From the NCBI GenBank assembly GCA_965601455.1, contig OZ271831.1:3816268-3880267 (forward strand): 64,000 bases of DNA. Reading direction: 5' to 3'. This stretch comes from Cyclobacteriaceae bacterium (GTDB taxonomy: Bacteria > Bacteroidota > Bacteroidia > Cytophagales > Cyclobacteriaceae). Position 1 is the stretch's first letter. Each line of letters starts with the position of its first letter. This document shows positions 1 through 64,000 of this stretch, piece after piece. The position numbers and the translations under genes are program-made. A model generated the notes under the pieces. It saw only the letters and a program-made list of their open reading frames with translations. It did not search any database and was not told where the DNA came from.

Positions 1-562
1 CACGAACCTCAAGTTCTTCCTCCGGTAAAGCCAATATCGATACTTCATTCACTCCCGACAGCTTCTCAATTTCATCTTGTATCGCTTCGGCCTCATCTTT
101 CATTTCACGAAAGGTTCGTTCGGTACTCAACAAAGCCAATTGATGAATGCTGACAGATTTATTTGGTTCGAATTTTCGTATTTGGAGATCATACATCTCG
201 TCAGGTAAAGTCGGCTCAATCGCTTTAACCTCCCGGATGATCTCGTCGTATTTATCATCTACATCAATACCGAAAGTCGCTTCAACCTGGATGATTGTTA
301 ACCCTTCTTCGATAACGGTTATGATGTGATCAATGTCATCCAATTTATCCAGTTCATCTTCTAATGGATTTACAATTAGCTCCTCCATGTCCTCCGGTGA
401 AGTACCTGGATAAACGGCTACGATAGTGTAGAACGGAAACTTGGGATTTGGATCTTCACTCCTGGGCATCTGCATAATTGAGGAGATGCCTATAAAAGTG
501 GCCATGACTATCAGTATAAGTACAAACTGATAGTTCTTTATGGATAATTCGGGTAGTTTCAT
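1..562 (-). CDS. Efflux RND transporter permease subunit (AcrB/CzcA-like). Only the N-terminal ~187 codons are present; the gene runs off the left edge.
   Basis: Not in the ORF track because there is no stop in the window. Manual minus-strand translation from the ATG at 560-562 gives MKLPELSIKNYQFVLILIVMATFIGISSIMQMPRSEDPNPKFPFYTIVAVYPGTSPEDMEELIVNPLEDEL. This is the typical TM1 plus first periplasmic loop of RND pumps. It lies 6 nt downstream of the adaptor gene, in TolC-MFP-RND order. Confidence 0.8.
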   Translation of the reverse strand, partial: MKLPELSIKNYQFVLILIVMATFIGISSIMQMPRSEDPNPKFPFYTIVAVYPGTSPEDMEELIVNPLEDELDKLDDIDHIITVIEEGLTIIQVEATFGIDVDDKYDEIIREVKAIEPTLPDEMYDLQIRKFEPNKSVSIHQLALLSTERTFREMKDEAEAIQDEIEKLSGVNEVSILALPEEELEVR

Positions 563-568
563 CTTCGA

Positions 569-1597
569 TTATTTTAAAGCTTCAAAAGAATCTCCAACTC
601 GTAGGTAGTCGGCGCCTTCCGTTAATACACTCATTGATTCGGTGTCCGAAGCTGTTACCGTAAAGAAATCGTCTCCAATCACCTCTGGTTTTAACTGACG
701 GGCCGATACTTTGTCCTTTACCGGTTCAAAAACAACCACCTCTTCACCAACTACCTGTCGAATAGCCTGGATAGGTACTTTGAAGTATGGCTGTACGGTT
801 GTTGGAAGTATTTTGGCTCTTGCGAAAAATCCACTTCTTAGTGTTCGTGGATTCTGGGAAATGGCCAATTCCACTTCAAATGTTCCTGTCACAGGATGTC
901 CATTTGCAGCAATTTTCGAGATGGTTGCTTCAAATGGCACATTTGGATAGGCATCCATTTGAACCTCAGCAGGATCTCCTAAACTGACTTTCACAACATC
1001 GCGGTCACTAAGCGTGACTCTTATGACCTTACCGGCGTTGGTTTCCAATGTGAAAACGGGTGTGCCCGGATTGATGAGCTCTCCAGCCTCCACATATTTC
1101 TTCAGAATACGTCCATTGAAAGGCACGATAATCTGGCTGTAGGATCTGTTAAACTCAGCAATTGCCAATGCTGATTGGGCTACCTGTAACCCGGTTTCCA
1201 GATCCTGTACGGCCTGCAACGTGGCAGCTGAATCCGCTCTTAAATTTTCAAACCGATTCAGATCTCTTTCCAGCTTTTCGACCTGTGCGGATGCCTGATC
1301 CACCTGAGCATCAATTTCCGATAGGAATAGACTGGCAAGTACCTGTCCTTCCTTTACGTAATCTCCTTCATCGACAGAGATCTCTGCGATTACTCCTCCG
1401 ATTTTGAAGGAAAGGTTGACTTCTTCTAAAGGTGCAAGTTTACCTGAAGTAAGAATCGGCAAAGGATCCGTGATAGGTTCTAAGGCCACTGTCCTGGCCT
1501 TTTTTGTTATTTGAACGTCGGATTGCTCCGTCACATATTCGGGTTTGCAAGCCATCACACCCAGTGCGATTACTGCTATTTTCCAATTAATTTCCAT
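569..1597 (-). CDS. Efflux RND transporter periplasmic adaptor subunit (HlyD/MFP family), lipoprotein
   Basis: Track ORF 569-1648. It has biotinyl-lipoyl-like and coiled-coil hairpin segments (GDYVKEGQVLASL..., QVEKLERDLNRFENL) and a beta-barrel C-terminus. I prefer the ATG at 1597 (MEINWKIAVIALGVMAC lipobox), which removes the overlap with the TolC stop at 1605. Confidence 0.85.
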   Translation of the reverse strand: MEINWKIAVIALGVMACKPEYVTEQSDVQITKKARTVALEPITDPLPILTSGKLAPLEEVNLSFKIGGVIAEISVDEGDYVKEGQVLASLFLSEIDAQVDQASAQVEKLERDLNRFENLRADSAATLQAVQDLETGLQVAQSALAIAEFNRSYSQIIVPFNGRILKKYVEAGELINPGTPVFTLETNAGKVIRVTLSDRDVVKVSLGDPAEVQMDAYPNVPFEATISKIAANGHPVTGTFEVELAISQNPRTLRSGFFARAKILPTTVQPYFKVPIQAIRQVVGEEVVVFEPVKDKVSARQLKPEVIGDDFFTVTASDTESMSVLTEGADYLRVGDSFEALK

Positions 1598-1604
1598 TGT
1601 ACGA

Positions 1605-2945
1605 TTATTTGATTGCTCTTGCACGATCCCATGATGCTTTTCGTGCAAGCAATTGATATTTTGATATGTTAAATGCGATTTGTTCCTGAAGTAGACTGGT
1701 CTGTGCTTCAGTCCATTCGATCAAGAGTGCCTGGTTTTGGCGGTACTTTCTCGATGTTATGTCGAAGTATGACGAAGCCGCCTGTACAGCTTTTTCTCTT
1801 GCCATCATCTGCTGGCTTGCTGCCTGATAAGCAGCTGCCGTATTGACCTCCTCGAGCTCAATACTCCTTCTTAATTGAGCAAGTTGACTATCGACAATAT
1901 AGGCATCTACCTGTGCCTGTTGGTTGGCATACTTCTTTCTTCCACCTGAGAAGATATTCCAGGAAAGACTAAAATTGATTAACCAGTAATCTTGTTGGTC
2001 ATCGAAGGTGTAATCAAATCCCTGGTATCCTACATCCGCTACAGCATTGATTGACGGCAAGAATTGATTACCATTTGTCCTTCTCACATTAAGTTTCTGA
2101 GCAGATTTTGCTGCCAGCAATTGTAAGGTTTCAGGTCTTTGTTCTTTGTAAATGACATCTGCTATCGACTCATCAGTAGCGGTCTCTATGAGCGTATCAT
2201 CTACTTCGATGGCTGTTTCTGACGGACGGTCAAGTAGAAAGTTGAAATAGGCTTGCGACGAAATTACCTGTGAATAGGCTTGTGCCCGGTCGGCAACAAG
2301 CTGCTGCAACTGATACTCGGATCGATATAATTCATCCCTCGTTACCAGATCTTGCCTGACCCTACTTTCATTGAAGGATACCAGGGTTCTTACGGCTTCA
2401 ATATTTGCTTCAAGAATTTCCACCTGTTCATTTGACATCAAGTAGTTGTAATAGGCATGCTTTACTTCTTCAATTAGGTCCAGTTCCTGAATAGCTACCG
2501 CCTGACTTGCAGCCTCACTTAGCTCCTCCTGTATCTTCTTACCGTAATAGATATCATAGTTGAAAACCGGTTGAATCAGTCTTACCCTTGTATCATGAAA
2601 TCGATTGGGTAGAAACTGCTCATTTACGTTCTCAATGGTTGGAAACTGATCGGATTCCGTCAGCTGATTAAGGGTATTGTACACTGGATTGAGTAAGTCC
2701 CCGACCGGAAACTGAATCAATCGTCCCCCATCAGCAAGCGTATAACTGGCTTCAAAGGCCACACTCGGCATATACAGCGCTATAGCTTCCTTTAATTTGG
2801 ATTGCTGCTTTTGCAGCTCCAGCTGCGTGAGCTTCCTCTCCTGGTTTTGACTTAATGCCTCCTGGATGTAGCCTTCCAGGATCGGCTGAGCTGACAAGCA
2901 ACCGCTCACCAGTAAAAGTCCTGATATGATAATTGATTTAAACAT
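1605..2945 (-). CDS. TolC family outer membrane efflux protein
   Basis: 446 aa with a signal/lipobox (LLLVSGC). It shows a duplicated alpha-helical/beta-barrel OEP repeat pattern and is the first gene of the efflux operon. Confidence 0.85.
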   Translation of the reverse strand: MFKSIIISGLLLVSGCLSAQPILEGYIQEALSQNQERKLTQLELQKQQSKLKEAIALYMPSVAFEASYTLADGGRLIQFPVGDLLNPVYNTLNQLTESDQFPTIENVNEQFLPNRFHDTRVRLIQPVFNYDIYYGKKIQEELSEAASQAVAIQELDLIEEVKHAYYNYLMSNEQVEILEANIEAVRTLVSFNESRVRQDLVTRDELYRSEYQLQQLVADRAQAYSQVISSQAYFNFLLDRPSETAIEVDDTLIETATDESIADVIYKEQRPETLQLLAAKSAQKLNVRRTNGNQFLPSINAVADVGYQGFDYTFDDQQDYWLINFSLSWNIFSGGRKKYANQQAQVDAYIVDSQLAQLRRSIELEEVNTAAAYQAASQQMMAREKAVQAASSYFDITSRKYRQNQALLIEWTEAQTSLLQEQIAFNISKYQLLARKASWDRARAIK

Positions 2946-2970
2946 CTTCGTATTAATTACATTGTATTTT

Positions 2971-2992
2971 TAATAAACACTGTTTAGTATTA
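2971..2992. promoter_or_regulatory. Operator-like dyad upstream of tolC (TAAACAcTGTTTA core)
   Basis: There is a perfect 6-1-6 palindrome at 2974-2986. The 16-nt core taaacactgtttagta matches 3644-3659 at 14/16. It lies between the tetR stop and the tolC start. Confidence 0.35.
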
Positions 2993-3005
2993 GATAAAAA
3001 AATTT

Positions 3006-3620
3006 TTATAGTTTATTCATGATTAACCCAAGTGATTCAACCGCTTCATTTACTAATTCATCTTGTCTCTCCTCGGGATACATATCCATTCTACCTCTTA
3101 TCTGGAAGGAAGCGAGACCATGAACGGTAGACCAAATCATTAAGGAAAGCGCTTCGGCATCATGACCCTGGAAGTGACCGGCATCCATGCACTGCTGAAC
3201 CGTACTGGTCAGAACATCATGACTTCTCTTTCCACTTTCGAATGACTCCTCATCATTGTGATGTGATTCTAACGGGGTTTTACTAATGAACATTAAATCA
3301 TAATATGCTTCATTTTCCAGCGCAAAACGCATGTAAACTCGACCGAGCTCTTTCATCCTTTCCAATGGATCTGCGATGGTCATCACTTTCGATAGGTACT
3401 GAAAAAACAAACCAAAGGCCCTTTCCATGATCATATAGAATATCTCATTCTTATCCTTGAAATGTAGATAAATAGTCGCGGGGCTGTATTCAATTCTATC
3501 CGCTATCATCCGAATGCTCGTTTTCTCCACACCTACTTGAAGAAATAAATCCGTAGCAGCGGCCAGGATCTTTTCTTTTAGTACTTCTTTTTCCCTTTGT
3601 TTTCTCTCGCTTATACCCAT
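3006..3620 (-). CDS. TetR/AcrR family transcriptional regulator
   Basis: The N-terminal HTH (ILAAATDLFLQVGVEKTSIRMIADRIEYSPATIYLHFKDKNEIF) is a classic TetR_N signature. It sits directly upstream of the efflux genes. Confidence 0.9.
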   Translation of the reverse strand: MGISERKQREKEVLKEKILAAATDLFLQVGVEKTSIRMIADRIEYSPATIYLHFKDKNEIFYMIMERAFGLFFQYLSKVMTIADPLERMKELGRVYMRFALENEAYYDLMFISKTPLESHHNDEESFESGKRSHDVLTSTVQQCMDAGHFQGHDAEALSLMIWSTVHGLASFQIRGRMDMYPEERQDELVNEAVESLGLIMNKL

Positions 3621-3638
3621 TTAATAAACACTAATTGA

Positions 3639-3661
3639 TTTACTAAACGCTGTTCAGTAAA
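3639..3661. promoter_or_regulatory. Operator-like dyad upstream of tetR (TTTACTaAAC-gct-GTTcAGTAAA)
   Basis: This is a 10-3-10 inverted repeat with one mismatch. It shares a 14/16 core with 2974-2989. An exact 12-mer, ttaataaacact, is also shared between 2970-2981 and 3621-3632. Confidence 0.35.
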
Positions 3662-3952
3662 ATTGGTTCCATTGGACGATGATTTTTTTTCCTTCCCAAA
3701 CTAACCTAAAAAATTGTTGATGTTAAATCCTTGAAAAAGCCTACCAAGATCCGCATCAGATGCCACTAGCAAAGCAGTTTTCCAAAACGTAAACAAATGT
3801 TATCGTTTACAAGGAAGTAGCCTGCGCAATTTTGCCATGAATTAATTACAAAGTTATGGCAATACCACCCTCTTCACTCTATTTCATTATGACGATAAGC
3901 ACGAATGAGCATCATAATCAAATCGGTTTAGAAAACACTAATCCTCAATAAA

Positions 3953-4717
3953 ATGCAGCTTCTATTGGAATTAAAGGCGAAGAATGAGTTGCTGTTCTAT
4001 TTCGGCATTTTCAACTTTCTTTTAACCGGAATATTTATTGCATTGAGTCAATTCACTTCCATCGAGGTTGCAGGAACTAATGCATGGTATAAACCAATTA
4101 AGTTTGCGATATCCATTGGAACATATAGCTGGACCATCGCCTGGCTAATGCGATACCTTCCGGGAGAATCCTTTAGTATGACCGTCAGTTGGATTATCAT
4201 CATCATGCTCGGATTCGAGATCCTGTATATCGGGTTGCAGGCAGGGCGTGGGCAATTATCACACTATAATTTATCCACTCCTTTTTACAGTGGATTGTAT
4301 GCGCTTATGGCCATGGCAGCCACAGTAGTTTCCTTTATCACTCTGATCCTTGCCGTTCGTTTCTTCCAAACTCCATTACCTGACCTACCGATTTACTACC
4401 TATGGTCAATTAGAATTGGTCTATTACTCTTCTTCATCTTTTCGATGGAAGGGTTTGTGATGGGATCTAACCTTTCGCATACCATTGGAGCTGATCACGG
4501 AGGCAAAGTGATCCCATTTCTAAACTGGAGTAGACAATACGGAGATCCTCGTGTAGCCCATTTTTTTGGTATGCATGCACTCCAGGTCTTGCCATTAGCT
4601 TCCTACTATCTCTTGAAAAATACGAAACTGACTCTGGGTCTGGCCGTGATTTACACACTAATTGCTGTATACGTCTTGGTTCAGGCTCTTTATGGAAAAC
4701 CATTTATTAAAGCATAA
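3953..4717 (+). CDS. Multi-pass integral membrane protein, function unknown
   Basis: 254 aa with about 7-8 hydrophobic helices. I recognise no catalytic motif. Confidence 0.5.
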   Translation: MQLLLELKAKNELLFYFGIFNFLLTGIFIALSQFTSIEVAGTNAWYKPIKFAISIGTYSWTIAWLMRYLPGESFSMTVSWIIIIMLGFEILYIGLQAGRGQLSHYNLSTPFYSGLYALMAMAATVVSFITLILAVRFFQTPLPDLPIYYLWSIRIGLLLFFIFSMEGFVMGSNLSHTIGADHGGKVIPFLNWSRQYGDPRVAHFFGMHALQVLPLASYYLLKNTKLTLGLAVIYTLIAVYVLVQALYGKPFIKA

Positions 4718-4735
4718 TCCACAACAACGAAAAAC

Positions 4736-5263
4736 ATGAAATACAAATACACAAAGGTCACCATCAATGCGCTACAGCTAATCATACCTGCATTGCTATT
4801 AACGAGTTGCTACTCGGTGAAAAAATCAGTCGAATCCAGCTATCCATTATCGAAAGAAATAAACTGGCCATCAGAGTACAGACCAGAAGAATCTAAATTC
4901 TTCGTCCACAATGAAATCGATATAGATGCAGATCCCGAGACCGTTTGGAATGTACTGATCAATGCCGGAGAATGGGAGGATTATTACGAGGGTGCCACAA
5001 ATCTTGTTTTGTTAGACAATATTGATGGTCAACTAAATGAAAACTCAGTTTTCACCTGGAATACTATGGGATTGGACTTCACTTCCACCGTAAAAGAGTT
5101 CGAACCACCTTATCGATTGGCCTGGGAATCCAATAAGAACATCATTGATGGTTGGCATGCCTGGTTAATTATCCCAACTGATTCAGGTTCCAAGCTAATT
5201 ACCAGTGAAGCTCAGCATGGATTTATGACTTTGCCACAAAAAATGTTTGTTCCCAAGAAGTGA
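4736..5263 (+). CDS. SRPBCC (START/polyketide-cyclase-like) family lipoprotein, apparently truncated by an in-frame TGA
   Basis: It has a lipobox (LLLTSC) and an SRPBCC-like core (PETVWNVLINAGEWEDYYEG...YRLAWES...WHAWLIIP). The same frame continues after the TGA at 5261 for 18 more sense codons (see findings). Confidence 0.6.
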   Translation: MKYKYTKVTINALQLIIPALLLTSCYSVKKSVESSYPLSKEINWPSEYRPEESKFFVHNEIDIDADPETVWNVLINAGEWEDYYEGATNLVLLDNIDGQLNENSVFTWNTMGLDFTSTVKEFEPPYRLAWESNKNIIDGWHAWLIIPTDSGSKLITSEAQHGFMTLPQKMFVPKK

Positions 5264-5398
5264 AAGGGTCTTCATGATATTTGGCTAGCGGAAATCAAAC
5301 GTAAATCGGAAAGCCAATGAAATTAAGAAGAACAATAAATTGTTACTACCTGGAATGACTGTTATTAAGCATCAACGTCCAAGTAATATAAACTGAAC

Positions 5399-6301
5399 AT
5401 GAACCTATTTCCTGAATTACCATTAGAAAAATGGGAAGAGTCAAAGATCACCTTACATCTATGGCTTCAAATTGTTGGCAAAATCAAACTAGACCTGATG
5501 CCCAAAAGAAATCATTGGTGGAATATTACGTTACGGTTGAATCCGAAAGGACTTTCGACCGGTCCGATTCCAGCTCCTGATCAACATGGTTCATTCCAAA
5601 TTGATTTCAACTTCAAGGATCATAGACTTGATATCCATACCAGCTGGGGTGATGATCTATCTTTCACTTTGTCGGAGGGTTTAAGTGTAGCTCAGTTTCA
5701 TCAAAAACTATTCGCCCAATTGGCAAGTTTAAATATTCATCCTACAATTCAGCCAATACCCTATGATCATCCATGCGACGAGCCTTTCCATGAATGTGAA
5801 ACACACAACAGCTATGACCCAGTTTATGTGGAGCGATTTTGGCAAATTCTTATTCAGGTCGATAGTGTTTTCAAGGAATTTGCCGGAGGATTCCTTGGTA
5901 AGGTTAGTCCATCACAATTGTACTGGCACCACATGGATCTGGCGGTCACCAGGTTTTCCGGACGAAGGGGTCCAGCGTTGCCTGAAGAATCCACAAAGGC
6001 CGATAAAGAAGCTTACTCTCATGAAGTAATCAGCGCAGGATTTTGGGCTGGGGATGAACAAGTTCGTGGCCCGGCCTTTTATTGCTACACGTATCCATCA
6101 CCTGATCATCTTGATAATGAACCGCTACTCCCAAAGAGTGCCCAATGGGTCGACAGCAATGTTAGTCCAATGGCATTATTGATGTACGACGATCTCATTA
6201 AAGAAGACAATCCAAAGAAAGCACTTATGGACTTTCTCCAATCTTCCTATGATGCAGGTGCTCGATTAGCCAATTGGTCAGGGGATCTACTCTTGAAATA
6301 G
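5399..6301 (+). CDS. DUF5996-like conserved hypothetical protein
   Basis: 300 aa. The N-terminus (W..SK.TLHLWLQIVGKIKL) resembles the DUF5996 family as I recall it. No signal peptide. Confidence 0.5.
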   Translation: MNLFPELPLEKWEESKITLHLWLQIVGKIKLDLMPKRNHWWNITLRLNPKGLSTGPIPAPDQHGSFQIDFNFKDHRLDIHTSWGDDLSFTLSEGLSVAQFHQKLFAQLASLNIHPTIQPIPYDHPCDEPFHECETHNSYDPVYVERFWQILIQVDSVFKEFAGGFLGKVSPSQLYWHHMDLAVTRFSGRRGPALPEESTKADKEAYSHEVISAGFWAGDEQVRGPAFYCYTYPSPDHLDNEPLLPKSAQWVDSNVSPMALLMYDDLIKEDNPKKALMDFLQSSYDAGARLANWSGDLLLK

Positions 6302-6306
6302 GATGT

Positions 6307-7311
6307 CTACCTTACGAGATTACTGCTGAGAACGATTTTTCGTATTTCGTTTTCAAAATGATAGATTATGTCCGCGTTCTTGGGAAAGCCATCCATGTGG
6401 TAGATATTCTCCCAAACAATAACGTCAACATTCTTCTCTGGAACGAAGAACTTGATGGATACGAAGCCAAAACCTCGTCCTCCATGCCCCAGATGTTTCA
6501 CCGGATGCCGATCGTGTATTCTCAGGCCGTATCCATAACCCAGGGTATCGTAGTCAAAAGCCGCATGCGGTCCTTCATTTGTTGAAGTGGTCATCAACAG
6601 GTAATTGTCAGGATTCAGAATTTTGCCACCGTGTAATGCTTTGTCCCAAGTATTCAAATCAGTAGCAGTGGATACCATCCCCCCTGCCGGAAGAAAATCC
6701 CTCCAGGTATCATTCGTATGTCCAAATCGACTAAAATCCACTTTGTTCAATTCGCCTTCTAACAGCGAGTGGCCATCTACCAAACCTTCATTGTTTCCTT
6801 CAACTTCATAGCAGTAACTGCTGACCATTCCGAGTTCTTCAAATAGGTTATTTGCGTTCTCGGCAAAAGAGACTCCAGATACTTCGTGGATTATTCTTCC
6901 CATGATACCATACCCAGGATTACTGTAATGATATCCCTCCCCCGGCTTAAACAATAGTGGTTCGTTCAAACCCACTATACCCGAAGACATATTCAGAAGT
7001 TGGTGAATGGTGACGGAATCGGCCCACGTCTGATCAAACCCCGGCAGGTACTCATTTATCGTGTAATCGAGGTCTAGATTTCCTCTTTCAACTTGTCTTA
7101 ATGCCAATACAGCGGTAACCTGCTTACTGTTAGACATTATTCTAAATCGATCCTCAATCGATATAGGTTTCTTTTCTATAAAATCTGAATAACCGAATTC
7201 TTTCTGATATAGAATTTCTTCGTCTTTTGATATGAGAATGACCCCATTAAAAATACGAGGTTCGGTGGTCTTAATCAGACTATCGATTTTCGCTGAATAG
7301 TCATCCGACAA
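6307..7311 (-). CDS. Serine hydrolase, beta-lactamase/transpeptidase fold (class C-like)
   Basis: It carries an SxxK motif (SNSK), YSN and HGG motifs. The track start is a TTG with no signal peptide. The in-frame upstream sequence encodes a lipoprotein signal peptide starting at ATT 7393-7395 (see findings). Confidence 0.8.
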   Translation of the reverse strand: MSDDYSAKIDSLIKTTEPRIFNGVILISKDEEILYQKEFGYSDFIEKKPISIEDRFRIMSNSKQVTAVLALRQVERGNLDLDYTINEYLPGFDQTWADSVTIHQLLNMSSGIVGLNEPLLFKPGEGYHYSNPGYGIMGRIIHEVSGVSFAENANNLFEELGMVSSYCYEVEGNNEGLVDGHSLLEGELNKVDFSRFGHTNDTWRDFLPAGGMVSTATDLNTWDKALHGGKILNPDNYLLMTTSTNEGPHAAFDYDTLGYGYGLRIHDRHPVKHLGHGGRGFGFVSIKFFVPEKNVDVIVWENIYHMDGFPKNADIIYHFENEIRKIVLSSNLVR

Positions 7312-7550
7312 TTGGCTTGTCTTCTCTTCCTTTTCACTTCGACATCCCCAGAAGACAAGTGAAAATAAAAGTATGGGCAGAGTAAATTTCGTAATTGGCT
7401 TAGCTTTTTGAGTTGAGAATTTTTGACATTCACTTCGAGATCGCTCCCTGGTAATTGCAACGTTATGAAAGTCCGATCATCAACATCTTGATGACTGATT
7501 TAGCTGATATAACGGAGAAAGAGTATTAGGGTTATACCGCTGTGCATGGA

Positions 7551-7877
7551 CTAATCGAGTTTTACCAAATGGGTCATCCTTATCAGGTGAAAAATGTGTG
7601 AAACAATAAGACAGCCTACGATAACAATGATTGATAGTGGACCAATCTTCGGGAGGTCTAATGAGTAACCAAAAATGGTAAACCCAATACCAAACCGGCT
7701 AATCAAATAAGCACCCACACCAAAAAAGGCAATTACTGAAAAGATTAGTAAGTTCAGCCTCAACTGAATCTGTTTGATCTGCTTTTTTCTAAGGCTTTCC
7801 ATCAGTTGATCCATGAAATCATCTGAGGTATTGACCAAACTCTCTTTGAGTAGCTCTTTTAGCTTGTCTTCATTCAT
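7551..7877 (-). CDS. Small membrane protein, putative anti-sigma partner of the upstream ECF sigma factor
   Basis: 108 aa with a soluble N-terminal helix and then 2-3 TM segments. Its start overlaps the sigma gene stop by 4 nt (ATGA). Confidence 0.45.
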   Translation of the reverse strand: MNEDKLKELLKESLVNTSDDFMDQLMESLRKKQIKQIQLRLNLLIFSVIAFFGVGAYLISRFGIGFTIFGYSLDLPKIGPLSIIVIVGCLIVSHIFHLIRMTHLVKLD

Positions 7878-8431
7878 AAGTCTTCAATTTCTTTCCCAAA
7901 TTGTTCTTGTAAAATATGGGCCAGGTTCTTTCTAGCCCTATGTAGCGTTACTTTCACCTTGGATAGACTAAAGGAAGTAACTTTCGACACTTCCTCCATT
8001 TTTAATTCTGAGAGGTAGAATAGCCGCAATACCAAAGCCTCATGCGGCTTCATAACTGCTAGTGCACTTTGTATGATTGTTCTTTTGTCAGTCAATTCCG
8101 ATTGTTTTGAGAGGTCATAATCCACCAAATCAATATTTTCGATATCAACATCACGCCTCTTTCTTTTGCGCAACTCATTGTAGCAATGATTCACCACTAT
8201 CCGGTACAACCATGTATAAAAAGGCGACTGGTATTTAAAGGCCCGAATTTTTTCAAACACACGGATAAATGCCTCCTGCAGAACATCTTCGGCTAGTGCG
8301 TGATCCTTTAGTAGGCTTACCGCTAATGTCATCGCCTGATCTTTGTACTTATCAATCAATAATCTGAAAGCATCCTGATCCTCTTTCTTGACCCGTTCAA
8401 TTAATAACCTATCGTGTTCTTCGTTTGTCAA
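7874..8431 (-). CDS. RNA polymerase ECF-type sigma-70 factor
   Basis: Region 2 (DVLQEAFIRVFEKIRAFKYQSPFYTWLYRIVVNHCYNELRKRKR) and region 4 (ALVLRLFYLSELKMEEVSKVTSFSLSKVKVTLHRARKNL) are both present. Confidence 0.9.
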   Translation of the reverse strand: MTNEEHDRLLIERVKKEDQDAFRLLIDKYKDQAMTLAVSLLKDHALAEDVLQEAFIRVFEKIRAFKYQSPFYTWLYRIVVNHCYNELRKRKRRDVDIENIDLVDYDLSKQSELTDKRTIIQSALAVMKPHEALVLRLFYLSELKMEEVSKVTSFSLSKVKVTLHRARKNLAHILQEQFGKEIEDL

Positions 8432-8557
8432 GGAAAATCTTATTGTAAAATGATCGTATTGGATTGCACTTTGAGGTAATATCTAGGTACGTAAGAAGGA
8501 GCTTCCCAAGGTCCTGGCTTAGAAGACACCTTCAAAATCTTATGGTATTTAGCCTTT

Positions 8558-8878
8558 CTACTGCTTTGATTTAGAGGCTATCATCAATCCAACAGCACCA
8601 GATATGAGCACCACTCCCCAACCCAGCAGGTCAAGTGTATTTTCCTCAAAATCCAATAGGGATAAACCACCGGTTATCAGTAATCCAACGCCAAGACCCA
8701 CAACTACATAAGCGACATCCTTTTTTGTAATTCCTTGCCCGGACTTCTCCCTGGAAATTCCTTTTTCAACAAGCATTTTCCTGATGAGGTAAGTATATCT
8801 GGCAATGAAGTAAGTAATAACTACAAAGCCAGTTACGATGATTAGTCCTCCAAGTATTTCATTTATTGACTGTTCCAT
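8558..8878 (-). CDS. Small membrane protein, function unknown
   Basis: 106 aa with three hydrophobic, glycine-rich helices. Confidence 0.4.
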   Translation of the reverse strand: MEQSINEILGGLIIVTGFVVITYFIARYTYLIRKMLVEKGISREKSGQGITKKDVAYVVVGLGVGLLITGGLSLLDFEENTLDLLGWGVVLISGAVGLMIASKSKQ

Positions 8879-8889
8879 AATCGTCGAAT

Positions 8890-9972
8890 TTAAATTTGCT
8901 CTCCTAATATTTGACTTAATCCCTGAATTAAGGGTAGCATATCTCCTGAGTTCGTGAAAAAGACAATGCCATATTCACGTTCAGGTAGAAACATGGTATA
9001 AGCCTGAAAATCGTGGTTATTTCCGGTATGTAGATGCATGAGTCCATTCGCTGACTCTTTCTGGGCGAACCCTAGACCCCAACCGGTTTGACCAGTCTCC
9101 TGAAATAACTTACTACTCGAATCAAAGCGATTATGAGTATCCAGCATTTCGTCAAATGCTGTGTTCGACAGACCCTGTCTTTTCAACATCGCCTGAATGA
9201 AAAGCGCATATTCTCCAGCTTCAGAGTGGACACTGGAAAAAGAATTGAATGTTTTTCCACTCCATCCCCCTAGTCCATTATCAGTTGGCTTACCGTCTTT
9301 ATGTCCGTATACTTTGTTTGCCTCTAAATATTCATTCCAAAGGAAGGAAGTGTGATCCATTCCCAGTGGTTTTGCAACGTTTTCCTCAAAAATTGCATTG
9401 AACTTGTCTCTCCACTGAACTCCATTTTCAATCCCAATAATTGCAGTCAGGTACTGATAGGCCTCACCCGAGTATGAGAAGCCATCCCCTGGTTCATGAG
9501 ACAGGCTAATTACTTGACCATTTGCATGGTTGGGGAAACCTGTACTATGTGACAATACCATTCTGGGAGTGATGGTCTTATACCATTCCCGGGATGCACT
9601 ATCAATGGCCGGGTGAGGAAAATACTCATGAAGCGTTTTGTCCAAATCCAGTAGCCCATCGTCGACCATCTTCATCGCGAAATAGGCAAATATGGGTTTA
9701 GAAAGAGAGGCTCCTTCGAAAATACTCTGTTTGTTAACAGGATCATTGGTTTCAAGGTTTTGAACACCAAACACTTTGTGGTAGGCGATTTCATTATCGT
9801 TAATAATGGCAATTGATAGCCCTGGCACTCCTATGGAATCCATTAGGTATTCGATTCGTTTGTCTAGTTTTTTGACCTTAACTGTCGATCCATCTACTGA
9901 TTTAATTGTCTTCTGAGCGGTCGCAGAATATGTTAGGAATAGTAGTAGTATAACTCTCGTATACAATTTCAT
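8890..9972 (-). CDS. Serine hydrolase, beta-lactamase family, secreted
   Basis: It has SxxK (ASLSKP), a YSG/YxN-like motif and HTG. I prefer the ATG at 9972 (MKLYTRVILLLFLTYSATAQ signal peptide) over the track's GTG at 10017. Confidence 0.8.
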   Translation of the reverse strand: MKLYTRVILLLFLTYSATAQKTIKSVDGSTVKVKKLDKRIEYLMDSIGVPGLSIAIINDNEIAYHKVFGVQNLETNDPVNKQSIFEGASLSKPIFAYFAMKMVDDGLLDLDKTLHEYFPHPAIDSASREWYKTITPRMVLSHSTGFPNHANGQVISLSHEPGDGFSYSGEAYQYLTAIIGIENGVQWRDKFNAIFEENVAKPLGMDHTSFLWNEYLEANKVYGHKDGKPTDNGLGGWSGKTFNSFSSVHSEAGEYALFIQAMLKRQGLSNTAFDEMLDTHNRFDSSSKLFQETGQTGWGLGFAQKESANGLMHLHTGNNHDFQAYTMFLPEREYGIVFFTNSGDMLPLIQGLSQILGEQI

Positions 9973-10248
9973 GATCTTTCGATTTTTAAATTCAACATCC
10001 TTCTTTCGTGAATTCACGGAGCTTGGACACCGAAGCGAATGAAAAGGTTACAGCTTCAGACAGAATTTTTAGAAAAACACAATTGGACTTAAGAGATTGA
10101 TTATTGATTGAGCACGGGATCTGATTTCCATTGGATTGAAGGCCAAGTAGCGTATTCAATTACGTAGAATGCCCCGGAGATATTTTCGAAAGTATTGCTT
10201 GATTTGACAATCGACTATAATTGAAATACGTATATCGACAGAGAAATA

Positions 10249-11109
10249 GTGACTGTAATGCTAGAAACCTACGTAAGAAAAGTTCTCACACTCTGCTGGC
10301 CCCTTTTATCCGCACTCTTTTTCATCTCATGTGTTGGCGAAAAGGAGGATATACCTTTCATTGACACGCTTCAGTTACCAAGGGAAATTTTTATATTGAA
10401 TGCTGGAATCGGATATTCTAACGGTGAGGAAATAGTAATAGGTGATTCCACCGTAATTACAGTGAACTATCGTGACGAAAAAATACGTTCAGTCACGTTA
10501 GAAAGACGAGGAATTGACTCGGACGATTTTGGTGCTTTTAGTCGCTCGTACGTGTTAAACATCGATACTGAGTACAATAATCGGGAACTTTATAAAATGA
10601 ATCTTTCTGCATTTGATGGTGAACAGAAAGTTCGAATTAGCTACGAAGGAGGTAAACCCTCAATAGTACAAACGTCTATCCAAGGCATCTCCCAGGAATT
10701 CATCATTGAAAAAAGATACTTCTACGATTCCGAAGAAAATCTGACTTCCATAGAGGAATGGAGGAATGATTTCAATGCCGATCTCAGTTTGGACCTTTGG
10801 GAGAGTACTATCCTTACATACCAGGATGGCAATGTAACTGGTATATCCAGGTTTGATGGAAGAAACGGTCAATTGGTGCAGGAAAGCGTACTTACATATG
10901 ACTCAACAAGCAATCCACTTAAAGGTAGACTCGGTCTTTTATTGCCCCCCTTTAATGATTATATCCCCTTGGAGTTTTTCTTAAGTTCTCACCTCGTCAA
11001 GAATTCTGACTTGAATTGTGCGGATCTCGGTTATGAACAAGCTGAAAATGAACTTCAGATATACAGAGATGACTGTTACCGCAAGGAGCAATTTATTTTT
11101 AGATTTTGA
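10249..11109 (+). CDS. Hypothetical lipoprotein
   Basis: It has a lipobox (LFFISC). I recognise no domain. Confidence 0.4.
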   Translation: MTVMLETYVRKVLTLCWPLLSALFFISCVGEKEDIPFIDTLQLPREIFILNAGIGYSNGEEIVIGDSTVITVNYRDEKIRSVTLERRGIDSDDFGAFSRSYVLNIDTEYNNRELYKMNLSAFDGEQKVRISYEGGKPSIVQTSIQGISQEFIIEKRYFYDSEENLTSIEEWRNDFNADLSLDLWESTILTYQDGNVTGISRFDGRNGQLVQESVLTYDSTSNPLKGRLGLLLPPFNDYIPLEFFLSSHLVKNSDLNCADLGYEQAENELQIYRDDCYRKEQFIFRF

Positions 11110-11166
11110 TAATTGAATGTGACTGAAAAAGACAGTGTGTGAGGTTTTCATGGGATAAAAGCATCA

Positions 11167-12195
11167 TCATTCTTCATTTTCTACGCTGCGAACAATTCTA
11201 TTATAAACCCTTTCCAATTGAATCCAGAAACTACGCTTTCCACTGGTGTTCACAAACTGGATAATCACGGCATCCATATCAGCATGATACCGGGCAATGC
11301 TGGTATAGCCCGGTAACCAGCCGGTATGCTCATACTCGTAAATAGTTGAATAGAGAGCTTGCTCTTCCTCCGTAAATAAGGTTCCATCAATTAGTGACCT
11401 CAGAAATGATCCAACGTCCTCCGCTGTTGCCACCATCGATCCACCAGGAAGCTTGTGATCCCAGCTTTTTAGACTGGGTCCCCACTCTTTTAGATATCCC
11501 TCCATCACTGCAGTAGAATCAACCTGGCTGTAAAGGCCAAAAGTGTTTTTCAAGCCAAGTGGAATAAGTATCTCCTCCTTGATATACTGATGATGAGAAT
11601 AGCCAATTACCCTTTCTATTGCTTCAGCGATCAATAAATAATTGGTATTCGAATACTTGTACTTCTTATTAGGTTCAAAATCAGCGGGTTTATCAAAAAC
11701 CAATGCCGCAACGGTGAGATAATCATCATCCGTATCTTCCTCAAAACCGGGTTCATCCCGGTATCCACGGATACCACTTCGATGTTGAAGCATCATTCTC
11801 AACGTTATTTCATCCGCATATTCAATTCTTCCCCTAACTTCAGGAATCAGCTCCGCTAGTGTACTCTCCAGCGATAATTGTTCACTGACGACAAGTTTCG
11901 CTGCTGCTGCTGCAATGTACAGTTTACTAATACTCGCAATCTTGAAGAGTGAACGGGGGTTAGCCGGTATTTGCTCCTCCCGGTTATTGAAGCCAGCGCT
12001 ATAAAAGGATGATTTCCCTGCCTTATTCACATACACAATCATGCCGTCAAATCCACCTTCTATGGCCTTCTGCATTTCCTCCTGAACACTACCCGGGATG
12101 TAAAAAGGATTGTTCGTGCAGCCTGATAGTGAAAAGCAAACCAGTAATATCAAAGGGATTCCCCGGATAAGGACATTTCTTATTCGCATAGTCAT
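11167..12195 (-). CDS. Serine hydrolase, beta-lactamase family, lipoprotein
   Basis: It has a lipobox (FSLSGC), SxxK (ASISKL) and YSN. Confidence 0.8.
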   Translation of the reverse strand: MTMRIRNVLIRGIPLILLVCFSLSGCTNNPFYIPGSVQEEMQKAIEGGFDGMIVYVNKAGKSSFYSAGFNNREEQIPANPRSLFKIASISKLYIAAAAAKLVVSEQLSLESTLAELIPEVRGRIEYADEITLRMMLQHRSGIRGYRDEPGFEEDTDDDYLTVAALVFDKPADFEPNKKYKYSNTNYLLIAEAIERVIGYSHHQYIKEEILIPLGLKNTFGLYSQVDSTAVMEGYLKEWGPSLKSWDHKLPGGSMVATAEDVGSFLRSLIDGTLFTEEEQALYSTIYEYEHTGWLPGYTSIARYHADMDAVIIQFVNTSGKRSFWIQLERVYNRIVRSVENEE

Positions 12196-12245
12196 GCATT
12201 TAATATGGCTAAAGGTACCTGGTTATGTTTTAATCCACTCTTAAA

Positions 12246-13820
12246 TCAGTTCTTCCGCACGGGCAAAGGAATTCCACCAACATCCGCACCAACATCCCGT
12301 GGCTCGGCAAACCAGGCGAGCTTCCCTAATGTGGTCAATCCTGCTGGTAAGTTAATAGCATCCGGATGGGTCTCCATTAACTGAAGAAGCATCGCCTCTC
12401 GCAGTTCAACTGCTACTTCTGTGTTTTGAAGAATCTTGTTTTCGGTTTCACCAGGATCATTAGTTAAATCAAAGAGCCATTCCTGTATTCCCGAAGGTTC
12501 ATTTCCAGTCTTATACTCCAGGCCCAAATCTCTTTTCCCGGTATGAAATACATATTTCCATTCATCTGAGACCATCATTAGGAGATTGTCCTCGAGATAT
12601 TCGGCAAACACATATTCTCGATGATCCCCGGCGCCGATCGTTATTGAATTCCAATGAGAAATACCCGTAGACCCTTTCATCCTATCTACTCCTAATGCGT
12701 CTACCAGGGTACCGGCCAAATCTGTCATGGAGAAAAGGGATTGGGAAACACCTGCCTTGATGGTAGAACCATTAAATAAAAGCGGAACCGAAATGGATTG
12801 TTCCCACATGGTATGCTTCTCTAAGCGACCATGATCATATAATAGGTACCCATTGTCAGACGCATATACTACAAGTGTATTATCGGTGAGTCCAAGATCC
12901 TTCAGAGCTGCAAATAGCTTGCCCAGAGAGGAATCCAGGTATTCAACAGAAGTGAGGTAAGATGCAATCGCACCCTTCTTTTCTCCCGGGGAGAATTGCT
13001 TAAATATTTCCGGAATCCATCTTTCATCTAAAGTAGAATGAGAAGGGATCTCGATTCTTGAGGTATCTATCCGATTGACAAATTCAACAGGAAAATCAAA
13101 TGGTGCATGCGGTTCATGAGGAGCATACCATAGGAAAAATCGGTTGTCCTTGTTTCGATGTAGGAACTGAATCGCCTGATCATTCAGAAACGTTCCACGG
13201 CAATCTTTTTCGTAACAGTCAGCTGGTAAATAGGACGTATTCCAAATTGAGTGGAAGTCTCGGGATTCATAGTCAGCTTGTGTAGCAATCTTTTCGGGAA
13301 TCGATTCTTTTTGGATCTTTCTTCTGTAGTCACCGGTATCAATTATGGTATCGAATCCGAAGGTGGGTAAGTTGTCTTCATAAATATCTCCCCATATCCA
13401 GGAATTGAAATGACTTTTACCAATCAATCCGGTACGAAATTCATGATCCTTGAGGTGTTCCGCGATGGTCTGATTGTTCACATCATTAAATGGAGTAAAA
13501 AGCAAGCTGACTCCCGTTGCATGAGGAAGTTTCCCGGTTAACATGCTTTGCCTTGACGCATTGCAAATCGGTGAATTGCAATAAGCTCTTGAGAAGCTAA
13601 GACTGCTACGAAATAGACTATCGAGGTTTGGGGTCTGTACTAAATCATGATTCCTAAAACCTGATGCGTATTTGCTATGATCATCGGCGAGGATAACTAA
13701 AACATTAGAGTAGGTAAAGGGTTTCTCCGTAGACTCCTCTAGAGCACAGCTCGCTAACATAATAACAAGCATTAGGAATAAGAGACTACTCTTTATGTTA
13801 TTCTTTAAAATGCCAGACAT
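12246..13820 (-). CDS. Sulfatase (arylsulfatase/formylglycine-dependent family), lipoprotein
   Basis: It has a lipobox (MLASC), NVLVILADD, the active-site region SPICNASRQSMLTGK and GKSH. The motif is C-N-A-S-R rather than CxPxR (see findings). Confidence 0.85.
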   Translation of the reverse strand: MSGILKNNIKSSLLFLMLVIMLASCALEESTEKPFTYSNVLVILADDHSKYASGFRNHDLVQTPNLDSLFRSSLSFSRAYCNSPICNASRQSMLTGKLPHATGVSLLFTPFNDVNNQTIAEHLKDHEFRTGLIGKSHFNSWIWGDIYEDNLPTFGFDTIIDTGDYRRKIQKESIPEKIATQADYESRDFHSIWNTSYLPADCYEKDCRGTFLNDQAIQFLHRNKDNRFFLWYAPHEPHAPFDFPVEFVNRIDTSRIEIPSHSTLDERWIPEIFKQFSPGEKKGAIASYLTSVEYLDSSLGKLFAALKDLGLTDNTLVVYASDNGYLLYDHGRLEKHTMWEQSISVPLLFNGSTIKAGVSQSLFSMTDLAGTLVDALGVDRMKGSTGISHWNSITIGAGDHREYVFAEYLEDNLLMMVSDEWKYVFHTGKRDLGLEYKTGNEPSGIQEWLFDLTNDPGETENKILQNTEVAVELREAMLLQLMETHPDAINLPAGLTTLGKLAWFAEPRDVGADVGGIPLPVRKN

Positions 13821-13830
13821 GGAGAAGTCG

Positions 13831-14514
13831 TCAATTTTCTTCCTCAGGCCGTATCCCGAAAATGAAAAGGTAACCGATCATCCAAAACTCTCCTATTGTT
13901 GCCGGAATAGTGAAATAATCAGCAAAGGAGTTTTCAGGCACCAGGTAAATAATCACCACACTGATCACATAACCGACTCCACCCAGAATTAACGTCCTTC
14001 CCAGCCATACTGGCATTCTATTGGAACTAGTCACAATATATCCCAGTGGAATTAACCAAAGACCAAAGAAAATACCTCCAACGCCCCAGGCATTAGTCGA
14101 TAAGCTACTCAGTAGCTCTATTAGCATGACTTTGTCGTACACTGTTTCGGAGGCATTGGCAATTCCAATAGCAGAACCCATTGCAATCGCGCTGATCATG
14201 ATCACCACCGCATTTACCATCCCCCAGATTCCAACTGCCCAAGCAGCCCATTCGTTAACACCTCTGAATAATTTATAAAACCAGAAAGCCGTGAGAGCTT
14301 GAGACAGTATTACACCGAATTCAAGTAACAGTCTCGTTCTGGCCAGAGACTCCTGCTCAATCAGGTTCGATAGGGTTTTGTTAGGATCGGCATCAAATAT
14401 CTGAGAATGAAAAACCAGAAACCCTAGAATACCAGTAATGGCCATCATTAAATACCAAAATCCCGCTAATCTGGCCGTTACCATCAATTGCTTTTGATCT
14501 TCGTAACCCAACAT
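13831..14514 (-). CDS. DUF4386-like integral membrane protein
   Basis: 227 aa with about 6 TM helices. The N-terminal ARLAGFWYLMMAITGILGF pattern resembles DUF4386 as I recall it. Confidence 0.45.
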   Translation of the reverse strand: MLGYEDQKQLMVTARLAGFWYLMMAITGILGFLVFHSQIFDADPNKTLSNLIEQESLARTRLLLEFGVILSQALTAFWFYKLFRGVNEWAAWAVGIWGMVNAVVIMISAIAMGSAIGIANASETVYDKVMLIELLSSLSTNAWGVGGIFFGLWLIPLGYIVTSSNRMPVWLGRTLILGGVGYVISVVIIYLVPENSFADYFTIPATIGEFWMIGYLFIFGIRPEEEN

Positions 14515-14756
14515 ATGATACTTTCTCTTTTGAATTATTCTATGGCTATGTTACGATTTAAAGCCGAATATCTCTAATAACTACCTTCGATTTTTCAGCT
14601 CTGAAAGCCTAATCCACCATTTCCCATCAACTTCCAAAAAGCATTCGTGCATTAAAAATGTTTAAAAATGATTGGATTTTGAAAACAAGAGGAATAACAA
14701 TCCGTTTTCAGTAACATTTGACTTTAACATCTAGATCAAAACTCAAAAGACCACAC

Positions 14757-15329
14757 ATGAACTATTCAAAAATCATCGCCTTAATCTTATTTATTTCGCT
14801 TCAGAATCAAGTGTCGGCACAAACTGCCACCATTGAATACAATCTCAATGGAAGGGATTTAAGTGAAACCTCGAATAACCCTTTTAAAAAATACATCGGA
14901 GAATGGACCTTGAAAAACGACGACTGGACGCAGGATTGGGGTTATGGTATCGATTCCATCAAAATTCCAGGGCATCACACCATCACTCAACAGCTCAATA
15001 CAGACAACAGCCTACTTTCCATCATCGACGGACCAGAACCCAATGGACATATTTTTTGGTCCTACAATCCAAATACAGGAGAAGTGTATCATTTATCCAG
15101 CTTCGGAACCATAAGAGCCGGAAATGGGCAGGGAACAGTCAACGGAAATGGAGATGTCCAACTGAAAATAAAATTTGAGGGAGAACCGGAGGATACCTAT
15201 CGAATCTACAATTACCGGTGGATCAATGAGGATGAATATCATATGAAGTCCGTGCAGTTTAGAGAAGATGATCAACCAACCGGACTTTTTTACGAGGGGA
15301 CGTTCGTACGAATCGGTTACAACGAATAG
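14757..15329 (+). CDS. Secreted hypothetical protein
   Basis: The internal ATG at 14757 gives the signal peptide MNYSKIIALILFISLQNQVSAQ. The track start at 14718 is a TTG. Confidence 0.4.
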   Translation: MNYSKIIALILFISLQNQVSAQTATIEYNLNGRDLSETSNNPFKKYIGEWTLKNDDWTQDWGYGIDSIKIPGHHTITQQLNTDNSLLSIIDGPEPNGHIFWSYNPNTGEVYHLSSFGTIRAGNGQGTVNGNGDVQLKIKFEGEPEDTYRIYNYRWINEDEYHMKSVQFREDDQPTGLFYEGTFVRIGYNE

Positions 15330-15412
15330 TAATAAATCGTTATTGAGAATCTTAGTCCGGATATTTACTACCTTATTTTCAAAATTCAAGTATCCTTAGA
15401 AGCTGTAAACGT

Positions 15413-15439
15413 AAAAAAGCAGCCTTCTCCAAAGGCTGC
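15413..15439 (-). terminator. Rho-independent terminator downstream of the adhesin gene
   Basis: The minus strand reads gcagcctt-tggag-aaggctgc followed by tttttt. Confidence 0.6.
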
Positions 15440-15482
15440 TTCTCGTTGCTGCAGAAATGGATGTAACACCCAAATTCTTTGA

Positions 15483-18400
15483 TCACTCGATGACCAGCTT
15501 TCGAGTAATTATACCTTTTACATCCTCGTACTTTACCAGGTAAATTCCTTTTGAAAAACCGCTGACATCTATGACATTAGACTTATCCGCTGATTGCTCC
15601 ACCAGGGTTTTACCCTGTAAGTCCACCACCTGAATGACACCATTGCCACCTGGTGTATGAATAGTCAGGAAGGTGTTTGCTGGATTAGGGAAAAGAACCA
15701 AAGTCAATGATTCTTCAATGCCCAATACTGTTTCTATTGTTAATTCTCCATCAATCAAAATGTATTCATACAAGTCATCCACACCTTCTTCCCAGGTGAT
15801 CGGATAGGTACCAATAGTGCTTTCAGAGTTGGCATCGGTAATCAGCGTGGGAGGATTGTCTAGTACAGACTCACTTTCACCTAGTTTAAAGCCAGTCACC
15901 TCGTAGGTCAATGTTGGAATCTCTTCCCCTTCTGTGATGATCAGGTCATCCGCAGTGAAGGTCAGCGGAGCTTTTGTTACAGTGAATTTTTGACTGACAG
16001 GTACGGCTGGATTAAATAAATCATCACCTATCTGGGTTGCAATCACTGTGTAATTGCCAATTCCTTGGACAGTTAGTACTCCATCGGTGATCGAACCAAC
16101 GCCTTCATTCAATTCATACGTTATATCCAGATCGCTGGTGACCGTAGCAGCTAGTGTTACCAGGTCACCATACCTTACATCATCTGGACTTTCAAAGCTG
16201 ATTTCTTGATTACTTTTTGCACTATTTATGACTTCAAAAGTCAAGGTTATCGTATCTGCAGAATTGAAGTTCTGATTACCTGGTTGAGTAGCTGCTACCC
16301 TATAAGTACCCACAGCATTCAAGGTAAGGGTGTTACCGGAAATCGATCCATCTCCACCAATTAATACATAATCCAGGGACAATCCGGATGAGACGCTTCC
16401 TGCCAAGGTCAAGGTATTTCCCTCAGCCAGATCGACCGAATCCTGAAGCTCAAATGCTATGATTTGATCTGCCTTCAGTATGGTTAAAGTATCATCCTGT
16501 AGTGTCACCTGGTAGTTGCCTTGTCGGTTATCTGGATCAATAAGCCCCGCAGTAATCACATACTTACCAGCATCTGAATTGGCGGTGGCCGACGTATTGA
16601 ATGATCCTTCGATAGCATCATTATTGGTGATACCCAATATCGATCCATCCAGGGTCGGAATAGCCTCACCATAGTTAATCGTCTTGGAATTTGCGGTAAT
16701 AATCAGAGTAGCTTGATTAACTGTTAGCGTACCAGCGTTCACTAACGTATCATAATTTCCTAGTTTATTGTCCGGATCCGAAAGTGTGGCGGTGATGTCA
16801 AAGACTCCTGAAGAGCTACCATCGGCGGCGGTAGCATAACTAGCGTTAATATTTTCACCGTTTACTACACCAAGTATTGTGCCGTCCAAAGTCGGAATGG
16901 ATTCTCCGTAGGTTATGGATTTGTCATTCGGAGTAACACTTAATAGAGCATTTTGGATGGTGATAGTACCGTCGATGTAGGTTATATCGTAATTTGAATC
17001 TGTTGTCCCGGTCACGGTAATCGGATAAGATCCTGCTGTAGTGAAATTATCAACCATGGTGGATACGGTAATGGTAGCAGATAAATCATTTTCAGATTCA
17101 CCATTGACAAAACCCGAGTAAGAAACCGATAAATCCGGACTAGAACCATAGGTCATGGTCTGATCCGGCATTGTGGCGGTGAGTGGTGCTTTCGACACTA
17201 CTATTTGCGAAAGGGCATTCGCTCCTGCTATGCAAGTAGCTCGGTCCGCGGCCGCAGATTGAACAAAGAAACCATCTGTTATTGCCAAACTCGGAACGAA
17301 AACCAATCCTGCTAGACCTTCCGCAAGAGTAATATAATCTCCCTCATTGATCCTTGTAACCCCATCGTTTTTAAACAAAGATCCAAATCCAATGTCCGGG
17401 AAATAAAAATGATTGGCCACCATATCCGTTGGATCGGGTGAAATCATTATGTTGGTGGCTGTGGATCCGTAAATTGTATTGAAGTCAGAAACTATAGGGG
17501 TTTTGGTTTCATCAGGTTCGCTGACTACCACATTCGACCAAATAATACGTTCACAGCCATTTTCATCCTGGGCGGTAATGTCATAAGTGCCCGCTAATAG
17601 ACCCGTGATTGGGGAAGGAGCAAAATTTGAACCATCAATGCTGAATCCTATTATTCCTATACCTCCAGTTGCCGAGATGGTAATTGAACCGCTTGCCTCT
17701 CCATTGCAAATGGCATCAGTCACCACCCCAACGTCAAGTGTCAGTTGATCAGGTTCTTCCACGTCAATTGTACTGGAAACCACACATCCATTAGCATCTC
17801 TTATATACCCCGTATAGCTTCCAGTCGATAAGCCGCTAAACGTACTATTCGATACATAAGTGCTACCATCGATGCTGTACTCATAGGGTGCCACTCCTCC
17901 GGAACCGGTCAAGTCTATCTGCCCGTTTGATTCACCAAAACACTGATTGTCTATCCTAGTCATAGACAAGTTAAGGTCGGAACCTGTGACAGTTAATGTA
18001 ACGGTCGAATCCAAACCACTGGCACTTGCCGTGAACGTTTCGACGTAAGTACCCGGTGCTGTAATAGTCTGGGTACCGAAAGAAATGGAACCTGCTGGAC
18101 AAAGCTGCATGCTTGAGCTCTCCGTGTAGGAGAGGTCAAAATACCGAACGACACCCCCGCGTGTCTCTGCCCGGGAAGCAATTAACAATTTACTACCTTC
18201 CAAAGCGATATTATTCCCAAAAAATGCCCCATCAGGCAAGTATTGAAAGCCATCTATTTCAATGCTTTCACCAGTTGCGTCGTTAATAATTTGCACCACT
18301 CCAACCGGAAGTGAATTTCCTGACGTAGGTCCAACTGATGAACCACTACCGTGAACCATCAACCGGTTTTGGATCTGCAATCCATTGAAGTCAGCATGTC

Positions 18401-19376
18401 CGCTAAAACCAGAATTCAAATAGTAACTGGGAAACTGCCGGAGAATGACTTCGTTCGTATTGATATTGGTCGACCAATTTTGGTTCTCCCTTTCGAATAC
18501 ATACGCTGACATGCTGTTTGCAGTACTGTATGTAACCACTAGATCTCCATCAGATACTAATCCTCCACCGAAAGAAAGTCCGGCTGCGCGATCAGAACCG
18601 AGCAGTATCAAATCCTCCGCTGTTGAATTGGCCCATATGCCAGATACGGGTCTGTCATAAATATGCAAGGTGCCAGCATTGGATCCGGTTAACGCGGAGG
18701 CTGCAATAAAATCATCACCCAAAATCGCTGAAAATCCTAAAAAATCGGCAATTCCTACATTTGTACTGTACAACTCTGCGCGAAGAAAAGCGCTTGACCA
18801 TGATGCACCTGATTTTTCATAGACATACATCTTTCCACCATTGGCAACAGTACCTGCATCTTCATATGGGGCACTCACAAGGATTTCAGAGCCATTAAAA
18901 TCGACATTTATGCCAAATGCGGAGGCATTCGACGAATTTACCGGAGCAGGAGAAGTCAGCTTTATGGTCTCGGTCATATTTGTCCACCCAGCTACCGGCT
19001 TTTCGAAAATGTAGGCACCCTGAAGAGCAAAATCGACAGCTCCATTTCCTACTACCACTACATCTCCAACAAATGCGACAGAAGTCCCAAATTTTTTATC
19101 GGTAGCGGCATCACTCGCTGTCAATTTGGCAACCTCCACCCATTGATTTGCACCACTTAATTCAAACACATAGACCGCCCCACTGACGCCATTGTGCCTG
19201 GGGGCGGAAATCGCTACAAAATCACCGCTTATGGCCATATCATATCCAAAATTGTCGGTATTTCCTGTGCCATTCGGAGTATCGCTTCCGCGAAAAGTTT
19301 GCAACTCGGACAACGTTTGACTGTATGCTGAAAGTGAAAAGCAAAGCGACAGAGTAGCGAGCATAATTCTAGTCAT
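15483..19376 (-). CDS. Large secreted cell-surface repeat protein (adhesin-like) with a T9SS C-terminal sorting domain
   Basis: The N-terminus has FG-GAP/beta-propeller-like repeats. SprB-type repeats follow (CFGESNGQIDLTGSGGVAPYEYSIDGSTY, CNGEASGSITISATGG). There are four MBG-like repeats (L..TA/TP.....YGE.IPTL.G...G..N.....). The C-terminus is a Por/T9SS sorting domain (LVLFPNPANTFLTIHT...GIYLVKY...KLVIE). I prefer the ATG at 19376 (MTRIMLATLSLCFSLSAYSQ). Confidence 0.85.
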   Translation of the reverse strand: MTRIMLATLSLCFSLSAYSQTLSELQTFRGSDTPNGTGNTDNFGYDMAISGDFVAISAPRHNGVSGAVYVFELSGANQWVEVAKLTASDAATDKKFGTSVAFVGDVVVVGNGAVDFALQGAYIFEKPVAGWTNMTETIKLTSPAPVNSSNASAFGINVDFNGSEILVSAPYEDAGTVANGGKMYVYEKSGASWSSAFLRAELYSTNVGIADFLGFSAILGDDFIAASALTGSNAGTLHIYDRPVSGIWANSTAEDLILLGSDRAAGLSFGGGLVSDGDLVVTYSTANSMSAYVFERENQNWSTNINTNEVILRQFPSYYLNSGFSGHADFNGLQIQNRLMVHGSGSSVGPTSGNSLPVGVVQIINDATGESIEIDGFQYLPDGAFFGNNIALEGSKLLIASRAETRGGVVRYFDLSYTESSSMQLCPAGSISFGTQTITAPGTYVETFTASASGLDSTVTLTVTGSDLNLSMTRIDNQCFGESNGQIDLTGSGGVAPYEYSIDGSTYVSNSTFSGLSTGSYTGYIRDANGCVVSSTIDVEEPDQLTLDVGVVTDAICNGEASGSITISATGGIGIIGFSIDGSNFAPSPITGLLAGTYDITAQDENGCERIIWSNVVVSEPDETKTPIVSDFNTIYGSTATNIMISPDPTDMVANHFYFPDIGFGSLFKNDGVTRINEGDYITLAEGLAGLVFVPSLAITDGFFVQSAAADRATCIAGANALSQIVVSKAPLTATMPDQTMTYGSSPDLSVSYSGFVNGESENDLSATITVSTMVDNFTTAGSYPITVTGTTDSNYDITYIDGTITIQNALLSVTPNDKSITYGESIPTLDGTILGVVNGENINASYATAADGSSSGVFDITATLSDPDNKLGNYDTLVNAGTLTVNQATLIITANSKTINYGEAIPTLDGSILGITNNDAIEGSFNTSATANSDAGKYVITAGLIDPDNRQGNYQVTLQDDTLTILKADQIIAFELQDSVDLAEGNTLTLAGSVSSGLSLDYVLIGGDGSISGNTLTLNAVGTYRVAATQPGNQNFNSADTITLTFEVINSAKSNQEISFESPDDVRYGDLVTLAATVTSDLDITYELNEGVGSITDGVLTVQGIGNYTVIATQIGDDLFNPAVPVSQKFTVTKAPLTFTADDLIITEGEEIPTLTYEVTGFKLGESESVLDNPPTLITDANSESTIGTYPITWEEGVDDLYEYILIDGELTIETVLGIEESLTLVLFPNPANTFLTIHTPGGNGVIQVVDLQGKTLVEQSADKSNVIDVSGFSKGIYLVKYEDVKGIITRKLVIE

Positions 19377-19485
19377 GATACAATTTTTTATAAGCAAATT
19401 GCAATGAACCCTTTTGACAGAATCGCTACTTTAATAAGCGCTGGGGTACTTCTAATGAACGCATGGTTCACTTTAAGGAAATACC

Positions 19486-20229
19486 TTAATGCAAACCCAG
19501 CTGGTCAAGACTCCGCATGAATTGCTCTTTCTTACGCTGTGAAATTCCCACTTCGGCCCCATCAGACATTAAAACCGACCCTCCATCAGATTTTAAAACC
19601 TGGTGAACATGAGTGAGGTTAATCATATGTGATTTATGAATACGAATGAATCCAAAAGGAGATAATAGATCTTCATAGTACCCCATGGTTTTTGAGATAA
19701 TAACTTTCTCCTTTTCGGTATAAAAGATCGTGTAGCTCTGATCCGACTCACAACGGATGATTTCATTGATCTTAAAAATGTAAATCTTGTCTTGCGTTTT
19801 GAGGATCAGCTGTTGATCCTGGTCTTCGGCTGCCAGGTTGGCTTTTAGTGTATCCACCGACACCCGATCATGTGATGAAAGTGTATTTTGTACCTTCTCA
19901 ATCGCCTCTTGTAGTGCACTAAACTTAATGGGCTTGAGTAGGTAATCCACGGCACTAAATTTGAAGGCATTCAAGGCGAATTCCTGGTGCGCAGTGACAA
20001 ATACAATTTTGAAAGAAATTTCATCGAAAAGGTCGAGGAGTTGAAAGGAATTTTGATGTCCAAGTTTGATATCCATCAGGACTAATTCCGGATGAGATTC
20101 CAAAATTGCATCATATGCTGTTTGAACATTCCCTGCCGACCCAACTACTTCTACCGGTAGCTCTTTCAGCATCTCAATCATTCCTGCCAGAACATTTCGC
20201 TCATCCTCAACTACAAATACCTTCATCAT
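19486..20229 (-). CDS. LytTR/AlgR family response regulator
   Basis: It has a receiver domain (VFVVEDE...LVLMDIKL) and a LytTR DNA-binding domain (FIRIHKSHMINLTHV). The ATG at 20229 overlaps the kinase stop (ATGA). Confidence 0.9.
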   Translation of the reverse strand: MMKVFVVEDERNVLAGMIEMLKELPVEVVGSAGNVQTAYDAILESHPELVLMDIKLGHQNSFQLLDLFDEISFKIVFVTAHQEFALNAFKFSAVDYLLKPIKFSALQEAIEKVQNTLSSHDRVSVDTLKANLAAEDQDQQLILKTQDKIYIFKINEIIRCESDQSYTIFYTEKEKVIISKTMGYYEDLLSPFGFIRIHKSHMINLTHVHQVLKSDGGSVLMSDGAEVGISQRKKEQFMRSLDQLGLH

Positions 20230-22142
20230 ACCCACGTAATTAAAGGTAGCTCAAGTGTAACAATTACACCGTCCCCGGTTTTACGGTTTTCTACTGAGAC
20301 ATCTCCTGTCTGTGATTTCCGCCTGAATAGTATGGCTAATCGTTCCTGCGTTATCCGAATGGCTTTTGATCCTTGCTTGTATTCAATTTCATCCTGCAAC
20401 CCTTGGCCGTCATCCATGATCTCGATGATCAGCCTGTTATGCTTATCAGAAAGTTGAACTTTGATGTTGCCCTCGTTTCTTCCCTTGAAACCGTGCTCGT
20501 ACGCATTTTCCACAAAGGGTTGTAGCAGCATAGGAGGAAACTTTACGTTTGATGCGTCTTCCAGTTGATTTTGAATAACGTGGCTGATGTCTGGATAACG
20601 CATTTGTTGCACTTGAAAATACTTTTGCAAGGTTTCCAGTTCTTTTTCCAGTGTAATCCACTCCTGCGACGAGTAATCCAACACATCACGGGTGAGATCA
20701 CTAAATAAGCTTAAATACTCTGCTGCCTGATATTTATCTCCCTGAAATATGAAACTATGTATAGATGACAAAGCATTGAAAAGAAAATGGGGATTCATCT
20801 GTGATCGGAGTAACTGCTGTTCGATCTCTAACCTCTGTTCCGCTAGCTTCAGATTCCTTGACCGGTAATAGACATAGCCGGCTGCACTTGCTGCTAAAAT
20901 CAAAATCAAAGCTGCTATCCAAAAAAGGTTTTGTCTTTCCAATTTCAGATTGTTGATGAGCTGTTCTTTTTCAAGGTTAGTAATCTGCTGTTCCTTTTTC
21001 TCGGCTTCGTATTTGGCTTTCATCTCTTCTATCGTACGCTGTCGACTTTCATTCATGATGCTATCCTCGAGCACCCGAAGCATTTTCAATGTCTCAATGG
21101 CCTCCTGATATTGGTTGTTGTTTTGTTGAACCTCCGCCAAAAGCTCCAGGTAGTAAAGCTGATCCTGTTTCAACCCATAACGTTGAGACATTTGCAGACC
21201 CTCAACCACGATTTCAATAACCCGCTTCGGCCTATCCAATTGCAGATAGCAAAGAGCCAAAAGATAGCGACCTCTTACCTCAATAGTAGTTTGTTGATTA
21301 GATGCAGCCAACTCCAGGCAAGTCTCCAAATTCATGATGGCATCCTGGTAACTATTCACATTATACTCCAGGCTTGCCAGGTTATAGAGAACAAATGGCA
21401 ATCGCCTGTTTTCTCCAGTTTCGTCAGCTATCTCCGCGGCTTCTACCAGTAACTTCCTTGCAGAATCAATCTGATCGAGGTCAAGAAAGCTGGCGGCTAG
21501 GTTGGATCGGTCCAGTATTCTCAGATCATGATTTTTCATCTGATCTGCTAGTACAACAAGATCTTTTTCAATACTCAATGCACTACTGAAATCTTCCAGG
21601 GACGAATAGAGATTTGCCAGGTTTTGTAAAGCTCGATGCTTTCTGACAACGTTCTGTAAGTGATCCGCCAACTCTACCAGTGGCAAGCTAAAATTCATTG
21701 CAGAATCGTACTGGTTGATCCTTCGGTATGATATGGCAATGTTATGAGAGATATCAAAAAGACTTAAGGAGTCGTCGAACCTCCGAAGCATAGTTTTACC
21801 AAGGTTAATGGCCTCCTGGTAACGACTGTTTTTTCTCAAGTAGGTAACCTGAAGCGAGTATATCCGCTGAATCCAAGGATCAGTTGGGGTGCTTACTAAA
21901 GAAGAAGCAAGAGAGTCGATTTTTCTAGAAGCATCCTCTGGTTCAAGTAGATTCCAAGATCTTCCGAGAAAGTATAGCCAACGTGCATCTTCTATGGGGT
22001 TTTGATTGAGAATGCGTTGAATTGATTGAAAATCATTCAGCTGATCGTAGTACTCCAGCGAATCAGCATGCTGACCCTTCCCCAACAAAGGAAACAGTAT
22101 ACCCAGAACGAGTAATAGTATACCTGATCTCTTCAATCGCAT
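20226..22142 (-). CDS. Sensor histidine kinase (LytS/YehU-type His_kinase) with an N-terminal TPR sensor region
   Basis: It has a signal peptide, several TPR-like repeats, one TM (FWIAALILILAASAAGYVYY), an NPHFLFNALSSI H-box and an HATPase_c domain (MDDGQG). Confidence 0.85.
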   Translation of the reverse strand: MRLKRSGILLLVLGILFPLLGKGQHADSLEYYDQLNDFQSIQRILNQNPIEDARWLYFLGRSWNLLEPEDASRKIDSLASSLVSTPTDPWIQRIYSLQVTYLRKNSRYQEAINLGKTMLRRFDDSLSLFDISHNIAISYRRINQYDSAMNFSLPLVELADHLQNVVRKHRALQNLANLYSSLEDFSSALSIEKDLVVLADQMKNHDLRILDRSNLAASFLDLDQIDSARKLLVEAAEIADETGENRRLPFVLYNLASLEYNVNSYQDAIMNLETCLELAASNQQTTIEVRGRYLLALCYLQLDRPKRVIEIVVEGLQMSQRYGLKQDQLYYLELLAEVQQNNNQYQEAIETLKMLRVLEDSIMNESRQRTIEEMKAKYEAEKKEQQITNLEKEQLINNLKLERQNLFWIAALILILAASAAGYVYYRSRNLKLAEQRLEIEQQLLRSQMNPHFLFNALSSIHSFIFQGDKYQAAEYLSLFSDLTRDVLDYSSQEWITLEKELETLQKYFQVQQMRYPDISHVIQNQLEDASNVKFPPMLLQPFVENAYEHGFKGRNEGNIKVQLSDKHNRLIIEIMDDGQGLQDEIEYKQGSKAIRITQERLAILFRRKSQTGDVSVENRKTGDGVIVTLELPLITWV

Positions 22143-22266
22143 AGCGCAAATCAATTCAGTTTCTAGTTAAAACAAAACATCCAGATTTTTGATCGAATAG
22201 AGTTTCTTTAAGTACTTGACAAAGTCAACTACTTTTGATTTTGTTAAATACTAACAGAACCTACTC

Positions 22267-22740
22267 ATGAAGATACCGATCGATGAAATCACCATCCGAT
22301 CTGAAAGAAAAAAGGGAGATATCGGATTTATCACCGTCATGCATTGTCTTCATTACGATTACGGGTTAGAATTTGAAGTATATGTAGCAGAGCTCCTGGC
22401 AAACTTTTATGGATCGATGGACCCATCAAAAGAACGGATTTGGCTGGCGGAGTATAAAAATCAAATCGTAGGCTCGATTGCTTTGAAGAACGCCAACAAT
22501 CAGGCACAACTCAGGTATTTTTTGATCGATCCTGACTTTCGGGGAATGGGTTTGGGCAAACGGATGATGGATATGTTTATGCAGTTCCTGCAGGAGTGCA
22601 ACTATCGTTCTTCCTTCCTACTCACTGAAGCAACCCTCGATACAGCTATTCACCTATATGGAAGCTATGGTTATCGATATGTCTCCTCAAGTACGACGGA
22701 TTTCGGACTGGAGGAAAGGCGCTATGAATTGGAGCTCTAG
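22267..22740 (+). CDS. GNAT family N-acetyltransferase
   Basis: It has the acetyl-CoA binding motif QLRYFLIDPDFRGMGLGKRMM. Confidence 0.8.
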   Translation: MKIPIDEITIRSERKKGDIGFITVMHCLHYDYGLEFEVYVAELLANFYGSMDPSKERIWLAEYKNQIVGSIALKNANNQAQLRYFLIDPDFRGMGLGKRMMDMFMQFLQECNYRSSFLLTEATLDTAIHLYGSYGYRYVSSSTTDFGLEERRYELEL

Positions 22741-22785
22741 AGTGTTTGATGAATCGGAAACAGTCCTAGACATATTGAGAAAACA

Positions 22786-23760
22786 TTAAATCTTCACCTT
22801 GGCAAAATCCTGAACGACCTCCGCGGCAGATTGAATAGCGGTAATATTACCAACTCCTTTACCCGCTTGCCAGAATTTAACTGAATCGTCAAACGCGGTT
22901 TTGCTATAATTTTTGACTCCGCGATTCAGCAAATACATCCGGGCATACTTTTTCAACTTTGGCCGCCTTAACATGAAATTGATTATTGGGCCTGTTTTCA
23001 ACCCACCCCTCATAATATCATCCGTCTTAATTACCGAAGAATTATTACCCACGATTTTATTGGTCCAGACAATATCCTCCTCCTTCGCATCGACAATGGC
23101 TTGCTTATAGCTATCGGTGACTTTGCATTCGTGAGTAGCCAAAAACCTGGTCCCCATTTGGACGCCAGCATACCCCATCTCCAAAACTTTCTTATAGTCC
23201 TCAGTATCACCAACTCCACCCGCGCATATTAGCGGTATGTCAATGTCCCTTAATTCTTCAATAAACTGTTCCGCAGATTGAGCTCCGGTCTGACCACCAG
23301 CTCTCCAATTGATGCAGTTTAAACCATCCACGCCTGCATCGACCATGGCCAGCGCTATCTTCTTATTGGGAACATCATGATATACCCTAATACCATGCTC
23401 CTTTGCTCTTTTTACCACTTCATGCGGTTTACCCAGAGAAGTCAGAAAGAACTTTACATCCTCCTCGATCGCGATTTCCATCCACACTTTCATCTGCTCA
23501 TGGTACTTCTTATTCGCACCTCCGAAAATGGTGAAATTGACTCCAAACGGCTTGTCGGTAAGTCTTTTGATTAATTGCAATCCTTCTCTGAAATCATGGC
23601 CGTATAGCCAGGTCATAGTAACCGGTTGAACCACTCCGAAACCTCCGGCCTCTGAAACTGCGGCTACCAATTCCGGATTAGAACCCGGATACATAGGACC
23701 ACAGACGACAGGAACCGTAGCTCCCGTATCTTTTAGAAATAAGTCAGTTTTTGTTGTCAT
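22786..23760 (-). CDS. Nitronate monooxygenase / NMO-family flavin oxidoreductase (FabK-like)
   Basis: It shows TIM-barrel NMO motifs (PVVCGPM..., GGFGV, AGGVGD..., GVQMGTRF). Confidence 0.85.
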   Translation of the reverse strand: MTTKTDLFLKDTGATVPVVCGPMYPGSNPELVAAVSEAGGFGVVQPVTMTWLYGHDFREGLQLIKRLTDKPFGVNFTIFGGANKKYHEQMKVWMEIAIEEDVKFFLTSLGKPHEVVKRAKEHGIRVYHDVPNKKIALAMVDAGVDGLNCINWRAGGQTGAQSAEQFIEELRDIDIPLICAGGVGDTEDYKKVLEMGYAGVQMGTRFLATHECKVTDSYKQAIVDAKEEDIVWTNKIVGNNSSVIKTDDIMRGGLKTGPIINFMLRRPKLKKYARMYLLNRGVKNYSKTAFDDSVKFWQAGKGVGNITAIQSAAEVVQDFAKVKI

Positions 23761-24249
23761 AATACTCGTGCAGGTAAATTAGTCACAAGAATTCTTATGC
23801 CATGCTATTGACGATGTTTCACCCGCGATAGTCCTCGTTTATAACAGGTCTCTAGGACCGACGTCCAATAGTCCTAGTTCACAACGAGAACTGATTATTC
23901 GCTTGACTCCGATTGATTCCGGTCAAGCTCATCTTAGCTTACCAAAGCTACTTTGCCCTTCTCCTAATTCAATGCCTTAGTCTTTGAAATGAAATCATTT
24001 GATTAATTATTGATCAAAGAAATTATATCATTTGATACATAACGTAATTAATAAGCTTTTTGGTGTTGTTTATTGAGAAATGGAGTCTAAATTAGTTTGT
24101 ATTAATTATAACTGTTTTACTTATAAACAATATAATTATGATGATCAAATTAATTAGGAGGTAAATCTAGCAAACACATTGAGTTTGGTGTCGATTTCTC
24201 TTAAGAGTTGCACCAAGGAAAATGATATTTTAAACAAACCAAAACAACC

Positions 24250-25257
24250 ATGATGTCATTAAAAATCAGATCAATCTCTTTAATCATTTTGGCTTTCTTC
24301 TTTGTAAGCTCCTGTCAGGAGGATGCAATTGTGCCTGATTACACTGTGCTCCTTTCAGAGTCTATGGAATTCGATGACATATTTGAAATGATTGACTATG
24401 TAGAAAGTACAGAAGGTGAAGGGAGTCCTTCAAGTCGTATTGCTTCAAATATTAAATTTAAGTCCTACAATGAGGCCTATTTGGAAGCTTTACAGCAAAT
24501 CATTGAAGCAAAGACAATCGAATCTCATGATGAGCTGCTTGCAAAGTTCAAAGGGTTAGTAATATTAGAAGATAGTATTTACAAGCCCATAGTGCGTAAC
24601 TCTTTCTATGGCTCAATAATGAACCAAGATCGAATTTATTTGTCCTCTGGAATGGCCTATAAGGTTATGGACAACGAATTCATTGTTGAAACTAAGAAGC
24701 AGAATGTCGGTGATTTAATGTCTCTGAATTCAATAGAGAATCTGGATACTGAGAATTTCCGATTGATACAATATGGTGGAACAAGAAGTATTTCTGAATT
24801 AAATGGTGAAAGAGTCTCATCAAGTTGCTCTAATTACATGGAAGCTCAATACACTAAGAACAAAAGTGGCTGCAAAAATGACAGAAGAGTTCTTGTTTCG
24901 GCTGATTTGTATCGGATTGTTTCGGGCAGCTACACCTCTATCTATTCTGAAGTTAAAGTTTGGGGGAGGAAAAAAACTGCAATATTTTGCAATTGGGTAG
25001 ATTATTCGACCACGCTGAAACTTAGAAATGCAACTCATACCGTGACTTACTATGTTGGAACCGCTCCGGTTACCCAATCCCGCTTTTTTTACGATTACCA
25101 AAGTGAGGTGGATGAGCCTTCTGCAATTGGAAGATGGACGGTGCTACCTCCTACAACAGGTACTCCACTCATAATTGGTGAAAAATATGACTATGTACAT
25201 TCTGAAGCTTCCTCACGGGGTGTTGGAGATAACTGGGTGACCTTGCACTGCCCATAA
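24250..25257 (+). CDS. Hypothetical lipoprotein
   Basis: It has a lipobox (FFFVSSC) and no recognised domain. A ~490-bp AT-rich non-coding stretch precedes it. Confidence 0.4.
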   Translation: MMSLKIRSISLIILAFFFVSSCQEDAIVPDYTVLLSESMEFDDIFEMIDYVESTEGEGSPSSRIASNIKFKSYNEAYLEALQQIIEAKTIESHDELLAKFKGLVILEDSIYKPIVRNSFYGSIMNQDRIYLSSGMAYKVMDNEFIVETKKQNVGDLMSLNSIENLDTENFRLIQYGGTRSISELNGERVSSSCSNYMEAQYTKNKSGCKNDRRVLVSADLYRIVSGSYTSIYSEVKVWGRKKTAIFCNWVDYSTTLKLRNATHTVTYYVGTAPVTQSRFFYDYQSEVDEPSAIGRWTVLPPTTGTPLIIGEKYDYVHSEASSRGVGDNWVTLHCP

Positions 25258-25273
25258 TATTGTTTAGGGAGAT

Positions 25274-25303
25274 GCGTTTGCTCAGAAGAGCAAACGCTTT
25301 TTT
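25274..25303 (+). terminator. Rho-independent terminator
   Basis: gcgtttgctc-agaa-gagcaaacgc followed by tttttt. It ends 3 nt before the next ATG. Confidence 0.7.
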
Positions 25304-25305
25304 GT

Positions 25306-25959
25306 ATGTTCAAGTCGCTTACATGTATTTTCGTTTTAATCTGTTTTTTTCTGAACGCCGCACAATGTCAGAATAAATGGAGTTCAGAAAATCCAAAGTG
25401 GGGATACTCAGCAGTGCTCTCAGGCGGTATTTCAAGGTTCCACTTTTTCGATTATCCGCAAGTACCGGATTATAGAACTGTCGAAACAAGGGTTGAAATA
25501 AGAGCCATCAGGCACTTTAAAGTGTTTTCTATTGTGACGGGAATCGGCTATGGTGCCAAATTCAAGAGACCATCGTACTATGACAATAATACGATCACCG
25601 CTAAGTACATTGCAGTGAGCAGGAGAATTGATAATGCAATGAGTTCGTCCAATCAATATACGGTGTTTCTTCCTTTATTGTTGAGAGCTAATTTACGTGC
25701 CAGTAGATTTGGAGTTGAAGGAGGTCTTGTTTTTAGGAATTGGACACAAATAGGTTTATCGCCAGTCATGAGAGAAGAAGTTGGTTTGGCTTTATCTTTT
25801 AAATCAAGGTTGACCAACAAAGTGTATCTGAATATTGATTTTTTTCGTGGATTAACACACAGCAATGTTATTCCAGCAGGACAGGTCACTATTAGTAGTA
25901 ATCAAAATCCCAGTCGTGTTAATGAATATTTTCAATTTTCCATTGAGAAGAATTTTTGA
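25306..25959 (+). CDS. Putative outer-membrane beta-barrel protein
   Basis: It has a signal peptide and alternating hydrophobic beta-strand patterns ending in an aromatic residue (QFSIEKNF). Confidence 0.45.
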   Translation: MFKSLTCIFVLICFFLNAAQCQNKWSSENPKWGYSAVLSGGISRFHFFDYPQVPDYRTVETRVEIRAIRHFKVFSIVTGIGYGAKFKRPSYYDNNTITAKYIAVSRRIDNAMSSSNQYTVFLPLLLRANLRASRFGVEGGLVFRNWTQIGLSPVMREEVGLALSFKSRLTNKVYLNIDFFRGLTHSNVIPAGQVTISSNQNPSRVNEYFQFSIEKNF

Positions 25960-26231
25960 CATATAGTGATCAAGTTTAGATGAGAACAAAGATCAGTTAG
26001 ACGTAATTTAAGTCCTTCTCAGCCCTCTCCACCTCCCAATGGTAGTTCCCAAGCTGGGAGGGAGATCTTTGGAAAAACCGGATGGGACCTAATTCAAAAG
26101 CTCATAATATGACCCAATTGACACACTAGGTACAACTTTGGTACAAATTTTTGGAGGTTGTTGATGGTATTTCACGAAATGGGAGATTCCCTCTAACAGG
26201 TATAAAGTACACTTCGAGGGTAGAAAGCAAT

Positions 26232-26263
26232 AAAAAAGCCTGATTTTCCATCAAAACCAGGCT
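26232..26263 (-). terminator. Rho-independent terminator downstream of tRNA-Lys
   Basis: The minus strand has an 11-bp stem (agcctggtttt / aaaatcaggct, one mismatch) followed by tttttt. Confidence 0.7.
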
Positions 26264-26270
26264 TCATTCG

Positions 26271-26343
26271 TGATTCGACTGGGGCTCGAACCCAGGACCC
26301 TCTCCTTAAAAGGGAGATGCTCTACCAGCTGAGCTATCGAATC
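26271..26343 (-). tRNA. tRNA-Lys (anticodon UUU), 73 nt, CCA not encoded
   Basis: I folded the cloverleaf by hand. Acceptor stem GATTCGA/TCGAATC; D-stem GCTC/GAGC; anticodon stem TCTCC/GGAGA with loop CT-TTT-AA; T-arm CTGGG-TTCGAGC-CCCAG; discriminator A. Confidence 0.95.
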
Positions 26344-26437
26344 TAACCATTTAACAATTTTTATGCGGAGAATTGAATACCCTTCGCTAAAATTGAGGTG
26401 CAAAACTAGCGGTATCCGACACAATTTCAAAAAAGAA

Positions 26438-27133
26438 ATGAAGGTATTCTACTCACTATTATTTTCGGCCCTCATTTTCCCCTGTATTGCACAACCCATT
26501 TCCGAAGGAGATTCTCTTTTCTCTTCCGCACAATATACCCAGGCGATTGAAATATACGAAAGCATTTACCAGGAAGGTAAGGCCTCCCCGGCCATGCTAC
26601 TACGAATGGCGTTCATTGAAGAAGGACTGGATAACTATGCTACCGCACTCTATTATCTAAATCAGTATTATCAATTGACGGCTAATCGTGAGGTGTTGGA
26701 TAAAATGAGGGAAATTGCTGAAGACCAGGGACTGAGGGGCTACGAATATTCCGACTCAGAATTCTTTCGAAACATCATCCTAAGGTACAAAATGCTAATA
26801 CTTTCGAGTTTATCAGGCATCGCTTTGGGTTTGCTGATTTATATCCTTTACCTACGTCAAAAGAAATCACTGTCAATACAACCGCTGATCTTACAGTTTG
26901 TAATTGTCTTACTCATTGTACTGGTGACCAATAACTTTTTTACGGCCTCCAAAGCGATTATTAGTCAGAACCAGACTATCCTTATGAGTGGTCCTTCAGG
27001 TGGGTCCGAACCCATTGAAGTATTGGAGAGAGGACACAAAGTTTCTATCATGGAAGTCGACGAGGTATGGGTAAAAATCACCTGGTCTGACATTGAGGGT
27101 TATGTTCGCAAGAATCGTTTGATGTCCATATAG
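26438..27133 (+). CDS. TPR repeat / TM / SH3b-like domain protein
   Basis: The ATG at 26438 gives a signal peptide (MKVFYSLLFSALIFPCIAQ). TPR-like helices and two TM segments follow. The C-terminus is SH3-like (VWVKITWSDIEGYVRKNRL). The track start at 26363 would abut the tRNA. Confidence 0.55.
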   Translation: MKVFYSLLFSALIFPCIAQPISEGDSLFSSAQYTQAIEIYESIYQEGKASPAMLLRMAFIEEGLDNYATALYYLNQYYQLTANREVLDKMREIAEDQGLRGYEYSDSEFFRNIILRYKMLILSSLSGIALGLLIYILYLRQKKSLSIQPLILQFVIVLLIVLVTNNFFTASKAIISQNQTILMSGPSGGSEPIEVLERGHKVSIMEVDEVWVKITWSDIEGYVRKNRLMSI

Positions 27134-27149
27134 CCCTACCTTTGTATTC

Positions 27150-28547
27150 ATGAAAAAAGGGGAAGTAATTGAGCAACTCACATTAGATTCCATTTCCTCC
27201 GATGGAAGAGCCGTGGGCCGTATTGAAGGTCGAGTGGTGTTTGTGAAAGGAGCCGTTCCGGGCGACGTAGCTAAAGTCAAGATCACTGGAAAGGAAAAGC
27301 GCTTCCTGGTTGGATATGCTGAGGAAATTCTGACTCCTTCGGAGAACAGGATTGAACCGGTTTGTCAGCATTTTGGCACTTGCGGGGGATGTAAATGGCA
27401 GTCCTTAAGCTATGAAGCCCAACTCGAACAGAAAGCTTCTCATGTTAGAAGTAACCTGGAAAAAATCTCGGGAATGGATCTTCCGGAATTAGAACCCATT
27501 CTAGGAAGTGATGAGACTTACTTTTATCGAAACAAGCTGGAGTTCACCTTCAGTAACAATAGGTGGCTTACCAGAGAAGAAATTGAATCGGGTGGAACAT
27601 TCGAAAAGAATGCTCTGGGGTTTCATGTGCCTCGAATGTTTGATAAAATCCTCGAGATTGATACGTGCCATCTGCAAGAAGATCCATCAAATGAGATCAG
27701 AAACAAATTAAAGGAGTTTGCCTTACGGGAAAAGCTCACATTCTACGACATCCGAAATCATCACGGGCTGCTTCGAAATGTGATCATCCGAACCACCCGC
27801 CTGGGTGAAACCATGATCCTCATGCAGTTTGGGGAAAACAACAAAGAAGGGATCAATACGGTCATGCAATTTCTGGTTGATTCCTTTCCGAACGTTACGT
27901 CCTTCATGTACATCGTGAACACCAAGAAAAACGACTCCTACCAGGATCTCCCTGTCCATCCGTTTTTTGGTGAAGATTTTATCAAGGAAAAACTAGGGGG
28001 CCTGACCTATCGAATCGGACCAAAGTCCTTCTTTCAAACTAATTCTAAGCAAGCTGAAAAACTATATGAAAAGGTGAGAGAGCTTGCGAATATTCAGTCG
28101 GGAGAAGTTATATACGATCTATACACCGGAACTGGCACTATTGCCAACTACATGGCAGATACCGCCGAGAAGGTAATCGGTATCGAGTATGTTGAAGACG
28201 CAGTAGTGGATGCACGAATGAATGCTCAGGAAAATGGAATTACTAATACTGAGTTTCATGCCGGGGATATGAAAGACATTCTTTCAGATGATTTTATTGC
28301 CAGGAATGGAAAGCCGGATGTAATTATTACGGATCCACCTCGAGCTGGTATGCACAAGGATGTTGTTGAAGTTATTCTGTCCGCCCAACCCAACCGAATA
28401 GTTTACGTCAGTTGTAACCCGGCGACCCAAGCCAGAGACCTGGAATTAATGAAGGATTCGTATGAGGTGCAAGTCATACAACCGGTAGATATGTTTCCAC
28501 AAACCAGTCATGTGGAATGCGTGGCACTGTTGAAGTTGAGAAAATAA
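27150..28547 (+). CDS. rlmD: 23S rRNA (uracil-C5)-methyltransferase RlmD/RumA family
   Basis: It has a TRAM domain, the Fe-S cysteines CQHFGTCGGCKWQ, a SAM-binding motif (DLYTGTGTI) and the catalytic region (YVSCNPAT). Confidence 0.9.
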   Translation: MKKGEVIEQLTLDSISSDGRAVGRIEGRVVFVKGAVPGDVAKVKITGKEKRFLVGYAEEILTPSENRIEPVCQHFGTCGGCKWQSLSYEAQLEQKASHVRSNLEKISGMDLPELEPILGSDETYFYRNKLEFTFSNNRWLTREEIESGGTFEKNALGFHVPRMFDKILEIDTCHLQEDPSNEIRNKLKEFALREKLTFYDIRNHHGLLRNVIIRTTRLGETMILMQFGENNKEGINTVMQFLVDSFPNVTSFMYIVNTKKNDSYQDLPVHPFFGEDFIKEKLGGLTYRIGPKSFFQTNSKQAEKLYEKVRELANIQSGEVIYDLYTGTGTIANYMADTAEKVIGIEYVEDAVVDARMNAQENGITNTEFHAGDMKDILSDDFIARNGKPDVIITDPPRAGMHKDVVEVILSAQPNRIVYVSCNPATQARDLELMKDSYEVQVIQPVDMFPQTSHVECVALLKLRK

Positions 28548-28665
28548 TTCACCTGCGTAGCTCAGGACTAAAATACACACGGGCCCATAGATTGACTTTC
28601 AAGACAAATGGCAAACTTTATTGAATCCTGATTAACATTCTGTCGCTAATCCCTGTTAAGGAAAC

Positions 28666-30024
28666 GTGGAAACAATTGTAATTGCCGGAGCAACTGGATT
28701 TATTGGTCGTTGGTTTATCCATCAATTTCATAAGAAATACAAAATCATCGCCTTAAGTAGGAATACTGTTACCAGTGAAACATATCCAGAAGTAGAATGG
28801 CGGAATGTCGATCTCTATTCCCTTTCGAGTACAGTCGCAGCTCTAAAGGATGCGGATTACGGGCTTTACCTCGTACATTCGATGCAACCGTCAACCAGGC
28901 TTAATCAAGGTAGTTTTGAGGATACCGATCTCCTACTAGCCGACAATTTCGGCAGAGCTGCTGAGCAATGTTGCCTGAAGCAAATTGTCTTTATCGGTGG
29001 TATTCTACCAAAAGATGCATCCGATTACTCTACTCACCTACGGAGTAGGTACGAAACTGAATTAACTCTTGCGAGCAGATCGGTACCAGTCACGGCAATT
29101 CGGGCAGGAATTATTATTGGACCGGGAGGTTCGTCTTTCGATATCATTGAAAAATTGGTCAAAAGATTACCCATTATGGCATGTCCAGCATGGTGTAGGT
29201 CCCCTTCACAACCAATTGATGTTAATGACATGATGAGAGTACTTGAGGAATCTTTCGGCAATGAAAAAGTATTCCATAAGGCCATAGAAGTTGGAGGAAA
29301 AAACACACTTACGTACATGGAATTACTCAGGAAGACTTCGCTCATGATGAATCGAAAGCGACTCATTTTCTCTATTCCCTTTTTCACGTTGGGTTTTTCA
29401 AAGTTATGGGTTGCTCTTTTTTCAAGTAGTAGCAGAACATTTGTTTCCCCACTCATTGAAAGTTTGCGACATGATATGCGGATAAAAGCGCATCAACCGT
29501 ATGTTTTTGGTCCACCGGAGATCGATGTGGATGAAAGTATCAATAAGGCGCTAAATGACAAGGCTCCCATATTGCGAACAAAGACGTCATCAAAAGAGGA
29601 AAAAAACACGGTTAGAAGTGTGCAGCGACTAGCCAATCCCGGGAAAAAACCGGTCGCCTGGATTGCAGAAGCCTATCCTAAATGGTTATCTACCTTCTTT
29701 AGGTATGTTCTAAAAGCTCGTGATATAGATGATGAAATCAGCCTTGGGATATTGGGTATTCAGCTCTTAAGACTCAAATACATGGAAGAACGGAGTGACA
29801 AGGGAAGAAAGCTTTTCTATATCACCGGAGGCCTACTTGTGAAACGTGGGGATCATGGTTGGTTGGAGTTTAGATCGGTGCTAGATAACAAATATGTGAT
29901 CACTGCTATTCATGAATTCGTACCTGCCTTACCATGGTTTTTATATCGCAACACCCAAGCTATTGCCCATCTAATTGTCATGAACCGATTCAATAAATTT
30001 TTATCGAAGCAGCCCTCAGCATAA
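28666..30024 (+). CDS. NAD(P)-binding (atypical SDR/NmrA-like) domain protein with a DUF2867-like C-terminal domain
   Basis: GTG start. It has the Rossmann motif IVIAGATGFIGRW. The C-terminal half resembles DUF2867 as I recall it. Confidence 0.55.
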   Translation: METIVIAGATGFIGRWFIHQFHKKYKIIALSRNTVTSETYPEVEWRNVDLYSLSSTVAALKDADYGLYLVHSMQPSTRLNQGSFEDTDLLLADNFGRAAEQCCLKQIVFIGGILPKDASDYSTHLRSRYETELTLASRSVPVTAIRAGIIIGPGGSSFDIIEKLVKRLPIMACPAWCRSPSQPIDVNDMMRVLEESFGNEKVFHKAIEVGGKNTLTYMELLRKTSLMMNRKRLIFSIPFFTLGFSKLWVALFSSSSRTFVSPLIESLRHDMRIKAHQPYVFGPPEIDVDESINKALNDKAPILRTKTSSKEEKNTVRSVQRLANPGKKPVAWIAEAYPKWLSTFFRYVLKARDIDDEISLGILGIQLLRLKYMEERSDKGRKLFYITGGLLVKRGDHGWLEFRSVLDNKYVITAIHEFVPALPWFLYRNTQAIAHLIVMNRFNKFLSKQPSA

Positions 30025-30326
30025 TAAGAAAGATTCACAATTTCGTTCATATTCCTGAACACCTGCGGACATGAAGGAAGAGCTGCCGCATCCTTAACAA
30101 TCTTTAAATCAGAAGGTTATATACATAGGCATCTTATTTGTTAATGAGTTAGCTGTAAATGTTTCAAGGTAAGACCTAATTATGGGGTCAAACACAGAAG
30201 CCACCTGGATAATGTTGGATAATAATGCCCGGAAAATGGAGGACGAGCATATTCTTCTAGCTTTTCATCCATCGCTACATAGTGCTAGCAAAATATTCTT
30301 TCCAGCATACCTCCGAAAATAGTTTA

Positions 30327-32738
30327 ATGATAAGAAGCTACATTTCCATCGCCATTCGCCAGTTAATTAGAGGCAAAGGCTATTCGGTGTTAAATATTCT
30401 CAGTCTTTCGTTGGGAATGGCTGCATTTCTTGTCATTTATATTTGGACTTCTCATCAGAAGTCGATGGATGGTTTTCATGAGAACAAAGACCATCTCTAC
30501 AGTCTTTATTTCTCGGCAAAAGGTTCTGAAGATGCTCAAAGTGGGTATAAGATTCCACTAAACTATAAATCACCCAGTTGGAATATTAAGGAGAATTTTG
30601 CTGATCAACTAAAGGAATCAATTCCAGGTATTGCCAAGGCTACCGACTACCATTCACTGTATGCCCTGCCCTGGGGCTATCCAAGGACCTTCCAGGTTGG
30701 AGAGGAAAAACAAAAACTTGCCGGCACCGTGGTAGAAAATGATTTTCTCTCCATGTTTTCCATCAATTTATTATCCGGCCAGAAAATCGATGCACTTAAT
30801 TCCGCACGCAATATCTTGATATCGGCTAAAATGAGTAATCTCTTTTTTCCTGATGCTGAAACTGCCATTGGAAAAACAATCCGTTATGAGAACAAAATGG
30901 ATCTGGTTGTAGCCGGTGTCTTTGAAGACTTACCAAATAACAGTTCCTTGCAATTTGACTATTTGTTGAGTTGGAATCTTTTTGAACAGAACCAAATATA
31001 TCGATCTACAAATCATTGGCAGACATTCATCATGCTCGATGAAAACGCCAATCCTGACGCGGTGAATACGGAAATTCAAGACTTCCTTCATGCCAGATTG
31101 ACTGCACTTCCTGATATAGAAGTTTCACTGGGACTTATCCCCTTTCATCAGACCAATCTTTATACAGAGTTCGAGAACGGCAGGCCCTCAGGAGGTAAAG
31201 TGGAGTATTTACAACTTTTCTTGTTCGTAGGATTACTCATCTTAACTCTTGCCTGTATCAATTTTGCCGGAATATCGACGGCTCGATCGGTGAAAAGATC
31301 GAAAGAGGTAGGAGTAAGAAAGGCCATTGGATCAACAAAATTTCATTTGATCGGGCAATTTCTGACCGAAACGTTACTCCTATCCGGTATCGCCATGACG
31401 ATCTCACTTACTGTTGCATCGGTAGTGCTTCCACTACTCAATAGCATGCTGGAGTTGAGTATTGAATTCCCATATCAGGATTTTACATTTTGGATATTGG
31501 CGCTCTGCCTGGCTGTTGGAACAGGACTTCTCGCCGGAATATACCCGGCTTTCGTACTAGCTTCCCAAAGAGCGTTTGTTATCATTCGACGTGATTTTAG
31601 ACTTTCTCCCACGAATGTTCTTTTTCAAAAAGGTCTTGTGGTTTTCCAGTCTTTTCTATCACTGACCATGATAATTGGTGCCTTGATCGTTTATCAACAG
31701 ACTCATTATATCCAGGAAGGTGACCTTGGATACAACCGAGAGAATGTGGTTTACTTACCCGTGGAGGGAGAACTCATCACAAAATATGGGCTATTCAAAA
31801 CGGAGTTGGAAAAAATGCCAGGTATTTCAGGAGTAGATCGGTCTAGTGAAGCACCTCATTCCATGAATTTTGAAGTTGTCGATGCTATCAATTGGCAAGG
31901 AAAAGAACCAAATCAAAAAATTGGATTCTATCCGACTTCTGTCGGATATGATTATGTTGAAATGATGGGTTTACGTGTAGCCGAAGGCAGAAATTTCTCC
32001 AGAGCCATCCAAACTGATTCCTCAGCCTTTCTCATCAATAAACGAGCAGTTCAGGAAATGGGGATCGAAGATCCAATAGGAAAATGGATCTCAGCATGGA
32101 ATAAGAAGGGAAAAATCATTGGAATTCTGGAGGACTATCACATCAATTCCTTACATCAGCCAATCAAGCCTGTTATTATGGATGTTAAGGAAGACTTAAA
32201 TTTTGGAAACATCTTAGTCAAAACTGCTCCCAGTCAAACAACAATGGCCATCGAAAGCATCACAGAAATTTTCAGTCAAATCAATCCTGCCTACGCTTTA
32301 GATCTAAAATTCCTGGATTCAGAATATCAAAAAATGTACAAAAATGAGGTAGCGATATCTAAGTTATCCAGTGTGTTTACCTTCATTTCCATACTCATCT
32401 CTTGCTTTGGGATCATTGGTTTATCAATGACCTCCGCGGAGAAGAGAATGAAAGAAATTGGGATTAGAAAAGTATTAGGCGCCTCAGTCAAACAGCTTGT
32501 TCATTTATTCTCAGCACCATTTATCATATTGGTATTAATTGCAGCTGTTATCGCTATCCCCGTTTCATGGGTGATATTCTCTGAATGGCTCAGCAACTTT
32601 GCCTATCATATTGATTTAGCGTGGTACAATTTCGCAATTGCATCAGGGTTTTTATTGGCCTTAACCTTCCTTTCGATCAGTACCCAGGCTATACGGGCTG
32701 CAACCATCAATCCAGTTGAAACCATAAAATCCGAGTAG
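30327..32738 (+). CDS. ABC transporter permease, FtsX/MacB-like (two FtsX domains), with no adjacent ATPase
   Basis: The ATG at 30327 gives MIRSYISIAIRQLIRGKGYSVLNILSLSLGMAAF, the typical N-terminus of Bacteroidota ~800-aa FtsX-type permeases. Two 4-TM FtsX modules are separated by large periplasmic domains. Confidence 0.85.
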   Translation: MIRSYISIAIRQLIRGKGYSVLNILSLSLGMAAFLVIYIWTSHQKSMDGFHENKDHLYSLYFSAKGSEDAQSGYKIPLNYKSPSWNIKENFADQLKESIPGIAKATDYHSLYALPWGYPRTFQVGEEKQKLAGTVVENDFLSMFSINLLSGQKIDALNSARNILISAKMSNLFFPDAETAIGKTIRYENKMDLVVAGVFEDLPNNSSLQFDYLLSWNLFEQNQIYRSTNHWQTFIMLDENANPDAVNTEIQDFLHARLTALPDIEVSLGLIPFHQTNLYTEFENGRPSGGKVEYLQLFLFVGLLILTLACINFAGISTARSVKRSKEVGVRKAIGSTKFHLIGQFLTETLLLSGIAMTISLTVASVVLPLLNSMLELSIEFPYQDFTFWILALCLAVGTGLLAGIYPAFVLASQRAFVIIRRDFRLSPTNVLFQKGLVVFQSFLSLTMIIGALIVYQQTHYIQEGDLGYNRENVVYLPVEGELITKYGLFKTELEKMPGISGVDRSSEAPHSMNFEVVDAINWQGKEPNQKIGFYPTSVGYDYVEMMGLRVAEGRNFSRAIQTDSSAFLINKRAVQEMGIEDPIGKWISAWNKKGKIIGILEDYHINSLHQPIKPVIMDVKEDLNFGNILVKTAPSQTTMAIESITEIFSQINPAYALDLKFLDSEYQKMYKNEVAISKLSSVFTFISILISCFGIIGLSMTSAEKRMKEIGIRKVLGASVKQLVHLFSAPFIILVLIAAVIAIPVSWVIFSEWLSNFAYHIDLAWYNFAIASGFLLALTFLSISTQAIRAATINPVETIKSE

Positions 32739-32841
32739 AGTTTGGACGAAAAGTGCAATAGGTGATTGAGGGAGATACCTCTGGCTAATCGAAATCAGAT
32801 TTTATTATCTTTCCTGAAGCCAATTTCTTGACCTCACACCT

Positions 32842-34344
32842 ATGAAATCCAAATTACTATTCATTCTTTCTGTTTTTCTGGTTGTTTCCTGTTCCCAACA
32901 GCAAACAGAATCACCAGCCTCTCAAACCGATGACAGGGAACCCATTGTGGTCCGTGGTGACTCATTGGAATTAGATACGGACTATTCCCCGCCCCCGGGA
33001 GATCCCCTCTCTCATCACGCATCGGGTTTTGCGAAAATTTTATGTTCCGCTGTTTTTATTTCCGGCCTGGACTTTGATTTTGCGGCGGAGAATATCGGTT
33101 ACTTCTCTGCTCCCTATGAAGAGCGTTCCAAGTTCGTATCCAGGGAAGTAGACATGGATAACAAAGCTGTTCATGTAACACTTCCCAATGGAATGGTCCG
33201 AACGGCAAAGTATTTCGGAGACCAGGGATGCATTTGTCTCGGCGAAGGAAAAGAAGAACTAAACTTCACTCCAGTGGACATCTCACAAAATCTTCCAGAT
33301 GCCAAAACCACTCCATGGCCCATGGGGGATGCGGATGATGGAAAAGAATTTCCGGCCAACGTGGATGAAGTAAAGGTTCAAGAGGCTTTAGAAACCGCCT
33401 TTGCCAATCCTGAGGGAATGACAGCAGGATTGATTGTCACCTATAAAGGTCAAATAATTGGAGAAAAGTATAAGGAAGGAATCACAAAAGACACTCCTCT
33501 TGAAAGTTGGTCCATGGGTAAAAGTCTTACAGCTATGCTAATGGGTGTGCTTATTCAACAAGGGGTATATGAACTCTACCAAAATGCCCCCATCCCAGAA
33601 TGGCAGGAAAAACCCGATGATCCCAGGGCGAACATCCGTATTGCAGATATCTTAAGGATGTCATCAGGACTACGATTTAGAGCACCTCAAGATCCTGATT
33701 TTGATCCTGACCTTGGTTATCCGGATCATCTTTATGTTTACACTACCAGTGGCAACTCATTTAACTATTCGGCCACAAGACCTCAACAATGGGAACCGAA
33801 TACGGTCGGTCGATATAGAAACTGTGATCCTTCGCTAACGAATTACATGATTCGATTGGCTGTGGAAGGTCGTGGAGAAGAGTATCTTCAGTTTCCTCAA
33901 AAGCACTTATTTGATAAGATCGGAGTTCGAAACATGGTAATGGAGACCGATACGTACGGGAACCTTTTGTTGCAGGGGTATGAATTCGGTACACCGCGAG
34001 ATTGGGCTCGTCTGGGAAATCTTTGCTTAAATGATGGTATATGGAATGATGAGCGCATTCTTCCGGAAGGATTCGTTGACTTTGTCAGCAATGTAGCTCC
34101 TGCGTGGAAGGCCGATGTTCGTAACATCTATGGCGGTTTTTTCTGGATCAATGGCACTGGAAACTTCAATGTCCCAAAAGATGCTTATTTCATGGCTGGC
34201 GCCGGGGGACAGTTCACCATAATAGTTCCGTCGCATGACCTGGTCATTGTAAAGCTGAGCCATTACAAAGGCGCGAGAAAGAGCGGAGAGGATCTAAACA
34301 ATGCTTTGACTTTGCTGATGGAAGCTGTTCCGGCCAGTAGATAA
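32842..34344 (+). CDS. Serine hydrolase, beta-lactamase family, lipoprotein
   Basis: It has a lipobox (LVVSC) and SxxK (SMGKS). Confidence 0.75.
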   Translation: MKSKLLFILSVFLVVSCSQQQTESPASQTDDREPIVVRGDSLELDTDYSPPPGDPLSHHASGFAKILCSAVFISGLDFDFAAENIGYFSAPYEERSKFVSREVDMDNKAVHVTLPNGMVRTAKYFGDQGCICLGEGKEELNFTPVDISQNLPDAKTTPWPMGDADDGKEFPANVDEVKVQEALETAFANPEGMTAGLIVTYKGQIIGEKYKEGITKDTPLESWSMGKSLTAMLMGVLIQQGVYELYQNAPIPEWQEKPDDPRANIRIADILRMSSGLRFRAPQDPDFDPDLGYPDHLYVYTTSGNSFNYSATRPQQWEPNTVGRYRNCDPSLTNYMIRLAVEGRGEEYLQFPQKHLFDKIGVRNMVMETDTYGNLLLQGYEFGTPRDWARLGNLCLNDGIWNDERILPEGFVDFVSNVAPAWKADVRNIYGGFFWINGTGNFNVPKDAYFMAGAGGQFTIIVPSHDLVIVKLSHYKGARKSGEDLNNALTLLMEAVPASR

Positions 34345-34513
34345 TCGCCAACAGCAATCGATCCCGTATTCCCAATGGTCTCGATTTTTCCGATTCAAGG
34401 ATACAATCATCAACTGGTAAATACCTTTAAAAAGAAAGTTTAAAAAAAATTCCGGTAATCTGTAATAAATCATCGATTCCGGTAATCATAGATGAATACC
34501 TAAAGCTTCACTA

Positions 34514-35008
34514 GTGGAAGAATCCGAATTTGTCAACGAAATAACCAGCAACCAAGCTATTATTCATAAGGTGTGTAGAATGTATACACCTAAGGGAGAG
34601 CCCTACGATGACATCTTCCAGGAAATTCTTCTTCAGCTCTGGAAATCACAATCTAGTTACGACCCTAACCGAAATACCAAGTTTACCACATGGATGTACC
34701 GTGTTGCACTAAACACAGCCATCAATTCACTAAGAAAGTCGAAAAAGAATCTACAGCTGGAGCAAATCAATGAAGACCTCAATGTCTTGGAATCTGACGA
34801 AGACGATTCAGAAAGAAGTTTGGATCAGATGCACGCTGCCATTGACCAACTGGAAAAAGTTGAAAAGGGACTCATCCTTCTTTACCTGGACGACAGATCA
34901 TACAAAGAAATGGCGGAGATCATGGGGATCTCTGAGAGCAATATTGGAGTGAGAATTAACAGAATTAAGAAAAAGTTGAAATCAATAATGACCGAAAGCG
35001 ATGGATGA
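34514..35008 (+). CDS. RNA polymerase ECF-type sigma-70 factor
   Basis: GTG start. Region 2 (DIFQEILLQLWKSQSSYDPNRNTKFTTWMYRVALNTAINSLRK) and region 4 (LILLYLDDRSYKEMAEIMGISESNIGVRINRIKKKL) are both present. Confidence 0.85.
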   Translation: MEESEFVNEITSNQAIIHKVCRMYTPKGEPYDDIFQEILLQLWKSQSSYDPNRNTKFTTWMYRVALNTAINSLRKSKKNLQLEQINEDLNVLESDEDDSERSLDQMHAAIDQLEKVEKGLILLYLDDRSYKEMAEIMGISESNIGVRINRIKKKLKSIMTESDG

Positions 35009-35597
35009 ACTATTAGAAAACTACAGGAAAGAAAGATTCTCTGACCAAAAGATGGATTCTTATTCATCGCAGCATATTCAAAGTTTGATCAGAGAAGGGT
35101 CTGACAAAAGACTGGGAAAGATTAAACTCAATATTAAGATCGAACTGCTTTTGGCGGTTATCATCTCATTGGCAGTTTTCTTTTTCGTATGGTTAAATTT
35201 CATTGAAAGCTGGAAGTTGATCTATACTGCATTTATAGTTACGCTGACTTCCACTTTTTATTTCCTGCTGTACCGAAGAATCAAAGGTCTTTCATTTACA
35301 AAATCAGATGTAAAAACATCCTTACAACAGGCCATTGATTACCTGGAGTCAACATTTAAGTTGTACTACCGTATGACCGTTTTCGGTTTTCCCTCTCTCT
35401 ATTTCGGATTTCTCATCCCGGCGCACTACCTCAAATATGGCTCGTTTTCAGGCTTATTAGAGGAAAATATTTTGCTATTGCTCATAGGCCTGGGAATATC
35501 AATCACGTTACCTCCTACAACTCGCTGGATAATAAAATACGTCTATCAAAAACACATTGACGAGCTAAAAACCAATCTGAATATTTTAAAAAATTAA
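35001..35597 (+). CDS. Membrane protein, possible anti-sigma partner
   Basis: It overlaps the sigma gene by 8 nt. It has about 4 TM helices and no zinc-finger anti-sigma motif. Confidence 0.4.
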   Translation: MDELLENYRKERFSDQKMDSYSSQHIQSLIREGSDKRLGKIKLNIKIELLLAVIISLAVFFFVWLNFIESWKLIYTAFIVTLTSTFYFLLYRRIKGLSFTKSDVKTSLQQAIDYLESTFKLYYRMTVFGFPSLYFGFLIPAHYLKYGSFSGLLEENILLLLIGLGISITLPPTTRWIIKYVYQKHIDELKTNLNILKN

Positions 35598-35667
35598 GGT
35601 CCGTTGTAAGTTTTTTCCAAATCTGCTAATCATGGGGAAAACAAGGTTTAACTAAAAACAGAATACA

Positions 35668-37521
35668 ATGGAATTAAGGAAAGGGATAGGAGTGATTGGT
35701 CTTTTATTAGTCGCAACACTAAATACATTTTCCCAACAGACAGAACAATGGATGACATCCAAACTCGAAGGTAATCCAGTCGGATATTACTACATGAGTG
35801 AAGACACGGAAGGTGATATAACAACCTCGATACTGGAAACAAAGCTTGTTCTCAATAGGCTCAATAATAAGATTGAGATGATAACAGAGTCCAGTTACAC
35901 AGAGGACCTGAATGGCCTTCTACGGGTGGAACACATATTGAAAATTTCTGACCAGGAAACAAAAACCATGGCAGAGGTGATTGAAGGTGGACTAAAGGTC
36001 ATTTCAAGTGTGAATGGTGCCAATTTCGAGCAAATACTTGACAATGATCAGGTTTTATACGGCCCCTCGTCAATAAAGATTGCAACAGTCGACCATTTGA
36101 AAAACGTGGGTGACACCATCGAGTTTTCGTCTTATGTCCCGGAGTTCGGTAAGATACTTTCTACCAAAAGAGTGCTGGTATCAAAGAGTATGGATCGATT
36201 AGAGGTAAAGGACATGATTGAAGGTTTTCCGGAGATGATTTATCAGCTCGATCGATCAGGCAATATAATTCAGCTCGCTTCACGAACACCTTTTGGCATG
36301 ATGGAAACTTCAGTATCCTCCATGGAGACTGCAAAAAATGCAAGCGAAGGCACAATCCTACCGGATGAGATCTTTGATCAGACGATGGTCAGGAATAATG
36401 TACGGTTTGCGGATGCACGAGCCATAGATGAGTTGGTGATTAAGGTTTCAGGAAAAGACAAATCATTGGGCTTACCGAATTTGGAAGGTTCAAATCAAGA
36501 ATTAATTGAGAAAGCAGATGATTATGTCATCCTGAAGATTACCCGGCCGGAAGTAGACTTCCAGAACCTTTCAAATCCAAAGGAAAATCCTGAACTAGTG
36601 GAGTTTCTTGAACCCAACGCGTACATAACATCAAATAATGATGAAATTCAAGGTGTAGTTGAGGGTATTTCAACTGGTGATGTACTGGCGGATTGCCAGA
36701 ACTTACAAAACTGGGTATCGGAAAATATGAACTTTGATCTTGGAATTGTTTTGGCGCCGGCTTCAGAGGTCATTAAAAATAAGAAAGGTACCTGCAGCGA
36801 GTATACGACACTTCTGACTTCATTGTACAGGGCAAACAACATTCCAGCTCGGATGGCTATGGGATTCGTCTACATGAACGGTATTTGGGGTGGACATGCA
36901 TGGCCTGAAGTATATATAGATAACCAGTGGGTACCATTTGATGCGGCCATTCCAGGTAAGGAAGTTGCTGATGCTGCCCGACTGCGTTTTGCTTCATCCA
37001 GTCTGGCAGATGGACCTGGTGAACTGAATGGAAAAAGTGGCATTCAAATGTACGGAAATGCCATTATTGAGACACTCTCCTATAAAGTTGGAGACAGGGA
37101 ATATTTTCAAGAAAGTGATAAGCCTTACTTGATTGATGGACAGCAATACGTAAATAAAGGTCTTGGTTTAAGAATCTCAATTCCTTCTTCTTTTGGTTAT
37201 GAGGATCAGGACGACGTTTGGCCTGAATCTCGATTCCTCAGCGTAAAAGGTTCCTCCGATGAAAAAGTAACTTTCTATCAACGGAGCATTCTTCCGGGCC
37301 AGGTTTTATCCGAGGAAATGAAAAAAGCCGTGGCTGAAATAACAGACGGTGAAGTAAGGAAAAGAAAAGAAGAACTTCGGTCCGTCACAGCAGATGGGAA
37401 CGTACTCGTCCGAGCTATCACAATGGGAAATGAATTCGTCCTCATTAAATACGAAAGCGAAAATGCGGAGGAGCTTGCAAATAAAGTAGATATTGAATTC
37501 ACAGACTTCAATGCCTTATGA
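35668..37521 (+). CDS. Secreted transglutaminase-like (cysteine protease fold) domain protein
   Basis: It has a signal peptide and a Cys-His-Asp triad context (KGTCSEYTTLLTSLYRANNIPARMAMGF, GGHAWPEVY, WVPFDAA). Confidence 0.7.
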   Translation: MELRKGIGVIGLLLVATLNTFSQQTEQWMTSKLEGNPVGYYYMSEDTEGDITTSILETKLVLNRLNNKIEMITESSYTEDLNGLLRVEHILKISDQETKTMAEVIEGGLKVISSVNGANFEQILDNDQVLYGPSSIKIATVDHLKNVGDTIEFSSYVPEFGKILSTKRVLVSKSMDRLEVKDMIEGFPEMIYQLDRSGNIIQLASRTPFGMMETSVSSMETAKNASEGTILPDEIFDQTMVRNNVRFADARAIDELVIKVSGKDKSLGLPNLEGSNQELIEKADDYVILKITRPEVDFQNLSNPKENPELVEFLEPNAYITSNNDEIQGVVEGISTGDVLADCQNLQNWVSENMNFDLGIVLAPASEVIKNKKGTCSEYTTLLTSLYRANNIPARMAMGFVYMNGIWGGHAWPEVYIDNQWVPFDAAIPGKEVADAARLRFASSSLADGPGELNGKSGIQMYGNAIIETLSYKVGDREYFQESDKPYLIDGQQYVNKGLGLRISIPSSFGYEDQDDVWPESRFLSVKGSSDEKVTFYQRSILPGQVLSEEMKKAVAEITDGEVRKRKEELRSVTADGNVLVRAITMGNEFVLIKYESENAEELANKVDIEFTDFNAL

Positions 37522-37558
37522 TAAAAGCCAGTTATAGTATTAACTAAGACGACATCAA

Positions 37559-37588
37559 AAGGCAGGTATTATCCTGCCTTTTCTGTTT
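37559..37588 (+). terminator. Rho-independent terminator
   Basis: aaggcagg-tattat-cctgcctt followed by ttctgttt. Confidence 0.6.
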
Positions 37589-37682
37589 AAATGGTAATCA
37601 GAACGGCGTTCCTTTTGGACGAAGAATGATCTAGATTTGCATTCCCATAATTTTTTGGGACAGCTGATCAGAGTAGTAGAAA

Positions 37683-38045
37683 ATGCAAAACGATCCCGAA
37701 CTTAATCCTAAATTCCTTGGTACCATTTCCAGCGATTTCGTAAAGGTCGCTGACCTGTTGAAGGAAGCTGCTTACCAGGTTAAAAGGAGAGATATATCCG
37801 ATTTTCCAATTTTTCCAGTCTCTAAAACCGAGTTACCAATAGGCTCGATATTATATGAAAAGGGGAAAATGGAGAATGACTGGAATTACTACATCTCCTT
37901 TATGGAGGAATTTATCCAGCGTGAGATTATTACAAACGAGAGTGACTTCAAGGGCATATACAAAGATCCGGAAGAGTTCTGCTGCCTTTTTATCGTAGAG
38001 GAAGACTTCACAAATTTCCTGTTTATTCCTTATCCGGTGGATTAG
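37683..38045 (+). CDS. Hypothetical cytoplasmic protein
   Basis: 120-aa ORF with no recognised motif. Confidence 0.35.
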   Translation: MQNDPELNPKFLGTISSDFVKVADLLKEAAYQVKRRDISDFPIFPVSKTELPIGSILYEKGKMENDWNYYISFMEEFIQREIITNESDFKGIYKDPEEFCCLFIVEEDFTNFLFIPYPVD

Positions 38046-38112
38046 TTTTAGTTGAATAGAATGTTAGTGAGTGGTTAATTAGTTGATTGTAAAATGGACA
38101 GGTATAGAGTAA

Positions 38113-38454
38113 TCAATTATTCTGTTTCCTGTTCCTCAGGTAGGATATATATCCATTCAAAGTTTTGAGTAAATCAATGTTAAGGCCTTTTAGTCTTTCA
38201 TAATTCTCCGTTGAAATCATATTTTCATCCAACGCACAAGTCAAATGGTCAAAAGTCTCTACCAGGCTACCCCTAGCTTGACGACAAAACTGAATATTCT
38301 CTTGATAATGATATCTGCCATGTCCCTCAGCGATGTTTGCCGACACTGACCTTGAGGATCTGAGTAATTGATCAGTCAACCTATATCTCTCTTCTTTTGG
38401 CAAACTCTTTACCAATACGAAATTTCGTTTCGATAGTCCCTGGATTTGACCCAT
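38113..38454 (-). CDS. Four-helix-bundle protein (23S rRNA intervening-sequence protein family)
   Basis: SVSANIAEGHGRYHYQENIQFCRQARGSLVETFDHL is the family signature. Confidence 0.8.
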   Translation of the reverse strand: MGQIQGLSKRNFVLVKSLPKEERYRLTDQLLRSSRSVSANIAEGHGRYHYQENIQFCRQARGSLVETFDHLTCALDENMISTENYERLKGLNIDLLKTLNGYISYLRNRKQNN

Positions 38455-38563
38455 ACCTTCAAATTTTCAAGAGAATAGCCAGTCATCATTTTAAATTACA
38501 AATAACCCTTTAATCTCCCAAACGAATGGTGAACTAACTACTAACCATTTAACCACCAACTAA

Positions 38564-39139
38564 TCAACTACTCTTCTCCTTCCCTTCCACAGCCTTCTCC
38601 AGCTTATCAAACCACTCCCGACCGTACTTTCTTACCAGGGCCTCTTCCAGAAATTTGTAGACAGGTACCTTTAGTTGCTCCCCAAGATCACAAGCTGGAG
38701 AACATATCTCCCACTGATCGTAATTCAATGCATCATATCCATGAAGCTTAGTAATTCTGATGGGATATAAATGACAACTGACCGGCTTTCGAAAATCAGT
38801 CTTTCCATCTTTCCAGGCTTGCTCAATGGAACACTTTAATATGTCCTTTTCATCGCGATAAGCAAATACACATTCTCTCCCATTAATAGTTGTAGTCGAA
38901 AAATCGCCTTCTTCGTCCAAAATATAACCTCCCTCTTTCTCGAGAACCTCTAACGACTCCTTGGGTAGGTACTCTTTCACCATTTCCACAGCCTCTTCCA
39001 CCTTATCCAATTCATCCTCCTCCAAAGGCGCTCCCAAATCTCCTTCCACGCAACATGCTCCTTTGCATTTTGCTAAATCACATACGAAATGTTCTTCCTC
39101 CACTCCGGAAGACACCACCTTGTTTTCAACTACAATCAT
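38564..39139 (-). CDS. DUF3109 family protein (Cys-rich)
   Basis: It has the N-terminal FVCDLAKCKGACCVEGDLGAPL motif and conserved downstream cysteines. Confidence 0.7.
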   Translation of the reverse strand: MIVVENKVVSSGVEEEHFVCDLAKCKGACCVEGDLGAPLEEDELDKVEEAVEMVKEYLPKESLEVLEKEGGYILDEEGDFSTTTINGRECVFAYRDEKDILKCSIEQAWKDGKTDFRKPVSCHLYPIRITKLHGYDALNYDQWEICSPACDLGEQLKVPVYKFLEEALVRKYGREWFDKLEKAVEGKEKSS

Positions 39140-39230
39140 GTCGTAAATATAGCCGACCTGGAGGCATCCGCTACTGCATCAGTCAGCAGGATCTTTGCTT
39201 ATCCGTGTAATAAATATTACTTTCGCTTTC

Positions 39231-39593
39231 ATGCGTTACATTTTTGGCATATTCATTCTGGCATTTTGTTGTGATGCAAAATACATTCCTGAAGACGGAG
39301 TATATTCCGTAGCTGAGGAAATGCCAGAGTATGAAGCCGGAATGAAAGTCTTCGCCACACACATCGACAGTTTTGTCAAAACCTGTGAATACCAGCAAAA
39401 CGGTGACGTCTTTGTGTCCTTTGTCGTCAAGACCGATGGTCAACTGGACGACTTTCGGGTGGTTCGAAGTGTGGCCCATCCAAATGATTCTCTAGCTATT
39501 TATGCTATTAAATCCGCTCCTATGAAGTGGAAACCGGGAATTGATGATGGTCAGCCGGTAGAGGTGGAGATGGTCTACTCCGTAGAATTCTAA
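39231..39593 (+). CDS. TonB C-terminal domain-like (energy transducer TonB family) protein
   Basis: The ATG at 39231 gives a signal anchor (MRYIFGIFILAFCC). EEMPEYEAGMKVFATHI...VFVSFVVKTDGQLDDFRVVRS...KWKPG matches the TonB_C pattern. Confidence 0.6.
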   Translation: MRYIFGIFILAFCCDAKYIPEDGVYSVAEEMPEYEAGMKVFATHIDSFVKTCEYQQNGDVFVSFVVKTDGQLDDFRVVRSVAHPNDSLAIYAIKSAPMKWKPGIDDGQPVEVEMVYSVEF

Positions 39594-39695
39594 TTTTTTT
39601 TTCGCAAGTGTGAACCTTTCTGAGCCTCAGTCGTTATTTGATGGTGACTTATATGTAGGTACACATAATTAATTTAGAAAGAACAAAATAAGACG

Positions 39696-40289
39696 ATGTT
39701 AAAACTTGCACTAATTATTTTAACCCTTGGCAACACACCTGCTAATGATGCAGAGGTAGCCAACTACAGCGTAAACGTTACTGAGAGCGCTATCGAATGG
39801 AAAGGTGAAACTGTAGCTAAGTTTCACACAGGAACTGTTGACCTCAAAGAAGGTAATCTGGAAATGATAGATGGTAAACTGACTGGCGGATCTTTTGAAG
39901 TATCTATGGCTTCAATCAACTGTACTGATCTTGAAGGCGAGTGGAAAGGAAAATTAGAAGGACACCTTAAATCAGACGACTTCTTTGGAGTAGAAACATA
40001 CCCAACTGCTACTTTCGTAATGACTGAAGCCAAGCAGTTAGACGGTGGTAACTACGAGGTCACCGGTGACTTCACCGTAAAAGGTAAAACAGAAGTTATT
40101 ACTTTCAACACTGAGGTTACAGAGGCTGATGGTAACATCACAGCAGTATCCGAATTCACTTTTGACAGAGCCAAATTTGATGTACGATACGGATCAGACA
40201 ACTTCTTCGATAACCTGGGAGACAAAGCGATTTACAACGACATTCCGTTGAAGATTACGCTGAAAGCTGCAAGAAGCAACGATATCTAA
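39696..40289 (+). CDS. YceI family periplasmic protein
   Basis: IEWKGETVAKFHTGTVDLKEG...GHLKSDDFFGVETYPTATF is the typical YceI lipid/polyisoprenoid-binding domain. Confidence 0.85.
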   Translation: MLKLALIILTLGNTPANDAEVANYSVNVTESAIEWKGETVAKFHTGTVDLKEGNLEMIDGKLTGGSFEVSMASINCTDLEGEWKGKLEGHLKSDDFFGVETYPTATFVMTEAKQLDGGNYEVTGDFTVKGKTEVITFNTEVTEADGNITAVSEFTFDRAKFDVRYGSDNFFDNLGDKAIYNDIPLKITLKAARSNDI

Positions 40290-40325
40290 GGAGTCTAAAC
40301 AGCTATAAGACAGACATAAAGTAAA

Positions 40326-40352
40326 AGCCGGAGCATAGCTCTGGCTTTTTTT
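40326..40352 (+). terminator. Rho-independent terminator after yceI-like gene
   Basis: agccggagc-ata-gctctggct followed by tttttt. Confidence 0.6.
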
Positions 40353-40923
40353 ATTTATTCTGTAGCCTTTCAACTGGTATAACAAGGTCTTGCTTTGGAA
40401 TGAACTCTGGTATTCCACCTGGAAATCTACAATACATAATGTATTCCTTTTTCAATCTACCATAGCCTTTTATGATGGTAGATTGTCTACTCTTTTCAAT
40501 CCCGGCGGCCAATCCACCAGTTAATAAGGTCGCTGCACTTATCACAAGAAACCCGGGTTCTCCATGCATCATAGCTCCCAATAATGAGGGTGTTAATGCA
40601 ACCATTGTGAAACCCATAGTTTTCCTTGCCCTATTCTGGACCGGATGAATCTCATAATTCTTGATCTTTCTTTGATTCACCGATTTTATTCCATTCAATT
40701 CCATAACGCAAACTGAATCAGAGTCGAAACTGATTAACTCCCCTTTCACGATTACGTCCCCTAATGCAATTTCTATCCATGACCCGAACGTACTGTTTTC
40801 TATATAGGTATCGGACCGGCTTGAATGAACCGGCACTACCATATTATAATATTTAGCCTCCGGAGAGCAGCTAGATAGAGTGATGTATAGAAGTAGGGAT
40901 AACCTATTTATCCAAGTAATCAT
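40351..40923 (-). CDS. Hypothetical lipoprotein with a glycine-zipper-like membrane segment
   Basis: The ATG at 40923 gives MITWINRLSLLLYITLSSC (lipobox). A later segment reads GFTMVALTPSLLGAMMHGEPGFLVISAATLLTGGLAAG. Confidence 0.4.
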   Translation of the reverse strand: MITWINRLSLLLYITLSSCSPEAKYYNMVVPVHSSRSDTYIENSTFGSWIEIALGDVIVKGELISFDSDSVCVMELNGIKSVNQRKIKNYEIHPVQNRARKTMGFTMVALTPSLLGAMMHGEPGFLVISAATLLTGGLAAGIEKSRQSTIIKGYGRLKKEYIMYCRFPGGIPEFIPKQDLVIPVERLQNK

Positions 40924-42496
40924 CACTATTGAATTTACTTTTCCAGAACAAAGAATCCATCTTATCCTCAACTTTTACATAATCAGGAGTCATCAGTTTT
41001 AACCACTTGTTCGGATTGAATATTAGTGTTCTCACCATATTCTGATCTTCGCATTTTAACCATTCACTTCGCATCCACTCCACGTAATAGCCTTCAGAAC
41101 GTATAAATGGTGTTACACCACTGGGTAATTCAAAAACCAGTAATTGTGAGTCTCCGGGTTGGTTAACCTTATACAAGTCGTTGGAAGTGTATAACCGCAA
41201 GTCTTTTTCACTTGCTTCATAGTTTACCAAAACCTCTTTAGGGTAAATAATGCTGAAATCAAGAGGTGATACTATGGATGCCACCTGAACAGCATCTATT
41301 CTCCACAAACCTTTGGTAAAGGTCAATCTCACTCTTGAGAAGCTTCCGTCTCGTTCCACAGGTAATAAATGACTTTCTGAAGCAATTGGACCTTGTTCGT
41401 TAATTATGCCAATGCTGACCCATTGATTATCCATCCAAACACTTACTTCGATTCCCCCTAAAATATCATAGATGGTCTTCTGTGCGGATCGAACCCTCGG
41501 ATCAGATCGTTCATATTTCGCAATCCATTCACCTATCCTTGAACCCATCTGCCCCATAGCCTCATAAAAGAGAAATGTAGTCATGAGAGATTGCCTTTTG
41601 GTGACTATTACGCTACCAACTTGCCCGTCTTGCTCAGGGAATTCCAAAACGATAGATTCTCTGGTAGCCAGATGTATAGAGTCACTTTTACTTAGATATT
41701 CGCGCTTGTCTATTTTTTGAAGATGAGATAATTCAACTATACTACCACCATCAATACCAATGGCCATTGATGGTTTATTGGTGCCAAGAAACTGGCTTTC
41801 ACCCCAGTATACGTTAAGTTTTTGTGGATTATGCACGCCGAGGATCTCCACCTTTTTGATGTAGTGTGTTTCCATGGCTTCGTTTTTTACTTTGAGTAAA
41901 AGCTCACTGCCACCATCGACATAATTTGGTAGAGGATCGATATCCTCCTCTTCTAAAGAACGCGAAATACTTGATGAGAAACCCTCAGCTTGCAGTATCT
42001 CTTCCCCGTCATTCATTAGATAGAAAGTAGGGCATGAACCAAAACATGACTTTGGATTCATGATGCAATAGATTGCTCCTATACCTGTGAAGGTGGTTAA
42101 GGTCATTAGCATAGGCGAAATCAGGTTCCAGCCTTTGGTCTCATTAACCTCAATCAGGACAATATCATCGAAGTTTAGTGTGATGTTTTCCAAAGACCAT
42201 TTAGTGCCTCCAATTCTTGATCGATTAATCCCGAATTCATAGCCCTTACATATTAATTCCTGATTTTCATGATCAACCACTATCACCTCAGCTACATACA
42301 AGTGTCCTTTTCTATCATGAATTTTAACTTTATCCGGTTTATTAAGAGTATAGCTTTCTTGCCCAATCAGGGATTCAATCTCTTCAACTTCTACCACCGA
42401 TCGATTAACCGCTATTTTGTAGGTACAGGAGTAAACACTCCATATAAAAAAGGCTAAAAAAAGGCCAAAAAGGGAATATTTTGACCAATTAGACAT
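40904..42496 (-). CDS. Hypothetical lipoprotein (530 aa)
   Basis: It has a signal/lipobox (FIWSVYSC) and no recognised domain. Confidence 0.45.
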   Translation of the reverse strand: MSNWSKYSLFGLFLAFFIWSVYSCTYKIAVNRSVVEVEEIESLIGQESYTLNKPDKVKIHDRKGHLYVAEVIVVDHENQELICKGYEFGINRSRIGGTKWSLENITLNFDDIVLIEVNETKGWNLISPMLMTLTTFTGIGAIYCIMNPKSCFGSCPTFYLMNDGEEILQAEGFSSSISRSLEEEDIDPLPNYVDGGSELLLKVKNEAMETHYIKKVEILGVHNPQKLNVYWGESQFLGTNKPSMAIGIDGGSIVELSHLQKIDKREYLSKSDSIHLATRESIVLEFPEQDGQVGSVIVTKRQSLMTTFLFYEAMGQMGSRIGEWIAKYERSDPRVRSAQKTIYDILGGIEVSVWMDNQWVSIGIINEQGPIASESHLLPVERDGSFSRVRLTFTKGLWRIDAVQVASIVSPLDFSIIYPKEVLVNYEASEKDLRLYTSNDLYKVNQPGDSQLLVFELPSGVTPFIRSEGYYVEWMRSEWLKCEDQNMVRTLIFNPNKWLKLMTPDYVKVEDKMDSLFWKSKFNSDDYLDK

Positions 42497-42542
42497 ACTT
42501 TAAAATACTAAATTCTGGCCAAAAAAGCAAGGCTTGGAGCCC

Positions 42543-42590
42543 CTAGGAATGCATCCAACCCTGTGCTTGGAGCTCCACTGTGTCCCTTAA
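42543..42590 (-). pseudogene. Displaced remnant of the thiL 3' end (last ~15 codons plus stop)
   Basis: The minus-strand translation is LRDTVELQAQGWMHS*, against the intact thiL C-terminus QNVVELQAQGWKHFE*. At the DNA level, 42548-42578 matches 51032-51062 at 28/31. Confidence 0.6.
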
Positions 42591-42621
42591 TCAACCCATA
42601 ATTTGGTGCAATCCCCGATTA

Positions 42622-42659
42622 CCTAAAGTATCTGCGACAAATCCTAAAGTCTGTGCGAC
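42622..42659 (+). promoter_or_regulatory. Tandem direct repeat, 17 bp - 4 bp - 17 bp (CCTAAAGTATCTGCGAC aaat CCTAAAGTCTGTGCGAC); candidate AraC-type activator site
   Basis: The two 17-mers are 15/17 identical with a 21-bp period. The element ends 75 nt upstream of the ATG at 42735 and about 32 nt upstream of a TAnnTTTG-like box (tattttta, 42691-42698). The same architecture occurs at 50667-50704. Confidence 0.5.
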
Positions 42660-42734
42660 GTAATTCTTAGCGTTCCGCACTACCCCCACGTATTTTTACT
42701 AAGAGTAATTCGATCACTATTTCAGACTAAGTAA

Positions 42735-44846
42735 ATGATCGAACAAAAAGGTTTTGTCTTGACACAAGAAAATAATTTGCGTAATTTCATTGGGACCAAC
42801 CGGCCTCAACCACCGATGAATCATCCGGAAAAATCCGATCCTGCCAAAGATCATGGAAGTAATGATCCCGTTTCCATGGATGAAGTTTTTCTTGAAAAGA
42901 TCAAAAAGGCTATTGACGAAAACCTTGAAACCAGGAATTTTGGGGTAGACGAACTTGGGAAGGAAATCGGTATGAGCCGTTCGCAGATTCATCGAAAAAT
43001 GCAGGCTCTGGGTGACATCTCACCTTCCAAGTACATCAGAACAAGAAAACTACAAAAAGCTAGAGAATACTTGCAAAAAAACGTAGGCAACGTATCCGAA
43101 ATATCGTTCCGTCTTGGATTTAGTAGCCCAGCCTACTTTACACAAGTATACACCGCTGAATTTGGTTATCCTCCTAGTGAAGAAGAACGAATAAGTCCTG
43201 CGGAAGCAGCAAAACTAATTCTATCGAAAGACGGTAAAGGTTCCACGCGAAAACTGGCCGCGATCATGTTTACGGATATCGTCGGATATACTACGTTGAT
43301 GGGCAAGAACGAACAAAAAGGCCTCGAGATACTTCGCCAGAGTCGTGAAATCCAAAAACCATTAGTAGAAGCGAATGGAGGAAAATGGCTAAAGGAAATG
43401 GGGGATGGTGTGCTCACACAGTTCGATAGCGCATATGATTGTGTACTCTGTGCTCTGCGAATTCAAAGAGCCGCGACCATGGGATTCGAGGCTAAAATTC
43501 GAATAGGTATTCACCTGGGAGACATTACTATCGAAGGCGATGATGTTTTTGGTGACGGAGTTAACATAGCCTCAAGATTGCAGGACATTGCCGATCCGGG
43601 AGGTATCTACATCTCAGAATCTATTCAAAAGGCATTACGGGGTCGATCGGAAATCCAATACCAACACCTAGGTGAGATCCAGCTCAAAAACGTCGATTAC
43701 CTGGTTAACACTTTTTGCCTGGTTGATGAAAGTCTACCCTCCCCTGCCGCATCCAGAATTCAAAAACTACGTGCCTCCAGCATTCGCGACACACATGCCC
43801 CACTATCCAATGTAAATGATGAACTTATCTTGGAAGTTTTTGACGAATTGACCCGGGCCAAACCTTCTGTTAAACGCTACCTCGAGATCCTCGAAGAGGA
43901 GGAGGAAGAACCAGATATTCGGGAGCTGGCGGATCTCATCATTAGAAACTATCCATGGATTATTGGTGTGGAACTCCGTAGGCTATTCTCAGGATCACTG
44001 CGGGCATTGGATAAGGACCGATTAGAACAAATACTCACTACCATCCACCGCTCCTTACAGTTCTTAGCCTATCTCTTAATCATTGAGCTCTACGAAAGAA
44101 TACTGGATGGCTCGATATCCGTCAACCCTGATTTTCAGACCAATTTCAAATCTCGATTCCTGGAACTTTCACATGACGACTATCTGTGGATTATCGCCGA
44201 GACAAACCAGGTAATGAAGGGAATTGACAGGTTCATTCCTGAGCTCTCGGAAAATATTGATGAACAGTTTATCCAAGGACTGGAATTGGAAATCCCAAAA
44301 CGGGACTATACCGGTGGGTTTAAGATAGAATTGAATGAAGAGGAACTGGCAAAAAAATGCTTCGAATACCAGGAAGTACTCACCTTCATTTTAAAACGAC
44401 TGGCTGTCCTTACTCCTTATAAGCTTGTCACTATCAAAGAGATTAAAGTATTAAAGACCCGAAGGGAAAAGGCCCTGTTTGAGCATTGGATGGATATTCT
44501 GAGCAACAACAATTCGGATTTCCGCTCCAAGGAAGAAACATTCGATTCATTCTCGGACAGCAATTCCGTTTTGCTCATGAAAAGTCTGAAACGACCAGAC
44601 CATTTCCTGAATTTATCGCCATTTATTATCGATACTCGGGGTGAATCAATGGATTCGCGGGAAAAGTTTGATCTTAAAAAAGACATATTCGTTTGTGAAG
44701 GACTGGCAAATAACAGCCTTAGATACGTAGGGACCGAAATAGCGGAAGAATGTGATCTTGGAAGCCTAAGCAACTATCAAAAACTGGTAGAGGAATTTCG
44801 GGACATCACGAACCTTGATGGAAGCGCGAAAGGAGGTGAATCATGA
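42735..44846 (+). CDS. AraC-type HTH + class III adenylate/guanylate cyclase domain + C-terminal alpha-helical domain of unknown function
   Basis: The HTH spans about aa 48-147 (GMSRSQIHRKMQALGDISPSKYIRTRKLQKAREYL...ISFRLGFSSPAYFTQVYTAEFGYPPSE). The cyclase spans about aa 173-330 (AAIMFTDIVGYTTLMG, WLKEMGDGVL, IRIGIHLGDI, DDVFGDGVNIASRL). The remaining ~340 aa are helical with no recognised family. Confidence 0.85.
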   Translation: MIEQKGFVLTQENNLRNFIGTNRPQPPMNHPEKSDPAKDHGSNDPVSMDEVFLEKIKKAIDENLETRNFGVDELGKEIGMSRSQIHRKMQALGDISPSKYIRTRKLQKAREYLQKNVGNVSEISFRLGFSSPAYFTQVYTAEFGYPPSEEERISPAEAAKLILSKDGKGSTRKLAAIMFTDIVGYTTLMGKNEQKGLEILRQSREIQKPLVEANGGKWLKEMGDGVLTQFDSAYDCVLCALRIQRAATMGFEAKIRIGIHLGDITIEGDDVFGDGVNIASRLQDIADPGGIYISESIQKALRGRSEIQYQHLGEIQLKNVDYLVNTFCLVDESLPSPAASRIQKLRASSIRDTHAPLSNVNDELILEVFDELTRAKPSVKRYLEILEEEEEEPDIRELADLIIRNYPWIIGVELRRLFSGSLRALDKDRLEQILTTIHRSLQFLAYLLIIELYERILDGSISVNPDFQTNFKSRFLELSHDDYLWIIAETNQVMKGIDRFIPELSENIDEQFIQGLELEIPKRDYTGGFKIELNEEELAKKCFEYQEVLTFILKRLAVLTPYKLVTIKEIKVLKTRREKALFEHWMDILSNNNSDFRSKEETFDSFSDSNSVLLMKSLKRPDHFLNLSPFIIDTRGESMDSREKFDLKKDIFVCEGLANNSLRYVGTEIAEECDLGSLSNYQKLVEEFRDITNLDGSAKGGES

Positions 44847-47737
44847 CTGCTCAGTCTCCATTCAAATTTCTTGATAGTTATACCGAACAGGATCGTGAGA
44901 TATTTTTTGGAAGAGACCAGGAAATTGAGGAAGTCTACAAGAAAGTGTTCCAGGGTCAGACCCTTTTCATCTACGGCGAATCCGGGACCGGCAAATCAAG
45001 TTTGATCAGTTGTGGGCTGGCTAATCGATTCAAGAAATCCGATTGGTTACCCGTTCATGTCCGTCGTGGGGAAAATATCAATGAATCTCTAACACGTGAA
45101 ATAAAGAAAACCGGTTTGACAGACATAAGCCTCAATGGAGACTCAAGGAATAACCTGTTCAAACTTACAAGATCCCTCTATCTGGATTTCTTCAAACCCA
45201 TCTATTTCATTTTTGATCAATTTGAGGAATTATATCTGCTGGGAGATAAAGAGGAATGGGAAGAATTCGTGGGTGGCATTAAAGCACTTTCCGAAAAGGA
45301 ATTGAATGTTCATTTCATCTTTATCATCCGCTCAGAATACCTGCATTTTCTATCCGAATTCGAATACGAGTTACCGGAAATCTTTAACAATAAGATTCGC
45401 GTGGAGAAAATCACTCGAACAAAAGCCAGGGAGTGCATTGAAGGACCGTGCAATGTATTTGACATAGAACTTGAAAAGGACTTCACGGATCAACTTTTTG
45501 ATAAGCTAAGCCCTGACAGCATAGAAGTAGAGCTTACCTATTTGCAGGTTTACCTGGATCGCGTGTATAAGCTTGCAAGTTCTAAAGCCGAGGACGATAA
45601 GGTGGTTTTCTCCAATTCTCTACTGGAGGATATTGGACTCGTGAGTGACGTACTATCTGATTTTCTGGATGAGCAAATTGAGGAAATGCCCAATCAGGAA
45701 TCTGCTCTAAACACACTAAAGGCATTTGTTACGGTTGATGGTACCAAGAAACAGGTGAACACTGAGGAGGTTGTCAGCTTTGCCCAGTCCATAGGGAAGA
45801 GTTTAAATGAGGTACAAGCACAGCAGGTAATCAATGAGTTGCTTGAGAGAAGAATTCTTAAGGAGATTCCGGACCTCAAAAAATTTGAACTTCGGCACGA
45901 TGCGCTTGCCCTGAAGATATATGAGAAGATCACTATTCGTGAACGTGAACTGATCGAGGTTAAGCAATTCCTGGAATATGGACTGGCAGAGTATCAAAAA
46001 CGGAAATTCCTACTTAACGATAAAGACCTGGCATACATCGAACCTCATTTGCCTCAACTCAACCTGAGAGGGGAAATAAAGGAGTTTGTGGACGAAAGCA
46101 TGGATCAGGCCGGCAGAAAGCGAAGAATTCGAAAGCGTGTTATAGCGATTGTTGCCATTATAATTATCCTCCTGATCACCTCTGTAATCGGATTTATACT
46201 TGCCCAACAGCAACGTGAGCAAGCGTTACTCCAAAAAGAAATCGCTGAAGAAAATGCGTATGAGGCAGAAGAGCAGAAAAAGCTCGCAGAAATCAATGCC
46301 TCTTTGGCTGTAGAAGCCCAGGATGAGGCCGAAAAAAATGCCGAAGAAGCTTCCAGGCAGGCATTCATAGCCCAGGAAAATGAACAACTCGCAAAGGAAC
46401 AGGCATCAATCGCAGAACAACAAAGGAGTCTGGCTCAAGAGCAACGAGTAGAAGCAGAATCACAAAGAGAACAGGCTATTGAGCAACGACAAATAGCCGA
46501 AAATCAGCGCCGAAGAGCGGAAGAACAAACAGTAATTGCCCAGGAAGCCCTGCAACAAATAGAGAAATTAAGGATTCTATCAAATGCTGTAAGCCTGGCT
46601 AATAAGTCTATTGCTTTACGACAGGAACCTTTGAAAAGTCAACTGGCCCTTCAAGCCTATTCATTTTACTCTTCTCAGCCTGTCGAGGGCAGAAACTCTT
46701 CAATACTAAATGCCCTGCACTTCGCCATGAAAAGTCAATTTGGGCCCGAGTACAACGTACTTCAGGGACATACGGGTAGAATCAATCAGATTCACTTATC
46801 GAATAATGACTTTTTCTCCCTGGAAGATGCGGGCAAACTACTTCAGTGGACGATGGCTGACGGGAAATTTGAGAGCCACGAGTTCATGAAAATTGAGGAG
46901 ACTTCCGGGATCAGCCGTAGGGTAAACGCATTATCCGAAAATAACGAGGGTCACTTTCTGGTCAGTACAGGATCTAATCTCTTTTGGTACATTCGAGAGG
47001 AGGTATTAACTCCCATCGAACTCAAGCAATTTAAGGGAACAGTTATCAAAATTCTTCCGGGCGATTCGATATGGACCATTTTATCCAGTGATCAGATCGT
47101 CACCCTATCCATTAATGACGACAATTCTTTAAACACCAGGTACCGACAGTTCGAAACTCAAATTGTAGATGCAGCTCGATTCAATGATGAATACTTGCTT
47201 CTTAGCCAGGAAGGGGTAAGTATTTACGACCGAACAAGGGACTCAGTTCGCAATACCAACTATACTCTGGAACCATTTCCAACCAAGATCGCATACTCAG
47301 CTAAAAGAAATGAAGTGGCTATTGGGAACGGCGAAGGACAGGTAATCCTATACAATCCGGATGACCAACAAATCATTGAACGGTTTCCCGGACATACATC
47401 CATCATTTCTGTACTGCAATTCTCAGACACTGACAACAAGCTCATATCAGCGGGATTTGATCGAGTAGTCAATATCTGGGACCTGGAAGACTTTGGCCAG
47501 GAACCGCTTCAATTCGCGGATCATGATCAGTTTGTCACTGCCGTTGGATACAGTTTGGTCAATCAGTTAATCGTGGTTGGTGAAATAGACGGAACCTTAA
47601 ACTACTATAACCTGGACTCCGATGTGTCCTACAAGCGTTTATGCCAATCGGTTGACGAAGCGATGAATGCTGCAACCTGGGAAAGGTATGTCGGAAATGA
47701 ATTTGAATATAACCCCTATAAATGCGAAGAAAAATGA
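44843..47737 (+). CDS. STAND-class P-loop NTPase (nSTAND1-like) - single TM - long coiled coil - WD40 beta-propeller
   Basis: The N-terminus is SPFKFLDSYTEQDREIFFGRDQEIEEV, with Walker A GESGTGKSS and Walker B IYFIFDQFEEL. A winged-helix-like FELRHDALALKIY follows. A basic cluster RKRRIRKR precedes the TM helix VIAIVAIIIILLITSVIGFILA (aa 433-454). An ~125-aa Q/E/A-rich coiled coil comes next. WD40 blades include GHTGRINQIH...LLQW and GHTSIISVLQFSDTDNKLISAGFDRVVNIWDL. The start overlaps the upstream stop (ATGA). Confidence 0.8.
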   Translation: MTAQSPFKFLDSYTEQDREIFFGRDQEIEEVYKKVFQGQTLFIYGESGTGKSSLISCGLANRFKKSDWLPVHVRRGENINESLTREIKKTGLTDISLNGDSRNNLFKLTRSLYLDFFKPIYFIFDQFEELYLLGDKEEWEEFVGGIKALSEKELNVHFIFIIRSEYLHFLSEFEYELPEIFNNKIRVEKITRTKARECIEGPCNVFDIELEKDFTDQLFDKLSPDSIEVELTYLQVYLDRVYKLASSKAEDDKVVFSNSLLEDIGLVSDVLSDFLDEQIEEMPNQESALNTLKAFVTVDGTKKQVNTEEVVSFAQSIGKSLNEVQAQQVINELLERRILKEIPDLKKFELRHDALALKIYEKITIRERELIEVKQFLEYGLAEYQKRKFLLNDKDLAYIEPHLPQLNLRGEIKEFVDESMDQAGRKRRIRKRVIAIVAIIIILLITSVIGFILAQQQREQALLQKEIAEENAYEAEEQKKLAEINASLAVEAQDEAEKNAEEASRQAFIAQENEQLAKEQASIAEQQRSLAQEQRVEAESQREQAIEQRQIAENQRRRAEEQTVIAQEALQQIEKLRILSNAVSLANKSIALRQEPLKSQLALQAYSFYSSQPVEGRNSSILNALHFAMKSQFGPEYNVLQGHTGRINQIHLSNNDFFSLEDAGKLLQWTMADGKFESHEFMKIEETSGISRRVNALSENNEGHFLVSTGSNLFWYIREEVLTPIELKQFKGTVIKILPGDSIWTILSSDQIVTLSINDDNSLNTRYRQFETQIVDAARFNDEYLLLSQEGVSIYDRTRDSVRNTNYTLEPFPTKIAYSAKRNEVAIGNGEGQVILYNPDDQQIIERFPGHTSIISVLQFSDTDNKLISAGFDRVVNIWDLEDFGQEPLQFADHDQFVTAVGYSLVNQLIVVGEIDGTLNYYNLDSDVSYKRLCQSVDEAMNAATWERYVGNEFEYNPYKCEEK

Positions 47738-48768
47738 GAAAATCATCTATCGTTCCCATTTTAATCATCTTACTGGTTCTGGTAGCTAATCCAGCAAAGT
47801 CCCAATGCGGAAAAAACCTGGAGGACGCTAGACGAGCGTATTACAATGGAGATTTCAGATCAGTGGAATCTTTGCTTGAAGACTGCTTGGAAACATTCTC
47901 GGACGAAGAGAAAATCGAAGCATACAAGCTTTTAACCAACATGTATCTCCTTTGGAATAACCAGGAAAAAGCTGATCAATCAATGTTCAGGTTTTTGGAA
48001 TTGAATCCATACTATACCTTGAGGGAGAGCGACCTGGTAGAATTCCAGGAACTGCATAAGGAGTACAAGGTAAAGACCCGGTTCACATACGGATTCAGTG
48101 TTGGATACCTGCATTCGGATTACATCATCATGCAACATCAGAGCCTGGCAGGAACCACTGAGGAGCCAGCGGATTACAAGGAATTTCCGGGGATTATCGT
48201 AGGAGTCACCGGTGATTATCGCTTGTATAAAGATTTCTATGCAAATGTCGGCCTCTTGTATTCACGAAGGAGCATGAGGCAGCAGGAAGAGATTCTCGAA
48301 TACCAAAAGGTAGCCAGCTTCGAGAAAGACCATTTCCTAAACATCCCCCTCCAAATTCGATACATCGCAGATTTTCGTACCATAAAGCCTTTTTTGGGAG
48401 GGGGTTATGGTGCACACATTCTGTTGCAATCCCAGGGAGATATTGATCGGATTCCACTAGAACCCGATTTTCCTAGTATTGTAGGAATAGCCGAGCAGAC
48501 CACTGACTATAACCTCACCAAACAAAGGCGAAAGTTGACGCATAATTGGAATGCCAGTACAGGTGTAATTATCGACTTCAATCAGTTTCTGGTAGAATTA
48601 AAAGCTACCTATCAATTGGGCATTAACAATGAAATCAACAGGAATTACTGGCTGAAGAATACGGAATTAACCGAAGTCTATGCCTTCGTCTCTGATGACT
48701 ATCGGATTGATAGTTACCTGTTTACGATCTCCCTATTAAGAAATATTTCTAACCCCATAAAGAATTGA
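47722..48768 (+). CDS. Secreted TPR-like N-domain + outer-membrane beta-barrel (PorT/OMP_b-brl-like) protein
   Basis: It has a signal peptide (IVPILIILLVLVANPAKSQ). A TPR-like segment follows (ARRAYYNGDFRSVESLLEDCLE...AYKLLTNMYLLWNNQEKADQSMFRFLELNPYY). The rest shows amphipathic beta-strands (FTYGFSVGY, IIVGVTGDYRL, ANVGLLYSR, LNIPLQIRYIA, PFLGGGYGAHILL, FLVELKATYQLGI). An alternative ATG at 47734 gives an ATGA overlap with the upstream stop. Confidence 0.55.
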   Translation: MRRKMRKSSIVPILIILLVLVANPAKSQCGKNLEDARRAYYNGDFRSVESLLEDCLETFSDEEKIEAYKLLTNMYLLWNNQEKADQSMFRFLELNPYYTLRESDLVEFQELHKEYKVKTRFTYGFSVGYLHSDYIIMQHQSLAGTTEEPADYKEFPGIIVGVTGDYRLYKDFYANVGLLYSRRSMRQQEEILEYQKVASFEKDHFLNIPLQIRYIADFRTIKPFLGGGYGAHILLQSQGDIDRIPLEPDFPSIVGIAEQTTDYNLTKQRRKLTHNWNASTGVIIDFNQFLVELKATYQLGINNEINRNYWLKNTELTEVYAFVSDDYRIDSYLFTISLLRNISNPIKN

Positions 48769-48770
48769 TC

Positions 48771-50090
48771 ATGAAAAAGTACATGTACCTATTCTTACTG
48801 ATTTTACTAGTTTCCTGTATTGAAGAATTAGATCCGGTAAATACTAGTTTTGAAAAATTCTACGGATATAACCTTTCATCAGATGACAGTGGATTACTGA
48901 AGCTGGAAAATGGAAACCTTCTGGTTTACGGATCTGCCATACGAACTTCCATGTCAACGTCAGTAACTGACGAAACATTTGCCAGATTATCTACTCTCGC
49001 TCAGGATGCGGAAATGCCATTCTTTATAGAAGTAGATGAAAATGGCAATGAAATCAGGAAAGCCATGTTCCCATTGGGGAATTTCGACTATTCACATAAC
49101 TTCTATGAATTATTTGGGGTTGAAAGTTTAAATACCGAACTGGCTTGGTTTAAGAAAGTAATCCAACTCAATGATGGTTCATTGATGGCGATCACGTCGG
49201 TAGTAACAAACAATTTTTTTTGGGTAGAGGATATAGTACTGATCATTTCTCCAGAGGATTTTCAGGTGAAGGAGCTTTACCTTATGCATAACTCTGAGAC
49301 TGAATTTGTTGAAACTGAATTTGTCCATCGCGGGATTGAAAAATGTCTCAAAAAAGATGATGGCTCAGTACTGTGCTTAACCGATAGTGAATACTATCCT
49401 CCTTACGAGGGAGGATATCGAAAATTCTATTCAATTATTGAATTTGCAGAAGACGGACAAATTAATCGAATATTCGATTTCGACAATGATCTCTCTGGTG
49501 CTTTCTTCATGGACTTCGTTATTGAAAATGAAGGAAATATTACATTGATTCATGGAAATTTCACCAATCCGAACCTCACTTTTGTCAAGGAAATTAACAT
49601 AAATACAGGGAATATACTCAGTGAAAATTCCGTTGAAATCCCTGCCAATTACGATTTCATCCTTAGAGCAAATCACCTCCTCTTACGAACAGAAAATGGG
49701 TATGCAATTCATGCACAAGATCGTGATACGTTTTCTCCGTTATACCTCTTCGACAATTCCTTTACATTATTGGATTCAACCAACTACATAAATAAGCAGG
49801 GAGTTGATGATGTGTGTTACATAAATGGGTTTATCCCTCTCAAGGACGGTGGATTTTGTAGTCTAGGCTACCCTTGCGAAGGGAACTCCGTTATCACAAA
49901 GTTGGACCAAGAAGGAAAAATTTTATGGGAGTTCTATGAAGCTCATAATAACCTGGATGGAAATCTAACCGGGCATTTGATGGAAACTGAAGACGGAGGA
50001 ATACTTCATTTATCCACAAAAAATTTCAACAATTCCGGCGCAAAACTGAGACTTCTTAAATTGGATAGGAATGGAAAAATTAGCAATTAA
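48771..50090 (+). CDS. Hypothetical lipoprotein, possibly beta-propeller-like
   Basis: The ATG at 48771 gives MKKYMYLFLLILLVSC (lipobox). DG-hydrophobic strand motifs recur (NDGSLMAITS, DDGSVLCLTDS, KDGGFCSLGY, EDGGILHLST). Confidence 0.45.
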   Translation: MKKYMYLFLLILLVSCIEELDPVNTSFEKFYGYNLSSDDSGLLKLENGNLLVYGSAIRTSMSTSVTDETFARLSTLAQDAEMPFFIEVDENGNEIRKAMFPLGNFDYSHNFYELFGVESLNTELAWFKKVIQLNDGSLMAITSVVTNNFFWVEDIVLIISPEDFQVKELYLMHNSETEFVETEFVHRGIEKCLKKDDGSVLCLTDSEYYPPYEGGYRKFYSIIEFAEDGQINRIFDFDNDLSGAFFMDFVIENEGNITLIHGNFTNPNLTFVKEININTGNILSENSVEIPANYDFILRANHLLLRTENGYAIHAQDRDTFSPLYLFDNSFTLLDSTNYINKQGVDDVCYINGFIPLKDGGFCSLGYPCEGNSVITKLDQEGKILWEFYEAHNNLDGNLTGHLMETEDGGILHLSTKNFNNSGAKLRLLKLDRNGKISN

Positions 50091-50595
50091 ACTAGTACTC
50101 GTGACTTCTCTTGTATTGAGTTTTGGATGTGACACAAAACTGGATTTAGAAAGAGAACCACTGAACCCATTGCATAATAATTGGCAATTCAATTTCATTC
50201 GAATTGATGATGAATGGCATAGTTTCGTAAATGAAGATTTTGAACCACCCCTATTCGATGAATTGTGGATTGGATGGTATTGGGTTGAATACAATGAAGA
50301 TAACTTTTACGACTTTAGAACAGATCTTTTACCAACTGAATATGGTACCAATGAAAACTATCAACCTGGATACGGGACTTATCAATATTTTCCGGAGGAA
50401 ATGCTATTAATCCATAATCCAGGAATGCCGTATGAAGTTTCCTACAATATCATTGAACTGAGTGATACAATGTTTATCAGGGAATATGAACGAATTATTC
50501 AGGTGGAAAACTTTGATAGTATTCCCATTGGGACTTCCGTTACTTATAGGGAGGTTTTGATTCCAAGAGAAATATACTATTCCGAAGAAGAGTGA
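50071..50595 (+). CDS. Hypothetical small lipoprotein
   Basis: MEKLAIKLVLVTSLVLSFGC (lipobox). It overlaps the upstream gene by 20 nt and is rich in aromatic and acidic residues. Confidence 0.45.
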   Translation: MEKLAIKLVLVTSLVLSFGCDTKLDLEREPLNPLHNNWQFNFIRIDDEWHSFVNEDFEPPLFDELWIGWYWVEYNEDNFYDFRTDLLPTEYGTNENYQPGYGTYQYFPEEMLLIHNPGMPYEVSYNIIELSDTMFIREYERIIQVENFDSIPIGTSVTYREVLIPREIYYSEEE

Positions 50596-50666
50596 ACGTT
50601 TAAAATCCTCTCCGTTTGAGAAGTTTTATTGCAGGTCCAAAAACAGCGTCGCATCCTACTCATATT

Positions 50667-50704
50667 CCTAAAACACATGCGACAAATCCTTAAATCCATG
50701 CGAC
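50667..50704 (+). promoter_or_regulatory. Second copy of the 17-4-17 direct-repeat motif (CCTAAAACACATGCGAC aaat CCTTAAATCCATGCGAC)
   Basis: It matches 42622-42659 at 30/38, with an identical aaat spacer and a similar 3' flank (GTGATTTT vs GTAATTCT). It lies 42-57 nt upstream of the small lipoprotein gene's candidate start codons. Confidence 0.5.
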
Positions 50705-50746
50705 GTGATTTTCGGTTTTCATCTGACATTCATCGTTCAATTAACC

Positions 50747-50968
50747 ATGAACCAAACAAAAATGAAAACGATGAAAACTTATTCAATTCTACTAACGGCG
50801 ATTCTTACTCTTGGACTTTTTTCTTGTGAACTGGATGATGCTGATATTCAGCGTGAAGATCCTACGGACAACCTTTCTTTCAATGCCTCAGACCGCGTAA
50901 GTGACCAGGACGATTCAGATGACATAAAAGCTAACAGCGGTGGTCATGTCGAAGGGAACTACAAGTGA
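50747..50968 (+). CDS. Small acidic lipoprotein (about 68-73 aa)
   Basis: MNQTKMKTMKTYSILLTAILTLGLFSC (lipobox) is followed by a D/E/S-rich tail. The start could also be the ATG at 50762. The track's GTG at 50705 lies inside the repeat motif. Confidence 0.4.
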   Translation: MNQTKMKTMKTYSILLTAILTLGLFSCELDDADIQREDPTDNLSFNASDRVSDQDDSDDIKANSGGHVEGNYK

Positions 50969-50988
50969 AAACGAGGGTCTCAACCGGC

Positions 50989-51026
50989 AAAAGCTCGAAT
51001 TTCTTAAGAAATTCGAGCTTTTTTTA
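50989..51026. terminator. Bidirectional terminator: 17-bp perfect palindrome abutting the thiL stop
   Basis: aaaagctcgaatttctt|aagaaattcgagctttt, with a T7 run on the plus strand and T4 on the minus strand. Confidence 0.7.
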
Positions 51027-52061
51027 TTCAAAATGTTTCCAACCCTGCGCTTGGAGCTCCACCACATTCTGACTGCGAGTAACCATCACTTTCCCCTTTT
51101 CTTTCGGGTGCATGTAGCCTATGGTATGAATATCCGGATGATTCTTAAGCTTCTCAAAGTCATCCTGATGAATAGTGAATAGCAACTCGTAATCCTCTCC
51201 CCCATTCAACGCAGCAGCATTGGGATCGATCTGGAACTCTGCTGCAGTCTCAAAAGCCTGCTTGTCGATAGGTAGCTTATCTTCATAGATACTCACTCCA
51301 AGATCAGAGTTCTTACAAATATGGAAGACATCGGATACTAATCCGTCGGATACATCAATCATTGAAGTCGGTTTTACACCTAAATCCTTTAACTCATGAA
51401 TGATATCCATACGTGCATTCGGACGAAGTTGTCTGCCCACTATGTAATTATACTCCTCAAGCTTTGGTTGCATTTCGGGATTGGCCAGGAACTCTTGCTT
51501 TTCTCTCTCAAGTACTTGCAAACCCATATATGCAGCACCTAAATCGCCAGTTACGCATAATATATCTCCATCCTTTGCCCCATTTCTATAAACAATGTCT
51601 TTTTCCACCGCGTAGCCAATGATCGATATGGAAATGACCAAACCAGCTGCAGAAGCGGTAGTGTCCCCCCCGACGATATCAAGATTATAGTTTTTTGCTG
51701 CAGCTTGAATACCTTCATATAGCAACTCCACAGCCTCAACGCTAAAGCGGTTGGATAAACCCAGGTTCACTGTGACCTGATGCGGAATTCCATTCATGGC
51801 TGCTATATCAGATACATTCACCGCTATGGATTTGTATCCGAGGTGTTGCAGTGGCATATACGATAAATCAAAATGTATGCCTTCTAATAACATATCAGAG
51901 CTAATCAGCATCAGCTGACCTTCTTGTCCGCCCAATACCGCCGCATCATCTCCGACACCTTTTATAGTATTGGGTGACTTCGTGGTTATCCCTTTGGAAA
52001 GTCTTTCAATCAATCCAAATTCACCCAAATCGGAGATTTCCGTTCGTTTTTCTTCGCTCAT
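51024..52061 (-). CDS. thiL: Thiamine-monophosphate kinase
   Basis: It has AIR-synthase-related fold motifs (GEFGLIERL, GVGDDAAVL, LISSDMLLEGIHF, GGDTT). Confidence 0.9.
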   Translation of the reverse strand: MSEEKRTEISDLGEFGLIERLSKGITTKSPNTIKGVGDDAAVLGGQEGQLMLISSDMLLEGIHFDLSYMPLQHLGYKSIAVNVSDIAAMNGIPHQVTVNLGLSNRFSVEAVELLYEGIQAAAKNYNLDIVGGDTTASAAGLVISISIIGYAVEKDIVYRNGAKDGDILCVTGDLGAAYMGLQVLEREKQEFLANPEMQPKLEEYNYIVGRQLRPNARMDIIHELKDLGVKPTSMIDVSDGLVSDVFHICKNSDLGVSIYEDKLPIDKQAFETAAEFQIDPNAAALNGGEDYELLFTIHQDDFEKLKNHPDIHTIGYMHPKEKGKVMVTRSQNVVELQAQGWKHFE

Positions 52062-52465
52062 TGTTTCTTAATTTCCTGACATAGTTCAACAAGGACTCCA
52101 TTCGTGGATTTGGGATGTATAAAACAGATCAGTTTATTGTCTGCTCCTTCTTTTGGTAAGTCATTGATCAGCTCAAATCCCTCTGCTTGTAGTCGCTCCA
52201 TTTCTTCATGAATATCCTCTACTTCAAAGGCAATATGATGAATACCCTCTCCGCGTTTTTGAATGAATTTCGAAATTGCACTATTCTCGGCTCCCGCTTG
52301 TAGGAACTCCACTTTTGTGTTCCCCACATCAAAGAAAGAAGTTGTTACTTGCTCGCTGACTACCTCTTCTCTTTTGTAAGACTCCCGACCAAACAGTCTT
52401 TTATACAAGTCTTCGACCTCCTTAAGGTCTTTTACTGCAATACCGATATGTTCTAACCGTACCAT
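52058..52465 (-). CDS. mce: Methylmalonyl-CoA epimerase (VOC/glyoxalase family)
   Basis: LEHIGIAVKDL...GEGIHHIAFEVEDI...NGVLVELCQ. It overlaps thiL by 4 nt. Confidence 0.85.
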   Translation of the reverse strand: MVRLEHIGIAVKDLKEVEDLYKRLFGRESYKREEVVSEQVTTSFFDVGNTKVEFLQAGAENSAISKFIQKRGEGIHHIAFEVEDIHEEMERLQAEGFELINDLPKEGADNKLICFIHPKSTNGVLVELCQEIKKQ

Positions 52466-52543
52466 TGATTAGCGGATTATGTTTTAATTTCGCAAAGATG
52501 TCGAAACTTTTAGCAAGCCTAAAGAGTTGAACACCTGACAAAA

Positions 52544-52951
52544 ATGGAGATACGATCTGACGTCCACGTAGAATCAGCAAAAATCCAGAATGAGATAATG
52601 GACTTTCTGGGTTTGCGTAGCAATGAGCTGGTATTTGAATACAGCCCAGCGGAAGGAAAAATAAAGCTCGATTTGATTACTATTAATCCGAGACACAATC
52701 AATCGTTCCTTTTTAAGTCAGAAATTGGTTTCGACAAAACTGATGTCTTAAATAAGATGTTAGAGTATGTGAAGACCCACAAGGAAAAAGAAGGCTCATT
52801 CACTATCCAATGGACAGCCAGGGGAATGGGTGAATTACAGACTTCGTATTTTCGGGCCAAGAGTATTTATGATGCTCTTGATAAACTGTATTACGGCCGG
52901 GATATGAACAACATCACGGTCTTTAGTGTGGTACTTAACCCCATTGCATAA
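52544..52951 (+). CDS. Hypothetical protein
   Basis: 135 aa with no recognised motif. Its stop overlaps the next start (TAATG). Confidence 0.4.
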   Translation: MEIRSDVHVESAKIQNEIMDFLGLRSNELVFEYSPAEGKIKLDLITINPRHNQSFLFKSEIGFDKTDVLNKMLEYVKTHKEKEGSFTIQWTARGMGELQTSYFRAKSIYDALDKLYYGRDMNNITVFSVVLNPIA

Positions 52952-53277
52952 TGATTAGTGTTACAGATAAGGCAAAAGAAAGAATAGTTGAACTTAGAAA
53001 AGAAGAAGGGCACGGAATGGATTACAATGTCCGTGTATCGGTAAAAGGTGGAGGTTGTTCTGGTCTGATGTACGACCTCGATTTTGACAATGCAATTTCC
53101 GATGGAGACGATGTATTTGAAGACAAAGGAGTAAAAATCATTGTTGATAAAAGGAGTCTTCTGTACTTGCTTGGAACAACCCTGGAATTCTCTGATGGAT
53201 TAAATGGTAAAGGTTTTCAATTCATCAATCCGAATGCCTCAAGAACTTGCGGCTGTGGAGAAAGCTTTGCGGTCTAA
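52951..53277 (+). CDS. Iron-sulfur cluster insertion/assembly accessory protein (HesB/IscA/ErpA family)
   Basis: It has [11 protein letters not shown] and the C-terminal CGCGESF motif. Confidence 0.9.
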
Positions 53278-53300
53278 ATAAGTTACGAAAACGTTTTAAA

Positions 53301-53331
53301 AGGCCCTCAGGAGTTCCTGAGGGCCTTTTTT
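53301..53331 (+). terminator. Rho-independent terminator
   Basis: aggccctcagg-agtt-cctgagggcct followed by tttttt. Confidence 0.8.
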
Positions 53332-53501
53332 ATTTCCTTTCTCCTTTCACCGAACTATTTAAACCTTTAATTCCCGTACAATCACTGTCTATTCCGGTTC
53401 AATCCAAGTTGTCCCGCCTGATACTTGAAAAATATTCTCTGACTAAGGTCGCTTATACATTTGTAATTGTTATTAAACCGCAAACAACGACCACAGTGCA
53501 A

Positions 53502-55721
53502 ATGCCAGAGAAGAAACAAACCAACAGCAAAGGCTTTCAAAAGAAAGTCTTTAGATGGGGTGTAGGAAACCGGATAAGTGCCGGGTTCTTTTCCCTGATC
53601 ATCATTATTGCTATTAGTGGGGTATATACTTCGACCACGCTCAATAGTAGTATCCGGACGCTCAACCGGATTTCAGAAGAAGTGAATCCAACACTGGAGC
53701 TTCTTAATCAATTTGGTGAAACCATCAAGGATGCCAAGACCTATACTGTTAACTGGGTCTACGTAAGGACCTACCAGAAAGACAAACAAAACCTTCGGGA
53801 AATCCATGCAAGCGTCTACCCGTCTCAGAAGGCAGATCTATTGGAGGTAATCAATAATAACCCTTCAGATAGTTCACTCGCTACTATTGCCGGTATGATG
53901 GACGAGTTTGAGGGCATTTTGGCTGATCAAACTACCATAATGGAATCCCTGTCCAGTGCGATAAACTACGAGGATCCAATGATGCTTTTCATTTGTGAGG
54001 ATCTCGTTGAAAACAGTGTAATACCTACCTCAGATGACCTGCTAAGCCAATTAAATGAAGTGATAAGCATTCAAAATGCAGCTTCTGAAGAAACAAAAGC
54101 TGGTATGCTAGGTTCGTTTCAGCGCACACAATTGATTATACTGATCTTTGGTATTGCAGGAGCTCTCCTTGGACTGGTCATATCCATCATTCTGACCAGG
54201 GGCATCACAACTCCCGTAAACCGCCTGCACAATAAGATCGAACAAATCAGAAAAGGAATTATCCCGGAGGAAATAGAAGACAAATCAAAAGATGAAATTG
54301 GTGAAATGAGCCGTGGAATCAACGCCCTAATTAAGGGATTCCGGTCAACATCTGAATTTGCAAGAGAGATAGGAGTTGGAAACCTGGAAACCGACTACGA
54401 GGCCCTCAGTGAAGACGATGTCCTGGGTCATTCACTTCTATCCATGCGAGATAATCTTAAAAAGGTATTAGGTGAGACTAACACAGTAGTCAGACAGGCC
54501 GGTGAAGAAGGTCAACTTGAGTCCAGGATTGATTTAGCCGGGAAGACAGGGGCTTGGCACAAATTGGGCCAGGCAATAAACAACCTGCTCAACTCTATTG
54601 TCACTCCGATCATGGAGGTCAACAGAATCATGAATCATATTGCACAGGGAGATCTAAGCCACAATTACGAATCTGAGGCAAAAGGAGAAATTCAGACTCT
54701 TGTGACCAATATGAACATGGCAATTGAAAATCTTAATGCACTTCTTCATAGCATAGCCGAAAATGCAGGCATCGTGGGCGAATCCTCCACGGAGATGCTT
54801 AACGGCAGCGCCGAGATGAGTGCGAATACTGGTGAAATTGCTTCCGCAATCAGTCAAATGAGTATCGGAGCACAGAACCAGGTTGGTAAAGTGGACGAAT
54901 CGTCGAGTTTTGTTGAGGCCATTGGAAATTCATCTAGAGAGATGGAATCCAAAGCAACATCAATTAAAGATGCTGCCAGCTCCAGTGTGGAAAGTAGTGA
55001 GAAAGGCAAGGAGCGAGTAGAAAATGTTGTGGCAAATATGGAAGAGATTTCATTTGCGGCCTCAAAAACTCACGAGTCGATATCCATTCTGACTGAAAGA
55101 TCAGGAGAAATTGAAAGAGTCCTAGGTGTCATTACTGACATCTCTTCTCAGACCAACCTACTTGCCTTGAACGCGGCTATCGAAGCGGCACAGGCCGGCG
55201 ATGCCGGTAGAGGTTTCGCAGTGGTTGCGGAGGAAATCAGGAAACTGGCAGAGGACTCAAGAAAATCAGCGAAAGAAATTGAGAAACTGGTAGGCGACGT
55301 ACAAAGTGATACAAAAGAAGCCAGCAACGCCATCGAAACTATGAACAATAGTGTTTCCATTGGTAGTACAGCTTCGAAGGAAGCGGCAGAGGCCTTTAAT
55401 GAAATCCTGCAGTCTACAAGCGAAACACTGGAGCTTTCAGAAGAGATCGTTTCCAGTGCTAAACAGCAAATTGATAACTCAAATAATATTGCAAGCATCA
55501 CGGAAAGCATCGTGGTGATCGCCGAACAGACGGCTACCGGAACTGAGGAGATTGCAAGCTCAGCCTCCGAATTATCCAACGGTATGCAGAACTATAACAC
55601 CAAGTCCAAGCAGTTAACGATGGTCGCATCGTCCTTGAACGAAAGTGTATCCAAGTTCAAGCTGTCTACTTCACAGAAAGAAGTGAATGGTCAGGAACTT
55701 GATGAATTTGAATTAGTATAA
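53502..55721 (+). CDS. Methyl-accepting chemotaxis protein-type transducer (periplasmic sensor, 2 TM, two HAMP-like modules, MCP signalling domain)
   Basis: The ATG at 53502 ([12 protein letters not shown]...) lies downstream of the terminator. TM1 is [15 protein letters not shown] and TM2 is [21 protein letters not shown]. The HAMP module reads [14 protein letters not shown]...[14 protein letters not shown]. The signalling hairpin is [37 protein letters not shown]. Confidence 0.85.
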
Positions 55722-55754
55722 GAAAACCATCCAGATTTAAACTGTTAAAATAAA

Positions 55755-56243
55755 ATGCAACGAAAACTCTTAATAGTCAGTCTTTTTGCCCTCCTGTCAA
55801 CGCAGTTTGTAAATGCGCAGGAAGCAAAATTTAAGGCGCTGTTTCTGATGAAGTTTTGCGAATACATTGAATGGCCAAACGGAAACTCCAATCTAGTTAT
55901 TGGGGTGATGGGAGGAAACGATGTGAACGGAGAACTCCAGGCTTTTGCAGCGCAGAAGTCAAACGTCCAGGTAGTGGACGTAAAAACTAGTGAAGATGCA
56001 GCGAAATGCAACATTGTATTCGTCGCTGGTAACATGTCTAAAAATGTTAGTAGCGTAGCGCAAACCATAGGTAAGAATAGTACTCTACTAGTTGCCGACG
56101 ACGACAAAAAGGTCAAAGAAGGTGCGGATATCGGCTTTTACCTTGAGGATAACAAACTACGTTTTGTAATCAAGAAAGCCAATATCGAATCCAAGAATAT
56201 GCTACCTAGCTCAAAGCTTCTGGCGCTGGGTAAGGCTATCTAA
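55755..56243 (+). CDS. YfiR/DUF4154 family periplasmic protein
   Basis: It has a signal peptide. KFKALFLMKFCEYIEWP...LVIGVMG...NIVFVAG...LLVADD...IGFYLEDNKLRFVI...A is the pattern typical of DUF4154. Confidence 0.7.
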   Translation: MQRKLLIVSLFALLSTQFVNAQEAKFKALFLMKFCEYIEWPNGNSNLVIGVMGGNDVNGELQAFAAQKSNVQVVDVKTSEDAAKCNIVFVAGNMSKNVSSVAQTIGKNSTLLVADDDKKVKEGADIGFYLEDNKLRFVIKKANIESKNMLPSSKLLALGKAI

Positions 56244-56323
56244 AATCAAGTACAAATATCAACTTCTAAAACAGGCCTAATGGCCTGAACGGTAGCCCTT
56301 TGCCTAAAAAACCAATCAAAATT

Positions 56324-58363
56324 ATGAAAAAGCTCATTACACTTTTAGCTCTAATTGCCTGGGTTTCTTTCGAATCCCAAGCCCAAGAGGTCAACTCAGA
56401 CGATATGTTTGACCTTACCCTGGAGGAACTAATGAATATATCAGTAGAGTCTTCAACCAAGTCTCAAATGAACATTCAAAGAGCCCCCTCAGTGATCAGG
56501 GTTTATACACAGGAAGATTTTCAGAAATTCGGTTTCGTAGATCTCCAGGATGTTCTTATGTCCATTCCAGGAACTCAAATTCAACAATACAGAGCTGGAC
56601 ATCAGCTTACATGGATTCGGGGAGTACAAGCACGATATAATAATAAAGTGCTCTTACTCATTGATGGTGTTCCTATGAGAGACAGTTACTATGGAAATTT
56701 TAATATTGATGAGATGATCCCGATCGAAATGATCGAAAGAGTAGAGGTTATTAATGGACCAGGTTCAGTACTATACGGAGCCAACAGTTTCTCAGGAGTT
56801 ATAAGCGTAAAAACTAAAGACGCTGGAAAACAAGTAGGCGTTGATTACGGATCCTTTAACAGCATTTCCGCTCACGGTGAATTCAGTACTGGAGGCCTCT
56901 ATGGTCATGCAGGGGCATTTTCTACCAATGGTTTTGAACCAGAACTTAAGTCTAATGGACTTGCCAGAGACATTCCGCAGAATGGTCAGAATGTTTATGG
57001 CTATCTGAAATACAAATCAGAAGACCTTCAGGCAACCTTTGGTGTGATGGACTACGAGTATAACTACAAATACCGATCAACAGATAAGGATTATTCCTTC
57101 GAAAGAATGCCGATTTTTGGATCACTCAAATACGGATTAGATGTCGGTGAGAATGGAAGACTTAATGCAAACGCGTATATAAACGAGTTTAAGTTCACAC
57201 GAAACAAAATCAAATTCCTTAACGATGTCACTGATACACTTAAGGAAATGTCTACAAATCCACTTGACACCCGCATCATTGGAACTGACATAGAGTTCTC
57301 TCAAATCGCGGGAAATCATAATATTATTGCTGGCTTGTCACTTCAGCGCGACATGGCTGTCAATGTAAAGGAAGTAATCACTTTCGATGAAGGTGATGAA
57401 GTAAGAGTGGTCGAGCAAACCCTCCTGGATAACAACATTGCCAGGGACTTCACCGGTCTATTCGTGCAAGACGTATGGAACGTAAGTTCTAACTGGAGTT
57501 TAACCGGAGGATTGAGGTATGATATCTTGTCTGATTTCGACAATCAATTCAATTACCGACTAGGTATTACCGGAAACCTGACGTCAAACATCTACACAAA
57601 ACTTTTGTATGGAACGGCTTACAGAGTACCAGCCTATCGAGAATACATCGATGCAGAGGCACCGAATGCTAATTTGACACCAGAGAATCTAGCTACTGGT
57701 GAATTCCAAATCGGCTATTTGATGGATAGAGCCGACATCAACATAACATTATATAACAACAACTATTCTGATTTCATATCGGAGATTGTCGTTGATTCAA
57801 TCTTTGAAGACGGCGCATTCAGAGTCGTGGATGATGAAATGGCCTTTAACTTTAATTCAAGAAACATTACCGGAATCGAGCTTAACTCCAGGTTAAAACC
57901 TACAGATAGACTTACGCTGGACGGAGGTATTTCATTCCTGCTAAGTGCCACTTCAGAGTTTGGTAACCTGGACGCTAGTGTTTATACCAACGATGTAGTA
58001 CCACAGGGTAAAGTAGATATCGATTTCCTTAGTAATACCACAGGATATATTCTTTTCAACTACCAGTTGAACGATCGTTACAATGTAGGCTTTAACACGT
58101 ACTACTTCAGTGACAGAGGTGTGCCTTCCAACTATCAGGACGACGTACCGGCAGCTAATAGAAATTTAGATAACGCAAATGGTTTCCTGAAGACTGATGT
58201 TGTGGTAAATGCCAATCCTTTTGGAAATATGATCTTCAACCTGAAGTTAGCTAATGTATTTAATAACCAGTTTTACAGCCCTCCCTTCGGTGGTAGCGAT
58301 GGCTTCGATGCTGAATGGCCAGGCTTCAATTTCAGGCTTGCAGCCGTCTATCGATTCAATTAA
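56324..58363 (+). CDS. TonB-dependent receptor
   Basis: The ATG at 56324 gives MKKLITLLALIAWVSFESQAQ. It has an N-terminal LTLEELMNISVESSTK extension, a plug domain (IERVEVINGPGSVLYGANSFSGVISV) and a C-terminal beta-barrel ending YRF. Confidence 0.8.
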   Translation: MKKLITLLALIAWVSFESQAQEVNSDDMFDLTLEELMNISVESSTKSQMNIQRAPSVIRVYTQEDFQKFGFVDLQDVLMSIPGTQIQQYRAGHQLTWIRGVQARYNNKVLLLIDGVPMRDSYYGNFNIDEMIPIEMIERVEVINGPGSVLYGANSFSGVISVKTKDAGKQVGVDYGSFNSISAHGEFSTGGLYGHAGAFSTNGFEPELKSNGLARDIPQNGQNVYGYLKYKSEDLQATFGVMDYEYNYKYRSTDKDYSFERMPIFGSLKYGLDVGENGRLNANAYINEFKFTRNKIKFLNDVTDTLKEMSTNPLDTRIIGTDIEFSQIAGNHNIIAGLSLQRDMAVNVKEVITFDEGDEVRVVEQTLLDNNIARDFTGLFVQDVWNVSSNWSLTGGLRYDILSDFDNQFNYRLGITGNLTSNIYTKLLYGTAYRVPAYREYIDAEAPNANLTPENLATGEFQIGYLMDRADINITLYNNNYSDFISEIVVDSIFEDGAFRVVDDEMAFNFNSRNITGIELNSRLKPTDRLTLDGGISFLLSATSEFGNLDASVYTNDVVPQGKVDIDFLSNTTGYILFNYQLNDRYNVGFNTYYFSDRGVPSNYQDDVPAANRNLDNANGFLKTDVVVNANPFGNMIFNLKLANVFNNQFYSPPFGGSDGFDAEWPGFNFRLAAVYRFN

Positions 58364-58470
58364 GGAATCAATAATTACATAACAAGAAAAAGAAAAAGAC
58401 AAATAAATTAAGGGCTCCTGGTCACTGACCGATCATACCAGGTATCCCAACCATTAACTCATAAATTATC

Positions 58471-60885
58471 ATGAACACGCATTTAAAAGCGGCATTGTCA
58501 GTAGTGCTAGCTGCATGGATGACTAGTGCCTTTGCTCAGGAAGATGGAGACGTTTTATCTCTGTCCTTAGAAGACCTAATGGGAATGGAAATCACTTCTG
58601 TTTCGAAGAAGTCTGAGAGATTGCAGGACGTAGCTTCTTCAATCTACGTATTCACGTCAGAAGACCTGATGAAAACGGGAGCCACTTCCCTACATGAGGT
58701 ACTTAGAAATGTACCCGGGTACTGGGGAACACAGGACGAGTACTCTTCGGTTGAACTGTCTGTTCGCAATTCCAGAACAGCAAACAACATCAACGGAACG
58801 GTATTGTTTTTACTTGATGGAACCCCCATGCAGGATCTCATGTCCTCATCGTTCAACTTCAGAAACTTCGACCTGCCTTTGGATGAGATCGATCGTATCG
58901 AGGTTATCAGAGGATCAGGAGGAACTATCTACGGTGCAAACTCTGCAACTGGTGTAATCAACATCTTTACCAAGAATCCTGAAAAGTATGACGGCATTAA
59001 TGTTAGAGCTGAAGGTGCAACACCAGGATACCTTTCTGTAAGTGCGAGAGCAGGTGGAAAAGTAGGTGAAAACCTTTCAATCTCAGGCTACGGAAAAGTG
59101 AGAAATTTCACGGGTTTCGATTCCTTCGCAGGAAAAAATGACAATGGAGAATCGCTTGGAATCAATTCCAGATTCACGGAGGATTATGAAACTACATCGA
59201 TGATCAGTACGGGTCTGAAAGCTGTTTACAACTTTAACGAGAACGCAAAGTTCTCCGTTAACACGCACTTCAACACGTTACAGACCGTAGATTATACTTC
59301 TACTTATGAAGATGACGCGTTGGACATTTTCACAGCTACAATTGTTGGCGACCAGTTATTCCAAAATGACATCAACGATCGCCGGTTTGTAGGAAACATT
59401 CGATTTGATCAGAACTTTGGTGAAAATCATAGTTTGTTCGCGAGGGTCTCAACCAATAGTGAAAATGCTTTCAACCGTCTCGGCGGTGGTTTTTACACCA
59501 ACAATACATTCTACGATTTTGAAATCCAGGATAATATTGGCCTCGGTTCATTCAACGACTTAAGTTTCGGATTTAATTACCGAATTGTTCAGTTCGATAT
59601 CTATGATATCAATTCAAATACGGTAATCAATTTTACTGATCCTCAGGCGCAGGAATCCCTAACCGGAGCATTTGTACAGGATCGTGTTCGATTGCTAGAT
59701 GATAAATTGAATATCACACTTGGTATGAAAACAGAAAACTTCTCGCTGGTTAATGATAAGTACTATTGGTCACCAATGGCTAAGGTATCATTCATACCCA
59801 CAAGCAACCTGACTCTATGGGGTGGATTTACCCAATCGTACACAACTCCGGGTTTCAGTAACACAAATATTGAGCTCTTCCTGTTCCAAACGGCTCCAAG
59901 AGAAACATGGTTAGCAGCAGCTCAGTTTGGAGTCTATGATGCATTTTATGATACCTACCTTGAAATAGCAGAAGGACAAACAAGTACCCCTGAAGAGGCC
60001 GCAGCACTGGCCGATCAGTTAACAACTGATTTCCTTTCTAGTTCGCTGGCTACGGATCTTATTAACTCAACTGCTGATGGCCTTGAAAGAAGCAATCCGA
60101 ATTATGCGGTAAGAAATGGATCTAACACAGTTCCAACAAAATATCAAGCGTTTGAATTTGGTGCAAGAACCAGTGTAAGTAATATCCTGACCGTGGAAAC
60201 AAACCTTTTCTACAACATCATTTCCGATGGAATCGCTACACAGAGTTTCGATGAAGTTTCTGAATACCTTGAATCTCCCTTACAGCCAGGAAGGTTAGCT
60301 TTGTACTATCAGTACGGAAACTATGTTCAGGGAATAAGCCAGGGAGCTGAGTCAATGATCAGATGGATCCCTTCGTCAAGATTGAATTTCGAATTTTCGC
60401 ATACCTGGGTTGAAACTTCGTGGGAATACCAGGAAAACCCTGACTTCGACATCAACAACAGGCATCTCCTTTCTGAAGAGGAGCTGGATCGTACACCTGG
60501 TACACCTTATACTCCAAAGCATGTGTTCCGATTCAGAGGTATAGCTGATCTTGGTAATAATCTGAATGTAAGCGCTACATTCATCCAGTCAGGCAAATTT
60601 GCCACTGAATCACGATACCGTTTCGATGAGGAGAGATACGAAAATATTATTGGCAGCAGGTTGGAAGCGACTCCTTCTACTCTTATCGCCAAGAACACTA
60701 CTCGTACAATCTTAAGTCTACGAGTAGAAAAGGGCTTAATGGATAACAAACTTTCTGTTTATGCTTTTGGAAATGACCTTCTTAACGATGGAATTTTCGA
60801 AAGAACTAACCAGGTTTTCAACACCACTGTTAGTCAAATAGGCAGAATGTACGGCATTGGCTTGAACTACCAATTGGGAAATTAG
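58471..60885 (+). CDS. TonB-dependent receptor (paralogous type)
   Basis: It has a signal peptide, an LSLEDLMGMEITSVSKK extension, a plug domain (IDRIEVIRGSGGTIYGANSATGVINI) and a barrel ending with aromatic-rich strands. Confidence 0.8.
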   Translation: MNTHLKAALSVVLAAWMTSAFAQEDGDVLSLSLEDLMGMEITSVSKKSERLQDVASSIYVFTSEDLMKTGATSLHEVLRNVPGYWGTQDEYSSVELSVRNSRTANNINGTVLFLLDGTPMQDLMSSSFNFRNFDLPLDEIDRIEVIRGSGGTIYGANSATGVINIFTKNPEKYDGINVRAEGATPGYLSVSARAGGKVGENLSISGYGKVRNFTGFDSFAGKNDNGESLGINSRFTEDYETTSMISTGLKAVYNFNENAKFSVNTHFNTLQTVDYTSTYEDDALDIFTATIVGDQLFQNDINDRRFVGNIRFDQNFGENHSLFARVSTNSENAFNRLGGGFYTNNTFYDFEIQDNIGLGSFNDLSFGFNYRIVQFDIYDINSNTVINFTDPQAQESLTGAFVQDRVRLLDDKLNITLGMKTENFSLVNDKYYWSPMAKVSFIPTSNLTLWGGFTQSYTTPGFSNTNIELFLFQTAPRETWLAAAQFGVYDAFYDTYLEIAEGQTSTPEEAAALADQLTTDFLSSSLATDLINSTADGLERSNPNYAVRNGSNTVPTKYQAFEFGARTSVSNILTVETNLFYNIISDGIATQSFDEVSEYLESPLQPGRLALYYQYGNYVQGISQGAESMIRWIPSSRLNFEFSHTWVETSWEYQENPDFDINNRHLLSEEELDRTPGTPYTPKHVFRFRGIADLGNNLNVSATFIQSGKFATESRYRFDEERYENIIGSRLEATPSTLIAKNTTRTILSLRVEKGLMDNKLSVYAFGNDLLNDGIFERTNQVFNTTVSQIGRMYGIGLNYQLGN

Positions 60886-60912
60886 ATACTGTGTTAATTT
60901 GGGTTTGATGGG

Positions 60913-60948
60913 GCCGTCCTCTGATTCGTCAGAGGCGGCTCTTTTTTT
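60913..60948. terminator. Terminator hairpin between convergent genes
   Basis: gccgtcctctga-ttcg-tcagaggcggc (one bulge) followed by tcttttttt. Confidence 0.6.
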
Positions 60949-61534
60949 ATTCTTCCTTCTCCAACAGAACCTTCGTAATTCTGTTCAATTCATTTACTTT
61001 TTCAAAGAATCCCCCCTTTAGTTGGTCCCGAATGCCTTTAAGGTTCTGAAGCAACTCATCGGTATCTTCCGGAAGCTCTTCTTCCAGCATCTCTCGAAAT
61101 CGTTTGGCAAAAGTGGGAGACTTCCCATTTGTACTGATACCAATTTTCAAATCGCCTTTCTTTACCGTGGATCCAAGATAGAAATCACACAAGCCCGGTG
61201 TGTCAGCCACATTCGTTAATATGTTCCGGTCTGAAGCTAATTTTTTGAACTGCTTATGCAATTCCGGATTATCTGTTGCCAGTAACAACAAGTCAATACC
61301 ATCCAGGTCCTCATGCTTTACTGCTCTCTTCATTAATTTAATTGTATGATGACGACTCGAAAGGTCCTGGATCTCTTCCCTGATCTCCGGTGCAATTATC
61401 GTCACCTTAGCACACGGGTCATTCTTAAGAAGTGCCTCTAGCTTTTCTAATCCTACATTTCCACCACCTACCAAAAGGATCTGGATCTGATCTAATTTCA
61501 TGAAGACCGGAAATAACGAGTTACCCTGAATCAT
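60947..61534 (-). CDS. Precorrin-2 dehydrogenase / sirohydrochlorin ferrochelatase (CysG N-terminal-type, siroheme synthesis)
   Basis: It has the Rossmann motif ILLVGGGNVGLEKLEALL and is about 195 aa. It overlaps cobA by 4 nt. Confidence 0.85.
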   Translation of the reverse strand: MIQGNSLFPVFMKLDQIQILLVGGGNVGLEKLEALLKNDPCAKVTIIAPEIREEIQDLSSRHHTIKLMKRAVKHEDLDGIDLLLLATDNPELHKQFKKLASDRNILTNVADTPGLCDFYLGSTVKKGDLKIGISTNGKSPTFAKRFREMLEEELPEDTDELLQNLKGIRDQLKGGFFEKVNELNRITKVLLEKEE

Positions 61535-62283
61535 GCTACTTCTTTTGATAACATGGAAATTACCTCACTCGAAAATGCGTGTTTAGCCCCTTCTCCGAAA
61601 ATCAAAAGTGCTGGTGCCCGTGTTTCTGAAGCTTTCGATTCCTCAACAATAGAGTCCACAGTGCCCTTAACTAAAGTACTATTCCGCAGAGAACCGCTAC
61701 CGATGATGGCAACAGGAAGGTCCCCTCTCCCTTCATTTTTGAAGCGCTCGACAATCTGCGGAAGCTTCTTATACCCCATGAAGATTACAGTAGTGGCTGA
61801 ATACTTGGCCGCTAAGTCTATGTCTCCACTCAGGGTACCTTTTGAGGTAGTTGCTGTGACCACAGAAAAGCTCTGATTTATGCCACGGCATGTGAGCGGT
61901 ATCCCGAAAAGTCCTGGAAGCATGAGACTGCTAATTCCTATCACAACCTCCGTTTCAATACCATGGGACTGAGCATATTCTATTTCCTCAAATCCACGAG
62001 CAAAAACAAAAGGGTCACCTCCTTTTAACCGAACGACGTGGCCATGCTGATGGGCATTTTCCACGATCAATTGATGAATAGTATCTTGTGATACACTTGC
62101 CTGACCGGCGCGCTTCCCAACAGGAATGTGATGAGCATCGGGTGCATGAGATAATAAATCAGGATGAGTTAATGCATCGTACAACACAACATCGGCTGAT
62201 TGCAAAGCCTTTATTCCTTTAAGGGTGATGAGGTCCGGGTCCCCCGGACCTGCACCAACTAATGTCAACTTCGGATAAATCAT
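61531..62283 (-). CDS. cobA: Uroporphyrinogen-III C-methyltransferase (SUMT)
   Basis: LVGAGPGDPDLITLKG...ADVVLYD...VVRLKGGDPFVF is the TP-methylase signature. Confidence 0.9.
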   Translation of the reverse strand: MIYPKLTLVGAGPGDPDLITLKGIKALQSADVVLYDALTHPDLLSHAPDAHHIPVGKRAGQASVSQDTIHQLIVENAHQHGHVVRLKGGDPFVFARGFEEIEYAQSHGIETEVVIGISSLMLPGLFGIPLTCRGINQSFSVVTATTSKGTLSGDIDLAAKYSATTVIFMGYKKLPQIVERFKNEGRGDLPVAIIGSGSLRNSTLVKGTVDSIVEESKASETRAPALLIFGEGAKHAFSSEVISMLSKEVA

Positions 62284-64000
62284 GCCTTGTAGTAATTACT
62301 TACAACCGCTTTTTCCATCTTGTCCTTTCGGTTTGACCGATAGTCAAGTGCTGCCTGTAGAAATCGAGCAGCAGTTTCCAGGTAGTCATATGCAAAAGCC
62401 TCGGAAGGTGTTTGAACGTTTATTATATTCACATTTTCAGCGAAAGAATATCCTACCTCTATTTTACCGGACTCAATGAAATGATTTTCGAAGTCAGTTA
62501 TTATTCGATTGTGGGTATTGCAGTGAACATCAGCATCGAGTAATAATGCTTTGGCCGCAATAACAAAAGAGTGATAACCATAATAAATCGAATCTGACCA
62601 TCTCTGTTCAACAAATGCTTCTCTCGCTTTGTCTAACCTGTCCCGGGAATCCAGAAGAACAGTCTCAACGAGGTCCAGGGTCACCCCTGCGCATTCACCA
62701 ACGCCAATGGCTGGAATAAACTCCACTTCTCTACCCCAATCCAAATACTCCTCTTCGATCACCGTGCTTAAATCAGCCAGTTTCTTGAGCAAATCATAGA
62801 AATAGATTTTCCCCTGTTGGCGATAATACTCATTGAAATATTGATCGTCGGATGCATGATCTTCATAATCATCCAGCAACAGTCGAACAGCATCTGGTAT
62901 CCTTCTGGTAGGAAGTTTAATGACTTTCTCAGCGATGTATCCCTTACCATCCGGATCAACGCCTCCCCCAATCACCACTTGCATGGCGGGTAAAACCTTA
63001 CCCAGATATTTGATGCTGCTTCCATGAAATCCAATATTGGCCACCATATGCTGACCGCAGGAGTTCATGCAGCCACTAATCTTTATTTTGATCTGATTTT
63101 CATCAATCAGTTCAGGATATTCTTGTCGAACCAAGTCTTCAAGCTCGGTCGATAGCGCTGTGCTGTTGGTGACTCCAAGATTACAGGTATCGGTGCCAGG
63201 GCAGGCGGTAATATCGACTAAGGAATCAAACCCGGGTTCCGCAAAACCTATTTTTTCCAGCTCAGCGTATATATTCGGCAGGTTCTCGTATCGGACGAAT
63301 TTGATTAAAAGACCCTGGTTTACTGTTAGTCTAATATCCTTAGCGGCGTATTTATCAACTAAATCCGAGATTGCCCGTGCATCTTTACTTGTCAAATTAC
63401 CTAAAGGAACACGGACCTTGATAGCGTAATAGCCCTTTTGCTTTTGTTCAAATACATTGATATGCTTCCAACTTTCAAACTTCCGAATGTCCTTAATCGG
63501 TAGGGCTGGAAAGTGATTCAAGATCGGGGAGTGTAACTCTTTCTCCTCCGCTGCAATAGGAAAAGACTTGAATGGTAGTGCATTCCTTTGCTCTTCAACT
63601 AAGGTCAGGAACCCGTCCAGGCCAATACCTTTGGATGGTTCAATCAGGTATTTAAGGCGCGCTTTGTGTCTTCTTTCTCTTTCCCCATATCGATCAAAAA
63701 CTCTCAAGCTGCTTTCAATGAAAGGAATCAATTGATCAGCGGCTAGAAACTCATAAGCCTGCACTCCCATAAAAGCCTGCGCTCCTAGTCCTCCTCCAAC
63801 GAGTACACGAAATCCATGAATACCATCCTTAACTTTTGGGATGAATCCAAAATCATGAATGTAGGTGAATGCCTTATCCAGGTCGCTGGAAGAAAAAGCT
63901 ATCTTTATTTTTCTTCCCATATCCTGACATATGGGATTTCTTAGAAAATATTCTGTTACCGCCCGCGCATAGGGCGAGATATCAAACGGTTCATCCGGAT
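62280..64000 (-). CDS. Sulfite/nitrite reductase hemoprotein (siroheme-4Fe4S, ferredoxin-type) with a C-terminal helical extension. The N-terminus lies beyond the right edge.
   Basis: The frame stays open upstream of the track's Met at 63920 (..PDEPFDISPYARAVTEYFLRNPICQDMGRKIKIAFSSS). It has Cys cluster motifs (ITACPGTDTCNLGV, SGCMNSCGQH). It overlaps cobA by 4 nt (ATGA). Confidence 0.85.
   Translation of the reverse strand, partial: PDEPFDISPYARAVTEYFLRNPICQDMGRKIKIAFSSSDLDKAFTYIHDFGFIPKVKDGIHGFRVLVGGGLGAQAFMGVQAYEFLAADQLIPFIESSLRVFDRYGERERRHKARLKYLIEPSKGIGLDGFLTLVEEQRNALPFKSFPIAAEEKELHSPILNHFPALPIKDIRKFESWKHINVFEQKQKGYYAIKVRVPLGNLTSKDARAISDLVDKYAAKDIRLTVNQGLLIKFVRYENLPNIYAELEKIGFAEPGFDSLVDITACPGTDTCNLGVTNSTALSTELEDLVRQEYPELIDENQIKIKISGCMNSCGQHMVANIGFHGSSIKYLGKVLPAMQVVIGGGVDPDGKGYIAEKVIKLPTRRIPDAVRLLLDDYEDHASDDQYFNEYYRQQGKIYFYDLLKKLADLSTVIEEEYLDWGREVEFIPAIGVGECAGVTLDLVETVLLDSRDRLDKAREAFVEQRWSDSIYYGYHSFVIAAKALLLDADVHCNTHNRIITDFENHFIESGKIEVGYSFAENVNIINVQTPSEAFAYDYLETAARFLQAALDYRSNRKDKMEKAVVSNYYKA

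Follow-up and report, generated by a model that had tools for sequence, protein, structure and literature searches.

The gene at 44843..47737 of the window (the whole stretch of 64,000 nucleotides analysed here) seems, on balance, to encode a bitopic inner-membrane STAND (NLR-like) receptor acting across the cell envelope, with the architecture and the outside-in mechanism proposed below, and its sensor is very probably held near the outer membrane on a helical stalk of ~20 nm. The gene is part of the following arrangement:

42735..44846, + strand: upstream partner gene of 703 aa, with an AraC HTH, a class III cyclase and a domain referred to here as X
44843..47737, + strand: nSTAND1-TM-stalk-WD40 gene of 964 aa (ORF, Pfam, AlphaFold2)
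47722..48768, + strand: TPR/outer-membrane beta-barrel gene (TPR-like aa ~28-105, barrel aa ~111-348)
48765..50090, + strand: predicted lipoprotein of 441 aa, with an LLVSC lipobox and repeated DG-containing motifs
50071..50595, + strand: predicted lipoprotein of 174 aa, with an LSFGC lipobox
50989..51022, + strand: intrinsic-terminator-like hairpin (15-bp stem, then a T run)

The ATG of the STAND gene overlaps the stop codon of the upstream partner gene (ATGA), and the barrel gene in turn overlaps the STAND gene by 16 nt. The TPR/barrel protein and lipoproteins that a first-pass annotation had described as co-encoded are indeed present, with the barrel gene and two lipobox genes translationally coupled downstream. 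Within the STAND gene, we distinguished these parts:

44858..45910, + strand: STAND NTPase module, predicted to be cytoplasmic (aa 6-356; Pfam nSTAND1, E 4e-38)
46112..46138, + strand: basic cluster GRKRRIRKR (aa 424-432), on the predicted cytoplasmic side of the TM
46139..46204, + strand: sole transmembrane helix (aa 433-454; Kyte-Doolittle maximum 3.21)
46205..46615, + strand: heptad stalk, predicted to be periplasmic (aa 455-591; alignment, AlphaFold2)
46625..46741, + strand: helical cap before the propeller (aa 595-633; AlphaFold2 helices 595-610 and 619-633)
46781..47611, + strand: seven-bladed WD40 beta-propeller (aa 647-923; 27 strands, pLDDT mostly >85)
47618..47734, + strand: C-terminal tail (aa 926-964; Cys934/Cys961 pair and an invariant Trp946)

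The NTPase module matches the nSTAND1 profile (PF20703) with 132.4 bits (cut-off 27.1) over aa 6-356 of the 964-aa protein. Both nucleotide-binding motifs are found as the first-pass annotation gave them, Walker A as GESGTGKSS (aa 45-53) and Walker B as FIFDQFEEL (aa 122-130), together with the other switch motifs, i.e., the sensor Arg163, GxP at 201-202, and the winged-helix RHD at 351-353. Across 91 homologues, residues G45-S53, D125-L130, R163, G201-P202, and R351-H352-D353 are 94-100% conserved. By its sequence, the protein is an nSTAND1-clade NTPase with intact switch motifs, and is predicted to bind and hydrolyze NTP and to oligomerize in a nucleotide-dependent manner. The NTPase begins at residue 6, leaving no N-terminal domain and thus no N-terminal effector domain in cis. 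When the AlphaFold2 model of the protein (pLDDT 86.9) was used in a Foldseek search, full-length Apaf-1 was aligned over ~1000 columns. At the other end, WD40 blades follow the stalk as had been claimed: the WD40 profile (PF00400) scores 41.4 bits, like nSTAND1 above its cut-off (27), the model contains seven blades, and the propeller aligns to WDR61 with a target-normalized TM-score of 0.81. The helical cap between stalk and propeller holds a conserved LLA.QAY motif (alignment consensus). Members of this family (E ≤ 1e-30) fall into 1067 clusters at 50% identity, often with several copies per genome. From more than 532 genomic loci, 77 were kept for analysis, and 76 of these are labelled as Bacteroidota lineages; the best genomic relative is a Roseivirgaceae MAG (57% identity), and no database record of the exact protein was found.

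The first-pass annotation proposed an N-in/C-out topology by the positive-inside rule. This topology is supported by five independent comparative results, namely the charge bias, a Cys pair, the seven-residue steps of the stalk, replacement of the ectodomain by GldM domains, and linkage to the barrel gene. The basic cluster does directly precede the only TM helix, where the Kyte-Doolittle value (19-residue window) peaks; the runner-up, just 1.48, lies within a propeller blade. A TM helix occurs at the equivalent position in 119 of 120 close homologues and in 121 of 135 further family representatives (~95% of relatives). In the window protein, seven of the 15 residues preceding the TM are K or R, vs. 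two after it, and the family means are 6.9 and 3.2 respectively, with the count before the TM exceeding that after it in 237 of 242 relatives. As the NTPase needs cytoplasmic nucleotide and the protein has one span, its two halves are expected on opposite sides of the membrane. Further, Cys934 and Cys961 are both present in 81 of the 91 homologues, both absent in 10, and never found singly, with joint loss in at least four lineages. This perfect covariation is as expected of a disulfide, and would place the C-terminus in an oxidizing compartment. Close paralogues that share the NTPase and TM carry 40 non-WD40 ectodomains, in which the third GldM domain was found in 21, the fourth in 14, the first in 4, and the second in 2; the solved GldM structures 6ey4 and 7sb2 carry the PDB annotation “periplasmic domain.” Finally, a barrel gene follows 25 of 34 stalk-bearing genes vs. 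0 of 25 stalk-less genes (p = 2e-9). The Cys pair, the GldM swaps, and the barrel linkage all point to an extracytoplasmic C-terminus, and the last of these also agrees with the earlier suggestion that the propeller lies near the outer membrane.

The stalk is the Q/E/A-rich heptad stretch described by the first-pass annotation, except that it is slightly longer than the ~125 residues claimed: a continuous helix would span ~137 residues (455-591) and ~20 nm. Between aa 455 and 595 there is neither Gly nor Pro, and E, Q, A, K, R, and L together account for 79% of the residues. Hydrophobic and small residues recur with a 3.5-residue periodicity, the observed power of which was matched by 0.15% of shuffles. 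Ala occupies each seventh position through 16 consecutive in-phase heptads, with Gln four residues after each Ala, which gives a heptad core of Ala and Gln, a weak hydrophobic core. At one heptad position, Ala is 86-100% conserved across the 91 homologues. Stalk lengths among homologues are only 127/128, 134/135, 141/142, 148, and 155 residues, and the insertions and deletions are 7-residue blocks at three different places; the window protein itself has one additional heptad (aa 502-508) that is a gap in 95% of relatives. No conserved mid-stalk Gly/Pro or other turn signal was found in the homologue alignment. The lengths in multiples of seven, the 7-residue indels, and the lack of a conserved turn support the view that the stalk is a spacer of constrained register, which we infer to be extended. 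Many family members have a linker of just ~29 residues and no barrel gene, so reaching the outer membrane would not be universal in the family. A single alpha-helix (ER/K) stalk was also considered, as E-to-K/R spacing of i+3/i+4 is present, but the near-invariant Ala and the strict 7-residue indels favor a packing interface.

Two other readings concern where the propeller lies. With the topology as above, the stalk could be an antiparallel helical hairpin, leaving the propeller at the outer face of the inner membrane, short of the outer membrane. The AlphaFold2 monomer, while giving the seven-bladed propeller, draws helices at 410-481 (through the TM) and 510-591 with a non-helical stretch of low confidence (482-509, pLDDT 50-60) between them, and so does not reproduce the stalk as one helix. 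Ala at each seventh position also typifies “Alacoil” pairs, in which the helices pack closely and often run antiparallel, and the relatives with short linkers have their propellers beside the inner membrane. However, the modelled break coincides with the 7-residue insertion specific to the window, where low confidence is to be expected, a turn signal is missing from the alignment, exact 7-residue indels at three places are not required by a loop, and the presence of the stalk predicts that of the barrel gene; a hairpin is therefore very unlikely in our judgment. Alternatively, the hydrophobic segment may not span the membrane, or may span it in reverse, with the WD40 domain in the cytoplasm as in other STAND proteins. 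To our knowledge, all experimentally characterized STAND/NLR sensors are cytosolic, and the WD40 module and helical cap align with those of cytosolic Apaf-1. We find this hardly credible given a 22-residue segment with a Kyte-Doolittle value of 3.2 whose position is kept in ~95% of relatives, an NTPase that needs cytoplasmic nucleotide and is separated from the other half by a single span, and the charge bias, Cys covariation, GldM swaps, and barrel linkage, all of which favor a periplasmic C-terminus.

On the cytoplasmic side, the upstream partner gene encodes three recognizable parts:

42960-43181, + strand: AraC-type HTH (aa 76-149; Pfam HTH_18, 60 bits)
43257-43691, + strand: class III nucleotide cyclase (aa 175-319; Guanylate_cyc PF00211, 51 bits, cut-off 21.9)
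43791-44825, + strand: conserved X domain (aa ~353-697)

The cyclase retains the motifs FTD, GDG, and VNIASR, aligns to the solved cyclases 3mr7 and Ma1120 (best PDB match 3mr7, E 9e-27), and is apparently active, as predicted from these residues. The X domain (~345 aa) has no match in Pfam, PADLOC, or PDB sequences, and its model (pTM 0.86) found no fold match in Foldseek (best E 0.28 in PDB and 0.11 in BFVD). In ~55-60 of the 77 related loci, a gene for X precedes the first nSTAND1 gene on the same strand, the organization per locus being one X gene followed by one to four tandem sensor genes. X is fused to an AraC HTH in L006-L009, L039, and L080, and to both HTH and cyclase in the window and L011, while genes encoding TPR-cyclase or TPR-SpoIIE proteins adjoin other family members in L078, L081, and L082. 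From this gene order and these fusions, we infer that X is the cytoplasmic output partner of the STAND protein. The motif ALDFWVPERNEIGHYQINL is near-invariant in free-standing X and degenerate in the window copy, where it reads KRDYTGG. Of 111 free-standing X proteins, 110 carry it in the form R[NDH]E[ILV]xH, which is similar to the Rx4-6H signature of HEPN; the three aligned copies with extra N-terminal domains (P0177, the cyclase-fused P0121, and the window protein) have lost it. We considered X as a HEPN RNase and rejected this assignment, as X has no match in Pfam, PADLOC, PDB, or BFVD, the window copy is without the motif, and the fold was not recovered; it is retained below just as a speculative part of the conflict reading. 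The N-terminal extension of P0177 looks TIR-like by eye, but Pfam gives no match, and this assignment was dropped.

In the mechanism that we propose, the NTPase (aa 1-~420) would reside in the cytoplasm, and a single helix would run from the juxtamembrane region through the TM (433-454) into the ~137-residue stalk, which would carry the propeller and its disulfide-stapled tail over the width of the periplasm. At the far side, the propeller would meet the outer-membrane protein with its periplasmic TPR and barrel, and possibly the two lipoproteins also. The end formed by propeller and barrel would sense a ligand or a perturbation of the envelope, and the signal would pass through the rigid stalk and the TM helix and may switch the NTPase from an ADP-locked to an ATP-bound, oligomerizing state. 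In the ATP state, the NTPase would engage the cytoplasmic X, encoded directly upstream and translationally coupled. As X in this genome shares its polypeptide with a class III cyclase and an AraC HTH, the output would be cyclic nucleotide and/or transcription. The topology, the outside-in direction, the contact with the barrel, the nature of the signal, and the role of X as output are the presumed parts of this scheme. Tentatively, and with less assurance than for the receptor itself, we suggest that the cassette of X, nSTAND1-TM-ectodomain, and barrel represents an undescribed class of trans-envelope signalling in Bacteroidota, in which an NLR-like ATP switch serves as a transmembrane receptor, a heptad ruler docks the propeller onto the outer-membrane barrel, and X relays the state of the switch to interchangeable outputs, which may be its own conserved RNEIGH site, an AraC HTH, a cyclase, or a PP2C.

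The same architecture could serve other purposes. One such purpose is conflict with phages or other bacteria, in which propellers in the periplasm would detect phage parts or a breach of the envelope and the STAND protein would oligomerize; as part of the same reading, free-standing X would be a toxic effector, e.g., an RNase acting through R-N-E-I-G-H, and the window copy a domesticated signalling derivative. In bacterial immune sensors, STAND plus repeats is the classic design (Kaur et al., 2021; PMC8195603). The loci combine a single, constant X gene with a downstream array of as many as four sensor paralogues that differ in their ectodomains, the sensor is far more divergent than the NTPase (mean identity to homologues 18% for the propeller, the most divergent part, vs. 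57% for the NTPase), the HEPN-like motif is kept in nearly all free-standing X proteins and lost in the three domain-extended copies, and the cyclase domain has a weak Pycsar-cyclase match (PADLOC, E 1e-7). We nevertheless regard a conflict role as rather unlikely, since PADLOC has no model for X and gives only a marginal match for the STAND protein (mad8, E 9e-4, aa 20-56), the X model matches no HEPN or nuclease fold, and the associated AraC HTH, cyclase, and PP2C/SpoIIE are typical signalling outputs. Further, the surroundings in the window, L078, L080, L081, and L082 are housekeeping genes and not a defense island, although L082 has an adjacent HigB toxin/HTH_3 gene pair, and the GC content of the window bears no sign of recent transfer.

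The protein might also act from the inside out, as a factor of envelope assembly or a structural tether in the manner of TolA or GldM/PorM; instead of reading a signal, its NTPase would control the assembly or the conformation of a periplasm-spanning strut on the barrel. GldM domains 1-4 stand in for stalk and propeller in paralogues (Pfam finds none in the window STAND protein), the heptad-quantized length resembles a spacer or ruler, low-scoring matches of the STAND protein include the gliding protein GltJ and similar low-complexity periplasmic proteins, and the barrel protein is weakly similar to PorT/SprT as well as to TssQ. The barrel protein, which has an N-terminal hydrophobic leader read from the sequence, matches PF13568 (OMP_b-brl_2) with 35.2 bits (cut-off 27), and scores 28 bits vs. 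a cut-off of 125 for the PorT/SprT equivalog. A tether is nonetheless quite unlikely: STAND NTPases are slow switches and not motors, the invariant RHD, GxP, and sensor Arg fit an ADP/ATP switch, a cytoplasmic output is suggested by the tight linkage of X and by the HTH and cyclase fused to it, and the neighboring genes in the window, L078, L080, L081, and L082 include none for T9SS or gliding, save one faint GldL_N match in L081. Our preferred reading remains that of a receptor signalling inward.

In animals, plants, fungi, and bacteria, STAND/NLR proteins are the textbook example of sensors inside the cell. The window protein shares with Apaf-1, Avs, and NACHT-type sensors an NTPase, a winged helix, and a propeller or repeat sensor, and the same logic of ligand-induced nucleotide exchange and oligomerization is expected here, but those proteins are soluble, with cytosolic ligands and an effector in cis, whereas the sensor of the window protein is predicted to be periplasmic. 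MalT and AfsR likewise use a STAND NTPase to gate a DNA-binding output, but are soluble, with a cytoplasmic sensor and the HTH in the same polypeptide. The nSTAND1 clade (PF20703) was named by Kaur, Iyer, Burroughs and Aravind (eLife 2021; PMC8195603). The window protein shares with this clade the NTPase domain (strong Pfam match), a full set of switch motifs, and C-terminal WD40 repeats. The members described are treated as cytoplasmic conflict proteins with N-terminal effector or adaptor domains (PMC8195603), unlike the window protein with its upstream X, its TM between NTPase and sensor, and no N-terminal domain. EACC1 conflict systems, in which nSTAND1 is said to occur, were considered separately and are unrelated, EACC1 being an actinobacterial single-TM domain with caspases. 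In the literature searched, we found no account of an nSTAND1 protein with a TM, of a fusion between STAND and GldM, or of a STAND sensor in the periplasm; the single relevant paper found, a DGR study, predicts one NACHT/C-lectin target protein to be periplasmic (PMC10907252).

Among envelope systems, FecA-FecR-FecI similarly combines a barrel with an N-terminal periplasmic domain, a bitopic N-in/C-out inner-membrane protein whose periplasmic end would contact the barrel, and a cytoplasmic DNA-binding output. The window system is unrelated to it in sequence, and has an NTP switch and not an anti-sigma factor, a small PF13568 barrel and not a TonB-dependent transporter, and an AraC HTH plus cyclase in place of an ECF sigma factor. 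The hybrid two-component systems of Bacteroides also couple a periplasmic propeller through the membrane to an AraC HTH, whereas the window system uses STAND instead of a phosphorelay, carries the HTH on a separate polypeptide, and places its WD40 domain on a long stalk. GldM/PorM and TolA resemble the window protein in having an N-in single-pass anchor and an elongated region of sufficient length for reaching outer-membrane partners, but they are energized by proton-motive-force stators and have almost no cytoplasmic domain, in contrast to the 420-residue cytoplasmic NTPase of the window protein.

This family appears to place its sensor outside the cytoplasm, joined to the switch by a rigid, length-quantized stalk, which suggests that NLR logic is usable for transmembrane, and probably trans-envelope, signalling, and that the architecture forms a previously undescribed signal route across the Bacteroidota cell envelope. 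If true, this would be the first NLR-type sensing outside the cytoplasm, and would add a further bacterial transmembrane signalling paradigm to two-component systems, ECF/anti-sigma pairs, and chemoreceptors; if the role is immune, it would be a defense sensor that detects an attack before the cytoplasm is reached. The system is suited to asking how a conformational signal travels along ~20 nm of coiled coil and one TM helix to a nucleotide switch, may provide a natural “ruler” for the importance of periplasm width in Bacteroidota, and offers two uncharacterized partners, X with its unrecognized fold and the TPR-barrel outer-membrane protein.

A scan for sigma-70 promoters returned fewer sites than in shuffled controls, the model being uninformative for Bacteroidota, and the hairpin at 50989..51022 probably ends the operon. 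The 441-aa lipoprotein has no Pfam match and finds sequence similarity only in L011, L008, and L009. The 174-aa lipoprotein is conserved in L011 and L039, and by position in L080, another Cytophagales genome with an identical five-gene operon layout, in which the counterparts of the two lipoproteins, of 432 aa and 180 aa respectively, occupy the same gene positions.

The gene at 44843-47737 is intact, and the Walker A and Walker B motifs and the basic cluster that the first-pass annotation had assigned to its product were all found in place. The transmembrane (TM) helix claimed at aa 433-454 is likewise the only one, as the second-best Kyte-Doolittle window reaches 1.48, in a propeller strand, against 3.21 for the TM segment.

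44843-47737, + strand: nSTAND1-TM-stalk-WD40 ORF, 964 aa
aa 45: Walker A, GESGTGKSS, from sequence
aa 122: Walker B, FIFDQFEEL, from sequence
aa 424-432: basic cluster GRKRRIRKR, from sequence
aa 433-454: TM, the sole strongly hydrophobic segment, 22 residues (Kyte-Doolittle 19-residue maximum 3.21)

Both annotated domains were recognized by Pfam, nSTAND1 at aa 6-356 (132 bits vs. a cut-off of 27.1) and WD40, together with many other propeller families, at about aa 690-946. In an AlphaFold2 model built on a 91-sequence alignment (mean pLDDT 86.9), the N-terminal part is an alpha/beta NTPase to which helical and winged-helix domains belong, a helix starting at 410 includes the TM and enters the stalk, another long helix ends at 591, and a two-helix cap (595-633) leads to the anticipated WD40 propeller, which has seven blades and 27 strands (647-923) and is followed by two short C-terminal helices. 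In Foldseek searches with this model, full-length Apaf-1 aligned across about 1000 columns, and the propeller matched seven-bladed WD40 proteins (WDR61, target-normalised TM-score 0.81). The STAND ADP/ATP switch motifs are 94-100% conserved among the homologues and include Walker A, hhhhDQFEEL, Arg163, GxP at 201-202, and an invariant winged-helix R-H-D, which appears positionally equivalent to the MHD histidine of NB-ARC proteins.

When one genome per species was scanned, more than 532 loci with relatives were recovered, several of the genomes holding more than one copy; the 77 loci kept comprise 76 with Bacteroidota lineage labels and a single one labelled as a Chloroflexota MAG. At 50% identity, a query with the NTPase alone returned 1067 clusters with E <= 1e-30 and 5345 with E <= 1e-10, and a single TM directly follows the NTPase in 121 of the 135 new top representatives. 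Toward the distal end of the protein, away from the cytoplasm, the mean identity of homologues to the window protein declines step by step (NTPase core 57%, stalk 33%, propeller 18%), as would be expected for a constant switch with a diversifying ligand-binding module.

The heptad structure of the stalk is genuine and conserved. Gly and Pro are absent from residues 455-595, and Ala closes each of 16 consecutive heptads in unbroken phase; the same position is Ala in 86-100% of 91 full-length homologues in every heptad, with Gln usual four residues later. The heptad character proposed at first pass therefore holds, while the length needs revision from ~125 residues and 18-19 nm to 137 residues, or roughly 20 nm with a rise of about 0.15 nm per residue. 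The TM-to-stalk-end distance in the family is only ever 127/128, 134/135, 141/142, 148, or 155 residues, and insertions come in blocks of exactly seven at three separate places. Folding of the stalk into a hairpin is argued against by these seven-residue blocks and by the absence, across the family, of any Gly/Pro cluster that would mark a turn. The window protein itself carries an exact one-heptad insertion (aa 502-508, 46346-46366) that is missing from 95% of relatives, and the AlphaFold monomer is non-helical at aa 482-509, which includes this heptad (pLDDT 50-60). Because that stretch coincides with a gap-rich insertion, we read the modelled break as probable lack of information and not as evidence of a hairpin.

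In the window, five genes overlap or abut. The STAND ATG overlaps the stop of the upstream gene as ATGA, and AGGAGG lies 5' of it, the strong Shine-Dalgarno-like sequence AAAGGAGGTGAATC (window 44826-44842) falling immediately ahead of the ATG and within the end of that upstream gene. Bacteroidota seldom use Shine-Dalgarno sites, and this one could be a sign of translational coupling. The upstream gene encodes a 703-aa protein ending in a conserved domain referred to here as X.

43791-44825, + strand: X domain of the upstream protein, C-terminal ~345 residues
50989-51022: strong terminator-like hairpin

Directly downstream of the STAND gene, the co-encoded TPR/barrel protein of the first-pass annotation is indeed present: it is secreted and combines a short TPR-like region with an outer-membrane beta-barrel (PF13568). 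Its gene is tied to the stalk, being the next gene after 25 of 34 genes with an Ala-heptad stalk vs. 0 of 25 stalk-less genes (Fisher p = 2e-9). A 5.9-Mb Cytophagales genome (locus L080) repeats the five-gene order of the window, with HTH-X and STAND followed by the barrel and then by proteins of 432 and 180 aa. Three consecutive ORFs, none with a Pfam match, have lipobox cysteines with acidic residues after them (48765-50090, LLVSC; 50071-50595, LSFGC; 50705-50968, LFSC) and may encode surface-exposed lipoproteins; the first of them, 441 aa long, carries repeats of DG-containing motifs, which hint at a propeller.

The NTPase requires nucleotide from the cytoplasm, and a protein with one span has its N- and C-terminal halves on opposite sides of the membrane. 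The 15 residues before the TM contain on average 6.9 K+R and those after it 3.2, with an excess before the TM in 237 of 242 family members. Of 91 homologues, 81 have both Cys934 and Cys961 in the C-terminal tail and 10 have neither, and the two never occur singly; the 10 represent at least four lineages, and the nearest neighbours of each keep the pair. Such covariation in the alignment is disulfide behaviour, which points to an oxidising compartment. Close paralogues that share the NTPase, basic cluster, and TM have other domains instead of stalk and propeller. Of 40 non-WD40 ectodomains, 21 have the third GldM domain, 14 the fourth, 4 the first, and 2 the second; others have TPR or an FGE-sulfatase/C-lectin-type domain. 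Solved GldM structures carry the annotation "periplasmic domain." A cytoplasmic WD40 domain is opposed by the charge bias, the Cys covariation, the GldM swaps, and the barrel linkage; with the single span, these make five independent comparative observations that agree with the N-in/C-out topology first proposed, and we consider a periplasmic propeller highly probable on this sequence evidence.

In about 55-60 of the 77 loci, X is encoded upstream of the first nSTAND1 gene and in the same orientation. Behind a single X gene come one to four tandem nSTAND1-TM genes, whose ectodomains differ. Arrays of up to four behind one X (L029/L081, L074, L030, L032) combine GldM-like, single-propeller, and double-propeller ectodomains; in L081, X is followed by a 482-aa protein and then by four sensor genes with three small unrelated ORFs interspersed. 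X is usually free-standing and ~345 aa long. It has an N-terminal AraC HTH in several Cytophagales and relatives (L006-L009, L039, L080), and both HTH and class III cyclase domains in the window and L011. Aligned with solved cyclases, the cyclase domain in the window still shows the metal-binding aspartates of FTD and GDG and the Asn/Arg motif VNIASR, and so looks catalytically competent. TPR + class III cyclase or TPR + SpoIIE (PP2C) genes recur on the same strand just downstream of other family members, which strengthens the link to a second-messenger or regulatory output; these neighbours echo the cyclase fused to the window X.

L078, 12491-14545: TPR-cyclase/TPR-SpoIIE gene
L081, 24076-end: TPR-cyclase/TPR-SpoIIE gene
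L082, 15818-17871: TPR-cyclase/TPR-SpoIIE gene

The X family (homologues P0125-P0240) is highly conserved, with 46 invariant columns in an alignment of 114 sequences. The ALDFWVPERNEIGHYQINL motif is almost invariant in free-standing X, with R[NDH]E[ILV]xH in 110 of 111. It is mostly lost in the three aligned copies with extra N-terminal domains, namely the window protein, which reads GLELEIPKRDYTGGFKIEL at this position, the cyclase-fused P0121, and P0177, whose N-terminal extension has no Pfam match. AlphaFold2 gave a confident two-domain model of X (pLDDT 85.5, pTM 0.86), helical at the N-terminus and beta-rich at the C-terminus. X had no Pfam or PADLOC family and no PDB sequence match, and a Foldseek search with its fold gave no match, the best E being 0.28 in PDB and 0.11 in BFVD. 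Its RNEIGH motif resembles the HEPN Rx4-6H signature; assignment of X to HEPN failed the fold test and is speculation only.

We lean, with moderate confidence, toward a trans-envelope receptor. A rigid, register-constrained stalk would hold the propeller and disulfide-stapled tail near the outer membrane, where they would contact the barrel protein by its TPR region, and perhaps the lipoproteins. From this distal end, a ligand or perturbation would be signalled through the stalk and the continuous juxtamembrane/TM helix, freeing the NTPase from an ADP-locked state, and the ATP-bound NTPase, probably oligomeric, would act on X. In the window genome, X engaged in this way may switch on its cyclase domain, its AraC HTH, or both. 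Of this scheme, the data show the architecture, conservation, covariation, and gene linkage, while the physical contacts, the signalling direction, the part played by X, and the signal are inferred. Functionally, the nearest analogue is FecA-FecR-FecI cell-surface signalling, with a STAND switch in place of the anti-sigma factor. Bacteroides hybrid two-component systems are also close in their periplasmic propeller and AraC output, but use a phosphorelay instead of a STAND switch.

A role of the X-STAND cassette in defence or conflict is compatible with this architecture and draws support from the variable sensor arrays that accompany a single constant component, from the strong divergence of the sensor, and from the HEPN-like motif of X. 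However, defence models give no match to X and only a marginal one to the STAND protein, the genomic context is no defence island, and the output domains are of signalling type. The GldM swaps in paralogues suggest an inside-out structural role like that of TolA or GldM; a slow nucleotide switch and the fusions of the cytoplasmic partner agree poorly with such a role.

The name nSTAND1 dates from 2021, when it was given to a clade found in cytoplasmic conflict systems (PMC8195603), and the nearest precedent found for the receptor proposed here is a DGR study predicting one NACHT/C-lectin target protein to be periplasmic (PMC10907252). In the full-text literature searched we found no description of the TM/stalk/periplasmic-propeller STAND architecture, X, or the barrel linkage, an absence that is not proof of novelty because subscription journals fell mostly outside its scope. 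There is a realistic chance that the whole cassette represents a new class of envelope signalling system. STAND-GldM fusions, in which the third and fourth GldM domains, sometimes with the first and second, replace stalk and WD40, occur in P0070, P0072, P0073, P0249, and 17 more family representatives, and at L078, 10001-12472; a prior description was not found in the same literature, again with subscription journals mostly outside its scope.

The surroundings are of housekeeping type (an AIR-synthase-family kinase, a glyoxalase-fold protein, Fe-S assembly, YceI, and DUF3109), and the GC content of the region is unremarkable. Upstream of the operon (42.7-51.0 kb), two overlapping ORFs on the opposite strand, 40904-42496 (-, 530 aa) and 40351-40971 (-, 206 aa), have no Pfam match and a counterpart in 0 of the 77 related loci. 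A 23S rRNA-intervening-sequence family protein (PF05635) is encoded at 38113-38454 (-), in an ordinary context beside DUF3109 and a TonB C-terminal-domain protein. The gene at 53247-55721 (+) encodes a methyl-accepting chemotaxis protein of 824 aa that combines several HAMP domains with an MCP signalling domain, which is notable for a presumed member of the Cytophagales.
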